NCBI GenBank assembly: GCA_016192525.1
Contig: JACPTZ010000214.1
Span: 5,659-69,658 of the forward strand
Direction: 5' to 3'
Length of the DNA: 64,000 bases
Origin: Planctomycetota bacterium
Lineage (GTDB): Bacteria; Planctomycetota; MHYJ01; JACPTZ01
The translations under genes and the position numbers were made by a program. The notes under the pieces are model-generated. The model was not told the DNA's origin and ran no database searches. It saw nothing but the letters and a program-made list of their open reading frames with translations. Positions 1 to 64,000 of the stretch are shown in pieces (position 1 is the stretch's first letter; each line of letters opens with the position of its first letter).

Positions 1-2
1 CG

Positions 3-1607
3 TGCCGGTCGTGGCAGACCGAGGCCCCCTACCGGATGCTGCAGAACAACCTCGATCCCGAGGTGGCCGAGGATCCGTCGCGCCTCATCGTCTACGGCGG
101 ATCGGGCAAGGCGGCCCGGAATCCGGACTGCGCCCGGGCGATCCTGCGGACGCTCCAGACGCTCGGCGATGACGAGACCCTCCTCGTCCAGTCCGGCAAG
201 CCGATCGCCGTCTTCCGCACCCACCCGTGGGCGCCGCGCGTCCTCATCGCGAACTCCCTCCTCGTCCCGGCGTGGGCCACCTGGGAGGAGTTCTGGCGGC
301 TCGAGGCGCTCGGCCTCACGATGTTCGGCCAGATGACGGCCGGGTCGTGGATCTACATCGGCACGCAGGGGATTCTCCAGGGGACGTACGAGACCTTCGC
401 CGCCGCGGGCCGAAAGCACTTCGGCGGGTCGCTCGCCGGGCGACTGGTGGTGACCGGAGGCCTCGGCGGGATGGGCGGGGCGCAGCCGCTCGCCGCGACG
501 ATGAACGGCGCCGCGTTCCTGGGGATCGAGGTGGACCCGGCCCGGATCGCGCGCCGCGTCGCCACGGGGTACTGCGACGTCCAGGTGTCGTCGCTCGATG
601 ACGCGTTGCGTCAAGTTGATGACGCGAAGTGTCAGAAACGTCCCCTCTCGGTGGGGCTGGTCGGAAACTGCGCCGACCTCGTCCCGGAGCTGGTCCGACG
701 GGGGGTCGTACCGGACCTCGTGACGGACCAGACGAGCGCGCACGATCCGCTGAACGGCTATGTCCCGCCGGGGCTCACGCTCGCGGCCGCCGCCGAGCTG
801 CGAAAATCATCACCGGAGGAGTATGTCCGCCGGTCCCGCGAATCGATGGCCGTTCACTGCAGCGCGATTCTGGACCTGCAGAAGGCCGGGGCCGTGGCGT
901 TCGACTACGGGAACAACCTCCGCGGGCAGGCGAAGATCGCGGGGGTCGGGAACGCCTTCGACTATCCCGGGTTCGTCCCGGCCTATGTGCGCCCGCTCTT
1001 CTGCGAGGGGAAGGGCCCGTTCCGCTGGGCCGCCCTCTCCGGCGATCCGCGCGACATCGCCGTCACCGACGATCTCGTTCTGAAAGAGTTCCCGGACAAC
1101 GAGGGGCTCCGGCGCTGGATCACCCTGGCGCGGGAGAAGGTGAAGTTCCAGGGGCTCCCGGCCCGGATCTGCTGGCTGGGCCAGGGGGAGCGGGCCCGAT
1201 TCGGGGCGGCGCTCAACCGGCTCGTCGCGGACGGGACGATCCGGGCCCCCATCGTCATCGGACGGGATCACCTCGACACCGGCTCGGTCGCCTCGCCGAA
1301 CCGCGAGACAGAGGCGATGCGGGACGGGAGCGACGCCATCGCCGACTGGCCCGTCCTGAACGCCCTCCTCAACACCTCCTCGGGCGCCACCTGGGTCTCG
1401 GTCCATCACGGCGGCGGAGTCGGGATCGGCTACGCGATCCACGCCGGCATGGTGATCTGCGCCGACGGAACGGACCTCGCCGCGCAGAAGCTGGAGCGGG
1501 TCCTCACGAATGATCCGGGGAGCGGCGTGGCGCGCCACGCGGACGCCGGCTACCCCGAGGCCCTCGCGACCGCGAAGGCTCAGGGATTGAAGACGCCGCT
1601 GGTGTGA
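3..1607 (+). CDS. hutU: Urocanate hydratase (5'-partial)
   Basis: Motifs [33 protein letters not shown] and [18 protein letters not shown]. The frame is open to the window edge ([12 protein letters not shown]). Confidence 0.97.
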
Positions 1608-1635
1608 GAAAACGGAGACACGATCGGCCGGAGGG

Positions 1636-2409
1636 CTACGCCCCCACCTGATGGGTACCCCGCCACCCGCGGCCGCAGGGCATGAGAGAGTGTGATCCCG
1701 TCCGATCCCAGTCCCGCACGGACGGTCCGAGGTCTACGCCGATCCATAGGCAGAGCGGGATCATGACGAGGGACGTCGTTGGCCCGTCGAGGTGCAGGTA
1801 CCCCTTCAGGAAGAAGGGCGCTCCGACCCCCATCGCCAGGCACGCGAGCGGCGCCAGAAAGACCACGTCGTATCGGGGCATGATCCAGCGGCCCAGGCGG
1901 AATCGGCCCCACAGGCTCAACGGGGCGGAGTACACTCCGAAGTAGATGAGGAATCGAACAGCGGCGATGCAGAGGGAAAGAAGCCCGAAGGCCGCGGACA
2001 ACTCCGACGCGGGGCTCTCCTAGGTCAAGGTGAACGCGGCGATCGGCAGGACCGGGAGGTATCCGTGGAAGAGGACCGGAAGAGAAAGGGCGCCCACCCA
2101 GAGGAAATCGCGTCGGTCGAGCGTCACGGACCCGAAAGGTAGGGGCCGGCGCGAGGACCAGGGGGTCTGCAAGAGCCAGTCCACGTACCCCGGAACGATC
2201 CGGGGATGGGTGAACCCGAGGCGGAAGAGTCCGTACATGCCGGCCATGAGGGTGTAGCAGAGCAGGAATGCGGCCTGGATGTCGAAGGGGCGCTCCGGGT
2301 GCGGGCTCATCTCTCGCAAGTAGGGAGCTGAGGCCTCCAGCAGGAGGCAACTGGAGAGGCACATCCACTCGAATCCGCGAGTCGGGTTGGGGGAAGATCG
2401 CTTCACCAC
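1636..2409 (-). pseudogene. Multi-pass membrane protein (putative ABC permease), interrupted by an in-frame TAG at 2020-2022
   Basis: ORFs 2020..2601 and 1636..2001 are in the same frame. AGGAG precedes a GTG at about 2409. The C-terminus (GRW...YDVVF.AP...GP...DW..TG.H) matches the paralogue at 2424-3484, but the middle region is missing. Confidence 0.6.
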
Positions 2410-2423
2410 CGACGCGCTCCTGA

Positions 2424-3484
2424 CTAGGCCTTCACGGAGACCCCGACCCCCCCCGCCATGGGCGGCGCGATTCGGTGTCCCCCGGTCAGATGCCAGTCCG
2501 CCGACGTCGGGCCCCAGTCTTCGGACACCCAGAAGAGAAAGACGAAAGTGAGGGCGATCGTCGCCGAGAGGCTGAAGTTCAGGGGTTCCCGCAAGACCCA
2601 CGGCAAGGCCGTTCCTCCCACGACCGAGACGAAGGGCGCGACGAAAACGACATCATAGGACGCATCGATCCACCGACCTGTGCCGTACCGGCCCAGCAGG
2701 CCCAGGGACCAGGGGTACCCCGCGCAGAATCGTCCCAGCCGCTGCACGGCCAGAATCAGCCCGATGACCCCCATCGCCACCGGGACCGAATGCGACGGCA
2801 GGAGTTCGAAGTCTTCGACTCCCTTGAACATGATGTCGGCAATGCCCCCGTTGGCGCCGGCATAGATCCACCCGCCGATGAGACCGCCGATCGCGAGACC
2901 CCGGAGACGGCGCTTCGGCGCCCGCGGCCCCGTGGGAGACAGCACCTCGAAGGGCCACCCCATCGCGGGTCGACCTGCAGCAGCCATCACCAGGGAATCA
3001 ATGGATCTCGTGGCCGGCGGAAACTTCGCCAGGGCCCGTCGATGTTCAACGGCGGCGTAGGCGACGAGAATGACGGCCCCAACGAACACCCGTGGGTCGG
3101 GCCACACCCAGACCAGGGCCCCCAGAAGATAGAAGAGGAGGATTCCCGAGGAGCGTCCCATCGCGCCGAAAGTCCCGGCCGAGGCGAGGAGGTATCCGAA
3201 GGCCGCCGCCGAGGGCGAAAGCGCGGGCGATCCGCCGTGCAGCGCGGTCGCCAGAGTGAGGAGTCCGATCCACAACGCGTCCTGCCAGGCGGGAGTGACG
3301 GGGTCATGCCGTAAAGGAGCGCGAACACCACGTGCGCCAGGCGCATCTGCGCGTGCATCGTCGCGGGCTTCGTGCTTTCGTCTGGAAACAGGACCGACGC
3401 CAGCCAGATCGCCTCAAGCAGCAGCAGCGAGAGGAGCCCAGCCCACAGAGCGACGCCGATCAAGGACCAGCGGATCCTCCTCAC
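2424..3484 (-). pseudogene. Multi-pass membrane protein (putative ABC permease), frameshifted near 3300
   Basis: The GTG at 3484 overlaps the ATPase stop (VRRIRWSLIG...LLYGMT). The homologous continuation PVTPAWQDALWIGLL is in another frame (ORF 2424..3275). Confidence 0.6.
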
Positions 3485-4260
3485 GGCTGCTTCCCTCCGA
3501 AGTACGACTCGATCTTCCGGGAGGACTCCGGGCTGACCAGTCGCTCGTACACCATTTCCAGCGGCCCCTCCACGCCCGCGATGCGCCTCAATCCGTCCAG
3601 CGTGTCGCAGACGGTGACTCTGCCGTCGAGGATGATGGCGATCCGGTCCGCCAGACCTTCGACCAGCTCGGGGACGGGAGTCGCCATAACGATCGTGATG
3701 TCGTCCCGGGCGGCAAGACTCTGGAGCACCTTCCGCAGCGCCGCGATGCCGGAGGGATCGAGTCCGCCGGAGAACGGCTCGTCGAGGAACATCACCGGGG
3801 CCTCGACGATCAGTGCGGCGCCGAGCGCCACCTTCTTCCGCTGTCCGCCCGAGAGCGACTCGATCGGGCTGTCCGCCTCTTTCTCGAGATCGAACAGGTT
3901 CAGCAGGCGTTCCGTGTGTTCGAACAGCCGCTCGTCGTCGATTCCCCACAGCCGTCCCACGGCGGGGAGCCATTCGCGCGGAGTTCGGCCCTTTGGGAGC
4001 CAGGCCTCTGCCGGGAGATAGACCACTTCCTGGCGGATCGCCAATTCCTCCTCCGGCGTGCGACGCCGGCGCCTCCCGTGGATCTCAACATGCCCCCGAT
4101 ACGGCGCGAGGATCCCCGCCATGATGCCCAGAAGGGTGGACTTCCCCATTCCGTTCGGGCCCATGAGCGCGACGACCTCTCCCCGGTCGATGTGGAGCGA
4201 TACGTCGCGGAGCACCGGACGCACCCCGTAATGGTGTGTGACGTTGACGACGTCGATCAT
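3481..4260 (-). CDS. ABC transporter ATP-binding protein (ABC-2 type)
   Basis: Walker A GPNGMGKS, signature LSGGQ, Walker B MFLDEP. Start MIDVVNVTHHY at 4260. Confidence 0.93.
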   Translation of the reverse strand: MIDVVNVTHHYGVRPVLRDVSLHIDRGEVVALMGPNGMGKSTLLGIMAGILAPYRGHVEIHGRRRRRTPEEELAIRQEVVYLPAEAWLPKGRTPREWLPAVGRLWGIDDERLFEHTERLLNLFDLEKEADSPIESLSGGQRKKVALGAALIVEAPVMFLDEPFSGGLDPSGIAALRKVLQSLAARDDITIVMATPVPELVEGLADRIAIILDGRVTVCDTLDGLRRIAGVEGPLEMVYERLVSPESSRKIESYFGGKQP

Positions 4261-4322
4261 TGAAAAGTCCCTCGGTGGCACGGGCGGATGATTCGACCGC
4301 TGACGACACTCCCCTTTCCGGC

Positions 4323-5555
4323 TCACCGCGTTCCCTCGGGCGGCTTCGACTTCGTTGCCCCTTCGGTCCGGGCTTGCATCTCCGCCAGCGCCTCCTCGGC
4401 GCGGACGGCGAGGGACGTGTCGCGCAGCTCGCGTCCCATCACGGCGATGTAGGTGAGCACGCCGGTGTCCTCCGGCACCGCGTCGAGGGCGCGACCGAAG
4501 GCGGTGATCGCCTCGACCCGGCCGGGCTCGCCGCGCATCGAATGGTACTTGCCTAGCAGGTAGTGCGGGCGAAAATCCCGTGGCGTGCGCTGCGTTCGGG
4601 GCGCGGGCGCCGCGGGCGCCGCTTCCGCGGCGCACTCCAACACCGCAGCGCCTTCCAACCCGACGGCACGATCGAGGAGTTCTCGCGCCTCCTCCGGCCG
4701 GGCGTGCTCGAGACAGTGCATCGCGAGCTGAAGGAGCGCCTCCGGGTGGTCCGGGTGCGCAACGAGCACCTCTCGCCAGAGCGTCTCCGCATCATCGATC
4801 TTTCCCTCGTCCCGGAGCGTCATCGCGACCTCGACGCGGAGCCCGATGTCGTCCGGGGCAATCGTCCGCGCGCGATCGAGGCAACGATGCGCCTCCTCGA
4901 ACCGGCCGGCCGCCCGGAAGTACGACCCCATCTTCGCCAGCGTCTTCGCGTGCTCGGGTCGCTGCTGGAGCTGATCGAAGAGACGCGACTCCAGCTCCTT
5001 CCACCGACCCGCGTGAAAATAGACGGTGGTGAGCGTGTCCAGGGTCTCCCACCGGTCCGGGAAACGGCCAATGGCCTCCTCCCCCTCCCGGACGGCCGCC
5101 TCTGCATCGTGGCATCCGATCTCGGCGAGGGCGAGGGCGTCGTACAGTTCGGCGGAGGCTTCGCCGCCGGCGCGGGCGCGTCGGAGCCAGTCCCGCGCGA
5201 CGGCGAAATCCTTCCGGTCGATCGCGCATCGGCCGGCGTTGAGGAGACACTCCACGTCGCCGGGCGCGAACCTCAGGGCGCGGATGAAGAGCAACTGCGC
5301 GGCGTCGAGCTCGCCGGTGTTGGCGAAGGCGACGGCCCGGACGTACGCGTGGCGGAAGAGGAGCGGGTCGTAGGCGTGGTCCTCCGGATGCTCTTCAACG
5401 TAGTCCTCCACGCACTGGACGAAGAACTCCAGCGGGGAACCGGGGAACGCGGCCATCGCCTGTTCGACGTCGGTGGGGAGCGGCAGCCCCTTCCCCGGAG
5501 GGAGGCAGAGTTTTCGAGCGGTCTCGGCATCCACCGGCTGGAAGTGGAATTCCAT
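4323..5555 (-). CDS. Tetratricopeptide repeat protein
   Basis: Multiple TPR-like helical pairs (ALRFAPGD, A...AP.D, HPDHPEA). Start MEFHFQ lies just after the kinase stop. Confidence 0.8.
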   Translation of the reverse strand: MEFHFQPVDAETARKLCLPPGKGLPLPTDVEQAMAAFPGSPLEFFVQCVEDYVEEHPEDHAYDPLLFRHAYVRAVAFANTGELDAAQLLFIRALRFAPGDVECLLNAGRCAIDRKDFAVARDWLRRARAGGEASAELYDALALAEIGCHDAEAAVREGEEAIGRFPDRWETLDTLTTVYFHAGRWKELESRLFDQLQQRPEHAKTLAKMGSYFRAAGRFEEAHRCLDRARTIAPDDIGLRVEVAMTLRDEGKIDDAETLWREVLVAHPDHPEALLQLAMHCLEHARPEEARELLDRAVGLEGAAVLECAAEAAPAAPAPRTQRTPRDFRPHYLLGKYHSMRGEPGRVEAITAFGRALDAVPEDTGVLTYIAVMGRELRDTSLAVRAEEALAEMQARTEGATKSKPPEGTR

Positions 5556-5562
5556 CACGCGC

Positions 5563-7158
5563 TCAGAGCTTGTAGACGACGACCGTGCCGCAGAGCCGGT
5601 CGTGGAGGGCGCGGCGTCTCGGATCGAAGGCGGCCAGGAGGTAACCGAAGGTGAAGGCGGCCCCGACGGCGACGAGAAGGTAGAGCAGAACGCGCGGGAC
5701 AGGGATGTCGCCGAAAAGCGCGATCGGGATGACGAGGAAGTAGGCGGCCAGCGTCCGCCCGAGGGCGGTCTTGAAATTGATCGGGAAACCGTCGGAGCGC
5801 ACGACGCACAGATTGAGGAGGTACTTCCCCACCGACTGACCGAACCGGCCATGCGCGTATGAGAGATAGAGGATCAGGAGCGACATGGCGCGCATCGAAT
5901 TCAGGAAGAGTTCGGAGAGCTCGAGGAAGGGCGGCCGGCCGCTCGTAATCACCGTTCCGAAACTGAACCGCGCGAGCACGCCGGCCGGAACAGCGATGCC
6001 GCCGATGAGAAAGAAGTCGATCGCCGCCGCGACGAGTCGACTGACCGGAGAGGCCGGGGTGAGAGGGCGGGGTCGGAGGCCATCGAGGGCCGCGATCAGG
6101 TCATCGTAGTTGGCGTAACGGTCATTCGCGTCCTTCGCCATCATCTTCTCGACGACGCGGCGGACGTCCCGGCGAGATTCGAGAACGGTGTCCTTCGGAA
6201 CCGGGATCGGATCACTCACGTGCTTGAGCATCACTTCGAGCGGCGTACCGCCATCGAAGGGGACTCGACCCACCAGCAGGTGGTAAAGCGTGACACCGAG
6301 GGCGTAGATGTCCGCCCGGTGGTCGACGATTCCCCCCTTCCCCTGTTCCGGGGCCATGTAGAACGGCGTCCCCACCACCATCCCGGTCTTCGTCAGGCCG
6401 AGGTCGGCTTTCACCACTTTGGCGAGACCGAAGTCGGCGATTCGAACCGTCCCGCACGAGTCCAGCAGGATGTTCGAAGGCTTGATGTCGCGATGAATGA
6501 TCCCCTGCTGGTGCGCGGCTTTCAGGGCGAGGGCGGCCTCGCGGATCCAGGCGACGGCCTTCTCGACCGGGGCCCGTCCCTGTTCCTGGACCTCCTGGCC
6601 GAGCGATCGACCCGCCACGTACTCCATTACGAAGTAGGAGCGTCCATCCTCCTCCCCGCGGGTATATATGTGGACGATGTTCGGGTGAGTCACCTTCGCT
6701 GCGCTGCAGGCCTCCTGCTTGAACCGCTTGACGGTCTCCGGGTCCTCGGAGAGTTGCTTGCTCAGGACCTTTATGGCCACCTCGCGCTCAAGCGCCTCGT
6801 CGTACCCCTTGAAGACGGTGCCCATCCCACCCCGGCCGATGGTGCCCGTGACCTTGAAACCGCCAATTCGATCTCCCTCCAATCGGACGAAGGAGCTGGA
6901 GCCGCCGACTGGCGTGGGCAGATCCTGCGCAGTAGTTCCATCCGCACGGGAACCTGATACCAGGACATATGTCTCAGCAGAACTCGGGATCTGTCCTGCT
7001 GACCTCACGCTCTCCGCCGATATCGGCACGATCGACTCGGGCGTCTTGTGCTCCGTATCACAGAACGGACATCGAAATGATTCGCCTGATCTCATGTTCA
7101 CGAGACCCAACATCTTGCCGCACTTACACTTGAACAACGGAAGATCAGTAGCAGGCAT
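5563..7158 (-). CDS. Hanks-type Ser/Thr protein kinase with N-terminal Zn ribbon and C-terminal RDD domain
   Basis: CKCGK...CPFC; GRGGMG, VAIK, HRDIKPSN, DFG, APE; RDD motifs SRLVAAAID, GQSVGK and RALHDRLCGTVVV. Confidence 0.92.
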   Translation of the reverse strand: MPATDLPLFKCKCGKMLGLVNMRSGESFRCPFCDTEHKTPESIVPISAESVRSAGQIPSSAETYVLVSGSRADGTTAQDLPTPVGGSSSFVRLEGDRIGGFKVTGTIGRGGMGTVFKGYDEALEREVAIKVLSKQLSEDPETVKRFKQEACSAAKVTHPNIVHIYTRGEEDGRSYFVMEYVAGRSLGQEVQEQGRAPVEKAVAWIREAALALKAAHQQGIIHRDIKPSNILLDSCGTVRIADFGLAKVVKADLGLTKTGMVVGTPFYMAPEQGKGGIVDHRADIYALGVTLYHLLVGRVPFDGGTPLEVMLKHVSDPIPVPKDTVLESRRDVRRVVEKMMAKDANDRYANYDDLIAALDGLRPRPLTPASPVSRLVAAAIDFFLIGGIAVPAGVLARFSFGTVITSGRPPFLELSELFLNSMRAMSLLILYLSYAHGRFGQSVGKYLLNLCVVRSDGFPINFKTALGRTLAAYFLVIPIALFGDIPVPRVLLYLLVAVGAAFTFGYLLAAFDPRRRALHDRLCGTVVVYKL

Positions 7159-7167
7159 CTCAGAGCC

Positions 7168-8835
7168 TCACAGCTTACCCAGATACTCGGAAGCATACAC
7201 CTGCCAAATTGTATTCTGGCCGATCGTGATGCACTCCTTGAAGGCCTTCTCAGATTTATCGTTTATGCCCATCTTGATACAAGCGTAACCGAGGGAGAAC
7301 ATAGCTCTGACATCGGTCGGGTCCATCTTAACGGCAAGGCTTAGCTGGGAGAGGGAGTCCTGAATTCGATTCTCGGTCCAGTAGATGATGGCCAGCTTGT
7401 AGTGGTCCGTGGCCAATGCCTCGCCCTTGTTGATCTTCGCGCGGATGCGCTTTAGTTCTTCGAGCCTGTCCTCCGGCGTTATAGGCGTTAACTCTTTTGG
7501 AGCAAACAGTTTATCTGATGATGGTCCGATCTTGCTCTTGAAATAGTTGAATCTCTCCTTGTCCATGGCCCCACGGAACCCCTTTCCGATCCCAAGCACC
7601 CAAGACTTGTAGTCACGGATGAAGTTGCTCCGGAAGTCACCGGCACCGAATTCCCGCTCGTAAGAGCGCTTCAGGATCTGATTATTGTGAAGATTGTCAA
7701 TCATGATCCGGTAGTTGGCGAGTCCGACCACGATAGATTCATCTTCTCCACGCGTTGGTATCATGGGGATGAAGACAGTGTCACGGTCCCATTCGAAGAA
7801 ACCGGTGCCAACGTATGGGGCTATCAGGATGATCTGGCTGCTGGACACGCTGATGTCTGATTGTTGGATCAGCCTGATTTGCTCCGCCAGAGATCCTTTG
7901 GTGGTTCTTGGTGATGCATCGGTCAGTGTGCTATGAGTTTTGGTGATTCCTGATCCTGTTGTTCCAAGCCGGAGCAGTGACCTGACTAGCTTCAGCTCAC
8001 CTTGCAGGAAATCCAATCGCTCCTTGAAAGACAGCGGGCTGTTGGACCTCTGCTCGGCTTCACGCGCCGCCTTCGCCTTGGCATTCCGGGCGACCTCCGC
8101 ATGCTCCGAGATCGCGCGATGAACTTGGAGATCGATGTTCGCGAGAGCGTCGAAGAGGGCGAGTTGCTTCTGCGTCTCACATCGTGACTTGGCCTTCGCC
8201 AGGAGGCGACGCCTGATATCCAGAAGTTTATCCCTCTGTTCCGCAGCCGCCTCCGAATGCTGGATGAGGCACTGGATGGCAAGATCCTGCCAGGAGCGGT
8301 CGAGTCTCCCATCGCAGAGCAGGTCGGTCACGGCCGCGGAGAAACCCGGCAGATTCTGAAAGAAGGGCTTGAGGGCGAGGAAGATCTTCTTCGACGCCGC
8401 ATTGAGTTCATCAATCTGCGAGGTCGCGGGAGCCGCCTCGGCCGCCTGCTGGGAAGCTGCGTCGAGCCTGGCCAGGGCGAGGTGATTTCGATAGCGATCT
8501 GCCAGCCACTGGCTCAGGTAGTGGTGCTGGGGGTGAGCATCAGCATAAAGCTCGCGGATGAGCGCGGTCTTGACCTGGTCGGCTTGCGGTCCCAAGAGCC
8601 TCTCATCGAGCAGGCCCGCATCAAGAACGAGGCGCTGATATTTGTTAAAAAGCAAACGTTCTTCATTCTCGTGGAGCACCGCCTGGACGATTTTCGCTGA
8701 CTCCGCCCAGTACTCGCCGTCAATCTTGGTGAGGAGTTTTATCTTCTGTGGGGAAGTGTCTGAAGTCGCATCTTTGGACGGCAGGAGGCCCAGAAACTCC
8801 TGGATCAGCTGCTCCCGCGCGGCTTCAACCGGCAT
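7168..8835 (-). CDS. Hypothetical helical protein with C-terminal TPRs
   Basis: 555-aa ORF packed between parB and the kinase. The C-terminal region HYKLAIIY...AVKMDPTD...LGYAC is TPR-like. Confidence 0.75.
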   Translation of the reverse strand: MPVEAAREQLIQEFLGLLPSKDATSDTSPQKIKLLTKIDGEYWAESAKIVQAVLHENEERLLFNKYQRLVLDAGLLDERLLGPQADQVKTALIRELYADAHPQHHYLSQWLADRYRNHLALARLDAASQQAAEAAPATSQIDELNAASKKIFLALKPFFQNLPGFSAAVTDLLCDGRLDRSWQDLAIQCLIQHSEAAAEQRDKLLDIRRRLLAKAKSRCETQKQLALFDALANIDLQVHRAISEHAEVARNAKAKAAREAEQRSNSPLSFKERLDFLQGELKLVRSLLRLGTTGSGITKTHSTLTDASPRTTKGSLAEQIRLIQQSDISVSSSQIILIAPYVGTGFFEWDRDTVFIPMIPTRGEDESIVVGLANYRIMIDNLHNNQILKRSYEREFGAGDFRSNFIRDYKSWVLGIGKGFRGAMDKERFNYFKSKIGPSSDKLFAPKELTPITPEDRLEELKRIRAKINKGEALATDHYKLAIIYWTENRIQDSLSQLSLAVKMDPTDVRAMFSLGYACIKMGINDKSEKAFKECITIGQNTIWQVYASEYLGKL

Positions 8836-8844
8836 GTCGCAACC

Positions 8845-9699
8845 TCAGTCTGTCTGGATCCGGCTGAGGATCCTATTCAGGTCATCAGCATTGGCGTAGT
8901 CGATCACGATACTCCCACCTCTACGGCGGGGTAAAATCTGTACTCGAACTCCAAGCGCCTTCCGAAGCCGGTCCTCGACTGAGATGAGATACGCATCGCG
9001 CTTCGTCGGCGACCTCTGTTCCTTCGCCTGCTGGGTGAGTCTCGATATGATGTTCTCCACCTTCCGAACCGACAGGCTCTCTGAGATCACCCGATGGGCC
9101 AGGCGAAGCCGTTCCTCGGACGAGACGACCGATAGGAGCGCCCTGGCGTGGCCCATGCTCAATGTTCCACGTGAAACCATCTCCTGGATCTCACGCTGCA
9201 GGTCCAGCAGGCGCAGGAAGTTCGTCACCGTAGTTCTGTCGAGCCCGGTCCGTCCCGCAATATCCTCCTGGGAGAGTCCGAAGCGCTGAGCCATGTCCCG
9301 AAAGGCGTGCGCCTTTTCGATGGCGTTCAGGTCGGTCCGCTGCATGTTTTCGATCAAGGCGAGCTGAAGCATCTGATCGTCACTCGCCTCCCGAACCACC
9401 ACACTGGCCATCCGATGTCCCAGCGCCTTGAGCGCCCTTAGTCGACGCTCCCCAGCGATGAGTTCAAAACCAGACGGGACGCGCCGCACGACCAATGGCT
9501 GGAGGAGGCCGTTCTGCCGGATGGAGCTTGAGAGCGACTCAATCGCCTCGGCGGCAAACTCCCGCCTGGGCTGGAAGCGGTTGGGAACGATGCTATCCAA
9601 GCTAACCTCGTTCCGAGGCTCAGCTTCAGTGACGGCGGCCGGGGCGGACAACAGGGTGTCCAAGCCTCGACCCAGCCTATGCGCCTTTGACTCGCTCAT
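8845..9699 (-). CDS. parB: Chromosome partitioning protein ParB/Spo0J
   Basis: LGRGLDTLL, PNRFQPRREF, LIAGERRLRA, ENMQR, and HTH with RTTVTNFLRLL. Confidence 0.96.
   Translation of the reverse strand: MSESKAHRLGRGLDTLLSAPAAVTEAEPRNEVSLDSIVPNRFQPRREFAAEAIESLSSSIRQNGLLQPLVVRRVPSGFELIAGERRLRALKALGHRMASVVVREASDDQMLQLALIENMQRTDLNAIEKAHAFRDMAQRFGLSQEDIAGRTGLDRTTVTNFLRLLDLQREIQEMVSRGTLSMGHARALLSVVSSEERLRLAHRVISESLSVRKVENIISRLTQQAKEQRSPTKRDAYLISVEDRLRKALGVRVQILPRRRGGSIVIDYANADDLNRILSRIQTD
9163..9178. promoter_or_regulatory. parS centromere-like site inside parB
   Basis: TGTTCCACGTGAAACC against the canonical TGTTtCACGTGAAACA. Confidence 0.85.
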
Positions 9700-10438
9700 A
9701 GAGTATCTCCCTAACTACTTCTATGTAACTCCTTGTTCCAACTGATGTTGGATCGTATTCAAATAGTGACCTTGAGTGGCTCGAGGCCTCGCTGAATTGG
9801 ATGTCTCGGGGCACATAGACCCGCAGAGTCCGATCCGGGAAGTGTCGGCGCACCTCCTCAGACACCTCCGCGCTCAGCCTGAGCTCCGGGTCGTGCATCG
9901 TAAGCAGCAGGAGAACCTCGGGCCGGGTCCCTGCGGTGGGACGCTCGATCGACTCCAGGGAGCGCAGGAGCTGACTCAGTCCTTCCATCGCGAAGTACTC
10001 GCACTGGACCGGGGCCACAACGAGATCGGCCCCGCGGAGCGCGGCCCGAACGAGCGGACCCAGCGAAGGAGAGCAATCGATCAGGAGGATTCTCGCCTGC
10101 GCCTCCGAGGTCTCCTGGAGCCGCTTCAGATGCGAGCGAAAGAGATCCTCCCGATCCCGGGCATCCCACTCGCGGAGCCCCGGACTCGCCGGAATGACGG
10201 AGAGGCCCGGGACGTGCGTGGGTCGGATCGGCGCGAACGGATGCGCGCCTGAGTGACCGGCGACGGCCTCCGCCACGGCCCCGGGTCCGCCCAGCAGGGC
10301 GCTGGAGGCGTTTGCCTGCGGATCCAGATCGAGGAGCAGCGTGGCCGCCCCCGCGTGGGCGAAACAGACTCCGAGCGTGACGGCCGTCGTCGTCTTTCCG
10401 ACCCCGCCTTTCTGGTTCGCAATGACGATCGTCTGCAT
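9677..10438 (-). CDS. parA: Chromosome partitioning ATPase ParA/Soj
   Basis: ANQKGGVGKTTT, DLDPQANAS, IDCSPSLG and PVQCEYFAMEGL. Overlaps parB. Confidence 0.95.
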   Translation of the reverse strand: MQTIVIANQKGGVGKTTTAVTLGVCFAHAGAATLLLDLDPQANASSALLGGPGAVAEAVAGHSGAHPFAPIRPTHVPGLSVIPASPGLREWDARDREDLFRSHLKRLQETSEAQARILLIDCSPSLGPLVRAALRGADLVVAPVQCEYFAMEGLSQLLRSLESIERPTAGTRPEVLLLLTMHDPELRLSAEVSEEVRRHFPDRTLRVYVPRDIQFSEASSHSRSLFEYDPTSVGTRSYIEVVREILYERVKGA

Positions 10439-10451
10439 GGAGGGACAGGCG

Positions 10452-10480
10452 ATTATAGGCCGGGCGGGGGAGGGGAACAA
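10452..10480 (-). promoter_or_regulatory. Sigma70-type promoter for parA
   Basis: Minus strand TTGTTC-N17-TATAAT, 13 nt before the ATG. Confidence 0.55.
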
Positions 10481-10574
10481 CAGTTTTCCGGATCGCCGAA
10501 CCTTGACGGCGTTCGCGCGTAGTGATTGTATGGTCCGCCGGCGCGGCGGAGCGGGCCGTGCGGAAGAGGTGTCG

Positions 10575-10850
10575 ATGCCGCAGGCGAGGGTGGAGATCGT
10601 CTACACCGGTCTCGTGCAGGGCGTGGGGTTCCGGATGACCGCCCACCGTTTTGCGGGCGGACTCCCCGTGACCGGCACCGTCCGCAATCTGCCGGACGGA
10701 GGCGTGGAACTCATCGCGGAGGGAGAACGGACCGATCTGGACCGGTTTCTGGCTCAACTGGAGACGTATTTCCGCGGCAACATCGCGGGTCGGGTCTCGC
10801 GATGGGGCGAGTCGCAGGGCGAGTTCAACTCCTTTGACATTGTGGCGTGA
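10575..10850 (+). CDS. acyP: Acylphosphatase
   Basis: GLVQGVGFR, GTVRNLPDGGVE; 91 aa. Confidence 0.93.
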   Translation: MPQARVEIVYTGLVQGVGFRMTAHRFAGGLPVTGTVRNLPDGGVELIAEGERTDLDRFLAQLETYFRGNIAGRVSRWGESQGEFNSFDIVA

Positions 10851-11743
10851 ATCCGATGGGCGTTCTCTGGGTCCTGGCGAGTACGACGTACCGTGAAGCG
10901 GTCCTGCAGCCGCTCTACCACATCGTCCTGTGGCTGGGCTCGGCGCTCCTGCTGCTCGCGCACCCCTTCACCCAGTTCTATTTCAACCAGGAGCAGTATG
11001 CCGTGCGCGAGGTCGCCCTCGCCACCATCTCCCTGAGCGGCGTGGTGCTCTCCATCCTGTCCGCCTGCCTCGTCATCACGCGCGAGATCGACAAGCTCAC
11101 CGTCCTCACGATTTTCTCGAAGCCGGTCGGGCGGGGGACCTTCCTGTTCGGAAAGTTCCTGGGAATCGTCTGGGCGACCGGACTCGGGATGCTCTTCCTG
11201 TACATCGTCTTCCTGTTCACCGCCTGGTTTCTCGGGGAAGGACTGCACTCCGTGGACGAGGCGATCGCCGATCCGCGCGTCTTCGTGACGCACGGACAGT
11301 ACATCGATCCGGTCGGCGCCGCCGTCTGGCTCTTCTGGGCCGAAACGGGCGTTCCCATGCTCAAGGCGGTTCTCCTCGCCTTCGATCAGGCGTGCATCCT
11401 CACCGCGGTCGCGGTCTCGCTCGCCGTGCACCTGCCGCTGGTCCTCACCGCCTCGGTCTCCTTCCTCTTCTACATCTTCGGGCACCTCTGGAACTTCCTC
11501 TACCTCTCGTTCCCCGACAGCCCCTCGCGTCTTTTGCACGGGCTCGGCGTGGCGATGTACTGCCTGCTGCCGAACCTCACCAACCTGAACATGGCGTCGA
11601 TCATCTCCTCCCCGCACGCCGTGGCGGCGGTGGATTTCACCTGGGGGTACGTCGGCCTCTCCGCCGGTTACGCGGCGGCCTACGTCCTCCTCGTCTTCGC
11701 CCTGGCCGTGGGCTCCTTCGAGCGGCGCGACGTCACCGCCTGA
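10847..11743 (+). CDS. ABC-2 type transporter permease
   Basis: Multiple TM helices, EIDKLTVLTIFSKPVGRGTFLFGKFLG, C-terminal FERRD. Confidence 0.85.
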   Translation: MNPMGVLWVLASTTYREAVLQPLYHIVLWLGSALLLLAHPFTQFYFNQEQYAVREVALATISLSGVVLSILSACLVITREIDKLTVLTIFSKPVGRGTFLFGKFLGIVWATGLGMLFLYIVFLFTAWFLGEGLHSVDEAIADPRVFVTHGQYIDPVGAAVWLFWAETGVPMLKAVLLAFDQACILTAVAVSLAVHLPLVLTASVSFLFYIFGHLWNFLYLSFPDSPSRLLHGLGVAMYCLLPNLTNLNMASIISSPHAVAAVDFTWGYVGLSAGYAAAYVLLVFALAVGSFERRDVTA

Positions 11744-11767
11744 TTCCGACTCATTCCAAATTCTGCC

Positions 11768-11795
11768 TTGACTTTTGCGCCCGATGGGGTACGAT
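11768..11795 (+). promoter_or_regulatory. Sigma70-type promoter, probably giving a near-leaderless mRNA
   Basis: TTGACT-N16-TACGAT, 9 nt before ATG 11805; no SD. Confidence 0.5.
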
Positions 11796-11804
11796 CCCCG
11801 TTCT

Positions 11805-12527
11805 ATGCGCTACGGCATCTTCGGTGACATCCACGCCAACCTCGAAGCCCTGGAAGCCGTGCTGGCGGGGATGAAGAAGGAACGTGTCGATGTGATGGTC
11901 TGCCTCGGCGACATCGTCGGCTACGGGGCCGATCCGGCCAAGTGCATCGACATCGTCCGCGGCCTCGGCTGCACCACGGTAGCCGGAAACCACGATTTCG
12001 CCGTGGTCGACAAGATCAACGTCGACTTCTTCAACACGTACGCCCGCGAGGCCGCGCTCTGGCACCGTGAGATCCTGTCCGACGAGGACAAGCGTTTCTT
12101 GAGCGGCCTGAAACTGGTCGAATACGTGGACAGCTTCACCCTCGTCCACGCCACCCTCTACTCGCCCGAGCTCTTCGAGTACATCCAGACCTCCTACGAC
12201 GCCCACCTCGCCTTCGAGAATCTCACCACCCCGCTCTGCTTCGTGGGCCACTCGCACGTGCCGGTCACCTTCGTCCAGAAGCGGACTGTCTCTTTCACGA
12301 TGGACAGCGCCGTGAAGGTGGAGCTGAACGCGAAGACGATGGTGAACGTGGGGAGCGTCGGTCAGCCGCGCGACGAGAATCCGGACGCCTCGTTCGGACT
12401 CTGGGACACCGAAGAGAAGATGGTCTGGATCAAGCGGGTGAAGTACGACGTGGAGAAGGCCTCCCGGAAGATCATCAAGGCGGGCCTCCCCGAAATCCTC
12501 GCCGAGCGTCTTCGCTACGGGCGATAG
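11805..12527 (+). CDS. Metallophosphoesterase (calcineurin-like, YfcE/MJ0936-type)
   Basis: DIHAN, LGDIVGYG, GNHD, GHSH and NVGSVGQPRD. Confidence 0.92.
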   Translation: MRYGIFGDIHANLEALEAVLAGMKKERVDVMVCLGDIVGYGADPAKCIDIVRGLGCTTVAGNHDFAVVDKINVDFFNTYAREAALWHREILSDEDKRFLSGLKLVEYVDSFTLVHATLYSPELFEYIQTSYDAHLAFENLTTPLCFVGHSHVPVTFVQKRTVSFTMDSAVKVELNAKTMVNVGSVGQPRDENPDASFGLWDTEEKMVWIKRVKYDVEKASRKIIKAGLPEILAERLRYGR

Positions 12528-12547
12528 AGCCTCCCCCCGGACGTGAG

Positions 12548-12574
12548 GGCACGGGCGGACCCGCCGCCCGTGCC
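12548..12574. repeat. GC-rich palindrome (REP-like or terminator)
   Basis: GGCACGGGCGG-N5-CCGCCCGTGCC; a related copy lies at 51784-51812. Confidence 0.6.
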
Positions 12575-12605
12575 ACCCGCACCTCCGCTCCCGACCGCCC
12601 GCTAC

Positions 12606-12775
12606 GAGGCTGTTTCAGAACCGCCCAACCGTAGGGGCGGGGCTTGCCCCCGCCCCCCTGTCGACCGGCGTACACGCCCCTCGACAGGGGGCGACCGCAA
12701 GGGTCGCCTCAAGACTCGCCGTCCGTAGGGGCGCGGCGCCGCCGTGCCCCTACGGCGGGCTTCTGAGATAGTCTC
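12606..12775. mobile_element. MITE-like element with GTAG REP hairpins
   Basis: Imperfect 15-bp TIR (GAGGCTGTTTCAGAA / TTCTGAGATAGTCTC, 12/15), flanking TAC direct repeat, internal GTAGGGGC...GCCCC hairpins. Confidence 0.65.
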
Positions 12776-14700
12776 TACGGCACGCTCGTCATCGTTGCCT
12801 TCACCAGCAAGACGACATGTCGCCGCCCGGTCGCCTCCCCGACCGGCCGCGTCGAGAGACCCATGAGCGCCGTTCCGCCGTCGGGCACGAGGAGCGTCGT
12901 CCGCACCCGCTGGAGGTCTACCGTCGGCAGTTGAAGGGCGCCGATCCGGTCCGCCTTCGTCTGGAGCGAGGGGATCGGGTGCTCGAGTTGGGCGAGCGTC
13001 GGGGCCAGTTCCACGATGATGTGCTTGTTGTCGCCCGCCAGCACGGGCCGGGTGTTGAGGACCACCCCTTCCATCGCGTGGCCGATGATCGGGTCCGCCA
13101 CGCTCGACTGCTGCGCGATCTGCACGTCGTAGTCCATCACATACGCCGTGGAGCGGAGCCGGCTGACCGTCACCTGCTGACGGTTGTAGCCGGTCACTTC
13201 CCCGTAGGCGATCAGCCGCGCATGCTCCCCCGACCGGGTCGCCGCCAGCAGCCGCTCCGTCCGCTCCGGGGTGAGCAGCGTAGCCTCCTTCCCCCCGAGT
13301 CCGCCGCCCAGTTCCTTGAGCGTCGCGTCGTCGATGGCCAGGAACCGGGCCTCGACCGTGATCATCCGCCAGGTCTGCGATTCCATCTTCGTGAGATACT
13401 CCTGGATCTGATTCAGGACCTCCGGCGTGTGCTGAATCGCCAGGAAGTTCCCCACGACCTCGATCGAGTTCTTCTCGTCCTGCCAGGAGTCCGGAGCGAT
13501 GTTCCGCTGCAGAATCTCGACGAGCGACTCGACGCCCACTACAAGCCCCTGCGGATACCCGGCGTCCTCGAAGATCATGCCCACCTGAGCCCCGCCGCCG
13601 CCCTCGTTCCAGTCCGGGTCGGGTCCCGCGAAGTCCGGGATGGACCCGACGATCCCGGAGACATCGATCAGGCGCAGCTCCCGCTTTTCCTTCACCGCGA
13701 AGGGGGCGGCGCTGGTCCCGAGATCGACGAGCGAGGGTCGCAGAAGCGCCACGGCCACGATCTCCCCGCCCGTCTCCTCCGGGCCGGCGAGCGCGGCGCC
13801 GCACACGATGGCCGTGCGGCCCGCCGGAACGACGATCGTGGTCTTCACGTCCTGCGCGTCGATCACCGGAAGCTGAAGCGTGCCGAGCTCCGGCGTCTTC
13901 AGCTCGAACGATTCGATCGGACGGACGAGACTCACGCCGCTCAGACGCACCTCGATGGAGAAAGTCTTCCCCGTGGCGTCCACCCGCGGCCAGAGATCGG
14001 CCACCACCCCCTCGATGCAGCGGCCGACGATGGGGTCGGCGATCGCGGATCCCGTGGCGATCTCCACGTCGTAGTCCTGGATGAAGGCGACCTGCCGGAT
14101 GTCGGCGACATGGACGCGCTGGCCATTGAACGCCGTGAGGCGCGTCGCCTTGACGATGCTGACCTTTCCGCCCGCGGTGGCGGCGTTGAGGAGGGCCCGG
14201 GTCGCGGCCTCGTCGAGAAGGGCGTACTTGCCCGGGGCGGCGGTGCGCTTCGTGAGTTCGGAAATCACCGTGGCCTCGGCGGAGAGGATGGTGCAGTCGA
14301 TCGAGATCACCCGGCTCCGCGCCTGCCGGACGGCAGCAAGAAACTGGACGATCCGTTCATGGACGTCGGCCGTCTGAACCACGAGAAGGGTCCCGTTCTC
14401 GAAGGTGATCGAGTTGCGGTCGTTCTCCCACGAGTCCTCGTTCACGTTGCGCCGGATCATCTCCACGAGGACGTCGCCGGAGAAGTCCTCCGAGCCCGGC
14501 TCCGGCTCCATGGTCACCGTGGGCGAGTCGGACTGGATCCCGATCGCCGGCCCCGGGTAGTTCTGGATCGGCCAGGTGATGGAGCTGACGTCGTAGACGC
14601 GCATCTCGCGCTCGACCTCCTGGGCGGACGCGCAAACCGGCGCCGCCATCAGCACGCACAGCATCGCGGCGAGCCTCCTGAAACACCTTCGGATACTCAT
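12775..14700 (-). CDS. Secreted protein with two tandem secretin-like units
   Basis: Signal peptide (..ASAQE). Two copies of (R.YDVS...DSW...TxEV) N-domain plus (DYDV.IA...ADPI.G...EGVV...LQLP...TT..VP.G) beta domain. Confidence 0.75.
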   Translation of the reverse strand: MSIRRCFRRLAAMLCVLMAAPVCASAQEVEREMRVYDVSSITWPIQNYPGPAIGIQSDSPTVTMEPEPGSEDFSGDVLVEMIRRNVNEDSWENDRNSITFENGTLLVVQTADVHERIVQFLAAVRQARSRVISIDCTILSAEATVISELTKRTAAPGKYALLDEAATRALLNAATAGGKVSIVKATRLTAFNGQRVHVADIRQVAFIQDYDVEIATGSAIADPIVGRCIEGVVADLWPRVDATGKTFSIEVRLSGVSLVRPIESFELKTPELGTLQLPVIDAQDVKTTIVVPAGRTAIVCGAALAGPEETGGEIVAVALLRPSLVDLGTSAAPFAVKEKRELRLIDVSGIVGSIPDFAGPDPDWNEGGGGAQVGMIFEDAGYPQGLVVGVESLVEILQRNIAPDSWQDEKNSIEVVGNFLAIQHTPEVLNQIQEYLTKMESQTWRMITVEARFLAIDDATLKELGGGLGGKEATLLTPERTERLLAATRSGEHARLIAYGEVTGYNRQQVTVSRLRSTAYVMDYDVQIAQQSSVADPIIGHAMEGVVLNTRPVLAGDNKHIIVELAPTLAQLEHPIPSLQTKADRIGALQLPTVDLQRVRTTLLVPDGGTALMGLSTRPVGEATGRRHVVLLVKATMTSVP

Positions 14701-16514
14701 GAGCGACTCCTTTCGAGGACGGATGGGACAACCCCCCTGATGGTTTTCGTTTCAAGACACACCGCCACCACGCCCGGGCGCTTTCCGCGCTCCTCCGCCT
14801 CGCGGGCCTTCCACCAGCGCGTCCACTGCGCGGCATCGAGACCGAAGTCCTCCTCCGTGATGCGACGGAGCGCGTCGAGCGCCCCGTCCCGAACCTCACG
14901 ACGGCGGAGGGCCGGAATGAGGACCGGGATGGCGCTCGTCTCCTTCATGGCGCCGAGGGCGGCGATCGCCTCCGGGGCGAGCCGGCGATCCGAGACGACC
15001 GAGAGGAAGAGGGGGGCCGCGCGTCCATCTCCACACCGGGCGAGGGCGGCGACCGCCTCGAAGCGCAGCTCCGGATCCCGGGCCGCCTCGACCAGGATGG
15101 GCGTGGCTGAGGCGTTTCCGAGCCGGCCGAGGAGTCTCACCGTGCGTCGCTGGAGCGATCGATCCGGCCGGGCGAGCAGTTCGCGGCAGGCCTTGACGGC
15201 CGGCGCCCCAATCGCATGAAGCACGTGGAGCACCTCTTCCTCCGCGGCCGGATCGCGCGCGGCGACGACGATCGCCTCCACGCACGCGGGGTCTTTCAAT
15301 CTCGCGAGGGCGCCGGCGGCCCAGCTGCGGGTGGTGCGTTCCGCAAACGCGGATTCGAGGCCCGGACGCACGGCGGAGTCCCCGCATTCCACGAGGATGG
15401 CGACGGCGGCGTCGCGCATCCGCTCCTCGGCGGAACGTAGCGCGGAGTAGAGCGGACGCCGGGCCTCCGCCGGAGGAAGCGGCCGGATGAGGCGGGCGGC
15501 CGCAGCCGGGGAAACGGCCCCCTCACCGGCGGCCTGCGCCAGCGGCTCAACGAGGGAGGGATCGGGCCGGAGGGCGAGGGCGGCCAGCGCGGCCTCGCGC
15601 AGCGACTCCCTCCTCAGCGCGCGGATGCAGACGGCGCGGGCGATCGGGTCGGCGATGGCGCCGAGGGCCTGCAGCGCCGCGGGGGCGAGCAGCGGATCGT
15701 CCAGAACCCGCGCGAGCGCGCGGCTGGCGCGCGGATCGCGGGCTTCAGCGAGAAGGACGATGGCGTGGCGTCGCCGCTCGGGACCCGGCGACGCGAGGAG
15801 GCTCAGCAGGTACGGGACCGCCTCGAAGCGATCCGAGAGCACTCTGGGGATGAGGGCGCGGCGGGCCTCGTCGGACGCGGCCGAGGAGTACTCGGAGAAG
15901 GCGAGTTCGATGTCTCGCGGCGCCGCGGCTGGCCGGTTCTCCGGAATCCCGGCGGCGGGAGACGCGGAGTCGTCCGACCTGATGCCGGTCGCCCCGATCC
16001 CGGACGGCGACGGCGCGCCACCCGGGCCGGGCGTCCGATCGTCGCCTCGCACCAGTCCTGGCCCTGGAGGCAGGGGGCCGGTCGCCTCTCTCCCGGTCGG
16101 GCCGCGAACGGGAGAGGGCGGGACGGCGGGGCGCGAAGCGAACTGCGCCGTGCCGATGACCGCGAGCATCGCCGCGGCCGCGACGGCCCAGGAACGCCCG
16201 GTCGCCCGGGCCGGCGAATCCGTCCTCCCTGAACGAGGCCATCGCGCATCGTTCGCCGTGTCGAGGGGCGCGGCGACGGGCGGCTCAACGATCGCGTCGC
16301 GCACCAGCCACTGGACCCGCTTCGCCAGGCCCTCGGAGGCCGCGGCGGCGGGCATCTCGATCCGCATCTCCCGTCCGACCGCGTCGAGTCCCCTCCACTC
16401 GTCGGCGCAACTGGCGCATCCGGCCGCATGTTCCTCAAGCCGGACCCGATCCGCGGGCGTGAGGTCGCCGTCGCAGGCGGCGTCGATCAGGGGTATCCAG
16501 GACTCACAGGGCAC
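14697..16514 (-). CDS. Anti-sigma factor: zf-HC2, TM, Pro-rich linker, HEAT repeats
   Basis: CESW...DGDL...HAAGCASC; TM WAVAAAAMLAVIG; HEAT repeats; ends DAAQWTRWW. The start (GTG 16514) is uncertain. Confidence 0.8.
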   Translation of the reverse strand: MPCESWIPLIDAACDGDLTPADRVRLEEHAAGCASCADEWRGLDAVGREMRIEMPAAAASEGLAKRVQWLVRDAIVEPPVAAPLDTANDARWPRSGRTDSPARATGRSWAVAAAAMLAVIGTAQFASRPAVPPSPVRGPTGREATGPLPPGPGLVRGDDRTPGPGGAPSPSGIGATGIRSDDSASPAAGIPENRPAAAPRDIELAFSEYSSAASDEARRALIPRVLSDRFEAVPYLLSLLASPGPERRRHAIVLLAEARDPRASRALARVLDDPLLAPAALQALGAIADPIARAVCIRALRRESLREAALAALALRPDPSLVEPLAQAAGEGAVSPAAAARLIRPLPPAEARRPLYSALRSAEERMRDAAVAILVECGDSAVRPGLESAFAERTTRSWAAGALARLKDPACVEAIVVAARDPAAEEEVLHVLHAIGAPAVKACRELLARPDRSLQRRTVRLLGRLGNASATPILVEAARDPELRFEAVAALARCGDGRAAPLFLSVVSDRRLAPEAIAALGAMKETSAIPVLIPALRRREVRDGALDALRRITEEDFGLDAAQWTRWWKAREAEERGKRPGVVAVCLETKTIRGVVPSVLERSRS

Positions 16515-16597
16515 GAGTGTCGATCCAAGGATGTTGCAACACCTTCTTGCGCACCGGCCACGGCCGCCCGCGAGGGGCGGCCCCGCGGCTTCGCTCA

Positions 16598-16816
16598 GAG
16601 CCTGAGAAGAAGTGCCACAGGACGACGGACGCCGCAATCATGTCATCCTGAGCGTCGGGCGCAGCCCCGCAGCACGTGCTGCGGGGCGCAGCCCGACGCA
16701 TACGGCAGGTTTGCTCCAAGGCTGGTGATCCTTCGCCCTGCCCGCCGGAAGGAGGCGGGCAGGGCTCAGGATGACAATTCGGGGCACCGCTCGCCGACGC
16801 TTTTCTTCTCAGGCTC
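16598..16816. mobile_element. MITE-like element enclosing nested palindromes
   Basis: Perfect 14-bp TIR GAGCCTGAGAAGAA / TTCTTCTCAGGCTC. Internal GTCATCCTGAGC...GCTCAGGATGAC with nested hairpins. Confidence 0.65.
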
Positions 16817-17408
16817 CTGGCGCAGGGCGGGAGGGTGAGGACTCGCCGTGGCCCGGTCCCTGCTTCTTCAACCGCTCCCTCATCCTCCGCCGCGCGTGCG
16901 ACAGATTCATCCGGACGGCCTCGACGGACGACTCCACCACCCCGGCGATCTCCACCGGTTTCATCTCGTGGAAGACCGAGAGCGTGAGGACGAGCCTCTG
17001 CCGCTCCGGCAGTTCCGCCAGCGCGGCGGCCATTCGCGGCGGCAATCCGGGGTCCGGGTCGCGCGTGGCGCGGGCCGATCGCGGCCCGTGCCGCGCGTCC
17101 GCCGCCGGTTCCGGCACGCCCTCGAGCGGAAGGGGCGTCTGCCGGGCGGCGGGATCGCGCCGACGGTCAAGGCAGGCGCGGGTCGCGATGCGAAAGAGCC
17201 AGGTACGGAAGGAGGCCTCGCCGCGGAACTCGCGGAGGGCTCGCATGGCCCGAAGGAAGGTCTCCTGGGTGGCGTCCTCGGCCTCATGCGGATCGCCGAG
17301 CCATCGCCGGGCGAAGGCGTGGATCGGGTCGAGGTAGCGCTGCGCCAGTGCCCCGGCGGCCTCCGCCTCCCCGGCCTGCGCCCGGGACACCAGGTCTCGA
17401 TCGTCCAT
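16809..17408 (-). CDS. ECF RNA polymerase sigma factor
   Basis: AEDATQETFLRA, FRTWLFRIA, LPERQR...EIA region 4. Confidence 0.93.
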   Translation of the reverse strand: MDDRDLVSRAQAGEAEAAGALAQRYLDPIHAFARRWLGDPHEAEDATQETFLRAMRALREFRGEASFRTWLFRIATRACLDRRRDPAARQTPLPLEGVPEPAADARHGPRSARATRDPDPGLPPRMAAALAELPERQRLVLTLSVFHEMKPVEIAGVVESSVEAVRMNLSHARRRMRERLKKQGPGHGESSPSRPAPGA

Positions 17409-17436
17409 GCGCCGGTCCGGCTCCGCACTGGAGAGG

Positions 17437-17463
17437 TAGACGGGGAAGAGCCCCGGAAAGTAA
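17437..17463 (-). promoter_or_regulatory. Putative ECF-type autoregulatory promoter
   Basis: Minus strand TTACTT-N16-GTCTA, 28 nt before the ECF ATG; resembles the sigmaE-like GAACTT-N16-GTCT. Confidence 0.4.
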
Positions 17464-17537
17464 AAACATTCTCGGGCGAATGGCGAAAAAAGTCAAAGGG
17501 GAGGGGAGAGGCGACCCGGCGGGTCCCCCGGTGGAAG

Positions 17538-17566
17538 TTGCGATCACGCGTCGCCCGTGCTATCCT
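17538..17566 (+). promoter_or_regulatory. Sigma70-type promoter for hsdR
   Basis: TTGCGA-N17-TATCCT with TG extension. Confidence 0.5.
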
Positions 17567-17596
17567 GACGGCAGCTCCGAGGGAGAAGCGCGAGCC

Positions 17597-19978
17597 GTGA
17601 GCAACGAAGCCGATACCTGCCGAAAATACGTCCTGCCGAAACTCCTCGCCGCCGGGTGGGACACGGAGCCGCATTCGTTCACCGAGCAGCGCACCTTCAC
17701 CGACGGCCGCATCGTCCCCGTCGGACCCCGCGCGATCCGCCGCAAGCAGAAGCGCGCGGATTATCTCCTGCGCTACTCTCGCGATTTCACCATCGCGGTC
17801 GTTGAGGCCAAGGCCGATTACAGGACTCCCGGCGACGGCCTGCAGCAGGCAAAGGACTACGCGGAAGTCCTTGGCCTCAAGTTCGCCTACGCCACGAACG
17901 GCACCGGGATCATCGAGTTCGACTACACCACCGGTGTAGAGCGATCCATCGACGCCTTCCCGACCCCCGCCGACCTCTGGTCCCGCCTCGCCGGCAAGGA
18001 GCCGTTGAGCGAGGAGGCTGGCCGAAGGCTCCTCACCCCCGCGCACCTCCTCATCGGCAAGACGCCCCGCTACTATCAGGAGATCGCCATCAACCGTTCG
18101 GTCCAGGCGGTTCTCTCCGGCCGAAAGCGCATCCTGCTCACGATGGCCACCGGCACCGGCAAAACCGTCGTCGCCTTCCAGATCTGCTGGAAACTCTGGG
18201 AGGGAAAGTGGACCCGTTCTGGCGAACCCCGCCGCCCTCGCATCCTCTACCTCGCCGACCGAAACGTCCTCGTCGACGATCCCAAGGACAAGACCTTCGC
18301 CCCGTTCGGCGACGCCCGGATGAAGATCGAGAACGGCGAGGCGAACCAGGGTCGCGAGATGTACTTCGCCACGTATCAGGCCATCGCCCGGGACGAGCGT
18401 CGCCCCGGCCTTTACCGCGAGTACGCACCGGACTTCTTCGACCTGATCATCGTCGACGAGTGCCACCGCGGGAGCGCCCGCGACGAGAGCAACTGGCGGG
18501 AAATCCTCGAGTATTTCAAGCCGGCCGTTCAACTGGGCATGACCGCCACCCCCCTCCGGAACGACAACCGTGACACCTACCGGTACTTCGGCAACCCGAT
18601 CTACCAGTACAGTCTCCGCCAGGGAATCGAGGACGGATTCCTCGCCCCGTATCGCGTCCACCGGGTCATCACTACTCCGGACGCAGCGGGGTGGCGCCCG
18701 AGCGCCGGCGATCTCGACCGAGACGGCCGCGTCATCCCGGACGAGGAGTATCACACGAAGGACTTCGAGCGCGTTGTCGCCTTGCGGGCCCGCACGGAGG
18801 CGATCGCGCGCCACCTCTCCGGGTTCATGCGGGAGACCGGCCGGTTCGCCAAGACCATCGTCTTCTGCGTCGATCAGGAACATGCCGACGAGATGCGCCG
18901 CGCCCTGAACAACCAGAACGCAGACCTCGTTCGCGACCATCCGGATTACGTCTGCCGCGTAACCGCCGAAGAGGGCGGAATCGGTCGCGGTCACCTCGAT
19001 CGCTTCATGGACGTCGAGACAAAGACGCCGGTCATCCTGACCACATCGCTCCTCCTCACCACGGGCGTCGACATTCCCACCTGCCGCAACGTCGTCCTCG
19101 CGAAGACGGTCGGCTCGATGACCGAGTTCAAGCAGATCATCGGGCGCGGCACCCGTGTCCGCGACGACTACGACAAGCACTTCTTCAACATCGTCGACTA
19201 CACCGGCGACGCCACGCGGCACTTCGCCGACCCCGAGTTCGACGGCGAACCGGCGCTCGTCTCCGAGGTGCACCTGGACGAAAAGGGGGATCCGCTCCCC
19301 GAGACGCGGCGGGAGATCGTCCCCAACCCGCTCGAATACGCGGAAGCGGGAGAGGAACTCCCGGCCATCCCCCCAACGGGTTTCAGCGATTCGGCGGTCG
19401 GCCCGCCACGAAAGTACCACTTCGACGGCGGCACCTTCGAGATCGTCGCGCACCTCGTCTACGAACTGGACCCGGACGGGAAACAGATGCGCGTCGTCAA
19501 GTTCACCGAGTACGCCGCGGAAAAGGTGCGCACGCTCTACCTGTCGGCCGGCGATCTCCGCGCCCGCTGGGCCGATCCCGAGAAGCGTCGGGGGATCCTC
19601 GAGCAACTGGCCGAGCGGGGGATCGATTTCGACGCCCTCGCGGCGTCGGCCAACCAGCCCGACGCGGACCCGTTCGACCTGCTCTGCCACCTCGCCTTTA
19701 ACGCCCCGCTCCGGACGCGTCGCGAGAGGGCGGATCGGTTGCGCCGGGAGAAGAAGGATTTCTTCGACCGCTACGGCCCGCAGGCGCGTGAGGTCCTGGG
19801 CGATCTCCTCGAGAAATACGCGGCGCACGGCGAGGCGCAGTTCGTTCTGCCGGACGCGATCAAGGTGCCGCCCATCTCGGAGCGCGGCACGGTCCCGGAG
19901 ATCGCCGCCCTCTTCGGCGGCGCGGAGCAGTTGCGGCAGGCGGTGAACGAGTTGCAGACGTTGCTCTATGCGGCGTAG
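17597..19978 (+). CDS. hsdR: Type I restriction subunit R (EcoAI-like)
   Basis: NEADT, ADY...VVEAK nuclease, MATGTGKT, DECHRG, MTATP, QIIGRGTR and an EcoEI-type C-terminus. Confidence 0.95.
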   Translation: MSNEADTCRKYVLPKLLAAGWDTEPHSFTEQRTFTDGRIVPVGPRAIRRKQKRADYLLRYSRDFTIAVVEAKADYRTPGDGLQQAKDYAEVLGLKFAYATNGTGIIEFDYTTGVERSIDAFPTPADLWSRLAGKEPLSEEAGRRLLTPAHLLIGKTPRYYQEIAINRSVQAVLSGRKRILLTMATGTGKTVVAFQICWKLWEGKWTRSGEPRRPRILYLADRNVLVDDPKDKTFAPFGDARMKIENGEANQGREMYFATYQAIARDERRPGLYREYAPDFFDLIIVDECHRGSARDESNWREILEYFKPAVQLGMTATPLRNDNRDTYRYFGNPIYQYSLRQGIEDGFLAPYRVHRVITTPDAAGWRPSAGDLDRDGRVIPDEEYHTKDFERVVALRARTEAIARHLSGFMRETGRFAKTIVFCVDQEHADEMRRALNNQNADLVRDHPDYVCRVTAEEGGIGRGHLDRFMDVETKTPVILTTSLLLTTGVDIPTCRNVVLAKTVGSMTEFKQIIGRGTRVRDDYDKHFFNIVDYTGDATRHFADPEFDGEPALVSEVHLDEKGDPLPETRREIVPNPLEYAEAGEELPAIPPTGFSDSAVGPPRKYHFDGGTFEIVAHLVYELDPDGKQMRVVKFTEYAAEKVRTLYLSAGDLRARWADPEKRRGILEQLAERGIDFDALAASANQPDADPFDLLCHLAFNAPLRTRRERADRLRREKKDFFDRYGPQAREVLGDLLEKYAAHGEAQFVLPDAIKVPPISERGTVPEIAALFGGAEQLRQAVNELQTLLYAA

Positions 19979-19991
19979 CCGGACGCCGTTC

Positions 19992-20070
19992 GTAGTGCGC
20001 CCGTCAGGGCGCGTTGTTTCTGTTGTTGTCTCTGTTTCTTGCTTCTGTTTCTTGCTTCTGTTGTTGTTCC
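19992..20070. repeat. GTAG hairpin plus pyrimidine-rich 12-13-mer tandem repeat
   Basis: GTAGTGCGCCCGTCAGGGCGC followed by TCTTGCTTCTGTT-like units. Confidence 0.55.
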
Positions 20071-20096
20071 CTCTGAGTCTTCATCGGAGTCCGTGG

Positions 20097-21611
20097 ATGG
20101 CCCAAGCCCCGCCCCCCACCACCGCCCAGTCCCTCGGCAGCCTCGTCAAGTCCGCCCGTGACATCATGCGGAAGGACAAGGGACTGAACGGCGACCTCGA
20201 CCGCCTCCCGATGCTGACGTGGGTCCTCTTCCTCAAGTTCCTCGACGACATCGAGCGAACCCGCGAACAGGAGGCGGTGATGGCCGGGAAACGCCACCGC
20301 CACGCCATCGAGTCCCCGTACCGCTGGCGCGACTGGGCCGCGAAGCCCGACGGCATCACCGGCGACGCCCTCATCTCCTTCGTCAACAGCGAGGAGGCCG
20401 TCCGCCCCGACGGCAAGCGCGGACCCGGACTCTTCGCGCATCTGCGGGGCCTCCAAGGCGCCGAGGGGGGCGACCGCCGCGATGTTGTCGCCGCCGTCTT
20501 CCGCGGCACCGTGAACCGGATGATCAACGGCTACCTCCTTCGCGACGTGATCAACAAGGTCGACGCCATCCACTTCACCTCGAACGAGGAGATCCACACC
20601 CTCGGCCACCTCTACGAATCGATGCTCAAGGAGATGCGCGACGCCGCCGGCGACAGCGGCGAATTCTACACCCCGCGCCCCGTGGTGCGGTTCATGGTGG
20701 AGGTCGCCGGTCCCCGGCTCGGGGAAACCGTCCTCGATCCCGCCTGCGGGACGGGCGGGTTCCTCGTGGAATCGTATCGCCATTTTGAAAAGCAGTGCAA
20801 GACCGTCCAGGACCGGCGCGTTCTGCAGAGGGAAAGCCTGCGCGGCGGGGAGGCCAAGCCGCTCCCGTACCTCCTCGCGCAGATGAATCTCCTCCTGCAC
20901 GGCCTCGAATCGCCGGAGATCGATCCCGGAAACAGCCTCCGCCACAATCTCAAGGAGATCGGCGATCGCGACCGCGTGGACGTCGTCCTCACGAATCCCC
21001 CCTTCGGCGGCGAGGAGGAACGCGGCGTCCTCTCCAACTTCCCGGAGGACAAGCAGACCGCGGAAACGGCGCTTCTGTTCCTCCAATTGATCATGCGGAA
21101 ACTCCGGCGCGGCTCGAAACCGGGCCGGGCGGGGGTGGTGGTCCCGAACGGGACGCTCTTCGGGGACGGCGTCTGCGCCCGGATCAAGGAGGAACTGCTG
21201 CGCGAGTTCAACCTCCACACCATCGTGCGTCTCCCGAACGGCGTGTTCGCCCCGTACACGAGCATCCCCACGAACCTGCTCTTCTTCGACCGCTCCGGTC
21301 CCACGAAGGAAGTCTGGTACTACGAGCAACCGCTCCCGGAGGGGCGCAAGAACTACACGAAGACGCAGCCGCTCCAGTACGAGGAGTTCGCCGGGTGCCT
21401 CGCCTGGTGGAAGAAGCGGAAGGAGACCGAGCGGGCGTGGCGGGTTCCGGCTGCAGAACTGCTCGCCGCCGGCTGCAACCTGGACCGGAAGAACCCGCGG
21501 GCGAAGGAGGACCTGGAGCACCTCCCGCCGGAGCAACTGGTGGAGGGCATCATCGCGAAGGAGCGTCGGATCCTGGAGATCATGGAGGAGGTTCGGGGGA
21601 TGGTGAAGTAG
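20097..21611 (+). CDS. hsdM: Type I N6-adenine methyltransferase M subunit
   Basis: GEFYTPR, DPACGTGGF, NPPF and GVFAPYT. Confidence 0.95.
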   Translation: MAQAPPPTTAQSLGSLVKSARDIMRKDKGLNGDLDRLPMLTWVLFLKFLDDIERTREQEAVMAGKRHRHAIESPYRWRDWAAKPDGITGDALISFVNSEEAVRPDGKRGPGLFAHLRGLQGAEGGDRRDVVAAVFRGTVNRMINGYLLRDVINKVDAIHFTSNEEIHTLGHLYESMLKEMRDAAGDSGEFYTPRPVVRFMVEVAGPRLGETVLDPACGTGGFLVESYRHFEKQCKTVQDRRVLQRESLRGGEAKPLPYLLAQMNLLLHGLESPEIDPGNSLRHNLKEIGDRDRVDVVLTNPPFGGEEERGVLSNFPEDKQTAETALLFLQLIMRKLRRGSKPGRAGVVVPNGTLFGDGVCARIKEELLREFNLHTIVRLPNGVFAPYTSIPTNLLFFDRSGPTKEVWYYEQPLPEGRKNYTKTQPLQYEEFAGCLAWWKKRKETERAWRVPAAELLAAGCNLDRKNPRAKEDLEHLPPEQLVEGIIAKERRILEIMEEVRGMVK

Positions 21612-21645
21612 GGGGACAAGCTATGAAGCGGGAGATTGCGGCTAA

Positions 21646-21713
21646 GAACCTATCTCAGTAGATGTCCTGCTCGCAGGGGCACGGCGGCGCCGTGCCCCTA
21701 CTGAGATGGGCTC
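21646..21713. mobile_element. Short MITE-like element
   Basis: TIR GAACCTATCTCAGTAG / CTACTGAGATGGGCTC (14/16). Its internal GGGGCACGGCG..CGCCGTGCCCCTAC hairpin resembles that at 12723-12755. Confidence 0.55.
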
Positions 21714-21799
21714 GAAACGAAGGAGCCGAGGATATCAATGAGACTGCAAAGCCGACCGGGATGTGCAATGGCCGATGAGACGAGTCCGAGCCGCGGAGC

Positions 21800-22450
21800 G
21801 CCGATGGATTCGAGCCCACGGCGCAAACCGTGGGTACGACCCACCGCATTCCCATCGCCGGCCCCGGAGGGGGGGCAGGGAAGACACGCTGCGGTGAAGG
21901 CACAGTCGCACCCCCCAGCGTGCCTTTCTGCCGCCTCCTGCGGAGGCCGGCACCCCTCGTCCCGCATCACACCCACGGCTTGCGCCGTGGGCTACGATCT
22001 GGCGCGCCCTTCGGGCGCTACAGAAGCGCACACGTTTCCCGGATCCCCTGTGGTGAGGCTCCTCTGCTCCGGCTGGGAGACTCCTCAGACATCGTCTGAG
22101 GAACCGGAGGTCCGGACGAGATGCCCGACGCCGTCGGGCAAATCGAGGGATGAGAAATGGCAGACACCGTCTGCGGAATCTTCGCGTCACCGGGCGCCCC
22201 GGAGGGGCGCAAAGAGAATAGCCCAGGGCAAGCCCCGAGCGAAGCGAGGGGCGCAGCCCTGGGTTGCTCGCACCCCAAAACATCAAGCCCCGGAGGGGCG
22301 GCAGAGTCGTTGCACGCGCCGCCGCTTCTGTCGCCCCTCCGGGGCTGGATTCCGGTTGCGCCGCAGTACCGGGGGTTTCACCCCCTCCGCCTCCGCCCCT
22401 CGGGCTACGGCGGACAGGGGCTATTGTCTCTCCGCCCCTTCGGGGCGGGT
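21800..22450. repeat. Cluster of REP-like palindromes
   Basis: Repeated CCCACGG..CCGTGGG, GCCCCGGAGGGGCG / CGCCCCTCCGGGGC and CCCAGGG..CCCTGGG hairpins. Confidence 0.65.
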
Positions 22451-22505
22451 CGTGCGGCGTCTTCGCGCCCTTCTCTCGGGCAGGCCGAACAGGTCCGTCA
22501 CCCCC

Positions 22506-22658
22506 TGCGCGTTGGACGCCCTTCCCAACCAGGTCCTCGCCACCGAGTACCGCCTGCGTCTCCCGGACGAGAAGATGCTTGCCGCGGAACGGGTCCGGAT
22601 CCGCCATCGGCTGGATCGTCGTTTCCTCGCGCCGACGAGGAAGGGGGCAAGACGATGA
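22506..22658 (+). pseudogene. C-terminal remnant of a YhcG/DUF1016-like PD-(D/E)xK nuclease
   Basis: ALDALPNQVLATEYRLRLPDEKMLAAE resembles the DUF1016 C-terminus. The stop overlaps the hsdS ATG (ATGA). Confidence 0.6.
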
Positions 22659-23803
22659 GCGGGAAATGGCCCACGGTGCGGTTGGGGGAGGTGATGACGC
22701 CGGTGGAGCGACCCGAATCACCCTTCCTCGGCACAGCCTATCGCCAACTCGGCGTCAGGCTTTGGGGCGAGGGCGCCTACGAGCGGGAACCGATTGACGG
22801 CGGTGCGACGAAGTACCACACACTATCGCGAGTCGAGGCGGACGACATCGTTGTGAACAAGATATGGGCGCGAAACGGGAGCGTTGCCGTCGTTCAGGCC
22901 CCCCTCGCGGGTTGCTTTGTGAGTGGCGAGTTTCCGACATTCTCGGCCGACCGGCGGACGCTTCTCCCGCGATGGATCCACTGGCTCACGAAAACACCCG
23001 TCTTCTGGGCTCAATGCGACGAGAAGTCACAGGGGACAAGTGGCAAGAACCGCATCAAGCCGGAACAGTTCCTGAGCGTGACAATCCCCCTCCCCCCGCC
23101 GGCGGAGCAGCGCCGGATCGTGGCGCGGATCGAGGAACTGGCCGCCAGGATCGCCGAGGCGCGCGCCCTCCGCGAGCAGGCCGTTGAGGAGACCGAGGCG
23201 CTCTGCCGCGGGATCATCGCCCGCGATCCCACCTCCAAGCCGACTCCGATGCGAGAACTTGTTCAACTGCGCCAGCCCGACGTGACGGTGCTGCCAGACG
23301 GGTCATACCAGTTTGCCGGTGTCTACTGTTTCGGACGTGGAGTGTTCCGCGCGCAGACGAAGACCGGCATCGAGTTTGCCTATCGGAAACTGACTCGGCT
23401 GAGAGCGAGAGATTTCGTGTATCCGAAGCTCATGGCATGGGAAGGTGCGCTCGGGGTTGTACCTCCGGAGTGTGACGGGTGCGTTGTCTCGACCGAGTTC
23501 CCTGTCTTCCAAGTCCATGAAGACCGCGTCTATGCGGAGGTCTTGGACACCTACTTCAGGACGCCCGCTGTCTGGCCGGCGCTTTCCGGCGCAAGCACGG
23601 GAACGAATGTCCGCAGGCGGCGCCTCAATCCGGACGATTTTCTGAACTACAAGATGCCCTTGCCTTCCCGTCGGACGCAGGACCGACTGCGCAAGGTGAG
23701 GGCGCGGACTGGCGCGCTAGCGCCGTGGCATTCCGAAACCGCCACCGCCCTCCACGCCCTCCTCCCCGCCGTGCTCGACCGCGCGTTCAAGGGAGACCTG
23801 TGA
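22655..23803 (+). CDS. hsdS: Type I specificity subunit S
   Basis: WPTVRLGEV, IPLPPPAEQRRIV, MPLPS..Q and LLPAVLDRAFKGDL; two TRDs. Confidence 0.92.
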   Translation: MSGKWPTVRLGEVMTPVERPESPFLGTAYRQLGVRLWGEGAYEREPIDGGATKYHTLSRVEADDIVVNKIWARNGSVAVVQAPLAGCFVSGEFPTFSADRRTLLPRWIHWLTKTPVFWAQCDEKSQGTSGKNRIKPEQFLSVTIPLPPPAEQRRIVARIEELAARIAEARALREQAVEETEALCRGIIARDPTSKPTPMRELVQLRQPDVTVLPDGSYQFAGVYCFGRGVFRAQTKTGIEFAYRKLTRLRARDFVYPKLMAWEGALGVVPPECDGCVVSTEFPVFQVHEDRVYAEVLDTYFRTPAVWPALSGASTGTNVRRRRLNPDDFLNYKMPLPSRRTQDRLRKVRARTGALAPWHSETATALHALLPAVLDRAFKGDL

Positions 23804-24072
23804 AGCCCGCCCCCACGGATCGTCAGGGCCAGTTCCTGGCCTATATCCACAACTACAGCCTCTTGAACGGCCGACCGCCGGCCGAGGCGGACATGCAGCG
23901 GTTCTTCCAGGTGTCACCGCCGAGCGTGCATCAGATGGTGCTCACGCTGGAGCGCCGTGGGTTCATTCGCCGCGTCCCCGGTGCCGCGCGCCGCATCACC
24001 CTGCTCGTGACAGATGGGTCACTGCCTCCCCTGCAGCCTCATCAATTCCGCAACAAGCGGGAAGAACCCTGA
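23800..24072 (+). CDS. Small LexA-N/MarR-like winged-helix protein
   Basis: TDRQGQFLAYI...PPAEADM..FFQVSPPSVHQMVLTLERRGFI; GTGA-coupled to hsdS. Confidence 0.8.
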   Translation: MKPAPTDRQGQFLAYIHNYSLLNGRPPAEADMQRFFQVSPPSVHQMVLTLERRGFIRRVPGAARRITLLVTDGSLPPLQPHQFRNKREEP

Positions 24073-24117
24073 CATCCGGACGGTCGTCAGTCCACAACCA
24101 ATCACGGAGGACTGGTC

Positions 24118-24504
24118 ATGGAAGATCCCTTTGCCCCTGAAACTCCCGATCCAGAAGGGCGCCACAAGTTCCACTTCGACAAGGCGGGTAGGGCGCTCGA
24201 CGAACAGTATCGAGAGGGCCTTGGGACTCACGAAATCCTCCGCCTGCAAGCCCGATATATCTTTGAGGCCGCTCGTTGTGCCTCCGGGTGGCTTTCGGAG
24301 GATCTTCGCATTCGCCGCTACCGGCTGCTCTGTGAGCAGGAGAAGATGCGCCTGAGCTCCGCGGAGGCGAGCAAGCAACTCGTCGACGAGATCCGGCGAC
24401 TCAAGGAGTCGTCGGATCGCCGGCAAACGTGGCTCGTCATCGGCACGTGGGTTCTTGCGGCGGCCACGATCGCGCTGGGCTGGATCGAGCACGCTAAACT
24501 GTGA
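24118..24504 (+). CDS. Hypothetical protein with C-terminal TM helix
   Basis: GGAGG SD, 128 aa, coiled coil then hydrophobic WLVIGTWVLAAATIALGW. Confidence 0.55.
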   Translation: MEDPFAPETPDPEGRHKFHFDKAGRALDEQYREGLGTHEILRLQARYIFEAARCASGWLSEDLRIRRYRLLCEQEKMRLSSAEASKQLVDEIRRLKESSDRRQTWLVIGTWVLAAATIALGWIEHAKL

Positions 24505-24571
24505 GAACTCGTCGCGGCGGTGACGCTTCCCCCCGCCATGATCGACCGGGTTCCCTGTCGTGAGCCCCCGC

Positions 24572-24973
24572 TCAGAGTAGAAATTTCTCGATCCGTGCGC
24601 CCGAGATCGGGATCCGGAAGCACTCTCCCGGCTTCGCCGTGCGTGCCGCTTCCAGGATCGCGTCCCAGAGATGAAGGAGGCGACTCGCCTGCTCCCGCGG
24701 AGAGATGCTCATGTATCCCTTGGCGAGGAGGAAGATGTTCAGCCCGGTTTGCCGGAGGATCTCGCGCTGGGCGGGCGGCTTGTGAATGCGATCGAGCGAA
24801 ATGACGAACCACCCGCCCCTGCGGGCGAGATCTCTTATCCAGACGATGTCCCCAGGGTCCTTGGAGAACTCCTCCAGAAGGTGGCGAACCTCGCATGACT
24901 CCTCCTCGAGGATCCGCAGGGCCTGCGCCAGACGCGGCGAGAGGCAATTGTCGATGAGGACCTTGATCTTCAC
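24572..24973 (-). CDS. PIN-like toxin (VapC45-like)
   Basis: KVLIDNCLSPRLA...D..WI...ISLD; overlaps the upstream DUF433 gene (GTGA). Confidence 0.8.
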   Translation of the reverse strand: MKIKVLIDNCLSPRLAQALRILEEESCEVRHLLEEFSKDPGDIVWIRDLARRGGWFVISLDRIHKPPAQREILRQTGLNIFLLAKGYMSISPREQASRLLHLWDAILEAARTAKPGECFRIPISGARIEKFLL

Positions 24974-25668
24974 GCCGCGAGCGATTCCTCGAAACGCACG
25001 GCATCCCGCACGGCGCGAACGGGGATCCCGTACCAGCCCGCGACGAGCGACTCGGAGTGGCCGCCCCGCACCGCTTCGGAAAGCACGATCGTCGGGACCG
25101 ACTTCGTCTCCACGATCGGGGCCCCGAAGGAACGCGCCGGATCGATCACCACGCAGCGGTCGCGCCCCGTCGGCCACCACCTCTGCGGATCGCGGGCGCC
25201 AAAATCCAGATTCTCCAAGAAGGGATCGAGGAGTCGATGGAAGTGGAGTTGATGACTCACAAGGTCCAAGAGCGCCCGATCCTCGGTGGGAAGCAAGGCA
25301 TCCAGGAGCAGGGTGCGGCCGAGCGTCACGAATCGCTGGGTGCAGAAGGGGTGATTCGTGCGCAGTTCTTCGGCGGCCTTTTTCCCCACGTCATGGATCG
25401 TGGTCCAGGCGACCCGGCGCGACCTCAACTGGTCGACCACGAACACCTCAAGAAGATCGAGGAAACTCAGGCATACGCCCCCATCAGTCGTGCCGATGTC
25501 CGCGCGCCAGACGGGAGGACGATCGACACGGCCCTTTCCGTAATCGTAGTGATAGCCGGCGATCCACCGCCTCACACGCCCCAGGGAAACGCCGGTGAGG
25601 CGAGCCGCCTCCGGGATCGTGTAGATTCCGATTCCGAGGATCGACGGCGTCTCTTTCGAGTTCGTCAT
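24970..25668 (-). CDS. DUF433/VapB45-like antitoxin
   Basis: GIYTIPEAARL..RVRRW, LSFLDLLE, HPF, VVIDPARSFGAP and AVRFE. Confidence 0.82.
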   Translation of the reverse strand: MTNSKETPSILGIGIYTIPEAARLTGVSLGRVRRWIAGYHYDYGKGRVDRPPVWRADIGTTDGGVCLSFLDLLEVFVVDQLRSRRVAWTTIHDVGKKAAEELRTNHPFCTQRFVTLGRTLLLDALLPTEDRALLDLVSHQLHFHRLLDPFLENLDFGARDPQRWWPTGRDRCVVIDPARSFGAPIVETKSVPTIVLSEAVRGGHSESLVAGWYGIPVRAVRDAVRFEESLAA

Positions 25669-25745
25669 GCGGGATTCCGCGGGAGGAGAGTGATGGCGTT
25701 GATGCTCTTGCCAGGGCACGAGAACAGTAACACGAGGGGGCGGAA

Positions 25746-25976
25746 GTGTCAATCTCGCTCGGGAACGTCGATCCCGGTGTCGCCTGCTCGGAATCCCGTT
25801 ACCGGCTGCGTGAAGGTCAGACGCGGATGCGAGCACTGCTACACCGAGCGACTCTCCGGGCGACTTCGGGGAAAGCCCGGGCGTCCGTTCGGGCAGGGGT
25901 TCGATCCGAGGCAGGCACATCGTTGAACTCCGGATCAAGGCAGGCGAGAACTTCGTCAGCGGAACTCGACGCCTGA
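25746..25976 (+). pseudogene. Remnant of DUF5131 (phage Gp37/Gp68-like) gene
   Basis: NPVTGCVKVRRGCEHCYTER...GQGFD. The frame is broken and truncated. Confidence 0.65.
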
Positions 25977-26010
25977 TCCAGACCTTCCACCTCCGCACTC
26001 ACCGAAAACA

Positions 26011-26039
26011 TTGACCTGGTTATCGTATCCCGGTATGGT
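26011..26039 (+). promoter_or_regulatory. Sigma70-type promoter for the secreted module
   Basis: TTGACC-N17-TATGGT. Confidence 0.55.
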
Positions 26040-26120
26040 AGCCGTAGGGAAAGGGAACAGCCTGGCGCCCCTGGATGCGCCAAGGCCGCCGCCGCCGACA
26101 CGTGTCGAAGGAGCATCTCC

Positions 26121-27728
26121 ATGCCGAGAGACCCTCTCTCTCGCTGCGTTCTTCTGCTCGCCTTGTGGGTGCCTTTCGCCGTCGGAGCGGCGGATCTCCG
26201 GGCCCAGGACGCCGCGCCTCCCACGCGTCTCGTCACCGTGAGCGGGGTCATTCACGACGTCGCTGGAAACGCGCTGGCGCACGCGATCGTGGCCTTCCCC
26301 CACCCGTACGGTTTGAGCATGACGTCGACGGACTCGAATGGGGAGTACAGAATCAAGGTGGAGAGCACGTGGAACACGATCGAGATCTACCCGGGTGGAA
26401 AGGACAGCCTCTCGGGAGCGCCGCTTGTTCGAGTGACCGGGCTGGTGTGGGAGGGCGACCAGGAACAGTTTTCCTATCCGGTCCAGGGAAGAACCGATCT
26501 CCATCTCTCCGTGGTGAACTCCAGCGGGGCGCTTGTCCACGGGCTGAAGGCGCTCATTGAACCGGCGATCGGGGAGCGGGAGTCTCGCGTCATTCAGTTG
26601 GCTGTATGCCTCGACGACCGATTCGTGCTCCCTCAGAAAAAGGTCTACGTCGCGCCTTCCCTGGGGGCCGGGAGATTCAACTTGAGAGTGTTGGACGGTT
26701 CGGGAGCGGTCATCCCGGAAGCTGCAGGGAAGGGGCTGACTCTGGAGATTCCCCCATCGGCCCAGGGAACGCACCTGATACGCCTGAACGCCTCGCCGGC
26801 GGAACGGGAACTTCTCGCGAAGGTCGTTACAGGAGACATGCCCGGACCGGGGGTCGACGTCGGCGTCTTCAGCATTGAGGATGTGCTGGCCGCCGTCGAA
26901 TCCGGCGCTCTCCCCGGCCCGGCGAAATCAGACGCGCACGGGACAGCCTGTTTCCGCCATCTTCAGGCTGCTTCTTATGTCGTGGTAGCCGGATTCGGAA
27001 ACGGCTCCGCAGACGCCGCGGAGGGTCGAGCGCCCGCGTGGATCGGACTTGTGGGCGGGCTTGATCTGAGTGTCGAGAACAGGGCAGAGTGCCGAGTCCA
27101 GATGCCTCCGTCCGGGCAAGCCTGCGGAACTTTGGCCGGCCAGGTCCTTGACGAGGCGCAACGAACCCCCGTGAAAGGAGCCAGCGTACTCCTTTGGGAA
27201 GGGCCTGCCGGACGGGTCCTGTGCGAAACGAAGCGCCTGAACGGCACGGCTGGAGGGCCCCTGCTGATTCCGGTGCCGCTGAGCCGGGAGTCGGACCTCA
27301 ACGGCAAGTTCCGACTCGATGCGCTCCCTCCGGGCGCCTACACACTCCTTGTCTTCAGGGATGTGTCTAGTTCCGCCGGAAGTATTTGCCGCGTCTCGAT
27401 TGAGGCCGGCCGCGCCGCGGAGATCTCGATCGGCCTTCCTCCGGGGACGCCGGGCGGCACGATCTTCGGCCGAGTGCGCCGCAGCAGGCCGATTCCCGCG
27501 GGCCGCGCACCTTGCGATGCCGTCTACGCCTTCTCGTCCGATGGCAAGAGCGTGGGACGGGCTCACGTGGACGCAAAGGGGGACTTTACCATGTCTCGGA
27601 TGTCCGTTGGCGAGTATAGCCTTCAGCCGACCGACTATCACTCGCTGCTCATGTGTGTTGCGAAGAGCCCGCGTCCTGCGAGTGTGGAAGACGGGGTATC
27701 CACGAACGTCCTCATCGAAGTCGAATAG
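26121..27728 (+). CDS. Secreted protein with carboxypeptidase-regulatory-like (transthyretin-like beta-sandwich) repeats
   Basis: Signal peptide; repeated G.V.D..G.P...A.V and SD.NG.F....LPPG.Y.L; AAGGAG SD. Confidence 0.75.
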   Translation: MPRDPLSRCVLLLALWVPFAVGAADLRAQDAAPPTRLVTVSGVIHDVAGNALAHAIVAFPHPYGLSMTSTDSNGEYRIKVESTWNTIEIYPGGKDSLSGAPLVRVTGLVWEGDQEQFSYPVQGRTDLHLSVVNSSGALVHGLKALIEPAIGERESRVIQLAVCLDDRFVLPQKKVYVAPSLGAGRFNLRVLDGSGAVIPEAAGKGLTLEIPPSAQGTHLIRLNASPAERELLAKVVTGDMPGPGVDVGVFSIEDVLAAVESGALPGPAKSDAHGTACFRHLQAASYVVVAGFGNGSADAAEGRAPAWIGLVGGLDLSVENRAECRVQMPPSGQACGTLAGQVLDEAQRTPVKGASVLLWEGPAGRVLCETKRLNGTAGGPLLIPVPLSRESDLNGKFRLDALPPGAYTLLVFRDVSSSAGSICRVSIEAGRAAEISIGLPPGTPGGTIFGRVRRSRPIPAGRAPCDAVYAFSSDGKSVGRAHVDAKGDFTMSRMSVGEYSLQPTDYHSLLMCVAKSPRPASVEDGVSTNVLIEVE

Positions 27729-27739
27729 GGAGGAGCGAG

Positions 27740-29137
27740 ATGAAGCGCTTCACCATCATAGCGGCGGTGCTTCTCTTCTGGGGTAGGGCCGAGGCGCAGA
27801 GCCCGGCCGCTCCGGAATCCCCTTCCTCGGGCAAGGTTCGGGGCAGGCTGGTGGCCGAGGGCGGTGCCCCGATCTCCTCCGTCCAGGTGCGCCTGCTACG
27901 AGGTCAGCACTCCGTAGGGGAGGCTGTTGCCGCGGACGATGGGAGGTTCACTTTCGAGGCCCTGCCCGACGGGACCTACACGCTGAGCGTGCCGGAAAAG
28001 GTCCACGACCCGACCAAGTGGTACCGGCTCGGGACGCCGGATGATTTCTTTCCCTTCGTCCGGGTCAAGGGGGCGGCAGAGGTCGATTGCGGGGACATCA
28101 ACCTGATCCGGTACGGGGTGGAATTGTGCGGGCGCGTCGTCGACCGGGACGAGAAACCCGTGGTGGGGGCCCGCATCTTCGTCGCGCGTTCGGATGGATT
28201 TCACTGGGGACCGGGTGAGACCGATGCGAAGGGTGAATACTCCCTTCTGGTGACCCCATGGAACCAAGGCTGGGGGGTGACCGCGTTGAAGGTCCTGGTG
28301 GACGGAAACACGCTCTTCGTCGAGGAACACGCCGGGTGGACCGCATGGCAGAGCCATCGGATGGAGGTCAGGATAGATCGGCGGACCGTGCGCCTTCACG
28401 GGAGGGCAACGATGAACGAGAAGCCCGCAGAGGGGGCCAAGGTGTATGTGTACCAGAGTTCCCAGAAGACCGACCTCACCTTCTATCCTCCTGAGGAGAC
28501 ATCGGCGGAAGGCGTCTATGAGTTCGGTACCCTCCCGCGTGGCGCCTATACGGTGGCCTGCGTGTTTCCCGGCGCGCCCACGGTCTACGCGGAAACCGAC
28601 CTTCGCGACGCGGAGCGCGACAAGCGAATCAACTTCCATTGCGACGGTCCCTATGCAGGCGGCGTGACGGGGCGAATCGAGGTCATCGCGGCGGGACGCC
28701 CCTTTTCGGGGAGCGCGCGCCGACTGAAATCGGCGGAGTTACGGCGAGGCGTCTACCTGAAGATCCTGGACGAGGACCGCTACGTTCGTCCCCTCGCGCC
28801 GGCTGCCTTTCTGGAGGAGGATGGCGATGCATGGACGTTTTCGGCAGACAATCTCGATCCGAAAGCGTACGGGTGCCGGATCGGAATTGTGTGCGCAAAT
28901 CGACCGCCGGCCGGTCTGGAACCGTTGGCCAGTCGAGCCGCCACGGCCAGTCCCTTCTGGATGCTGTATGAGGCATGGCGTCCGCTGCCGTCCGATCCTC
29001 TCGCCGACGAGATCTCGAAGAACCTCATCATGTACGTGCAACGCGACAAGCCGGAGAGTTTCCTTTGCCGCAAAGAATTCACGCAGACCGACCTGAAGGT
29101 GCTCCTCGGTCGGCGGTCCATCGAGTTTGAAGAATGA
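27740..29137 (+). CDS. Secreted protein with carboxypeptidase-regulatory-like repeats
   Basis: Signal MKRFTII..AEAQ; DDGRFTFEALPDGTYTL, GRVVDRDEKPVVGA, TDAKGEY and LPRGAY. Confidence 0.75.
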   Translation: MKRFTIIAAVLLFWGRAEAQSPAAPESPSSGKVRGRLVAEGGAPISSVQVRLLRGQHSVGEAVAADDGRFTFEALPDGTYTLSVPEKVHDPTKWYRLGTPDDFFPFVRVKGAAEVDCGDINLIRYGVELCGRVVDRDEKPVVGARIFVARSDGFHWGPGETDAKGEYSLLVTPWNQGWGVTALKVLVDGNTLFVEEHAGWTAWQSHRMEVRIDRRTVRLHGRATMNEKPAEGAKVYVYQSSQKTDLTFYPPEETSAEGVYEFGTLPRGAYTVACVFPGAPTVYAETDLRDAERDKRINFHCDGPYAGGVTGRIEVIAAGRPFSGSARRLKSAELRRGVYLKILDEDRYVRPLAPAAFLEEDGDAWTFSADNLDPKAYGCRIGIVCANRPPAGLEPLASRAATASPFWMLYEAWRPLPSDPLADEISKNLIMYVQRDKPESFLCRKEFTQTDLKVLLGRRSIEFEE

Positions 29138-29158
29138 ACGATCGAGGGGAGGTGTGCT

Positions 29159-31051
29159 GTGCATTACCTGAAGTCGACGACGCTCGCGTGGTTAGGCCTG
29201 GGGCTGGTCGGGATCGCCCACGCGCAGAGCATTCGCAAGGAGATGCACGAGGATGAGAGGGTGGTTACGGGAAAGAATCTCCTCTGCGTGGACACCTGGG
29301 AGGAGACTCCCATGGTCCTGACCCTCAGTGCCCCGCTCGGCTCCATCGATGGACACTGCTGTGCCACGTGCAACGAAGGCAAGCCGTGTTCCGACTGTCC
29401 CAAGAATCACTCCGAGGCGTGCTCCAAATATCGGGACAAGGGTGAACACTACCGGGAAATCGACTACCAATCCGTCACGGAATGGGCGGAGAAGGCTGCA
29501 CAGACGCTCCAATCCGAGTACGCCCTCAGCGCGGAAGTGCCGGTGAAGGGCGCGACTGTCAACGCCAGCACGAAGGGAAGCGGCGAGTCCAGTGAGGAAT
29601 CCTCGTCGAAGATGTCCCTCACCGTGGATTCGAAGCTCCCGATGGGCACGAGAGAACATGCAGGACCCCACACCTGCTGGAAAGTGAGAGGAGAGGCGGC
29701 GCTTGTCGTTACCCTCCACCTGACCAGCAAGGAGTACTGGTGCACCATCGGGTTGGACATCTTCTATACCCGGGAATACAAGGTCACCATTCCGCCCATC
29801 GTAAGTGTCAACATTTCAAACGACCTGACGGAAGTTCATTGTCCCTGCGTGCCCGGGGCACCGACCGGAGGCGGGGGGGCGTCGGGGAGCACTGGGGATC
29901 GGCCCGGCGACGGCACAGTGGTGGAGCCGCAGAGGCCGTCGTCCAAAGAACCGTCTGGACCGTCGCAGGAACCGCCATCGTCTCAGAGAGTCAACGTCTT
30001 GTCTCCTCCCGCCCTCTATTCCGCTGCCATCCTGGTAACGCCCGACAGGGAACAAGCGTTCGCGGCACCAACGCGACTCATCTCGCCCGACGGCCAGCCG
30101 ATCGAGATCACGGAGGTGCTCGTCATCACGAACGAAGGCGAGAAGCCCGTGGCCAGGAGCCTGGATGGGCGATCGTTTCTCGGGACCCTCCCGCCGAAGC
30201 CGGCCAAGGTGATCATGCTTGCGGGAGGGACGGTGGCGGCCGTCGTCTCGATCCTTGGACCGGCCGGGAACGGAGAAGGGGGATCGACTTCGCCGACGGC
30301 CTCCCCGGCAGGGCCCGGTATCCCGGAGGTCCCGCTCGGGTCCGACCCGGCCAGCCGCGCGCCTTTCGTGGATGTCTCCGGGCAACCGACCTCTCCTACG
30401 CCCATCGTGAAGATAGCGACTTCAACCCCTGTGCCGGCACCGGCCGCCGCCGGCTCTACGCCCCCATCGCCGGGCGCCTCGGCTTCAAGAGTTGATGCGC
30501 CGACGTTTGTCCGCGCGAGTGACACGCCGCAGGCGTTGAGTGTCGAGGGGACGTTCGACCCGGGAAAGATCGACCAATACCGCAGCCGGATCGACTATCC
30601 AGCATCAGGCACCAGCACCAGCCCTCAGACGATTCTCATGACGGACGACCACGCGGTCCTGGTGAACGATGCAAGCAGGGATCTGACCGGACCCATGAAA
30701 GTCATCGTCACGGATCCCGATGGGGTGCAACAGTCCGGAGCCGTGACGGCGTATCACGGCCGGGTCCTCGTGACGAAGGAGGTGGTCGGCCCCGGCGAGA
30801 CCCTCGTGGCGAAGGCGGCGGTCTTCGGCCTTGATACGGCGCAGGCGGTCTCGTGGAGAATCGTGCTTCCCGAGGACGGGATGTTCACCGCGCCTCCGGG
30901 CAAGGGTCGAGTGGCGGAGGGAGTGAATACGGTGGAGGAGCTCACGAGTCTCTCGTTCCCGCTTTCCTTCAGCAGCACGGGGCCGAAGCAGCTTGAGTTC
31001 TTCCTGGAACCGGCGACCGCGCGGGAGGAGGCCGCGAAAACAGAGAAGTGA
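29159..31051 (+). CDS. Secreted protein with Cys-rich N-terminus, Ser/Thr-rich beta region, Pro-rich linkers and Ig-like C-terminal domains
   Basis: Signal ..AHAQ, many Cys in the first ~230 aa, low-complexity P/S/G linkers. Confidence 0.7.
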   Translation: MHYLKSTTLAWLGLGLVGIAHAQSIRKEMHEDERVVTGKNLLCVDTWEETPMVLTLSAPLGSIDGHCCATCNEGKPCSDCPKNHSEACSKYRDKGEHYREIDYQSVTEWAEKAAQTLQSEYALSAEVPVKGATVNASTKGSGESSEESSSKMSLTVDSKLPMGTREHAGPHTCWKVRGEAALVVTLHLTSKEYWCTIGLDIFYTREYKVTIPPIVSVNISNDLTEVHCPCVPGAPTGGGGASGSTGDRPGDGTVVEPQRPSSKEPSGPSQEPPSSQRVNVLSPPALYSAAILVTPDREQAFAAPTRLISPDGQPIEITEVLVITNEGEKPVARSLDGRSFLGTLPPKPAKVIMLAGGTVAAVVSILGPAGNGEGGSTSPTASPAGPGIPEVPLGSDPASRAPFVDVSGQPTSPTPIVKIATSTPVPAPAAAGSTPPSPGASASRVDAPTFVRASDTPQALSVEGTFDPGKIDQYRSRIDYPASGTSTSPQTILMTDDHAVLVNDASRDLTGPMKVIVTDPDGVQQSGAVTAYHGRVLVTKEVVGPGETLVAKAAVFGLDTAQAVSWRIVLPEDGMFTAPPGKGRVAEGVNTVEELTSLSFPLSFSSTGPKQLEFFLEPATAREEAAKTEK

Positions 31052-31058
31052 TGCGGGC

Positions 31059-31177
31059 GGACGACTGACGACGGACGACGGACGACTGGCGACGGACGAC
31101 TGGCGACGGACGACTGGCGACGGACGACGGACAACTGGCGGCGGACGACGGACGACTGGCGACAGACGACAGAGGAC
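31059..31177. repeat. Heptamer tandem repeat, about 17 units
   Basis: GGACGAC/TGGCGAC/AGACGAC units. Confidence 0.85.
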
Positions 31178-31190
31178 AGAAGCGGAGCCA

Positions 31191-31261
31191 ACGGAGAAAC
31201 AGAAGAAACAGAACAAACAGAAGAAGCAGAATAAGCAGAATAAGCAGAATAAGCAGAAGAG
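31191..31261. repeat. Nonamer tandem repeat, about 8 units
   Basis: ACAGAAGAA/GCAGAATAA units. Confidence 0.8.
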
Positions 31262-31393
31262 AACTTCATCTGAACCCGGCGGGCACGGCTGCTTCGCAGC
31301 GCGGGATCAGCAGGCAGACGATGCCTCGGAAAGCGGCGACAAGTCGCCGCACTCCAAGGGGTGGTAGGGGAGGCCGGTGGGAGACCGGCCGTG

Positions 31394-32833
31394 ATGCGCA
31401 CCCTCGATCGATCGTTCACCTTCGCGGCGGCCGTGGGGCTTCTGCTGCTCGCCCCTCTTTCCCTCCGCGCCCAGGTCTCCGTGGCGGAGATCCTCGTCGT
31501 GGAGCCCGCGCGGGCGGGCGAACCGACCGTCGTCGAGACCCGTGGAATCGAACCGGCGGACCTGCGGAGGGCGAAGGTCTCGCTCGGCGGATTCGAGGTC
31601 CCGGTCGTCGGTGCCGTGGATGCCGCCCTCGTCATCGTCCTTCCGCGTGAGGCGCAGGCGGCCGACCTCGTCGTCACGGTGGGCCAGATCCCGACCCGAC
31701 CCGCTCCCTTCACCCCGGTCGTCGATCCGCCTCCCGCCCTCCTGCCCTTTCGAACGAGCGTCGTTCGGCCCAATGCGGTCGATCCCGACACGGCGACGGT
31801 CGTCATCGTGATCCCGACCGACGACTCGCCCAGGCGGCTGCGCGTGCTCTCCATGAGCCCGGCCCTCTCGCTCGTCCGCCCGATCGCCGTACCGTGGGGG
31901 GAGGACAAGCCGGCGGCGGAGAACGTACCGGTGCCGACGGTCATCGTCACGACGACCGGCGGTTCCCCGAATCGGGCGGAGGTTCGCGTGAAGCGGGCTG
32001 GACCGGGTTCCCTGGCCTGCCTGGTCCGCGACCTGGATGAACCCCGCCGCACGGCGATCGTCGACCGCATCGAGTTCGCGCTGCCGGAGACACCGCTCCC
32101 CGCGCCGGCCCTCCTCCGGGAAGGGACATCGGAGCCCGGGCGACCGGAGAGCGATCGGCGGCCCGAGTTCGGGGCCGAGATCGTCGTCCGTCCTGAGGAG
32201 CGGCCGCCCGACAGGGAACGACTCCCGGCCCGATGGTTCATCCAGGTTTCGGCCACGAGCTGGGTCCCGCAGCACAAGAGCGACATCGAACGCGCCACGC
32301 TCGTCCGGACCCGGATCGGGGTGAAGCCCGGTCCCGAGTGGATCTTCTTCGGCGACTTCACGGCGGGCGGCACTCACGCCGTCCGACGCTTGCCCGCGAC
32401 GTTCACGGAGGTCTTCGTCCCGGCTTCCGTCGGAGGCGGAGGCGGGGGGGGAGGGGGAGGAGGAGGGAAACGAGGGGGCGGTGGAGGCGGAGGCGGGGGC
32501 GCGGGCGGAGGCGGCGGTGTGACGACGCGAGTGGAAACACCGGCGCGCAGAGAGATCGAAAACATCGAGGTCCTCATCGGACGGTTCGGAGTCGGGCGCG
32601 AGATCCTCGCCCTGGAAGACGTCCGGATGGTTTTGTTCGCAGAGGGCGGTCACGTCTGGATCCGGGGCAGGGATGTCGACGGGGGAGCGATTGCGGACAT
32701 CGGGCTGGAAGTGGACCTGAAGCTCGCGCGTCACCTTCATATGTTTGGCGCCGTGGACGGCGGCGCTACGACGGCCGGGAATGGCACGTCGGCATTGTTC
32801 GAAGCTTCCCTGGGGCTCAGGTGGGACTTCTGA
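31394..32833 (+). CDS. Putative outer-membrane protein: IPT/TIG-like N-domain plus C-terminal beta-barrel with poly-Gly insert
   Basis: Signal ..LRAQ; TIG-like V.LGG..VPVV...L.I.LP; alternating beta strands; C-terminal LGLRWDF beta-signal. Confidence 0.65.
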   Translation: MRTLDRSFTFAAAVGLLLLAPLSLRAQVSVAEILVVEPARAGEPTVVETRGIEPADLRRAKVSLGGFEVPVVGAVDAALVIVLPREAQAADLVVTVGQIPTRPAPFTPVVDPPPALLPFRTSVVRPNAVDPDTATVVIVIPTDDSPRRLRVLSMSPALSLVRPIAVPWGEDKPAAENVPVPTVIVTTTGGSPNRAEVRVKRAGPGSLACLVRDLDEPRRTAIVDRIEFALPETPLPAPALLREGTSEPGRPESDRRPEFGAEIVVRPEERPPDRERLPARWFIQVSATSWVPQHKSDIERATLVRTRIGVKPGPEWIFFGDFTAGGTHAVRRLPATFTEVFVPASVGGGGGGGGGGGGKRGGGGGGGGGAGGGGGVTTRVETPARREIENIEVLIGRFGVGREILALEDVRMVLFAEGGHVWIRGRDVDGGAIADIGLEVDLKLARHLHMFGAVDGGATTAGNGTSALFEASLGLRWDF

Positions 32834-33090
32834 GCAGTTCCACCGGCCATGCATTCGGGACAGCGTGGCCTGGCCCGCCCCTCGTTACGCCCCGTAGTAC
32901 GGGCTACGGGGCTCCTAGGGGCTAGGGACGCGAGCAAGCCCGTCCGCAATCACCTCATCGCTGGACTGTTTCCTGCCCGCCACAAGTCCGATAACACTCT
33001 CGTGTGCAGACCCTGGTTTGTCCGATAATCATCACCCTGACTCGGCCACGTTTTTCTGTGGAAGAAACTACAATCTAATGCACAGTGTGA

Positions 33091-33119
33091 TTGACACATC
33101 GCAACTGTTATGGTATAAT
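33091..33119 (+). promoter_or_regulatory. Perfect consensus sigma70 promoter
   Basis: TTGACA-N17-TATAAT with extended TG, in an AT-rich island. Confidence 0.8.
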
Positions 33120-33267
33120 AGCTTAACATGCTGTATCGCGTTCAAGCCCCGTTGCCTAGTTTTCCAGGATGGAGGAGAATGACCTTGACTTCAAAAGTAT
33201 AAAGTATAAAATATAACTTATGGATTATGGGACTCAGCACACCTCATCCCCTCGTCAGGAGGTCGCC

Positions 33268-33624
33268 ATGGACGAACGCAACATGGCCGCACGACTCTCG
33301 TCCGAGCCGGAGGCCGCTGCCTCGGCGGCCGTCACGGTAGGACACATCACCCCCCCCCCGATAACGAGTTCGCGCGAGCGACCCCAGAAGCTCTACAAGA
33401 TCGGAGAGGTGATGCGCTACAGTCGACTCTCCCGCCAGACCCTCCACAACTACACCATGATGGGACTCATCGAGGAGTCCGAGCGGACGGAGGCGGGCCA
33501 TCGACTCTACCCCGAGGCCGTATTCGCCACCCTCGAACGCATTGAACTTCTCAAGCGCCACCGCCCGCTCCGCGAGGTGCGCGCCATCCTGGAAGCGGAG
33601 CGAACGACGGGCGTACGCGCCTAG
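33268..33624 (+). CDS. MerR-family HTH regulator (no effector domain)
   Basis: LYKIGEV...LSRQTLHNYT..GLI...RT.AGHRLY; AGGAGG SD. Confidence 0.88.
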   Translation: MDERNMAARLSSEPEAAASAAVTVGHITPPPITSSRERPQKLYKIGEVMRYSRLSRQTLHNYTMMGLIEESERTEAGHRLYPEAVFATLERIELLKRHRPLREVRAILEAERTTGVRA

Positions 33625-33654
33625 CGGCGTCGGCCTTGTCATCCGGGGACAATC

Positions 33655-36249
33655 ATGGCCTGGCCGGACTGGATTCAGGCGGAACGCTGGCGTGAGCGCC
33701 TCGATGCCCACGCGGGGAAGGCGCTCTTCGTCGCCGCCGTGGCGTCACTCTTTCTGCTCTATTTTGAATACCCCCCAACGTCGGAGCGCGCTCGCGTCGC
33801 CATCGAGCGGGAGTACGCGCGAGCGAAAGCCCCCGGTGAGCTCCGCCAATGGTCCCTGGCGCTCGTACGGCTGCGGGCCTTCGTTCGCAACCATACTCCC
33901 GAGGAGACCGAGCAAGTCTACGATGCGCACTACCGGATCGCCCTCGCCCTCGAGGGGCAGAACACCGATGCCGGGCGGATTCCGGACAGGGGCGCCATTC
34001 AGTCCATCCTGTCGGAGCTGCGCACCGCTTCCGAGAGCCGGGCGATTCGCGCCGACGTCGATCTGAAACGCCTGGAGTACGCTCTCCGGCTCCAGGAACT
34101 CGGCGACATCACGGGATCGCTTGAGGAATTGCACCTCCTGGACAACGCCAAGGCCATGCTTCCCGGACTGAACGAGACCATTGCGCGGACGATCTCCCGG
34201 CTGCCCCGGCCCTCGGCCTCGGAGCACGCGGAGATCAGACGCCGGCTGGCGGCAAGTCGGGAGGCGGCGGGTCGCGCTCCGAAGGACGCCCCGTTCGAGC
34301 GCGTGCGGCTCTGGCTGGAGGAATCCGCCTTCGACTGGACCTTCGATCAGCGGGCGGAATCGGCGGCCGCCGCGGCGGCCGCGCTGGAGGGAATCGAGGA
34401 AATATCGACCGGGAATCTGAGCGAAATGCAGGCCACCACGCTCGGCGACAACCGGGCCGAAGCTCACTACGCGCTCGGTCGATGTGCCCTGGCCGACAAC
34501 AAAGCGGAGGAGGCCCGCGGTCACTTTGCCGTCGTTCTCGCGGCGCCCGAGACCGCGTGGTCGAACCACGCCCGGTTCGGAATCGCCGGTGTGGAACTGC
34601 TGCAGGGGCGGCTCCGGGAGGCGCTGGTTGGATTCCACGCCCTGGCGAACCCCAGCGTCGATCCGCACCGCCCCCTGGTGCTCGATGAGATCCGGGTGGC
34701 GGCCGCCTTTCGCTGCGGAGACACGTTCGCCGATCTGGGCGATCATGCGTCGGCCCTCGAGATGTATCGCAAGGCGCTCACCTTCGTCCCTCCGTTCCCC
34801 GCGAAGGATCTCTTTGACCGCCGCGCGTGGGAACAACGGCTCCAGCAGATCCGGACGTCCGCCCAGGAGTCGCGGGTCCTCGACCTCCTCGAAGGGGTGG
34901 GGATTCTCCTCCAGAAGGCGGACCCGACCTCGATCGCCGGCTTCTCGGTGGCCGGCGGCGCGGCCGAGCGGGAACGTGAACTGGCGGAGGTGCAGGCGAA
35001 GGAAGCGCGGGAGAACGACGACGCGGCGGCGGCGGCCGCGGCGATGGCGCGCGCCGACACGGCCTCCCGGCGGGCCGGCGAGCACTACCGAAAGGGCGCG
35101 ACGGGGGACATCTCCCCCCGCCGGCCGGCCGAGTATTATTGGCGCGCCGGTCGCGCCTTCGTCCGGGGCGGTTTCTGGACCGGGGCGAGTGAGATGCTGA
35201 CCGCCTACGTCAACACGGTCGGCCGGCAGGATCCGAACAACCGCCGGAACGAGGCCATCTATCTGCTCGGCCGGGCCTGCCAGGAGACGGGGGATGTCGT
35301 GGCGGCCCGGCGGTGGTTTGAACGCAACCTGAGCGATCCGGACATGGCCCGCCTTCCGTACTCCAATCACTGTCGTCTCGCCCAGGCGGAAGGGGATCTG
35401 GCCCGCGGCCAGTACGAGTCGGCCATCAACGAACTGAATGCCGTGTTCACCGCGGGACACCTCGGGCCCGAGGCCCCGGAGTATCGGCGAGCCCTCTTCC
35501 TGCTCGGCGAGGCGGAATACGAGGCCTCGCTGGTGTTCGAAACGCAGCAGGGAAAGACCCCGCTCGCGCTGGAACGGCTGCGTGACGCCCAACGCCACCT
35601 CTCCGAGGCGTTGAAGCGCGCCCCCGACGACCTTCCGCGCCGGCTCCGGGCCCGCTTCTTCCTCGCCGCGATCGCCCGCGAGATCAATCGGATGGACGAT
35701 TCACTCCTGCCGGGGCAACTCCGGCGAAACCTCGAGGTCGCCCGTGATTCCTGGCGGGAAGCCCTCGACGTGGCCGAAGAGATCGAGCGACAACCGGTTC
35801 GATCCCAGCCGGAACGCGGGTACGAAGAGCGCGAGATCGCGCCGGAGGCCCTCGACGCGCTCACCCGCAAGGCGGCGTTCCTCCTGGGAGATGTCCACTA
35901 CGAGATCGCCCTCTTCCTCACCGCCGGGCCCGATCCGGCCCGGGCGCGGCAGGAGTTCACCGCCGCGCTCCATGTCTACGGGACCGCGCACGCGAAGTAC
36001 TTCGCCACGGCTCCGCGCACCGACCTGCTCTGGGCCCTCATTCGGATGGGACGGATCGCCGTCCGGCTCGGACAAACGAACGACGCCCAGGCGCACCTGG
36101 AGCAGGCCCAGTTTCAGCTCGATCAGCTGGTGCGGGCCCGGCCGACGCCCGGATCCGGAGCGGCCTTCGACCCCGAGGAATGGCAGACCCTGATCGACGA
36201 AGTCCATCAGCACCTCCACCCGTCCAGCCCCGGAGGGGTTCCGAGATGA
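33655..36249 (+). CDS. Large membrane-anchored TPR protein
   Basis: N-terminal TM followed by many TPRs (AEAHYALG, EAIYLLG, RALFLLG); overlaps the next gene. Confidence 0.8.
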   Translation: MAWPDWIQAERWRERLDAHAGKALFVAAVASLFLLYFEYPPTSERARVAIEREYARAKAPGELRQWSLALVRLRAFVRNHTPEETEQVYDAHYRIALALEGQNTDAGRIPDRGAIQSILSELRTASESRAIRADVDLKRLEYALRLQELGDITGSLEELHLLDNAKAMLPGLNETIARTISRLPRPSASEHAEIRRRLAASREAAGRAPKDAPFERVRLWLEESAFDWTFDQRAESAAAAAAALEGIEEISTGNLSEMQATTLGDNRAEAHYALGRCALADNKAEEARGHFAVVLAAPETAWSNHARFGIAGVELLQGRLREALVGFHALANPSVDPHRPLVLDEIRVAAAFRCGDTFADLGDHASALEMYRKALTFVPPFPAKDLFDRRAWEQRLQQIRTSAQESRVLDLLEGVGILLQKADPTSIAGFSVAGGAAERERELAEVQAKEARENDDAAAAAAAMARADTASRRAGEHYRKGATGDISPRRPAEYYWRAGRAFVRGGFWTGASEMLTAYVNTVGRQDPNNRRNEAIYLLGRACQETGDVVAARRWFERNLSDPDMARLPYSNHCRLAQAEGDLARGQYESAINELNAVFTAGHLGPEAPEYRRALFLLGEAEYEASLVFETQQGKTPLALERLRDAQRHLSEALKRAPDDLPRRLRARFFLAAIAREINRMDDSLLPGQLRRNLEVARDSWREALDVAEEIERQPVRSQPERGYEEREIAPEALDALTRKAAFLLGDVHYEIALFLTAGPDPARARQEFTAALHVYGTAHAKYFATAPRTDLLWALIRMGRIAVRLGQTNDAQAHLEQAQFQLDQLVRARPTPGSGAAFDPEEWQTLIDEVHQHLHPSSPGGVPR

Positions 36250-36707
36250 GTCCGGCTCCGCTCGACTTTGAGGCGTTCATCCGCGACTGCGCCGCGCAGC
36301 GGACGCTCTACGCCGACATGCTGGAGCTCGCCCGCCGGCAGGATGCGCTCATCGGCTCCGGCGATCTCGACGGGCTCCTCGAACTCGTCGCGAAGAAGCA
36401 GTCGCTCCTTCACCGGGTCTCGTCGCTCGATGCCCGGAGCGCCGCCTTCCGCGCCGTCTGGAAGGAACGACGCGGCGAACTGCCCGCCGGCGCGGTCGAG
36501 CGGGTGGAGGCCGCCGCCGCCGGCGTGGAGGAGACCCTGCGCCGGCTCGTCGAGCAGGAGAAAAACTCGTCGGCCCTCGCCGAACAGGAACGGGTGCGGC
36601 GCCACCCGGAGATGAAACAGGGCGCCACGGCGAAACGCGCCCTCGGCGCCTACGTGGTCCGGCCCGCGGCCCCCGGCGATCCGCGGTTCGTGGACAAGAC
36701 GCAGTGA
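36246..36707 (+). CDS. FlgN-like flagellar export chaperone
   Basis: Q..LY..MLELA.RQ..LI..GDLD.L..LV.KKQ, C-terminal AY...FVD. Confidence 0.6.
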   Translation: MSPAPLDFEAFIRDCAAQRTLYADMLELARRQDALIGSGDLDGLLELVAKKQSLLHRVSSLDARSAAFRAVWKERRGELPAGAVERVEAAAAGVEETLRRLVEQEKNSSALAEQERVRRHPEMKQGATAKRALGAYVVRPAAPGDPRFVDKTQ

Positions 36708-36735
36708 CCCTTCTCTCCCCGTTCAGGAGACGCCC

Positions 36736-37638
36736 GTGCCCCAACCCCAGACGCTCGATGTCGAGGCCCTGACCGACCTCCTCAAGGCGTTCAACGACAC
36801 GACGGAAAAACTCCAGCGCTCTCACGAACGGCTTCAGGCCCGCGTGGCGGACCTCTCCCGCGAGCTGGAGGTCAAGAACCGGGAACTCGAACGGAAAGAC
36901 CGCCTCGCCGTCCTCGGGGAGATGGCCGCCTGCCTCGCCCACGAGATCCGGAATCCCCTCGGCGGGCTGGAACTGTTCGCGACCCTGCTCGAACGCGATC
37001 TCGCCGGCGATCCCGAGAAGCTGAAACTGCTCGGCAAGATCCGCGCGGGTCTCCGCGGGCTCAACGGAATCGTGGAGGATATGCTGACCTACACCGGCAA
37101 CATCTCGCCGGTGAAAAAACCGTGCGACCTCCAGGTCGTCTGCGAGGAGGCCCTCGCCCTGGCGGAGCGGGAGAGTCAGGAGAAGTCGATCGTCGTGCAG
37201 CGTCTTTACGCCCAGCCGAGGGTCGAATTGACGGCCGACGCGGCGATGCTCCAGCGGGCGATCCTCAATGTCGTGCTGAACGCCGTGCAGGCGATGGACC
37301 GGACCGGGACCCTCACGCTGTCGACCTCGGTGGAGACCGCGAACGGGAAGCGTTCGGTCCGGCTTTCGGTTTCGGACACCGGGACCGGAATCTCGGCCGA
37401 GGCCCGGCAGCGTCTCTTCACCCCTTTCTACACCGGGAAGTCCAAGGGCACCGGCCTCGGGCTGGCGATCGCGCACCGGATCCTGGAAAGCCACGGCGGT
37501 TCGATCGAGGGGACGAACAACCCGGATCGCGGCGCCACCTTCACCCTGCGCCTTCCCCTCGGACTCGGCCTGTCGAACGGCCACGGACAGGCGCCCTCCG
37601 GCGGCCGGACGGCGCAGTCGGCCGGAACTGGAGTCTGA
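36736..37638 (+). CDS. Cytoplasmic histidine kinase (FlgS/FleS-like)
   Basis: Coiled coil then LAHEIRNPL, N-box, DTGTG and GTGLGL; no TM or sensor domain. Confidence 0.9.
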   Translation: MPQPQTLDVEALTDLLKAFNDTTEKLQRSHERLQARVADLSRELEVKNRELERKDRLAVLGEMAACLAHEIRNPLGGLELFATLLERDLAGDPEKLKLLGKIRAGLRGLNGIVEDMLTYTGNISPVKKPCDLQVVCEEALALAERESQEKSIVVQRLYAQPRVELTADAAMLQRAILNVVLNAVQAMDRTGTLTLSTSVETANGKRSVRLSVSDTGTGISAEARQRLFTPFYTGKSKGTGLGLAIAHRILESHGGSIEGTNNPDRGATFTLRLPLGLGLSNGHGQAPSGGRTAQSAGTGV

Positions 37639-37640
37639 CG

Positions 37641-39041
37641 ATGCCCTCCCGCGTCCTGGTGGTGGAAGACACGGACCTGATGCGCGAGTCGCTTCAGGAA
37701 ACGCTCACCCGCGCCGGGTACTCCGTGCGCGCCTTCCCGGCCGGGAAGGAGGCGATCGAGGAGTTCCAGTCCACGCCCTACGACCTGGTGCTGTGCGATC
37801 TGAAACTTCCGGTGACCAGCGGACTCGATCTCCTCCCCGAATTCCAGCGGCTCGCGCCCGACGTCCCGGTGGTCATGATCACCGCCTTCGGAACGGTGGA
37901 GACCGCCGTGGAGGCGATGCGCCGCGGGGCCTTCGACTACGTGCTGAAACCGTTCGAGGCGGACACGCTGGAACTCCTGGTGAAGCGCGCCCTGCGCCAC
38001 CGGACGCTCGTCCAGGAGAACGAGACGCTTCGGGCGAGCCTTGCGGCGGACGGCACGGCGGAGTTCGTCCCGGGCGAGAGCCGGGGGATGCGCGCCGTCT
38101 GGGCCGCCGTCGATAAGGCCGCGACGAGCGAGGCGACCGTGCTCCTCACGGGCGAGAGCGGGACCGGAAAGGAGGTCGTCGCCCGCGCCCTTCACCGCCG
38201 CAGCACCCGGGCCGCGCACCCGTTCCTCTGCGTGAACTGCGCCGCCCTCTCCGCCGGGCTCCTCGAGAGCGAACTCTTCGGCCACGAAAAGGGGGCCTTC
38301 ACCGGCGCCGATCGCATGCGCCGCGGACGCTTCGAACTGGCCGACCGCGGAACCCTCCTCCTCGACGAGGTGAGCGAGATCGATCCCGGGCTCCAGGCCA
38401 AACTCCTGCGCGTGCTCCAGGAGCGGACCTTCGAGCGGGTCGGATCGTCCTACTCGCGCACGGTGGACGTGCGGGTCATCGCCACGACGAACCGCGACCT
38501 CGGGAAGGCGGTGAGCGCCGGAAAATTCCGGGAGGACCTCTTCTACCGGCTGAACGTGCTTCCGATCGCGCTGCCGCCGTTGCGTTCGCGGCTGGAGGAC
38601 CTCCCCGCCCTCGCCGCCCACTTCCTGGGTCGATGGAGCGCGCGGGCCGGCCGGGCCGCTCCGCCGAGACTGGCCCCGGAGACGCTCGAGCTCTTTTCCC
38701 GCTACGCCTGGCCGGGCAACGTGCGCGAACTCGGGAATATTCTGGAACGCGCGGTCGTGCTGGTGGGCGGGGACACAATCCGCCCGGCCGACGTCGCCGG
38801 ATGGTTGAACGCGCCGGGGGGACCGGCCCCGTCCGGCGGTGGGGCGCCCACGGCACCGCTCGTGGGGATCTCCCTCGAAGAGCTGGAGCGTCGATCGATC
38901 GCGGCCACGCTCGAACACTTTCACGGAAACCGGCAGAAGACGGCCGAATCGCTCGGCATTGCGGGGCGGACCCTCCGTGACAAGATCCGACGGTGGCGCC
39001 TCGCGGCCGAGGAGATGAATGCGGAGGCGAAGGGCGAGTGA
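37641..39041 (+). CDS. Sigma54-dependent response regulator (FlgR/FleR-like)
   Basis: REC domain, GESGTGKE, GAFTGA, WPGNVREL and Fis-type HTH. Confidence 0.94.
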   Translation: MPSRVLVVEDTDLMRESLQETLTRAGYSVRAFPAGKEAIEEFQSTPYDLVLCDLKLPVTSGLDLLPEFQRLAPDVPVVMITAFGTVETAVEAMRRGAFDYVLKPFEADTLELLVKRALRHRTLVQENETLRASLAADGTAEFVPGESRGMRAVWAAVDKAATSEATVLLTGESGTGKEVVARALHRRSTRAAHPFLCVNCAALSAGLLESELFGHEKGAFTGADRMRRGRFELADRGTLLLDEVSEIDPGLQAKLLRVLQERTFERVGSSYSRTVDVRVIATTNRDLGKAVSAGKFREDLFYRLNVLPIALPPLRSRLEDLPALAAHFLGRWSARAGRAAPPRLAPETLELFSRYAWPGNVRELGNILERAVVLVGGDTIRPADVAGWLNAPGGPAPSGGGAPTAPLVGISLEELERRSIAATLEHFHGNRQKTAESLGIAGRTLRDKIRRWRLAAEEMNAEAKGE

Positions 39042-39111
39042 TCCGACCCCGGCCGAAGGTCGGGCGGGGAGCGACAGCAGAACCGAGTCCGGAGGACGGT
39101 CGTCCGTCGCC

Positions 39112-39173
39112 CGCGGCAGAAAGTGCCGCGACCGGCGGAAGGTTTTACCGCCCCGCGCGGGGGAGACTGCCGC
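39112..39173. promoter_or_regulatory. Three palindromic putative enhancer (UAS) sites
   Basis: CGCGGCA-N5-TGCCGCG, GGCGG-N9-CCGCC and GCGG-N9-CCGC, centres about 22 bp apart. Confidence 0.5.
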
Positions 39174-39281
39174 GGGGCGGGATCGGACCCTGGTAGGCGA
39201 AGGGGCCTGGGCACGCAACCGTCGGATACGCCGCCGGTTGCGTGCCCCCAGGGTGTCGGGACACGCGGCGGCCGAATCGCC

Positions 39282-39297
39282 GGGCATGGGCGTTGCG
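39282..39297 (+). promoter_or_regulatory. Sigma54 (-24/-12) promoter for the flgB operon
   Basis: GGGCATG-N4-TTGCG; GG 39283-84 and GC 39295-96 are correctly spaced. Confidence 0.65.
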
Positions 39298-39340
39298 CTA
39301 TACAGGTCGGCCCTCTTTCCCGGCCGACCCGGAGAAGACG

Positions 39341-39778
39341 ATGCTGCCTCCCACACTGTTCAACAAGGGGTCGATCCCGATCCTCGATCGCGGGATCTCC
39401 TTCGCCGCCCGCCGTCATCAGGTGCTGGTCCACAATATTGCGAACTCGGACACCCCCTTCTACAAGGTCCGGGACCTGCCGGTCGACGAGTTTCACAAGT
39501 TGCTCCGGCGCTCCATCGAGGAGCGGGACCGGCGCCCGGTCCCGGTCTTCCGCTTCGAGGGATCGAGCCGCATCCTCCCGACCTCGCTCGGAGGGGTGGC
39601 GGCACGGCCGCTTGAACCCGGGCGCCAGGGAATCCTGAAGCACGACGAAAACACCTTCCGCGTGGAAACGGAGATGGCGAAGCTCGCCCAGAACACCGGA
39701 ATGTACAACACGCTCACCCAGATCCTGGGACATCAGTACGACCTGATCCAGTCGGCCATCCGGGAGAGGGTGGCGTAG
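39341..39778 (+). CDS. flgB: Flagellar basal-body rod protein FlgB
   Basis: RHQVLVHNIANSDTPFYK, ETEMAKLAQN. Confidence 0.92.
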   Translation: MLPPTLFNKGSIPILDRGISFAARRHQVLVHNIANSDTPFYKVRDLPVDEFHKLLRRSIEERDRRPVPVFRFEGSSRILPTSLGGVAARPLEPGRQGILKHDENTFRVETEMAKLAQNTGMYNTLTQILGHQYDLIQSAIRERVA

Positions 39779-39826
39779 GGTGACGGAGTAACGGAGTAAG
39801 AGAGCAAGAGAAAGGAAGACCCAGCC

Positions 39827-40276
39827 ATGTCCAGTCTGTCCTCCTTCGACATCAGCACGAGTGGGCTCATCGCGCAGCGGGAGCGGATGAACCTCATCGC
39901 GAACAACCTCGCGAATGTGAACACCACCCGCGACGCGCAGAACCGTCCCATCCCGTTCCGGCGCAAGATCCCGATCTTCGCGCCGGAGCCGACCCAGGGG
40001 ACGAACGCGCGCGGCGGGGTCCGCATCCTCAAGATCGTCGACGACGACTCCGCCTTCCGGCTGGTTCACGACCCCGATCATCCGGACGCCATCCGCGAAA
40101 ACGTCGACATCGACGGCGACGGATGGATCGACACCGGCTACGTGCGCTTTCCGAACGTGAACCCGATCGTCGAAATGGTGGACATGATCACCGCCACGCG
40201 CGCTTACGAGGCGAACGTCACGGCGATGGACGCGACGAAGAGCATGCACGCGACGTCGTTGCGCATTCTGGCGTAG
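39827..40276 (+). CDS. flgC: Flagellar basal-body rod protein FlgC
   Basis: SGL.AQR.RMN.IANNLAN, DPDHPDA and PNVNPIVEMVDMI..RAYEAN. Confidence 0.96.
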   Translation: MSSLSSFDISTSGLIAQRERMNLIANNLANVNTTRDAQNRPIPFRRKIPIFAPEPTQGTNARGGVRILKIVDDDSAFRLVHDPDHPDAIRENVDIDGDGWIDTGYVRFPNVNPIVEMVDMITATRAYEANVTAMDATKSMHATSLRILA

Positions 40277-40313
40277 GATTCTCCTTCCCCTTCCCGAACA
40301 GGAATCGCGAGCC

Positions 40314-40619
40314 ATGGTAGAACCCCTGAAACCGGTCGGACCTCAGGGAGTCGGCCCAGGAGGGCCGCCGGCTCAAGCACCCAGCGCCAAGGCGGGCGAC
40401 AAGTCGTTCAAGGACATCCTGGCCGATTCGATCAACGAGGTGAACCGGATGCAGATCGACGCCGACAAGGCGGTCGAGGGCCTCGTCACCGGTCAGACCA
40501 ACAACGTCGATGAGGTGGTGAGCGCCGTGAAGAAGGCGGAACTGGCCTTCGACACCCTCATGCAGATCCGGAACAAGCTGGTCGACGCGTTCGACGAAGT
40601 CATGCGGATGAGGATCTAG
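40314..40619 (+). CDS. fliE: Flagellar hook-basal body protein FliE
   Basis: SFKDIL, KAELAF...QIRNKLV.AF.EVMRMRI. Confidence 0.95.
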   Translation: MVEPLKPVGPQGVGPGGPPAQAPSAKAGDKSFKDILADSINEVNRMQIDADKAVEGLVTGQTNNVDEVVSAVKKAELAFDTLMQIRNKLVDAFDEVMRMRI

Positions 40620-40675
40620 GGCGCCGGGCCTGCGGCGATCGCCGAGGCGGCGTCGGCGTTCCAGTCTGTGCGGGC

Positions 40676-42259
40676 ATGGATGCCGCCCCGACCGCCGCGC
40701 GGTTGAGGGCTCGAGGAGAGGAGCCTCACGATGGACTTCTTCAGGCAGACGTCGCTCTCAGCCTCGTGGTCGTCGTCTCGTTCGTCCTCCTGGCCATGTC
40801 CAGCGGGACGGTGACGATGCAGCCGCTCTTCTTCGAGGACACGCCGGCGGAGGTCACCCAGGAGGTGATCCGGAAGCTGGATGCCAAGGCGGTGCCGTAC
40901 GAACTGCGCTCGGATCGGCTGTACGTGAAGCGGGAAGACGCCGACCGGCTGAGGGTAGAGCTGATCGGCGAGGGGATCACCCCCGAGGGGAAGGATCCCT
41001 ACACCTGGGTCTTCGAGCCGGACTTCACCGCCACCCCCGCCAAGCAGAGTCTCGAATGGCAGGTGACGGTCCAGCGAAGGCTCGAACGGATGATCTCGAC
41101 GATCGAGGCCATCCGTTCCGCCCAGGTGGCGATCACCTGGGTGAAGGACAAGGACTTCGTCTTCCAGGAGAACCGCGAGCGCCCCAAGGCCTCGGTGCGG
41201 GTGAATCTCAAGCAGGGCAAGTCGCTGAAGGCGGAGAATGTTCTGTCCATCGCCCGTCTCGTCTCGGGGGCGGTCAAGAATCTGGAGCCGAAGGATGTGT
41301 GGATCGTGGATGCGCAGGGCAACCCGCACGAAGTGCCGGACGAGGATTCGCCGGACGCCACGGCGACGAAGTACTTCGAGATCGAAAGGCAGAAGGAACT
41401 CGCGCTCGAGAAGGCCGCGGAAAGAGTCCTGACCCCGCTTCTGGGACCGAGTGTGGTCGCCAAGGCGAAGGTGAAGATCGACACGAAGACGAAGACGGAC
41501 ATTCGGACCGGGATCGACCCCACCCGCACCTCTGAAACGGAGATTGACAAAAAGAAACGCACCAGCGAGAACAGGGACGAAACAGCGGCGCCCGGAGTCC
41601 AGGGGAATCTCCCGCGCACTCCCGAACCGGTCGGGGGGATCGGCTCGAAGGAAACCGAGGAGGAATCGAGAACGAAGCTCGCTGTCGGCGAGCAGAACAT
41701 CACCGAGAGCACCCCGCCGGGTACGGTGGTGGACAGTTCCATCATGGTCGTGGCCGACTATGAGGAGATTCTGCGCGATCCCGCCCTGCCGAAGGACAAG
41801 ATCGGAAAGCTCAGCGACGTCGAGAAGCCGGCCCGGTACCAGGCGCGGGTCGCCGAGCTGACCAACGCCCTGGCCAAGGCGACGATGATCGATCCGCTCA
41901 AGATCGCCTTCGTGGCCTACGCCCCCGCCGAGATCGAGCCGATCCCCATCCTCACCTGGCAGCAGGAAGTGCTGGGCTTCATCCGCGAGCACGGCGACCA
42001 GATGGCGCTCGTCTTCATTGCCTGCGTCGGCATGCTCATGATCTACCGCATGGTGAAGACGGCCGTGCCGAAGGACATCCTCGCGGAGATCGCCCGGCTC
42101 CGGGGCGAAATCGCCTCCGAGGAGGCGATGGGACCGGAGGCCGCCATGGCGCAGGCGGCGGACTTCAAGTCGACCCAACTGCGCGAGAAGGTTCGCGAGA
42201 TCATCAAGAAGAACCCCCGGAGCGCGGCGAACCTGCTGCGGCGGTGGGCCCGGGACTAG
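40676..42259 (+). CDS. fliF: Flagellar MS-ring protein FliF (5' end anomalous; the natural start at 40731 is out of frame)
   Basis: Two TMs, RLERMI..I.AI..AQVAI, PKASVRV and NP.SAANLLRRW; lies between fliE and fliG. Confidence 0.85.
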   Translation: MDAAPTAARLRARGEEPHDGLLQADVALSLVVVVSFVLLAMSSGTVTMQPLFFEDTPAEVTQEVIRKLDAKAVPYELRSDRLYVKREDADRLRVELIGEGITPEGKDPYTWVFEPDFTATPAKQSLEWQVTVQRRLERMISTIEAIRSAQVAITWVKDKDFVFQENRERPKASVRVNLKQGKSLKAENVLSIARLVSGAVKNLEPKDVWIVDAQGNPHEVPDEDSPDATATKYFEIERQKELALEKAAERVLTPLLGPSVVAKAKVKIDTKTKTDIRTGIDPTRTSETEIDKKKRTSENRDETAAPGVQGNLPRTPEPVGGIGSKETEEESRTKLAVGEQNITESTPPGTVVDSSIMVVADYEEILRDPALPKDKIGKLSDVEKPARYQARVAELTNALAKATMIDPLKIAFVAYAPAEIEPIPILTWQQEVLGFIREHGDQMALVFIACVGMLMIYRMVKTAVPKDILAEIARLRGEIASEEAMGPEAAMAQAADFKSTQLREKVREIIKKNPRSAANLLRRWARD

Positions 42260-42301
42260 CGCGGGAGACCGGCGGCGCGCCCCGCCGCCGGTGCCGGAAC
42301 G

Positions 42302-43333
42302 ATGGTGGCCGACCCGAAAGCCAAGGAGAAACTCGGGATCAGCGGGCTGCGAAAGGCGGCCGTTCTGATCGTCTCGCTCGAGCAGGAGATGGCGACCAAG
42401 GTTCTGGCGCAGATGGACAAGGACACCATCGAGCGTCTGTCGTTCGAGATCGCCAAGCTCGAGGACGTGACGACGGTCGAGCGCGACCGTGTCCTGGAGG
42501 AGTTTTACCACCTCAGTCTCGCGCAGCAGTACATCGAGCAGGGCGGTGTGGCGTACGCGCGGGCCCTGCTGGAGAAGGTCCTGCCGCCGGAGGAAGCCCA
42601 GCGCATCATCGAGACGATCGAGCAGTCGCTCCGCGTGGCGCCCTTCGGATTTCTTCACAAGGCCGAGACCGAGAACCTGCTGACCTTTCTTCAGGAGGAG
42701 CACCCGCAGACCATCGCCCTCATCCTCGCCCACCTGGGGCCGGGACAGTCGGCGGAGGTGCTGGCCGGGCTTCCCTCGAAGAAGCAGCTCGAAGTCGTCA
42801 AACGGTTGGCCACCATGGAGCATACCAGCCCGGAGGTGATCGCGCAGGTGGAAGGGGCCCTCGAGAAGCGATTCGCCTCGCTCGTGACGGAGGAACTGCG
42901 CGAGACCGGCGGCGTGGAGGCGGTGGCGGAGATCCTCAACCTGACCGACCGCGCCACGGAGCGCGGCATCCTCGAGGCGCTCGAGGAGGAGGATCCGGAC
43001 CTGGTCGATCAGATCCGCCGCCTCATGTTCGTCTTCGAGGACATCCTCCTCGTGAACGACCGCGGGGTGCAGAACATCCTCAAGGAAGTGGAGAACGATC
43101 AGCTCGCCCTCGCCCTGAAGACCGCCTCGGAGGAGCTCAAGGAGAAGTTCTTCCGCAACATGTCGAAGCGGGCGGCGGAGCTGATCCGCGAGGAGATGGA
43201 GTTCATGGGGCCGGTGCGGCTCGCGGACGTGGAATCGGCGCAAGCAACGATCGTGGACGCGGTGCGGAAGCTGGAGGAGGCCGGCGAGGTCATCATCCAG
43301 GGCCGCGGCGGCGAAGAGGAAATCGTGGTGTAG
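42302..43333 (+). CDS. fliG: Flagellar motor switch protein FliG
   Basis: GLRKAAVL, EHPQTIALIL, MFVFED and GPVRLADVE.AQ. Confidence 0.97.
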   Translation: MVADPKAKEKLGISGLRKAAVLIVSLEQEMATKVLAQMDKDTIERLSFEIAKLEDVTTVERDRVLEEFYHLSLAQQYIEQGGVAYARALLEKVLPPEEAQRIIETIEQSLRVAPFGFLHKAETENLLTFLQEEHPQTIALILAHLGPGQSAEVLAGLPSKKQLEVVKRLATMEHTSPEVIAQVEGALEKRFASLVTEELRETGGVEAVAEILNLTDRATERGILEALEEEDPDLVDQIRRLMFVFEDILLVNDRGVQNILKEVENDQLALALKTASEELKEKFFRNMSKRAAELIREEMEFMGPVRLADVESAQATIVDAVRKLEEAGEVIIQGRGGEEEIVV

Positions 43334-43339
43334 CCTCCC

Positions 43340-44032
43340 ATGGCGCGGATCATCAAAGCGGCGGATTCGACCGAATCGCACGCCTTCGCGATGGACCTCG
43401 CGGATGTGGCGATCGACGCCAAGCGTCTGCTCGACGCCGCGCGCGCCCAGGCCGCGCAGATCCTGAGCGCCGCGCGCGCCCAGACGGAGAAGGAGAAGGC
43501 GCAGGGGTTCGAGAGCGGCCGGGGCGAGGGATACAGGGCGGGATACGCCGCCGGGGCCGCGGAAGGACGCGCCGTCGCCGAGCGGGAGGCCCGCGAGGCC
43601 GCCCAGGCCCAGATCCAGTCGGTGGTGACCACGCTCACCCTGCTGGTGAATGCGATCGAAGGCCGGAAGCACACCCTTGTCGACGGCGCCCGACGCGATC
43701 TCATCGATCTGGCGACACGCATCGCCGGCGTGGTCGTGGGTCGCGAGATCTCAAAGTCGCCGCAAGCCGTCCAATCGCTGGTCACGCGCGCGGTGGAACT
43801 GGCGGCGTCGAAGAGCGATCTCGAACTGCGGGTTCATCCGGACGATGTCGCGGCGGTGGAGGGATTGTGTCCCGACCTCGCCCGGCGCTGGAGAGACTTC
43901 AAGGTGACGCGCGTCATCGGCGACCCGGCGGTCGGACGCGGCGGGTGCATCGTCCGGACGCCGGACGGGGAAATCGACGCCCAGGTGGCGACGGTATTCG
44001 AGGAGATTTGCCGGGCTCTGCTGGCCGAGTAG
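43340..44032 (+). CDS. fliH: Flagellar assembly protein FliH
   Basis: GxxxG repeats, RVHPDD and GGCIVRT..GEIDA. Confidence 0.9.
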   Translation: MARIIKAADSTESHAFAMDLADVAIDAKRLLDAARAQAAQILSAARAQTEKEKAQGFESGRGEGYRAGYAAGAAEGRAVAEREAREAAQAQIQSVVTTLTLLVNAIEGRKHTLVDGARRDLIDLATRIAGVVVGREISKSPQAVQSLVTRAVELAASKSDLELRVHPDDVAAVEGLCPDLARRWRDFKVTRVIGDPAVGRGGCIVRTPDGEIDAQVATVFEEICRALLAE

Positions 44033-44060
44033 GGGAACGTCCCCCGGATACGAGGTCCTG

Positions 44061-45497
44061 ATGACCGCGCCTCTTCCCACTCTTCCCGCCAACGTCTTTG
44101 CCCGCGAGAACGCGGTGCTGGAGGCCGTGGTTCCGTACCGGATCACCGGCCAGGTGTCGCGCGTCGTCGGCTATGTCGTCGAGTGCCTCGGACTTTCGGT
44201 GCCGGTGGGGAGCCAGCTGGAAATCCGTCCCCGGCAGGGAGGGGGGGCGGTGAAAATCGAGGTGATCGGGTTCCGCGAGAACCGGACCCTCTGCATGCCG
44301 CTCGGCGAAATGCACGGGGTGCGTCCCTTCGATCCCGTGGTCAGCACCTCCTCCCTCGCGCTGGTCCCCGTCGGCGAGGAGCTCCTGGGTCGTGTAGTCG
44401 ACGCGGAGGGGCGCCCGCTCGACGGGGGTCCCCCGCTCTTCGCCTGCCGTCGGATCCCGATCTATGCCGCCGCTCCTCCCGCCTTGTCCCGACCCCGGAT
44501 CACTGAACCGCTCGGAACGGGGATCCGCGCCGTGGACGGACTGCTCACCTGCGGGAAGGGGCAGCGGATGGGCCTCTTCTCGGGGAGCGGCGTCGGTAAG
44601 AGCGTTCTCCTCGGCATGATGGCGCGCGGAACGGCCGCCGACGTGAGCGTCATCGCCCTCGTGGGAGAGCGCGGACGCGAGGTGCGGGAGTTCCTCGAAC
44701 GCGACCTCGGTCCCGAGGGGCGGAAGAAGTCGGTCGTCGTGGTGGCGACCTCGGACGAATCGGCGCTGCGAAGGGTCCGTGCGCCTTTTGTGGCCACGGC
44801 CATCGCGGAGTACTTCCGTTACTCGGGGAAGGATGTCCTCCTGCTCATGGATTCGATCACCCGGATGGCCTTCGCGCAGCGCGAAATCGGACTCTCCGCG
44901 GGTGAGCCCCCGGCGACGAAGGGGTACCCCCCCTCGGTATTCGCGCTCCTCCCCCGACTTCTCGAACGGGCCGGGCGGAATCCGAACGGAAGCATCACCG
45001 GCCTCTACACCGTGCTCGTGGAGGCGGATGACATCAACGATCCCATCGCCGACACCGCCCGGAGCATTCTCGACGGGCATCTCTGGCTCTCGCGCGACCT
45101 GGCGGCGCGCGGCCAGTATCCGGCCATCGACCCGCTCGGAAGCGTGAGCCGCCTCATGATCGACGTCGCCGCTCCGGAGCATCGGCGCGCGGCGGAGCAG
45201 GTGAAGGCCGCGCTGGCCGTCTACAAGTCGGCGGAGGATCTGATCAACATCGGCGCGTACGTGGCCGGCAGCAACCCGCAGATCGATGCCGCCGTCCGGC
45301 TCATCGGCCCGATCCGGGAGTATCTGCGGCAGGAGGTGCGCGACATCGTGGACTACGCCGCCGCCGTCGCGTCGCTCCGCAAGATCTCCTCGGGGGCGGG
45401 GCGCGATGCGGTTCCGGCGCCCGCCGCGCCGGCGGCCGAACGGAGACCGGAGGGACGACCGGCCCTCGGTCCACCGCGCCGGACGGTCCAGACCTAG
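44061..45497 (+). CDS. fliI: Flagellar export ATPase FliI
   Basis: GSGVGKS, GERGREV, MDSITR and GEPPATKGYPPS. Confidence 0.96.
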   Translation: MTAPLPTLPANVFARENAVLEAVVPYRITGQVSRVVGYVVECLGLSVPVGSQLEIRPRQGGGAVKIEVIGFRENRTLCMPLGEMHGVRPFDPVVSTSSLALVPVGEELLGRVVDAEGRPLDGGPPLFACRRIPIYAAAPPALSRPRITEPLGTGIRAVDGLLTCGKGQRMGLFSGSGVGKSVLLGMMARGTAADVSVIALVGERGREVREFLERDLGPEGRKKSVVVVATSDESALRRVRAPFVATAIAEYFRYSGKDVLLLMDSITRMAFAQREIGLSAGEPPATKGYPPSVFALLPRLLERAGRNPNGSITGLYTVLVEADDINDPIADTARSILDGHLWLSRDLAARGQYPAIDPLGSVSRLMIDVAAPEHRRAAEQVKAALAVYKSAEDLINIGAYVAGSNPQIDAAVRLIGPIREYLRQEVRDIVDYAAAVASLRKISSGAGRDAVPAPAAPAAERRPEGRPALGPPRRTVQT

Positions 45498-45509
45498 GGA
45501 GAGAAGTTC

Positions 45510-45989
45510 ATGAAGGCCTTTGCGTTTCCGCTGGATCCCGTGCTGCGATACCGCCGTCAGGTGGAGGACGACCGGAAGCGTACCTTTGGGCTGGCGCACC
45601 GTGCGGTCCGTGAGCAGGAGATGGCGATTGTCCGGATCCTGAGCGAACTGGAGACGGCGAAGACGGAGATGCGGAATCTCGAAGGCGGGGCCTTCTCGAT
45701 GCGGGAGATTGCGATCCAGCAGCGTCACCTTCGCGGGCTGGAGCTGCGGCTGGGCCGTGTCCGGGGATCTCTTCCCCCGCTCCTGGCCCGCGCGGCCGAC
45801 GCGCGGGCAGCGCTCCTTCAGGCCACGAAGGATCGCGAGGTGATCGAGCGTCTGCGGGTCCGTCGGCTTCGCGAGTGGAACTACGCGGCTTCGGTCGAGG
45901 AGCAGAAGTCGCTCGATGAGATCGCGCTGGGCGTGATCCGCCGGACGATGAGCGAGGCGGAAGTCCTGCCTCCGGGAGTGACGTCGTGA
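45510..45989 (+). CDS. fliJ: Flagellar export protein FliJ
   Basis: F.FPLDPVLRYR, EQKSLDE; follows fliI. Confidence 0.88.
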   Translation: MKAFAFPLDPVLRYRRQVEDDRKRTFGLAHRAVREQEMAIVRILSELETAKTEMRNLEGGAFSMREIAIQQRHLRGLELRLGRVRGSLPPLLARAADARAALLQATKDREVIERLRVRRLREWNYAASVEEQKSLDEIALGVIRRTMSEAEVLPPGVTS

Positions 45990-46702
45990 AGGAACGATGG
46001 AGAGACGTGCTGGGGCAGTTCTTCTTCTTCATCACGCTCCTCGGCGCGGTGAATTTCTATCTCTTCGTGGTGCTGGGCGCCTTCTGTGTGGCGACAGGAA
46101 GGGTGAATCGTCAGAAGGCCGTGCTGGTTCTGAAAGTGCTGCGCGGACAGATCACGGGGGAGCCCCCCCCCGCCCAGATCGCGGTCACGCCGGAAGAGCG
46201 CGACGCCATCCGGGAGCGGATCCGGCAGGAGATCGAACGGGAGCTGACGACGCGTCGCCGCGAGGCGGAGTCCATCCTTTCCCGCGCGGGGCAGATCCGC
46301 GCCGATCTCGAGGCGGAGCGGAAGATGACGCTGGAGGCCACGAAAGCGCTCGCCGAACGACGGGCCGCCTTCGACACCGCGCTGCAGACCGAGGCCCAGC
46401 GAAAGTCGAGCGCGGAATTCGCCCAGAATGTGAAGTGGTTCTCGACCATCGAACCGGCCGAAGGGGCCCGGATCCTGGCCGAGATGCCGCTCGGCGACGT
46501 CCTCCGGTATCTTCGCGCCCTCAAGGACCGCACGGCGACCGAACTGATCGTGGCGCTGGCGGCGGAGTACGAGCGGCGGGACGCCCTGGACGGAACCGAC
46601 CTGGCGCTGGAGTTCCGGAGGGAAGTGGCGAAGCTTCCGGCGGCGGCGGACGCGGGGATCGTCGATACGACCGCCCCCGCGGGCGGAACGCCGCCGCGTT
46701 AA
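45986..46702 (+). CDS. MotE/FlbB(YlxF)-like flagellar protein
   Basis: N-terminal TM, coiled coil, then F..IEP.EGARIL.EM...L..LK.R; sits between fliJ and fliK. Confidence 0.6.
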   Translation: MKERWRDVLGQFFFFITLLGAVNFYLFVVLGAFCVATGRVNRQKAVLVLKVLRGQITGEPPPAQIAVTPEERDAIRERIRQEIERELTTRRREAESILSRAGQIRADLEAERKMTLEATKALAERRAAFDTALQTEAQRKSSAEFAQNVKWFSTIEPAEGARILAEMPLGDVLRYLRALKDRTATELIVALAAEYERRDALDGTDLALEFRREVAKLPAAADAGIVDTTAPAGGTPPR

Positions 46703-46866
46703 AGAACACTCGTGAGAGGGTGGCTGTCGGTCCGTAGGCGCGTCACCGGATGATGCGCCGCTCCACCCATGGAGGGAAGAAGCCGATCGGCGCCGACCCC
46801 GACGAGGGGGGCGCCGGGCCGGCGGTTTTGAGAGGACCCTTATGGCAGCGAAAGGAGGTGAATACC

Positions 46867-48513
46867 ATGCCAGACGTCAGAGTACAGACCGGCTCTGCGG
46901 CGACGGCGGCGCTTCAGCGTCCCGCGTCACCGCCGACCGGAACCTCTCCGACGCCTCCGGTCCCCGCCACGGGCTTTGTGGCGCTTCTCCCTCCGTCCTT
47001 CGGCCAGATTCTGGGCGACATGATGACGACGGTTTCCGCCGTCCGTGCCGCCCCGCTCTCGACGGGGCGTGACGCCATGAAACCGGCCGCCGGTCCCGAG
47101 ACCGCTCTCGAGGCCGCGGCGGACCACACGCTCTCCGTGGACGAGACGGCCAAGCCGGTCGTCACCCTTCGTCCGAAGGAGGGAACGAACCGGACGCCGC
47201 CGACCGATCGCCGTTCCACGGAGACACGGGCCGACGGCGAAACCGGGGCGACCTCGGTCCGAACGCCCGAGGCCCCTAACCGCGAGGCGATGGATGACTC
47301 TTCCGGAGAGGTGGAGATGACGGACGCCGCGCTCGTGGCGGCGGTAGCCCCGGCGCCGACGGCGATCCCCGTGATCGATCCGCCGGAGGTCGAGGCCACG
47401 ACGCCGGTCCTTCCCCCGGCGCCGTCCCTCAACACCGACCCCCCGGACCCGGCTTCCGGCGCCGACGCGCCGAAGGCCGACCCGAACCTCTCCCCCGGCC
47501 CGTTGCCGGAGGAGATCGCCGACCCTGAAGCCACGCTCGATCCGGTGAACGCCAAGCCGATGACGAGGCCGACCCGGACCGAGGGACTTCCGTCCGACCT
47601 GCTCGAGGCGGCGAAGCCGCCCGTGAAGGAGACGACGGTCCCCGCGATGACGACGCCGAAACCGGAAGCCGGTACGGCCGCCCTCGAGGCGGCGGGAACG
47701 GCGCCGGTCCCCGAACCGCTCCCGGCGACGGAGCCGGTTTCGTCCCGGGCGGATCGCGTCATCGAGTCGGCCGTGGTGGCGACGAAGGTCGCGGCTCAGG
47801 CCGCGTCCGAGTTGCCGTCCACGGAGGAAGGGGGCGGAAGGGCCCGGGAGACCGGGACTTCCGCGGTTTCACCGACGGGGACCGAAGTCCTCGCCGGCAG
47901 TACCCGCGCGATCGCGGCGGCCTCGGCAGGCGGGGCCTCGGCGGAGTTGTCGGGCGGGATGTCCGGAAACCTGGCCGGTTCGGAATCCGGCGGGGCCCGG
48001 GAGATCGGAGCCGTGACGGGTCGGGGAGGAAGCGCCCCGTCCTTCGCGGACCGCATGACGGCGCTCACCGAGGCCCGGGCGAACCAGGCCGAGATGATCG
48101 ACCGGATCGTCCAGCAGACCCGGATGGGCGTGGAGCACGGCCAGACGCGGATCCGGATGCAGCTGAATCCGCCCGCCCTCGGCCATCTCCGGCTCGATCT
48201 GGGGGTGCAGGACGGAGTTCTCTCCGCCCGGCTCCAGACGGAGACGCAGGCGGCGCAGGTCGTACTGCAGACGCATCTGGACACTCTGCGGGATTCCCTC
48301 GAGCAGCAGGGGATCATCGTGGGGTCGTTTGAGGTCTCGGTGCGGCAGCAGGGTCAGTCGGGGGCGGCGTTCGCCTTCGGCCGGCCGAACTTCGGTGAAA
48401 ACACCTCCCGGGCCGCGTCCCGTCGGTCGAACCCGGAACCGGAACCCGCCTTGGCGGGAGTCGGCGCCGATTCGTCCGGTCGGGGTTGGCACCTGGTGGA
48501 CATGTTTGCGTAA
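46867..48513 (+). CDS. fliK: Flagellar hook-length control protein FliK
   Basis: AAGGAGGTG SD, Pro/Thr-rich body, C-terminal IRMQLNPPALGHL...LRDSLEQQGI. Confidence 0.88.
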   Translation: MPDVRVQTGSAATAALQRPASPPTGTSPTPPVPATGFVALLPPSFGQILGDMMTTVSAVRAAPLSTGRDAMKPAAGPETALEAAADHTLSVDETAKPVVTLRPKEGTNRTPPTDRRSTETRADGETGATSVRTPEAPNREAMDDSSGEVEMTDAALVAAVAPAPTAIPVIDPPEVEATTPVLPPAPSLNTDPPDPASGADAPKADPNLSPGPLPEEIADPEATLDPVNAKPMTRPTRTEGLPSDLLEAAKPPVKETTVPAMTTPKPEAGTAALEAAGTAPVPEPLPATEPVSSRADRVIESAVVATKVAAQAASELPSTEEGGGRARETGTSAVSPTGTEVLAGSTRAIAAASAGGASAELSGGMSGNLAGSESGGAREIGAVTGRGGSAPSFADRMTALTEARANQAEMIDRIVQQTRMGVEHGQTRIRMQLNPPALGHLRLDLGVQDGVLSARLQTETQAAQVVLQTHLDTLRDSLEQQGIIVGSFEVSVRQQGQSGAAFAFGRPNFGENTSRAASRRSNPEPEPALAGVGADSSGRGWHLVDMFA

Positions 48514-48534
48514 CGGAGTAAAAGGAGGACTCTC

Positions 48535-48963
48535 ATGGCACACGTGGGAGACATCACTCTGGGCTCACCATCGAGGGCGACGGCGCCCTCGGCCCTGGAA
48601 CGGTCGAAGCTGACCCGGGAACAGTTCCTCAAGATCCTGACGGCGCAGATGTCCAAGCAGGATCCGCTGAACCCGATCACGGACCAGGACTTCATCGGTC
48701 AGATGGCGAGTCTCCAGAACCTGGAAGCGGTATCCGCCTTGACGGAAGGCATCAAGAGCATGCAGAAGTCCCAGGAAATCGGAGCGGCTTCCGCGCTCAT
48801 CGGGAAGACGATCCGCGGGACTTCCGACTCGAGGCTGCCGATCCAGGGGGTGGTGAGTCAGGTGACGATCAACGGGGCGGAAGTGCGACTGGTGGTGGAC
48901 GGCGAGACCGTGAGCATGGACAACGTCACGGAGATCGCCCCCACCTTCTTCGCGGGAGTGTAG
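48535..48963 (+). CDS. flgD: Flagellar hook capping protein FlgD
   Basis: FLKILTAQM..QDPLNP, A.ALIGK. Confidence 0.93.
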   Translation: MAHVGDITLGSPSRATAPSALERSKLTREQFLKILTAQMSKQDPLNPITDQDFIGQMASLQNLEAVSALTEGIKSMQKSQEIGAASALIGKTIRGTSDSRLPIQGVVSQVTINGAEVRLVVDGETVSMDNVTEIAPTFFAGV

Positions 48964-48966
48964 GCG

Positions 48967-49362
48967 ATGGACCCCCGCCTGACCTCCATCACGGGAGCGG
49001 ATTCGCGGGGACGGCTTTCGCCGGCCCCGTCCGGGCGGCCGTCCGCCGCCTCCGGGCCGTCGTTCGCGACGGTGCTCCGGAAGGCGATCGACACCGCCCC
49101 GGCCGGACCCGTGAAGTTTTCCGGGCATGCGCAGGAACGTCTGGCGTCCCGCGGGATCGAGCTGTCCGCGGACGATCTGGACGCGATCGGCGCCGCGCTC
49201 GGGAAGGCGCAGGCGAAGGGGGCCCGCGACACGCTGGTGCTCCTCCGGGACCTCGGGTTCATCGTTTCGATCCCGAACCGGACGGTGGTGACGGCGCTCG
49301 ACCGGGCCGACCTTCGCGACCGCGTCTTCACGCACCTGGACAGTACCGTGATCGCCGGATGA
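48967..49362 (+). CDS. Putative flagellar operon protein (TIGR02530-like)
   Basis: VKFSGHAQERL.SRGI, KGARDTLV and NRTVVTA...VFT.LDS.VI. Confidence 0.85.
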   Translation: MDPRLTSITGADSRGRLSPAPSGRPSAASGPSFATVLRKAIDTAPAGPVKFSGHAQERLASRGIELSADDLDAIGAALGKAQAKGARDTLVLLRDLGFIVSIPNRTVVTALDRADLRDRVFTHLDSTVIAG

Positions 49363-49410
49363 CGGGCGCCGCGGGCGTTCGTCACCGTCGATCGAAGAAG
49401 CAGGCGTTCA

Positions 49411-49542
49411 ACGGCTGGTCCCGGAAGCTACCCCGATCGCCCCGGGCAGACCCCGCCGCAGGTGCGGCGGGGCTCTGTCGAGGGGGGGGTCGGGGAAGTG
49501 GAAGGGAAGCCGTACCGGGCCCCCGACCGACCGACGGGGCCC
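49411..49542 (+). ncRNA. Candidate structured cis-regulatory RNA in the flgE leader
   Basis: Long nested stem (ACGGCT/AGCCGT, TCCC/GGGA, CCCCGATC/GGTCGGGG and others) plus hairpin GGGCCCC-CGACCGACCGAC-GGGGCCC just before the SD. Confidence 0.55.
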
Positions 49543-49562
49543 TCTTGTTGAGGAGTGTTCCC

Positions 49563-51773
49563 ATGGCGCTGGTTCGCGCGTTGAACTCCGCCATATCGGG
49601 CCTCCGGGCGCACCAACTGCGGACGGATGTCATCGGCGACAACCTCGCCAATGTCAATACCACGGCCTTCAAGACGGGACGGGTGCAGTTCCAGACGCTC
49701 CTGAGCCAGACCATCGCGTTCGGCTCGGCCCCTTCCGGCTTCCTGGGTGGCATCGATCCCAAGCAGTTCGGGCTCGGAGTCGCGATCGGCGATACGAACA
49801 AGAACTTCGGTCAGGGCTCGCTCATCGCCACCGGCGTGGCGAGCGATATGGCGATCGAAGGAGACGGGTTCTTCATCCAGAACGATCAGGGCGGCGGTCC
49901 CGTCTACACCCGCGACGGGTCGTTCTCGATCAACCCGAAGAATCTCCTGCACAATCCCTCGACGGGATTCATCGTGCAGGGATTCCGGGCCGATTTCACC
50001 ACGTTTGAAATCCAGGCCGGCGGACCGCTCCAGGACATCCTCATCCCCATCGGGGACCTGCGGATCGCGCGCGAGACGGACAACGCGATCTTCGACGGGA
50101 ACCTGAACGGGGGCGGGGACATCGCGAGCGCCGCGAGCGTCCTGGACTCCGACCAGTTCCGTTCCGTCGACGCGCTCGGCGCGGACACCGGGGTGGCCAC
50201 GCTCGACACGCTGCTCACCGACCTCGGCCGGCGCGTCAATGGGATCACCGTCGATCTCGCCCTTACCGCGAACGACGTCATCTCCATGCAGGCCCAGAAG
50301 GGAAACCGGACGCTGCCCGATTCGACGTTCAAGATCTCGGCCACGCCTCCGGCGGAATCGGAAGGGATCGATGACTTCGGCACGACGCTCGAAGACCTCA
50401 TCGACTTCATGGAGGACGCGCTCGGGATCAACACGGTGGGGTCCGCGACCTCGTCGGCCTCGGACGACCTGTACTCCTCGCCGATCGTCTCGGCCTCCTT
50501 CGAGGACGGGGCCGGGGTCGGCGGAGACACCCTCGACACCACGGCCGGCACCTACACGATCGGCGCCGCGAACCTGGCGGCGATCGGCGGCGGGGGCGGA
50601 TTCCTCGACGCCGGCGTGGAGGTGGGGGACTACATGCGGTGGACGACCGGCCGCTCCTCCGGCCAGATCGTGCGGGTCGCCGCCGTCACCGCAACGACGA
50701 TCACCTTCGATCCGAACAACACCCTCGATCCGGCCATTCCGGCGCCCACGAGCGGAGATGCCGCCGTCGTGGGGGACGGGGACCGGTGGGAGATCCACAA
50801 GCAGTCCCGCGTGGCGCTCGGAAACGACGCCAGCGGAACGGCGCCGTTCAACAACGCCTATCCGGACCCGGCCCGTCAGCGCAAGTTCAACAACACGGCG
50901 CTGGAGGGAGTCCTCCGGATCGACGGCAACGTCGGGACGGCGAATGCGATCCGCAACCTGGAGCTCGCGAAGTCCGGGGGGGACCGGCTCACGGTCTTCA
51001 CGACCGTGGGGAACGCGGCCGGCGAGAGCGTCATCTCGAACGCCACCGTGTTCGACACCCTCGGCCAGGCGCACGTCGTCGAGATCACGTACGAGCTGGA
51101 GTCCAAGTCGAGCCTCGACCTCCAACGCGGCGATCGATGGCGATGGTTCGCCGAGGCGGTGGACTCGGACGGCCCGGACCGGGTGGTCGGGACCGGCTTC
51201 ATCCAGTTCGATACGGCGGGGCAGTATGTCTCCGAGAACCCGCTCGCTTCGATCAAGATCAACCTCGGCGGGCTGACGAACAACGCCGGGGTCCTGACGG
51301 TGGTCGGCCCCCCCTCGGGCGCCGTGACCCCGCTCTCCATCACGCCGGACCACTCGAAGGTCACCGGGTATGCGAACCGGATCTCCGAGGTGGCCCTCGT
51401 GGACCAGGACGGGTTCGGGCAGGGGACGCTGACCGACTTCAGCACGGGGACGGACGGAGTCGTCACCGGGATCTTCTCGAATGGTCAGACGAAGAGCCTG
51501 GCCCAGATCGCCCTGGCCCGGTTCCAGAACAACAACGGTCTCACCGCGGAAGGCGACAATCTGTTCCGCGTGGGGGCCAACTCGGGGATCGCGATCGTGG
51601 GAACGCCCGGGACGTTCGCCCGGGGGGTGGTCCACGGCGGGTTCCTTGAGGAGTCGAATGTGGACCTGGCGCGCCAGTTCACGGACCTGATCGTGGCCCA
51701 GAGGGCCTTCCAGGCGAACGCCCGGACGATCACGACGTCGAACCAGATGCTCCAGGACCTGCTGAACATCTAG
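49563..51773 (+). CDS. flgE: Flagellar hook protein FlgE (long, 736 aa)
   Basis: SGL....DVIGDNLANVNT, GDGFF, YTRDG.F and LEESNVDL..FTDLI.AQRAFQAN. Confidence 0.95.
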   Translation: MALVRALNSAISGLRAHQLRTDVIGDNLANVNTTAFKTGRVQFQTLLSQTIAFGSAPSGFLGGIDPKQFGLGVAIGDTNKNFGQGSLIATGVASDMAIEGDGFFIQNDQGGGPVYTRDGSFSINPKNLLHNPSTGFIVQGFRADFTTFEIQAGGPLQDILIPIGDLRIARETDNAIFDGNLNGGGDIASAASVLDSDQFRSVDALGADTGVATLDTLLTDLGRRVNGITVDLALTANDVISMQAQKGNRTLPDSTFKISATPPAESEGIDDFGTTLEDLIDFMEDALGINTVGSATSSASDDLYSSPIVSASFEDGAGVGGDTLDTTAGTYTIGAANLAAIGGGGGFLDAGVEVGDYMRWTTGRSSGQIVRVAAVTATTITFDPNNTLDPAIPAPTSGDAAVVGDGDRWEIHKQSRVALGNDASGTAPFNNAYPDPARQRKFNNTALEGVLRIDGNVGTANAIRNLELAKSGGDRLTVFTTVGNAAGESVISNATVFDTLGQAHVVEITYELESKSSLDLQRGDRWRWFAEAVDSDGPDRVVGTGFIQFDTAGQYVSENPLASIKINLGGLTNNAGVLTVVGPPSGAVTPLSITPDHSKVTGYANRISEVALVDQDGFGQGTLTDFSTGTDGVVTGIFSNGQTKSLAQIALARFQNNNGLTAEGDNLFRVGANSGIAIVGTPGTFARGVVHGGFLEESNVDLARQFTDLIVAQRAFQANARTITTSNQMLQDLLNI

Positions 51774-51783
51774 GCGCCGGCCT

Positions 51784-51812
51784 GGCACGGGCAGGCTCCG
51801 CCTGCCCGTGCC
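51784..51812. terminator. Strong hairpin after flgE (REP-like or terminator)
   Basis: GGCACGGGCAGG-N5-CCTGCCCGTGCC; no U tract. Confidence 0.45.
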
Positions 51813-51904
51813 GGCCGCACCTTCCGGCGATTCGCTGGACACAGGTGAGTACGGGCCGCTATACTGGGTGACAGGCAAGGAAGTGGGCGGAGCGGTCGGG
51901 ACCC

Positions 51905-52096
51905 ATGATCAAGGTGACGCGGTTGAACAACCGGGAGTTCGTCGTGAACGCGGAGCTCATCCAGTTTCTGGAGGAGACCCCGGACACCGTCATCACGCTC
52001 GTGAACCATGAGAAAGTGGTCGTGAAGGAGTCCGTGGACGAGGTCGTGCGGCGCATCATCGAGTACGCGCGAAGTCTGCGGGCCCTCCCGTCCTGA
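51905..52096 (+). CDS. flbD: Flagellar protein FlbD (SwrD)
   Basis: MIKVTRLN..EFVVNAELI..LEETPDTVITL. Confidence 0.92.
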   Translation: MIKVTRLNNREFVVNAELIQFLEETPDTVITLVNHEKVVVKESVDEVVRRIIEYARSLRALPS

Positions 52097-52118
52097 CCCT
52101 TCGTGAGAAGGAGTCTCC

Positions 52119-52892
52119 GTGCCGCGGTTTGATCTGGCGACGATCGTCGGGATTCTGGCCGGATTCGGCCTCAACGTCGCCGGCATCTGGATGGGGGGAT
52201 CGCCCCTCCTCCTGTACTGGAACCTACCCTCGGTGTTCATCACCTTTGGGGGGGCCTTGGCCTCGCTGGTCGTCCAGTTTCCGATCCGCGATCTGGTGAC
52301 GTTTCCATCGGTGCTGGCGCACGGTTTTATCGATCACCGGCTGGAACCGCACAAGATGATCGCGAATCTGGTGCGGTACGCCGAAACGGCCCGCCGGGAC
52401 GGCATTCTGGCCCTCGAGGCGGTGACGGAGGAGATCGACGACGAGTTCCTGATCACCGGCATTCAGCTCGCCGTCGACGGGACCGATCCGGAACTGATCC
52501 GTTCGATGATGGACACGGAGCTGGAGTATCTGTCGCAGCGGCACCAGCGCGGAAAGCGGATGGTGGAGTGCATGATGGACATGTGCCCCGCGTGGGGGAT
52601 GATCGGGACGCTCATCGGGCTGATCGCGATGCTGAAGCAGCTGTCCGACGTCTCCTCGATCGGGCCGAACATGGCCATCGCGCTCCTGACGACGTTTTAC
52701 GGCGCGATCGGCTGCTACCTGTTCTTCAAGCCGATGTCCCAGAAACTGGACCTCCGGAACGCGGAGGAGATCCTGATGCGCGAGATGATCATCCGCGGCG
52801 TGATGTCAATCCAGTCCGGGGATAATCCGAGGATCGTGTCCCAGAAGCTGCGCATCTTCCTCGCGCCGAACCAGCGCACCCAGGTGACGTAG
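52119..52892 (+). CDS. motA: Flagellar stator A subunit
   Basis: ARRDGILALE, PAWGMIGTLIGL, MAIALLTTFYG and IQSGDNP. Confidence 0.93.
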   Translation: MPRFDLATIVGILAGFGLNVAGIWMGGSPLLLYWNLPSVFITFGGALASLVVQFPIRDLVTFPSVLAHGFIDHRLEPHKMIANLVRYAETARRDGILALEAVTEEIDDEFLITGIQLAVDGTDPELIRSMMDTELEYLSQRHQRGKRMVECMMDMCPAWGMIGTLIGLIAMLKQLSDVSSIGPNMAIALLTTFYGAIGCYLFFKPMSQKLDLRNAEEILMREMIIRGVMSIQSGDNPRIVSQKLRIFLAPNQRTQVT

Positions 52893-52921
52893 GCGGCGAG
52901 CCGCCGGGAAGGAGGTCTCCG

Positions 52922-53626
52922 ATGCCCCGCGGAATGTCCTGACCCCCCCCTCCGGCTCCCGGGTGGATGATCACGTATTCCGATCTGGTGCAGCAGTTGC
53001 TGTGCTTCTTCATCCTGCTCTTGTCGATTTCGAAGATCGACGTGGTGAAACTCAAGATGTTCGAGCGCGGCTGGATCCGGCACACCGGCGCCCCGAGGCC
53101 GACGCCGGTCGAGCGGCAGGACATGGTGATGGCCCTGATAGACATGGTTCCCGACAAGGATTTGACCGCCAGCGGGGCCGACGTTGAGGGACCGCCCGGC
53201 GAGTTCCTGCGGGTCCAGCGCGTGCATGAGGGATTGAGAGTGGTGCTGGAGGACTGCACGATGTTCGCCGAGGGGAGCGCGGAACTGGAGCTCCAGGCCA
53301 TGGAGCGGCTCCGGTGGCTCATCGACAAGGCCCGGGACAAGCGCAATTACATCGACATCCGGGGCTTCACGAGCGTCGCCGAGGCGGACTCCGTGAACGG
53401 CGACCATCATCTTCTCGGATACATGAGGGCCGATGCGGTGGCCCGGGCCATGATCGGGGAAGAGCAGAACGCCACGATCATTCCGGGGAGGATCCGGCGG
53501 AGTTCGCGCGGGGCGTTCGATCCTCTCATTCGTCAGACCGAGGCGCAGTTCAACCCGGCCCTCCTGGGCCGGAATCGACGGGTCGAGATCATCATCAGCG
53601 ACGAACTGATCGAGATGAATCCGTAA
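52922..53626 (+). CDS. motB: Flagellar stator B subunit, with in-frame TGA at codon 7 (or start at 52967)
   Basis: GGAGG SD before ATG 52922; WMITYSDL TM; OmpA-like C-terminus with NRRVEIII. Confidence 0.8.
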
Positions 53627-53645
53627 TCCATCGTGGAGCGACACC

Positions 53646-54200
53646 ATGGTTTCGGAAGGTCGAAAGGGAGCGGCGGTAGAAGAGCCCAAAGCGGAGGATG
53701 CCCCGCAGGCGGCCGCGCCGGGGCGGGCCCCGATGTTCTCGGCGGCCGGACTCCTGGTGCTGTTCATCATCGTGCTCATTGAGGGGGTGGGAATTTACGC
53801 GATCCTCAAGTATACCTCCACGGCGCAGCAGGGAGAGGGAGGCCCGGGCGGCGGACCCGGTGGATGGAGCGAGGACGACATCTTTCTGGAGATCGACGAG
53901 GTCACCGCCCCCCTCCACGGCGCCCCGCTCAACGCGGAGAAAAACCTTCGCGTCAAGGTCGCCGTCGCGGTCGACAAGAAGAACAAGGAAAAGGTCGAGA
54001 CCCTGATCAAGGAGAAGAAGCCCGCGCTGATCCAGATCATCCGGAGGGCCATGACGGACGTCGTCAACTACAATGACGTCATCGGGCCGAGCGTAGGCGA
54101 AGCCGAGGACCGTCTTCAGCGGCGGATCGCGGAGGAATTCGACCGCCCGATGGGACATCACGTGAAGCAGGTCGTGATCTCGGACATGAGTTACTTCTAG
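53646..54200 (+). CDS. fliL: FliL-like flagellar basal body protein
   Basis: Single N-terminal TM and soluble domain ending VKQVVISD; lies after motB. Confidence 0.65.
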   Translation: MVSEGRKGAAVEEPKAEDAPQAAAPGRAPMFSAAGLLVLFIIVLIEGVGIYAILKYTSTAQQGEGGPGGGPGGWSEDDIFLEIDEVTAPLHGAPLNAEKNLRVKVAVAVDKKNKEKVETLIKEKKPALIQIIRRAMTDVVNYNDVIGPSVGEAEDRLQRRIAEEFDRPMGHHVKQVVISDMSYF

Positions 54201-54231
54201 ATTTCGTGCCCCTTGACAGGGAGCCGGGCCG

Positions 54232-54822
54232 ATGCCCGACCTGACGGACCCCAACGCGACGAATCCCAATCTGCCGCCCCCCCCCGGGGGGAAGGGACCG
54301 TCGGATGCCGACATCGATGCCATTCTGAGCGACATCGAAAAGCTCACCGGCAAGCCGCTGCCTCCGGGCGCCGCCGGCGGCGCGGGCGCCCTTCCGGAAC
54401 CGACGCCGGAGGAGCTGGCGGCCCTTCTCGGGGACGCGGGAATCACGCCGGAGCCGGAGGCCGGGCCGGAGCCGACGGAGGCGGCCGAGGCCGCCCTTCC
54501 GCCCCCTCCGCCCGGATCGTCTCCCATGGAGCTCCCGGCGTTCGACGCCGGACGCGAAGAAAAAGGCGGAACTCAGATCGATCTGCTGTATGATGTCGCG
54601 CTCAACGTCAAGATCGAACTCGGCCGCTCCCGCATGAGCGTCGAGGACATCCTGAAGCTCGGCAAGGGGTCCGTGATCGAACTGGACAAGCTGGCGGGCG
54701 ACCCGCTCGACGTGTTCATGAACGACCGGCTGGTGGCCCGCGGCGAAGTCCTCATTCTGAACGACAACTTCTGCATTCGTATCACGGAGATCGTCGCCCC
54801 GAAGGAACGGGGCGTGAGGTAG
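54232..54822 (+). CDS. fliN: Flagellar motor switch protein FliN
   Basis: LLYDV.LNVKIELGR, GSVIELDKLAGDP and ARGEV. Confidence 0.93.
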   Translation: MPDLTDPNATNPNLPPPPGGKGPSDADIDAILSDIEKLTGKPLPPGAAGGAGALPEPTPEELAALLGDAGITPEPEAGPEPTEAAEAALPPPPPGSSPMELPAFDAGREEKGGTQIDLLYDVALNVKIELGRSRMSVEDILKLGKGSVIELDKLAGDPLDVFMNDRLVARGEVLILNDNFCIRITEIVAPKERGVR

Positions 54823-54839
54823 GAAGGCGAAGGGGACCC

Positions 54840-55580
54840 ATGGAAGGGACCAGGGGGCGGGCGATCGCTCTGGCGATCGCCGGCGTCGTGCTGTCTTTTT
54901 GTTCCCGACCGCTTCCGGCGCAATCGGCGTCGGCGTCCGATCCGTCGGCGCCGCCCGCCGCTCCCTCCTCCTCCGTTCCCGCGTCTCCCCCCGCTTCCTC
55001 CTTCGAGAGTGAGCCGGCCTTCGGCCCTCCGGAGTCGGGGTCGACCTCGGGCCTCTCGCCCGCGGGTCCGCCGTCCCCCCCCCCCGACGAGCCGGGTCCC
55101 CTGGCCATCGCCTTCTGGACCGGCGCCGTTCTGCTCGCCTTCGCGGCGGGCACCACCGCCCTCAAGCGGTGGTGGCCCGGCGCCCGGCGCCTCTTTCCGA
55201 GCGAAGCGATCCGCGTCCTGGGCCGGCGCGCCCTCACTCCGGCCCACACGCTCTATCTCGTGGAGATCGGGCACCGGATCCTCCGGGTCGGATGTACGAA
55301 GGACGGAATCACCTATCTCGGAGAGATCGCGGACCGCGATGAGGTCGCCCTCGTGAAGGCCCAGGCCACCGCCGGAGCGAAGGAGTCGGAGTCCCGGTCG
55401 TTCCGGCAGGCGCTGGACGGGACTCTGCGGGACTCGTCGCGGACGGAGACCGCCGTTTCGCGCGAAGAGGCGGTGGCCTCCGATCCGCTCCTGCCGGACC
55501 CGGCCACGGAGCCGGGCCCGGCCGAGCTCAAGGAAGAACTCACACAGATCCGACGGACGATCGAAGGGTGGCGCGGTTAG
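54840..55580 (+). CDS. fliO: Flagellar biosynthesis protein FliO
   Basis: TM then IRVLGR.AL...HTLYLVEIG.RIL.VG.T...ITYL.EI. Confidence 0.8.
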   Translation: MEGTRGRAIALAIAGVVLSFCSRPLPAQSASASDPSAPPAAPSSSVPASPPASSFESEPAFGPPESGSTSGLSPAGPPSPPPDEPGPLAIAFWTGAVLLAFAAGTTALKRWWPGARRLFPSEAIRVLGRRALTPAHTLYLVEIGHRILRVGCTKDGITYLGEIADRDEVALVKAQATAGAKESESRSFRQALDGTLRDSSRTETAVSREEAVASDPLLPDPATEPGPAELKEELTQIRRTIEGWRG

Positions 55581-55630
55581 TGTGGACGCGGATCGGAAGG
55601 AGCGATCCGCACGGTAGGGGAGGTCGCTAG

Positions 55631-56467
55631 ATGGCTCGTGTCTCACGCCGGCCGGCGCCGAAAGGCGCGGCGTCCGGCGGCGGGTCCCTTCGCCCCTTCT
55701 GGGGCCGGGCGGCCCGCGGGATGATGGCCGCTGTCGTTGCCTGCGCCGTCTTCGCCGGGGGGGCCCATCTCGTCTCCGCGCAGGGGATCGTCCCCACGAT
55801 TCCGGGCGTCGGCCGCTCCGAGAATCCGGACGACGTCGTCACGACGCTCGAGATCCTCTTCCTCCTCACCATCCTGTCTCTGGCGCCGGCGATCCTCATC
55901 ATGACGACCTCCTTCACCCGGATCGTCATCGTCCTCTCGTTCCTGCGCCGGGCCCTCGCCACCCAGGAGCTGCCGCCGAACCAGATCGTGGTCGGCCTCT
56001 CCCTCTGCCTCACCTTCATGATCATGGGGCCCACCTTCCGGGAGATGAAGGACACCGCCCTCGTCCCCTACATGAACGCCGAGATCACCCAGAAGACCGC
56101 TCTCAAGCGCGCCCTCGATCCGATGCGCAAGTTCATGTTCCGGCAGACCCGCCAGAAGGACCTCCGGCTCTTCGTGGACATCTCCCGGCTGCCGCTTCCC
56201 GCGAACCCCACCCGGGCCGACATCCCGACCGAGGTCCTGGTCCCGGCGTTCGTCGTCAGCGAACTCCGCCGGGCCTTCATCATGGGATTCGCCCTCTTCC
56301 TTCCGTTTCTCGTGATCGACCTGGTGGTGGCGTCCACGCTCATCTCGATGGGGATGCTCGTCCTGCCGCCCGTGATGATCTCGCTTCCGTTCAAGATCCT
56401 GCTGTTCATCCTGGTCGACGGGTGGCATCTGGTGATCGGATCGCTGGTGCAGAGTTTCTACACCTGA
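55631..56467 (+). CDS. fliP: Flagellar export gate FliP (start may be 55721)
   Basis: MTTSFTRI, PPNQI, PAFV.SEL and PFKILLF.LVDGW. Confidence 0.95.
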   Translation: MARVSRRPAPKGAASGGGSLRPFWGRAARGMMAAVVACAVFAGGAHLVSAQGIVPTIPGVGRSENPDDVVTTLEILFLLTILSLAPAILIMTTSFTRIVIVLSFLRRALATQELPPNQIVVGLSLCLTFMIMGPTFREMKDTALVPYMNAEITQKTALKRALDPMRKFMFRQTRQKDLRLFVDISRLPLPANPTRADIPTEVLVPAFVVSELRRAFIMGFALFLPFLVIDLVVASTLISMGMLVLPPVMISLPFKILLFILVDGWHLVIGSLVQSFYT

Positions 56468-56484
56468 CGCGCGTGGAGCAGGCG

Positions 56485-56757
56485 ATGGAGATCGACATCG
56501 ACGCCGCGGTGGCGCTGGGACGTGACGCCCTATGGCTCACGGTGAAGCTCTCGCTCCCGCTGCTGGTGGTGGGGATCGTCGTCGGACTCATCGTGGGAAT
56601 CCTGCAGGCCGCCACCCAGGTGCAGGACCAGACGGTCGCATTCGTCCCGAAGATCCTGGCCACGGTGGCCGTCATCTTTCTCGTTCTGCCGTGGCTGCTC
56701 GTCGAACTCGTGGAATACACCCGGGACCTCGTCCTCCGGATGGCCTCGTTCTGGTAG
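56485..56757 (+). CDS. fliQ: Flagellar export gate FliQ
   Basis: QAATQVQDQTVAFVPK. Confidence 0.94.
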   Translation: MEIDIDAAVALGRDALWLTVKLSLPLLVVGIVVGLIVGILQAATQVQDQTVAFVPKILATVAVIFLVLPWLLVELVEYTRDLVLRMASFW

Positions 56758-56761
56758 CCGG

Positions 56762-57547
56762 ATGAATCCGCTCGAATACGCCACGCGCGAGATCCAGATC
56801 TTCACGCTGGTCCTGTTCCGGATGAGCGGGTTCTTCTTTCTGGCGCCGGTGTTCGGGGGGCAGAACACCCCCCCGCCGTGGAGGATCGCGTTCGGAATCC
56901 TGATGGCCCTTCTGCTCCATCCCGTGGTGCCGGCGGACCGGTTCGTGCTGCCGGCGAACCTCGGGATGATGACGGTGGCCGTGCTCGGCGAGCTGGGGGT
57001 GGGGCTGCTCCTCGGCTTCGCGGCCACTTTCATCTTCACCGCCGTCCAGCTTGGCGGGATGCTGATCGACCAGGAACTCGGGCTCGGACTGGCGAACGTG
57101 ATCGACCCTCTGTCGAACGAGCAGGTATCGGTGATGAGCCAGTTCCAGGTCTTTCTGGCGATCGTGCTCTTTCTGGCCGCGAACGGGCATCACGGACTGA
57201 TCCGCGCGCTGGGCGGCTCGTACGCCGCGGTCCCGCTGGCCGGGATGACTTTTTCGGACGAGGCCGGCCTGCTCCTTTCGGACGGGATGTTCTCGGGGCT
57301 GCTCGTGCTGGCCCTGAAGACGGCCGCGCCGGCGATGGTCTCGTGCTTCCTGGCCACCCTGGCCCTCGCCTTCGTGGCGCGGACGGTGCCGGAGATGAAC
57401 ATCTTCGTGGTCGGATTCTCGATGCGGATCCTGGTGGGGTTCGCCTTCCTGCTCATCGGAATCCCCGTGTTCGCCCAGGTGTTCACGCACGCGCAGGGGT
57501 CGCTCCTGTTCGACCCGCTCGACGCGCTGCTGCGCGCGCTCGGGTAG
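56762..57547 (+). CDS. fliR: Flagellar export gate FliR
   Basis: G.LID...GL, NGHH.LI.AL..SY and RTVPEMNIF.VGF. Confidence 0.93.
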   Translation: MNPLEYATREIQIFTLVLFRMSGFFFLAPVFGGQNTPPPWRIAFGILMALLLHPVVPADRFVLPANLGMMTVAVLGELGVGLLLGFAATFIFTAVQLGGMLIDQELGLGLANVIDPLSNEQVSVMSQFQVFLAIVLFLAANGHHGLIRALGGSYAAVPLAGMTFSDEAGLLLSDGMFSGLLVLALKTAAPAMVSCFLATLALAFVARTVPEMNIFVVGFSMRILVGFAFLLIGIPVFAQVFTHAQGSLLFDPLDALLRALG

Positions 57548-57562
57548 GCGGAGGCCGCCGGA

Positions 57563-58645
57563 ATGCCGGAGGAACGATTCGACGACCGGTCGGAGCCCGC
57601 CACGCCGCGCCGCCGCGAGGAGGCGCGGGAGCGCGGCCACGTCGCCCGAAGCCAGGACCTGAGCGCCGCCCTTGGGCTCCTCGGAGCGGTGCTCGCCCTG
57701 TACTTCGTGGGGGACGCGCTCTTCGCCGATCTGCGCTCCTTCACGGTCCTTATGCTCGGGCACCTGGCGGAGGCCGACGTCTCGCTCGACTCGGTCGGGG
57801 CCCTCGCCTGGACGGGGTTCCTCTTCTGCTTTCAGATGATGATGCCGTTCCTGGCCGCCGTCTTCGTCGTGGCGCTGGCGGCCAACTACGTCCAGGTGGG
57901 ATTTCTTTTCACCGGGGAACCGCTGACGCCGAACTGGGAGCGGCTCGACCCGATTGCGGGGCTCCAGCGGTTCTTCTCGATGAGGGCGCTGGTCCGGCTC
58001 GCCACGGGGCTCTTCAAGCTCGGAATTCTGACCACCGTGCTGTACCTGACGCTTTCCGGGGAGGTGAATCCGCTGCTCCACCTCATGGATGTGGCCCCCT
58101 CCCAGTTGAGCGCCTACGTGGCCGCCACCGCCTTCGTCCTGTGCCTGCGCGCCGCCCTCGCGCTCGTGGTCCTGGCGCTCCTGGACTTCGGCTTCCAGCG
58201 CTGGCAGTACGAGATCGATCTCCGCATGACGCGGGCCGAGGTGAAGGAGGAGCTGAAGCGGCTGGAGGGGGACCCGAAGATCCGGGAGCGGCGGCGCGCC
58301 ATCCAGCGCCAGCTCGCCATGCAGCGGATGATGCAGAAGGTGCCGAAGGCGACCGTGGTGATCACCAACCCCACCGAAGTGGCCGTGGCGATCCAGTACG
58401 ACCAGACCGACGAGACGCAGCGGGCGCCGAAGGTGGTCGCCAAGGGGATGGGCTATGTGGCGGAACGGATCCGCAACATCGCGCACGAGCACGAGATTCC
58501 GATCGTCGAGAAACCGTGGCTGGCCCGGGCGCTCTACAAGGGCGTCGCCGTGGACAAGGAAATCCCGCCCGACCTGTACGCCGCCGTGGCCGAAGTGCTG
58601 GCGTACGTCTTCCGGGCGAACCAGGAGCGAATGGCGTTCGTCTGA
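57563..58645 (+). CDS. flhB: Flagellar export switch FlhB
   Basis: EPATPRR..EAR..G.VARS, EGDP.I, ITNPTE and APKVVAKG. Confidence 0.95.
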   Translation: MPEERFDDRSEPATPRRREEARERGHVARSQDLSAALGLLGAVLALYFVGDALFADLRSFTVLMLGHLAEADVSLDSVGALAWTGFLFCFQMMMPFLAAVFVVALAANYVQVGFLFTGEPLTPNWERLDPIAGLQRFFSMRALVRLATGLFKLGILTTVLYLTLSGEVNPLLHLMDVAPSQLSAYVAATAFVLCLRAALALVVLALLDFGFQRWQYEIDLRMTRAEVKEELKRLEGDPKIRERRRAIQRQLAMQRMMQKVPKATVVITNPTEVAVAIQYDQTDETQRAPKVVAKGMGYVAERIRNIAHEHEIPIVEKPWLARALYKGVAVDKEIPPDLYAAVAEVLAYVFRANQERMAFV

Positions 58646-58668
58646 CGGACGCCCCCAGGTGAGCGAAG

Positions 58669-60780
58669 ATGCCCCCGTTTGCCCTGTCCGAATCGTCGCC
58701 CGTCTACCGGTCCGTCAAGCAATACCAGGATCTCTTCCTGGTGTTCGGGATCATCGGCGTCCTCGTCGCCATCTTCGTCCCGCTGCCGACCTGGGTCATC
58801 GACGGCTTGCTCGTCATCAACATCACGGTCGCCATCGTCACTCTCCTGACGACGATCTATGTCCGGGAACCGCTCGAGTTCTCCGTCTTTCCCTCCCTGC
58901 TCCTGGTGACGACCGCCTTCCGGCTCGCCCTCAACGTCGCCACGACGCGCCTCATCCTCTCCGACGCCTCGACCAAGGGTTTGTTCGCCGCCGGCCACGT
59001 CATCGCCGCCTTCGGGGACTTCGTCGCCGGACAGCAGCCGCTCATCGGGTTCATCCTCTTCGTGATCATCATCATCGTGCAGTTCGTCGTGATCACGAAG
59101 GGCGCCAACCGCATCTCCGAGGTGGCCGCCCGGTTCACGCTCGACGCCATGCCCGGCAAGCAGATGGCCATCGACGCCGATCTCAACGCCGGCCTCATCC
59201 GCGAGAGCGAGGCCCGCGAGCGCCGCGCCGCCATTTCCCGCCAGGCCGACTTCTACGGGGCGATGGACGGCGCCACCAAGTTCGTCCGCGGCGACGCCAT
59301 CGCCGGCATCATCATCACCATCGTGAACATCCTCGGCGGCCTCATCATCGGCATCGTCCAGCAGGGGATGACCTTCTCCGACGCCGTGTCGGTGTTCACG
59401 AAACTGACGGTCGGGGACGGACTCGTGTCCCAGATCCCGGCCCTCATCGTCTCGATCGGGGCCGGTCTCATCGTGACGCGCGCCACGGCGGAGGGGAACC
59501 TCGGTTCGGACCTCCTCAACCAGATTTTCTCATCCGAGCGCGCGCTGTTCGTCTCATCGCTGTTCCTGCTCGGCCTCGGCGCCTTCACCCCCCTCCCCTT
59601 CTTCCCGCTGGCCTCGATGGCGGTCCTCGTCGCCTTCATCGCCAACACCCTCCGGACCACCGGGGCGGAGAAGGTGAAGGAGGAGGAGGAGAAGAAGGTG
59701 AAGGAGACGGTCAAGAAGCCGGAAAAGGTGGAGGGGCTGCTCAAGGTCGATCCGATGGAACTGGAGATCGGCTACGGGCTCATCCGGCTCGTCGACGCGG
59801 CGCAGGGCGGCGACCTCCTGGACCGGGTGGCGATGATCCGCCGGCAGCTCGCTCTCGACATGGGGATGCTGATTCCCCCGATCCGGATTCGCGATAACAT
59901 GGCGCTGGAGCCGAACGAGTACGGAATCAAGCTGCGCGGGATGTCGATCGGGAAGGGGAGCCTGATGCTGGACCACTTCATGGCGATGGACCCCTCCGGA
60001 AACGCCCCCCCGCTGGACGGGGTGAAGACGCAGGAACCCGCCTTCGGCCTGCCGGCGGTCTGGATTCCCGCGTCGCAGAAACCCAGGGCGGAGGCCCTCG
60101 GGTACACGGTGGTGGACGCCACGAGCGTCCTCGCCACGCACCTCACCGAAATCCTGAAGTCGCACGCGGCCGAGATCTTCACCCGGGACGACGTGCAGAC
60201 CATCACGACCCAGCTCAAGGAGACCTCCCCCTCCCTCGTGGAGGAGGTGGTGCCCGCCCTCCTCAAGCCGGGCGAGGTGCAGAAGGTCCTTCAGAACCTC
60301 CTGCGCGAAGGGGTGTCGATCCGCGACATGCACACGATTCTCGAAACGCTCGGGGACTATGCCCCGCGCACGAAAGACTCCGAGATTCTCACGGAGTATG
60401 TGCGCAACGCGCTGGCGAGGTCGATCTGTCTTCCTTACCAGGATCGCGAGGGGCGCCTCCACGTCGTCACCCTGGATCCGCGCCTTGAAGACCTGATCAA
60501 GGCGTCGACGGAGCGGACGGAAACCGGCTCCTTCCTCACCCTCTCCTCGAAGCAGGTGGGGCGCGTCTCGCAGGCCCTGAGCCGGGAGCTCGACCGTCTC
60601 CTTCAGGCGGGACATCCGGCGGTGGTGCTCTGCTCTCCTGAAATTCGTCTCCAGGTGAAGCGGATCGCCGATGCGGTCCAGCCGAACATCGCGGTGCTGT
60701 CGTACAACGAGGTCGTGAAAGGGATCAAGGTGGAGTCGGTCGGCATGGTGTCGCTGGAACAAGGGGTGGGCGTCGCATGA
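58669..60780 (+). CDS. flhA: Flagellar export protein FlhA
   Basis: FPSLLL, ARFTLDAMPGKQMAIDADL and FYGAMDGA.KFVRGD. Confidence 0.97.
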   Translation: MPPFALSESSPVYRSVKQYQDLFLVFGIIGVLVAIFVPLPTWVIDGLLVINITVAIVTLLTTIYVREPLEFSVFPSLLLVTTAFRLALNVATTRLILSDASTKGLFAAGHVIAAFGDFVAGQQPLIGFILFVIIIIVQFVVITKGANRISEVAARFTLDAMPGKQMAIDADLNAGLIRESEARERRAAISRQADFYGAMDGATKFVRGDAIAGIIITIVNILGGLIIGIVQQGMTFSDAVSVFTKLTVGDGLVSQIPALIVSIGAGLIVTRATAEGNLGSDLLNQIFSSERALFVSSLFLLGLGAFTPLPFFPLASMAVLVAFIANTLRTTGAEKVKEEEEKKVKETVKKPEKVEGLLKVDPMELEIGYGLIRLVDAAQGGDLLDRVAMIRRQLALDMGMLIPPIRIRDNMALEPNEYGIKLRGMSIGKGSLMLDHFMAMDPSGNAPPLDGVKTQEPAFGLPAVWIPASQKPRAEALGYTVVDATSVLATHLTEILKSHAAEIFTRDDVQTITTQLKETSPSLVEEVVPALLKPGEVQKVLQNLLREGVSIRDMHTILETLGDYAPRTKDSEILTEYVRNALARSICLPYQDREGRLHVVTLDPRLEDLIKASTERTETGSFLTLSSKQVGRVSQALSRELDRLLQAGHPAVVLCSPEIRLQVKRIADAVQPNIAVLSYNEVVKGIKVESVGMVSLEQGVGVA

Positions 60781-62042
60781 AGATCAAGAAATACGAGGGC
60801 CGCACCTGGGATGAGGCGATCGCGAAGGTCAAGGCGGACCTCGGACCGGGCGCGGTGCTCCTCCACACGCAGCTCCCGCAGGAGCGCCACTGGCTCCGGC
60901 TCTGGGGCGGGGGAAAGTGCGTGATCCTGGCGGGGACCGGCTTCCACGTCGTGAGCGAGTACCGTCAGCGCCGCCCGGCTTCCGGAGACACGAGCCGGAT
61001 CGTGGTCCGGCCCGCGGGGGGATCGGCGCCCGCGACCGTGGGCGTTCCGGCGAAGGCGGCGGCCCCGGCCCTCCGGGAGGCGCCGGCCGCCGACCCCGGC
61101 GATCTGGGTGTCCTCCGCCGCATGGTCCAGGAACTCCGCGACAACGTGCTGTACCCCGACTTCGCCCAGGCCCCCGAGGGGCTCCGGATCGGATATCGGA
61201 GCCTGATCGAGAACCGCATCTCCACCACGCTCGCCCGGCGCGTGCTCACGGGAATTCAGCAGAAGATCGGAGCGGAGGCCTGCGCCAACGCGGAGCTGGT
61301 CCGGGAGGCGATCCGGGAGACGATCGCCGAGCGGGTGAACGTCGCGCACGAGATCCGCCTCACGCCCGGCCGAAGCCGCGTCGTGGCGCTGATCGGCCCC
61401 ACGGGGGTCGGCAAGACCACCACCATCGCGAAACTGGCCGCCATCTACGCCCTCCGCCGCCAGAAACGGGTGGGGCTGATCACGATGGACACGTACCGGA
61501 TCGCGGCCACCGAGCAGCTGTCGCAGATGGCGGACATCGCCCGCATCCCGCTCCGGATCGCCAAGACGCCCGAGGAGGTGAACGCCGCCGTCGCCGAGTT
61601 CGCCCGCTTCGACCTCGTCCTGATCGACTCGGCCGGGCGCGCCCAGCGGAACGCCGATCACCTGCGCGAATTGAAGCACTTCATCGACGTCGCGAAGCCG
61701 GACGAGATTCACCTGGTCCTCTCCGTCACCTCCAATCTCGACGTGCTGTATGACGTCGTGGAGCGTTTCGGCTGCTGCCGGATCGACAACATCATCCTCA
61801 CGAAACTCGACGAGGCGGTTCGTTTCGGCCTCATTCTCGACGTTCTGGAAAAGGTGCGGTCGTCGGTCTCGTACGTGACGACGGGACAGGGGGTCCCGGC
61901 GGACATCGAGCCGGCGGATCGCGAACGACTGGTGAGCATGATCTGCGGAGACGGAATCGAACATGGATCAGGCCGAAGGGCTTCGTCTTCTGGCCCGGCA
62001 GACCACGCGCCCGGCGCGGGTGCTGGCCGTCTGCTCGGGTAA
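60777..62042 (+). CDS. flhF: SRP-like GTPase FlhF
   Basis: GPTGVGKTTTIAKLAA, DTYRIAA.EQL, DSAGR, TKLDE and GQ.VP.DI. Confidence 0.94.
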   Translation: MKIKKYEGRTWDEAIAKVKADLGPGAVLLHTQLPQERHWLRLWGGGKCVILAGTGFHVVSEYRQRRPASGDTSRIVVRPAGGSAPATVGVPAKAAAPALREAPAADPGDLGVLRRMVQELRDNVLYPDFAQAPEGLRIGYRSLIENRISTTLARRVLTGIQQKIGAEACANAELVREAIRETIAERVNVAHEIRLTPGRSRVVALIGPTGVGKTTTIAKLAAIYALRRQKRVGLITMDTYRIAATEQLSQMADIARIPLRIAKTPEEVNAAVAEFARFDLVLIDSAGRAQRNADHLRELKHFIDVAKPDEIHLVLSVTSNLDVLYDVVERFGCCRIDNIILTKLDEAVRFGLILDVLEKVRSSVSYVTTGQGVPADIEPADRERLVSMICGDGIEHGSGRRASSSGPADHAPGAGAGRLLG

Positions 62043-62838
62043 GGGCGGGGTCGGAAAGTCCAACGTCGCGCTGAATCTCGCCCTGGCGGCGTCCCTGGCG
62101 CGACGCCGGACGATCTTGATCGACATCGACCTCGGCCTCGCGAACGTCGATGTCCTCTGCGACGTCCACGCCCGGGTGAATCTCTCCCACGTCATCGCGG
62201 GTCGCGCCTCCCTGTCGGAGGCCTGTGTGGCGGGGCCGGGCGGGCTCAAAATCGTCCCCGGCGCCTCGGGGATCGAACGCCTGGCGAATCTCGGAGACGT
62301 CGAGCGGGAGCGGCTTCTCTCCGGGCTGGAGGAACTCCAGAGGCAGGCCGAGTTCCTGATCATTGACACCGGTGCCGGAATATCGAAAAATGTCCTCGCC
62401 TTCGTCGGCGCGGCCGACGACATCCTGCTGGTGACGACCCCGGAGCCGACCGCCCTGGTCGACGCCTACGCCATGCTGAAGATGCTGGCGCAGCGGGACG
62501 TGCCGGGGTCGGTTTTTGTCTGCGTCAACTGCGCGGAGCACCGGGTGGAGGCCGACCGGGTGGCGGCCGGTCTCCGGACCGTGGCGGAGCGGTTCCTGAA
62601 CCTCTACGTCGAGCCGCTGGGCTGGCTCCCGCGGGATGCGGCCGTCCCGTCCTCGGTCCGGCGAAAGCAGCCGTTCCTGCTCGCCTGTCCAGATGCCCCG
62701 GTGAGTCATGCGCTGCGGGAGATGGCCGGCCGGGCGTTCGGTCCCCGCGGCGAGGAATCGGCCGTTCCGGCGGGGCCGTCGGCGGAGCGCAGTTTTTTCG
62801 CCCGGGTCTGGGAGGCCTTCCGGGCCCCGGCGACGTGA
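61963..62838 (+). CDS. flhG: MinD-like ATPase FlhG/FleN
   Basis: MDQAEGLR, SGKGGVGKS, DTGAG and PEPTALVDAY. Confidence 0.93.
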   Translation: MDQAEGLRLLARQTTRPARVLAVCSGKGGVGKSNVALNLALAASLARRRTILIDIDLGLANVDVLCDVHARVNLSHVIAGRASLSEACVAGPGGLKIVPGASGIERLANLGDVERERLLSGLEELQRQAEFLIIDTGAGISKNVLAFVGAADDILLVTTPEPTALVDAYAMLKMLAQRDVPGSVFVCVNCAEHRVEADRVAAGLRTVAERFLNLYVEPLGWLPRDAAVPSSVRRKQPFLLACPDAPVSHALREMAGRAFGPRGEESAVPAGPSAERSFFARVWEAFRAPAT

Positions 62839-62856
62839 GGATGGAGGAGCGGCGTT

Positions 62857-63225
62857 GTGACGCGTCTTTTCAGCGCGGTGATGGGGATCTTCGCCTTTGT
62901 CGTGATGTGCGGCCTCGGTCTGCTTCAGAAGAGCGAGGGGGTGGAGATTTCGCTGGGGGTGATCCTGCTCCGCGCGGCGCTGGCGATGGCCGGATTCATT
63001 CTGCTCGGATGGGTCGTCGGATCAGCCGGAATCCGCGTGGTGGGTTCTGAAACCGGACCGAAGCCGGCGGCCGGGGCCGTGCCGGCGGCTCCCCTACCGG
63101 CGGGTGCGACCGCCGTGGCCCCGGGGCCGCCGGCGACGAATCCGGGGTCGCTGCCGGGAGTATCGTCCCCGGCCGCCCCGGCGATGGCGGCGCCCGTGAC
63201 GGCCGCGGCGTCGAAACCCCTCTGA
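62857..63225 (+). CDS. Small two-TM hypothetical protein with Pro/Ala tail
   Basis: GGAGG SD, two hydrophobic segments, between flhG and fliA. Confidence 0.6.
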   Translation: MTRLFSAVMGIFAFVVMCGLGLLQKSEGVEISLGVILLRAALAMAGFILLGWVVGSAGIRVVGSETGPKPAAGAVPAAPLPAGATAVAPGPPATNPGSLPGVSSPAAPAMAAPVTAAASKPL

Positions 63226-63245
63226 CCCCTTGATGGGAGCGTCGA

Positions 63246-64000
63246 GTGGCGAAGCGATCCAAGGAAGAGATGCAGCGGATCTGGCGCCAGTACAAGAAAA
63301 CCGGCGACACGACGCTCCGCAACATCCTCATCGAAGAACACCTCCCCATCGTGAAATACGTGGCCGAGCGGCTCTTCGTGAAGCTTCCGCACAGCGTGGA
63401 CGTGGACGACCTGACGAGCGCCGGCATCTTCGGGCTGGTGGACGCCATCGACCGGTTCGACATCGAACGCGGGGTGAAGTTCGAGACTTACTGCACGAAC
63501 CGGATCCGGGGCGCGATCCTCGACGAACTCCGCGCGCTCGACTGGGTCCCACGCCTGGTCCGGCAGCGGGCGCACAAACTGGAGCGGGCCGTGTCGAAAC
63601 TGGAGGCCCGGCACGGTCGCGCCCCCTCGGACACGGAACTCGCGAGAGAGCTTGGGGTTTCACTCGAATCGTACGACGAGATGGTGAAGGAGGTCAGCAC
63701 CGCCGCCATTCTCTCCCAGAGCGCGAAGTGGACGGGCGAGGAGGACGAGGAGGGGGGCGGCGGGTCGATGGAGGTCCTCGAGGACAAGCAGGAGCCCGGT
63801 CCGACGGAGGACATCCAGAAGCGGGAGATGGTGGAATTCATCACCAAGCATCTGACGAAGAAGGAACGGCTCATTTTGCTGCTATACTACTATGAGGAAT
63901 TGACGATGAAGGAAATAGGGTCCACCCTGGAGCTTTCGGAGTCCCGGGTGTGCCAGATTCACTCGCGCGTGATGCTGAGGCTCCGGCACCAGTTGAAGAA
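63246..64000 (+). CDS. fliA: Flagellar sigma factor FliA/WhiG (3'-partial)
   Basis: LPIVKYVAERL, GVKFETYC..RIRGAILDELR.LDWVPR and LYYYEELTMKEIG..L..SESRVCQIH; runs off the window. Confidence 0.95.
   Translation, partial: MAKRSKEEMQRIWRQYKKTGDTTLRNILIEEHLPIVKYVAERLFVKLPHSVDVDDLTSAGIFGLVDAIDRFDIERGVKFETYCTNRIRGAILDELRALDWVPRLVRQRAHKLERAVSKLEARHGRAPSDTELARELGVSLESYDEMVKEVSTAAILSQSAKWTGEEDEEGGGGSMEVLEDKQEPGPTEDIQKREMVEFITKHLTKKERLILLLYYYEELTMKEIGSTLELSESRVCQIHSRVMLRLRHQLK

Follow-up and report, generated by a model that had tools for sequence, protein, structure and literature searches.

A widespread, unlisted family of structured leader RNAs in front of the flagellar hook gene flgE, and its candidate protein partner

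The spacer between flg_new (TIGR02530) and the flagellar hook gene flgE of a Planctomycetota bacterium harbors a putative leader RNA (positions 49411-49542, plus strand, the same strand as both genes), and we find that this leader is a member of a widespread family of structured flgE leader RNAs that is not listed in Rfam. Positions are those of the window, i.e., the whole stretch of 64 kb that was analysed, and the features are collected in Table 1. We infer, with a probability of about one in two, that the leader serves as an RNA operator or processing site at the ribosome-binding site of flgE and is the cis target of the flg_new protein. The family is absent from Rfam 15 and from the literature found; structured leaders before flagellar genes are, as such, of a known kind.

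Table 1. The flg_new-flgE region of the window
Feature	Position	Strand	Basis or remark
flg_new (TIGR02530 / Pfam Flagellar_put), 131 aa	48967-49362	+	proposed trans partner of the leader RNA
5' spacer, from flg_new stop to motif	49363-49410	+	non-conserved; motif offset from the stop varies among loci
HP1 5' side: P1 ACGGCU 49411-49416, GG bulge 49417-49418, P1b UCCC 49419-49422	49411-49422	+	layout of the family consensus
HP1-tip expansion, 81 nt	49423-49503	+	replaces the HP1 tetraloop; MFE structure
HP1 3' side: P1b GGGA 49504-49507, P1 AGCCGU 49508-49513	49504-49513	+	within R1 match 49503-49542
HP2: 7-bp stem 49517-49523 / 49536-49542 and 12-nt loop 49524-49535	49517-49542	+	R1 match, GAnnGAnnGA signature
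Shine-Dalgarno sequence GAGGAG of flgE	49550-49555	+	sequence; 7 nt 3' of HP2
flgE (flagellar hook protein, 736 aa)	49563-51773	+	NCBIfam NF004241 322.6 bits, TIGR03506 258.9 bits

A conserved two-hairpin family

The first hairpin of the family (HP1) has a covarying outer stem, a GG(N) bulge on its 5' side, a C-rich inner stem and a variable tip, while in the second (HP2) a stem whose pairs covary freely carries a GAnnGAnnGA loop. Searching 83 loci (265 kb, both strands) with model R1 of the motif gave 84 matches, 82 of which lie in the flg_new-flgE spacers of 80 loci, and the two hairpins are also seen in these spacers in 12 class relatives and in loci of many phyla. A sequence-only reading of the window had named, for Firmicutes, a GCTGGxCC...GGAxGC motif with a GAxxGAxxGA loop between TIGR02530-type genes and flgE. 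This was right as to the motif, which stands between the two genes in 80 of the 83 loci, and too narrow as to its spread, since the records carry at least 10 phylum-level labels. Cultivated carriers include Paenibacillus, Tepidibacillus and Bdellovibrio, and three cultivated genomes have one R1 match each, always the flgE leader. Nearly all carriers searched have one copy of the motif per genome.

Covariation and loop conservation across taxa, on which the sequence-only reading had made its candidate depend, are both strong. In a MAFFT seed alignment of 41 sequences, 88.4% of the cells are paired as compared with 66.9% in shuffles, 17 of the 18 pairs change on both sides, and the observed values were reached by none of 500 shuffles; slid controls are 40-58% paired. 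The model-fitted alignment of all 84 matches is 90.8% paired against 68.4% in shuffles, with changes on both sides in 8/8 pairs of HP2 and 6/6 pairs of P1. About 95 of its 1275 cells are G-U pairs by a tally of the per-pair table, and as these pair on the plus strand only, they point to an RNA of the flgE strand. The GG(N) bulge is present in 80 of the 84 aligned rows and the GAnnGAnnGA signature in 57.

The position of the motif is fixed with respect to flgE and free with respect to flg_new. The distance from the end of HP2 to the start codon has a family median of 19 nt (17-24 nt in 32 of 40 loci) and is 20 nt in the window (ATG at 49563), and with this anchor, some 19 nt ahead of the flgE start codon, the motif abuts the ribosome-binding site. 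Its offset from the flg_new stop codon, in contrast, can be anything between -3 and +194 nt in the 80 loci, so that the 5' spacer is unconstrained. In AT-rich members of the family, HP2 is followed on its 3' side by an A-rich stretch and then the Shine-Dalgarno sequence.

The motif is thus widespread and shows textbook covariation, yet it belongs to no Rfam 15 family. The comparison with Rfam proposed earlier gave no relevant match to positions 48000-51000 of the window at E values up to 10 (chance-level miRNA models only, Termite-flg not among the matches) and none to the spacers of 19 canonical leaders at E up to 1. A description of the flgE leader motif was likewise not found in the literature searched, which included PMC5737381, PMC2864571 and two 2026 preprints, the supplements of the Weinberg surveys of 2010 and 2017, with their motif lists, lying outside this scope.

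The leader in the window and its expanded first hairpin

All of the pairings that the sequence-only reading had listed are present in the leader, as are its second hairpin ending 7 nt before the Shine-Dalgarno sequence and its two flanking genes, TIGR02530 (91.9 bits) and FlgE. The outer stem of HP1 joins ACGGCT with AGCCGT, the inner stem joins TCCC with GGGA, and HP2 is formed by GGGCCCC and GGGGCCC around the loop CGACCGACCGAC, which reads C-GACCGACCGA-C and carries the family signature in GACCGACCGA. R1 matches the 3' side of HP1 and the whole of HP2 at 49503-49542 (26.8 bits, E 0.0015); this is the best match in the 64-kb window, where the next reaches 10.8 bits, and also the best in the whole genome to which the window belongs. 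The only other R1 match in this genome (C128, 23.5 bits) was set aside as a chance match, as it lies inside a 973-aa ORF and has no loop motif. The search for a dispersed repeat, also raised earlier, was negative, with one full-length copy in the genome's own assembly (82% complete) and all other matches at most 47 nt long.

Taken alone, the fold of the leader is only moderately above chance and has no strand specificity. The minimum free energy is -115.6 kcal/mol, with z = -2.86 on the plus strand and 1 of 200 shuffles equally good, and the minus strand gives z = -2.62. It is the conservation and covariation in other genomes that raise the leader above chance. No sigma-70-like promoter or terminator pattern was found in the scan of 48400-49700, the spacing of a sigma-54 -24/-12 site does not fit by eye, and the leader does not present the GC-rich hairpin followed by a U tract that defines an intrinsic terminator.

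The window copy differs from the family only by the 81-nt expansion at the tip of HP1, the assignment of HP1 in the window being based on manual comparison with the family consensus by eye. In the 84 aligned family members the apical segment of HP1 measures 4 nt at the median and never more than 36 nt, as against 81 nt here. The expansion has purine-rich internal loops and three further helices, formed by CCCCGATC (49431-49438) with GGTCGGGG (49488-49495), GGCAGA (49445-49450) with TCTGTC (49474-49479), and CCCCGCCGCA (49451-49460) with TGCGGCGGGG (49463-49472), the last being the tip hairpin at 49451-49472. R1 does not bridge the insertion, even when its filters are switched off, and the two halves of the leader were matched separately, the 5' half of HP1 weakly (49413-49469, 6.3 bits). 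The long stem that the sequence-only reading had taken for the conserved element is a lineage-specific insertion at the HP1 tip, while its broader claim, that the spacer holds a conserved structured RNA, stands. A second copy of the expansion was not found in the genome's own assembly, and the DNA of the 200-nt spacer gave only matches of at most 34 nt in 41 relatives; the window's genome is the sole member of its taxonomic family. The stretch is contained in full in four DNA runs, all from one groundwater study from which the assembly itself may derive, and the runs listed as containing it include no RNA run.

Co-occurrence of the motif with flg_new

In unbiased searches of genomes, the motif occurs only where TIGR02530 is present and lies directly downstream of flg_new. 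The Planctomycetota sample (151 genomes) gave 9 matches in 8 genomes, all directly upstream of an FlgE-like gene, and all 8 genomes are among the 18 that carry TIGR02530; a further 58 genomes of this sample have hook or rod genes, no TIGR02530 and no match to the motif. At TIGR02530-positive loci without a match under strict filters, the top match with filters off falls right after flg_new in 10 of 10 cases (11.9-39 bits), and at 12 flgE loci of TIGR02530-negative genomes all matches score 17.3 bits or less, with none located 5' of flgE on the same strand. The Bacilli sample, also of 151 genomes, gave a similar picture: of the 69 TIGR02530-positive genomes, 44 have exactly one match each, and of the 82 negative genomes none has any. 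Twenty-five positive Bacilli genomes were missed by the strict filters; the motif was found in all 20 of those that were retrieved.

These counts include related genomes and are therefore non-independent samples. Moreover, the motif sits between flg_new and flgE, so that it would be inherited or lost jointly with them even without a functional tie, and the co-occurrence is confounded to this extent. In genome G089, a second copy of the motif precedes a second hook-family gene and has no flg_new adjacent to it. In relatives from families f2 and f12 the HAxxR motif of the protein is kept while the GA-repeat HP2 is missing, and HP2 thus cannot be an obligatory partner site.

Predicted fold of the flg_new protein

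The flg_new gene is located inside the flagellar operon, between flgD and flgE, and has no antitoxin-like neighbour. Its product scores above the NCBIfam TIGR02530 cut-off (83.2 bits) and matches PF12611 with 31 bits against 21.1. The N-terminal ~45 residues are predicted to be disordered, and the folded domain comprises residues 45-131 (AF2 model with pLDDT 76.7 overall and 87-90 in residues 50-110). A fold search of the PDB using VIA-align, which is independent of Foldseek, placed RelE/ParE-superfamily toxins at all of ranks 1-19 (Z 4.5-6.5 over model residues 45-125), the matches being modest, with all Z below 8. When the PDB was searched using Foldseek, no match had an E value of 0.001 or lower (all rows had E of at least 0.2), and a PDB sequence search with the flg_new profile found nothing meaningful. 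By our reading of the conserved columns of flg_new, the typical catalytic residues of RelE on the sheet are not evidently kept. His54 and Arg58 of flg_new (window numbering) are invariant.

The flg_new family also appears to share a sequence motif with DUF4258. Alignment of the flg_new profile with the DUF4258 alignment using hhalign gave a probability of 92.4% (E 5e-7) over only 26 columns, which cover an N-terminal FSxHAxxRLxxRxI motif. Weak matches to DUF4258 are present in 44 of 61 flg_new family members (best E 6.6e-4); ten relatives scanned singly scored 12.8-19.8 bits against a threshold of 25, at profile positions 1-21 only, and the flg_new protein of the window has no match at E up to 0.1 and stays below the Pfam gathering threshold. 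DUF4258 (PF14076) has been classed with the BECR-fold RNase toxins (PMC11980606; bioRxiv 10.64898/2026.08.28.747851), in reports whose main texts contain no occurrence of 'flagell'. The flg_new protein thus appears to resemble RelE/ParE-type BECR RNase toxins in its predicted fold and to share the DUF4258 motif, and it differs from these toxins in having no antitoxin-like neighbour and in scoring below the Pfam threshold. The conserved flagellar gene TIGR02530/Flagellar_put is given as 'function unknown' in a 2026 preprint on the ancestral flagellum (PMC13277936), and a toxin-like RNase fold, if the model is right, beside a dedicated RNA would be the first functional lead for it. When metagenomes were scanned for the flg_new protein, a single locus (44% identity) was recovered and close relatives were absent.

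The near-perfect co-occurrence, the predicted BECR/RelE-like fold and the DUF4258-like motif together strengthen the idea that flg_new is the partner of the leader.

Possible function and alternative explanations

We hypothesize that the BECR-like folded domain of flg_new binds the exposed GG bulge and the GA-repeat loop beside the Shine-Dalgarno sequence, or cuts there, and that its action would set the translation of FlgE from the long flagellar operon transcript. Among repression, activation and cleavage, occlusion of the ribosome-binding site or cleavage appears most likely. If the pairing of protein and RNA holds, hook-protein synthesis in many bacteria would be set by a previously unseen RNA-protein switch, and flagellar assembly would have co-opted a protein from a toxin superfamily. 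A more elaborate version, speculative and in our view quite unlikely, is that flg_new is a domesticated BECR-fold RNase or RNA-binding protein with a single target that acts in a checkpoint of hook completion. By virtue of its disordered N-terminus it would be a substrate for export through the flagellar type III apparatus; during the building of rod and hook it would be exported and flgE translated, and on the switch of substrate class at hook completion it would be retained, bind or cut the leader and shut off hook-protein synthesis. Such a checkpoint, if true, would parallel the FlgM/sigma-28 checkpoint at the level of RNA and would be conserved in many phyla.

The best-surviving alternative, possible though on balance unlikely, is that the leader is a cis element that works independently of the protein and is tied to flg_new by plain synteny. 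It could be a 5' structure that stabilises the transcript after cleavage by a general RNase (Y, E or III), a spacer that makes flgE translation independent of the upstream genes, or a translational enhancer that keeps the Shine-Dalgarno sequence open so that a weakly translated operon can still yield the abundant hook protein. The spacing of 17-24 nt to the start codon suits any role at the ribosome-binding site, the adjacency to flg_new accounts for co-inheritance without function, the G089 copy dispenses with an adjacent flg_new, and the HP1 tip tolerates 0-81 nt, as expected of a purely structural stem. However, such an element would need neither an invariant GG bulge (80 of 84 rows) nor, in the 57 rows with the loop signature, invariant G and A at its six positions while the stems vary, and bases that are both exposed and conserved typically mark a recognised site. 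Nor would it be expected that the hook genes of the 58 flagellated genomes lacking flg_new are all without the motif.

A site for a global RNA-binding regulator, above all CsrA, is improbable. This would place on the hook gene the type of control known from the flagellin leaders on which FliW-CsrA acts, such as B. subtilis hag and C. jejuni flaA (PMC4894983). The two share post-transcriptional control of a flagellar structural gene (inferred for the flgE leader), purine motifs on hairpins beside the Shine-Dalgarno sequence and a logic that can couple synthesis to the state of assembly. CsrA is encoded in the window's own genome (85 bits), the Shine-Dalgarno sequence itself contains GGA, and the bulge triplet is GGA in 30 of 84 rows. 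But GGA is not conserved there, as the triplet is GGU in another 30 rows, including the window, and GGC in 20, and the HP2 loop repeats GA rather than GGA, so that the conserved bases are the GG(N) bulge and GAnnGAnnGA and not GGA in loops as in the flagellin leaders. The motif tracks TIGR02530 and not CsrA: B. subtilis and T. maritima match CsrA and do not match TIGR02530. The target also differs, since FliW-CsrA acts on flagellin and the leader described here precedes the hook gene.

A riboswitch or RNA thermometer gating flgE translation in response to a small molecule or physical cue is very improbable. A conserved structured leader beside a Shine-Dalgarno sequence with no match in Rfam would fit such a sensor, but the leader is built of two simple hairpins and has neither a multi-helix junction nor a conserved pocket inside, its conserved bases are in a bulge and a terminal loop, the tip of HP1 is freely expandable, and a conserved alternative pairing with the Shine-Dalgarno sequence was not seen in the leaders compared. 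That there is no functional RNA at all, the sequence being a chance GC-rich palindrome, a DNA-level site or a selfish palindromic insertion, draws on the modest fold score, similar on both strands, and on an expansion without relatives, which might be neutral or the result of a single insertion, but is already contradicted for the core motif, and next to negligible overall, in view of a core kept across many phylum-level labels with compensatory changes and strand-specific G-U pairs, its single copy in nearly all carriers searched and the lack of a promoter or terminator pattern in the region scanned.

Comparison with other known systems

The Termite-flg RNA is found in the 5' UTRs of flagellar genes and is, like the flgE leader, an orphan structured RNA motif found by comparative genomics. 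It was described as a likely RNA, probably cis-regulatory and not a riboswitch, from 'Termite hind gut only' in the survey of Weinberg et al. 2010 (RF01729; PMC2864571). The flgE leader motif, on the other hand, occurs in loci with at least 10 phylum-level labels, cultivated species among them. The Termite-flg model has no match in the window at E up to 10, nor in 10 canonical leaders of many phyla, and none at E up to 1 in 9 leaders from Chitinispirillia and Fibrobacterota, several of which come from MAGs that, judged by isolate names only, are probably from termite gut.

The closest parallel to the mechanism proposed for flg_new is perhaps RegB of phage T4, an endoribonuclease that acts at the Shine-Dalgarno sites of early mRNAs. 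By analogy, both would be small proteins of RelE-like fold that turn off specific mRNAs at a short purine motif of the ribosome-binding site, and the RegB structure (PDB identifier 2hx6) was recovered in the fold search with flg_new, at rank 41 with a Z of 3.3. RegB, however, is encoded by a phage, has many targets and lacks a structured operator dedicated to it, whereas flg_new, if the proposed mechanism is true, would have just one target in each cellular genome, folded into the conserved pair of hairpins, and cleavage by it is putative.

The start of flgE

We rejected an in-frame ORF from 49359 by which FlgE would be 68 residues longer. The FlgE proteins of all 12 class relatives align from their first residue, at the ATG homologous to 49563, and the stretch upstream of it is the conserved non-coding motif.

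Conservation of a two-hairpin leader upstream of flgE

The flagellar block of the window is Firmicute/spirochaete-like in style, and its genes are listed in the table together with the RNA leader of flgE. The source genome, a groundwater MAG (82% complete, 227 contigs), is the sole member of its family. Its FlgE has conserved ends (residues ~1-184 and 487-736), the central ~300 residues being uncovered by shorter FlgE models, and the ORFs of class relatives are of similar size. An ATG at 49359, overlapping the flg_new stop (ATGA) in frame with flgE, could open an 804-aa ORF, which we consider a GC-rich artefact since FlgE of all relatives begins at the homologue of 49563.

Features of the flgE region (window positions)
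Feature	Position	Remarks
FliK	46750-48513	PF02120
FlgD	48535-48963	
flg_new	48967-49362	TIGR02530, 91.9 bits (cut-off 83.2)
flg_new-FlgE spacer		200 nt
Leader (hairpins HP1 and HP2)	49411-49542	
HP1 tip expansion	49423-49503	81 nt
Match of R1, covariance model of the leader	49503-49542	26.8 bits; 3' side of HP1 and entire HP2
Shine-Dalgarno sequence (SD)	49550-49555	GAGGAG
FlgE	49563-51773	736 aa
MotA		next after FlgE

The pairings described in the sequence-only reading are all present in the spacer, which folds with an MFE of -115.6 kcal/mol (z = -2.86). As one of 200 shuffles is equally good and the opposite strand is nearly as stable (z = -2.62), the fold by itself is weak evidence. The comparison with Rfam 15 that the reading had proposed gave no relevant match for the spacer region, in which neither a sigma-70-type promoter nor an intrinsic terminator pattern was found, and a dispersed repeat, which would have spoken against a leader, was looked for without finding a second copy in the source genome (82% complete). 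DNA searches of 41 relatives returned nothing alignable and a metagenome scan returned one distant locus; four DNA runs, all from one study that is possibly the source of the assembly, contain the identical region, and no RNA run is listed as containing it.

Comparison across taxa reveals a conserved RNA structure of the flgE strand with exposed invariant purines and a fixed distance to the start codon. Spacers were gathered from 12 class relatives and from 80 loci obtained by a flg_new-alignment search of one-genome-per-species contigs (the best 80 of 531 relatives), and nearly all of them, at lengths of 64-273 nt, contain the same two hairpins. In HP1 the outer stem covaries and is followed by a GG(N) bulge on the 5' side, frequently with a single A or G opposite it, and then by an inner stem starting C-C; the tip is short, with a median of 4 nt, and often resembles a GNRA tetraloop. 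The HP2 stem, 5-10 bp long, shows no sequence conservation, and its loop of 10-12 nt reads GAnnGAnnGA, a pattern that is exact in 57 of 84 aligned rows, with a pyrimidine at the fourth loop position in 56 of these. Record titles of these loci include Planctomycetota, Bdellovibrionota, Chitinispirillia/Fibrobacteres, Eremiobacterota/Vulcanimicrobiota, Balneolaceae, FCPU426, Coatesbacteria, Poribacteria and Latescibacterota, as well as Paenibacillus, Tepidibacillus, Ammoniphilus and Clostridia of the Bacillota. Thus, the leader that the sequence-only reading mentioned as lying between TIGR02530-type genes and flgE of Firmicutes is real and does occur there, but its range extends over many other phyla.

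When 41 trimmed examples were simply aligned with MAFFT, three visibly misaligned rows included, 88.4% of the cells were paired, compared with 66.9% after column shuffling. Both sides vary in 17 of 18 pairs, and none of 500 shuffles equals any of the measures observed; shifting the 3' partners by 1-3 columns lowers pairing to 40-58%. The covariation across taxa, whose absence would have counted against the element, is therefore present. Both strands of 83 loci (265 kb) were searched with R1; 82 of its 84 matches fell in flg_new-flgE spacers, covering 80 loci, and the two off-target matches scored 18.2 and 16.7 bits. The R1-fitted alignment, which is biased towards the structure, pairs in 90.8% of cells (68.4% in shuffles), with double changes in all eight HP2 pairs and all six outer HP1 pairs. 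By a tally of the per-pair table, G-U pairs account for about 95 of 1275 cells; since they would be mismatches on the opposite strand, the structure is that of RNA from the flgE strand and not of DNA or an antisense transcript.

The 3' end of HP2 lies a median of 19 nt from the flgE start codon (20 nt in the window; 17-24 nt in 32 of the 40 loci whose start is secure), whereas HP1 lies anywhere between -3 and +194 nt from the flg_new stop, and hence the element belongs to the ribosome-binding region of flgE rather than to the 3' end of flg_new. A terminator was considered and rejected because AT-rich members have, after HP2, no U tract but an A-rich stretch and the SD.

The HP1 tip of the window copy

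The R1 match in the window is the best in the 64-kb stretch (runner-up, 10.8 bits) and in the whole source genome, whose only other match lies inside a 973-aa ORF and lacks the GA loop. The model cannot span HP1 here because of the insert at its tip, which elsewhere has a maximum of 36 nt. As the insertion flanks (5' GGCUGG-N-CCC-GGAAG, 3' GGGA-(A/G)-GCC) resemble the short HP1 of the nearest relatives, the long stem is, on this comparison, best read as a lineage-specific expansion of a variable tip. The sequence-only interpretation is thus largely borne out as regards a conserved structured RNA, whereas the long stem that had drawn its attention appears to be an add-on, the remainder of HP1 matching the relatives. 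Other Planctomycetota, Chitinispirillia and Bdellovibrionota have independent, smaller tip expansions of 23-36 nt. In the window copy, one GGAAG lies at the 5' edge of the expansion (49423-49427) and three lie at its 3' edge (49494-49509), and relatives have an HP1 tetraloop GGAA or GAAA at this place; slippage or an insertion event may have left these repeats.

Association with flg_new

Genome-wide searches reveal one copy of the motif per genome in nearly all carriers, and only in genomes with flg_new. Three cultivated genomes gave one R1 match each, always the flgE leader. Among 151 Planctomycetota genomes, searched with strict filters (E up to 0.01), R1 found nine matches in eight genomes, all nine directly upstream of a FlgE-like gene and eight directly downstream of flg_new. 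TIGR02530 is present in 18 of the 151, including all eight, and hook/rod genes in 76, leaving 58 flagellated genomes with neither TIGR02530 nor an R1 match. In one genome (G089, contig C27), two tandem hook-family genes each have their own motif copy (~39463-39516 and ~41286-41340), and flg_new precedes the first only. The strict filters lose weak copies: with filters off, the top match lay right after flg_new in 10 of 10 loci of TIGR02530-positive genomes where the strict search had given no match at that position (11.9-39 bits, the two weakest, 13.9 and 11.9, being doubtful), and 12 flgE loci from TIGR02530-negative genomes, taken as a matched control and each with >1 kb upstream, gave no match above 17.3 bits and none just upstream of flgE on its strand. 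Among 151 Bacilli genomes, 44 had exactly one match, all within the 69 carrying TIGR02530 (0 of 82 negative genomes), and 20 of the 25 positive genomes that were missed, when fetched, had the motif right after the gene in every case (18-36 bits). The genomes counted are related and hence not independent, and linkage alone could yield this pattern as the motif sits between flg_new and flgE.

Predicted fold of flg_new and possible function of the leader

The AlphaFold2 model of flg_new, built from 61 family members (mean pLDDT 76.7; 87-90 over residues 50-110), has a disordered N-terminus of ~45 residues followed by a beta-alpha-alpha-beta-beta-beta-alpha-beta domain. Foldseek against the PDB found nothing at E <=0.001, its weak top rows being rich in RelE, YafQ and ParE toxins. 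In a Foldseek-independent search of 48,161 chains, ranks 1-19 are all RelE/ParE-superfamily proteins covering model residues 45-125, with Z values (PrpT 6.5, ParE1 6.2, HigB2 5.7, Cami1 5.7, RelE 5.6, YafQ 5.2, YoeB 4.5) in a range that the tool itself rates inconclusive; it is the uniformity of these ranks, rather than the Z values, that seems telling. Weak, below-threshold Pfam matches to DUF4258 occur in 44 of the 61 members, over the first ~20 profile positions only, and profile-profile comparison with 20 genuine DUF4258 sequences gave a probability of 92.4% (E 5e-7) over only 26 columns, which form the invariant FSxHAxxRLxxRxI motif. DUF4258 is classed among the BECR-fold RNase toxins, with function untested, in two sources (PMC11980606; bioRxiv 10.64898/2026.08.28.747851) whose main texts have no occurrence of 'flagell', and a 2026 preprint tabulates Flagellar_put among conserved flagellar genes, with function unknown (PMC13277936). 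The source genome also encodes an ordinary DUF4258 protein (contig C164, 62211-62426, 40.1 bits), which presumably belongs to a toxin-antitoxin pair without relation to the flagellar locus.

We hypothesize, with a probability of about 0.5, that the GG bulge and GA loop are read by the flg_new protein, which would thereby control the flgE message. The exposed bulge and GA-repeat loop would form the recognition site, flg_new its putative reader from a fold family of RNA-cleaving or RNA-binding toxins, and its action 7-20 nt from the SD, by binding or by cleavage, could control 30S access or message integrity within the long operon transcript. Relatives from f2 and f12, two families of the class, retain the protein motif without a GA-loop HP2, the second motif copy of G089 fronts a hook-family gene without an adjacent flg_new, and the fold and profile evidence is modest, all of which count against this reading. 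A structural role independent of any protein, the tie to flg_new being mere synteny, is the less probable but serious alternative. CsrA, though encoded in the source genome, is an improbable reader, as the conserved bases are not GGA and it is also found in genomes without TIGR02530; a sensor RNA or lack of function share the remaining probability.

Relation to known RNAs and variants of the leader

The closest working likenesses are protein-operator hairpins at ribosome-binding sites and the FliW-CsrA flagellin leaders, and, should the leader be cleaved, phage T4 RegB, which acts at SD sites and whose structure ranks 41 in the Foldseek-independent search. The nearest named RNA is Termite-flg (RF01729). 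As its Rfam model gave no match in the window or in any of 19 canonical leaders, nine of which come from Chitinispirillia/Fibrobacterota MAGs (several taken as termite-gut from isolate names only), the motif appears to lie outside Termite-flg, as far as that model can tell. No paper describing the flgE leader was found, the motif lists in supplements of the 2010 and 2017 surveys being outside the scope. By these comparisons, we regard the element as a new family of a known type of RNA, the structured leaders that precede flagellar genes; flg_new, with its predicted toxin-like fold, would be an unusual partner for it. A Chitinispirillia MAG taken as termite-gut from its isolate name has a near-threshold match to Acido-Lenti-1 RNA (L058:59-105, minus strand), which scores 33.7 bits against a gathering score of 37 and is located 1.4 kb upstream of flg_new.

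Two tandem copies of the whole motif occupy a single ~230-nt flg_new-flgE spacer in a Coatesbacteria MAG (L046:503-551, 621-673) and in an unclassified MAG (L061:834-882, 954-1004). In Bdellovibrionota loci (L037, L052, L057 and others), the HP1-HP2 linker is a conserved CCAAAC-like stretch, and HP2 is followed, within the final ~20 nt ahead of flgE, by a third small hairpin whose loop displays the SD (A/U-GGAGG). Two species of the neighbouring genus g10 (L017/L021 = L028/L034) carry an extra hairpin upstream of the motif, formed by the first ~85 nt of the spacer, which the other six g10 species lack.
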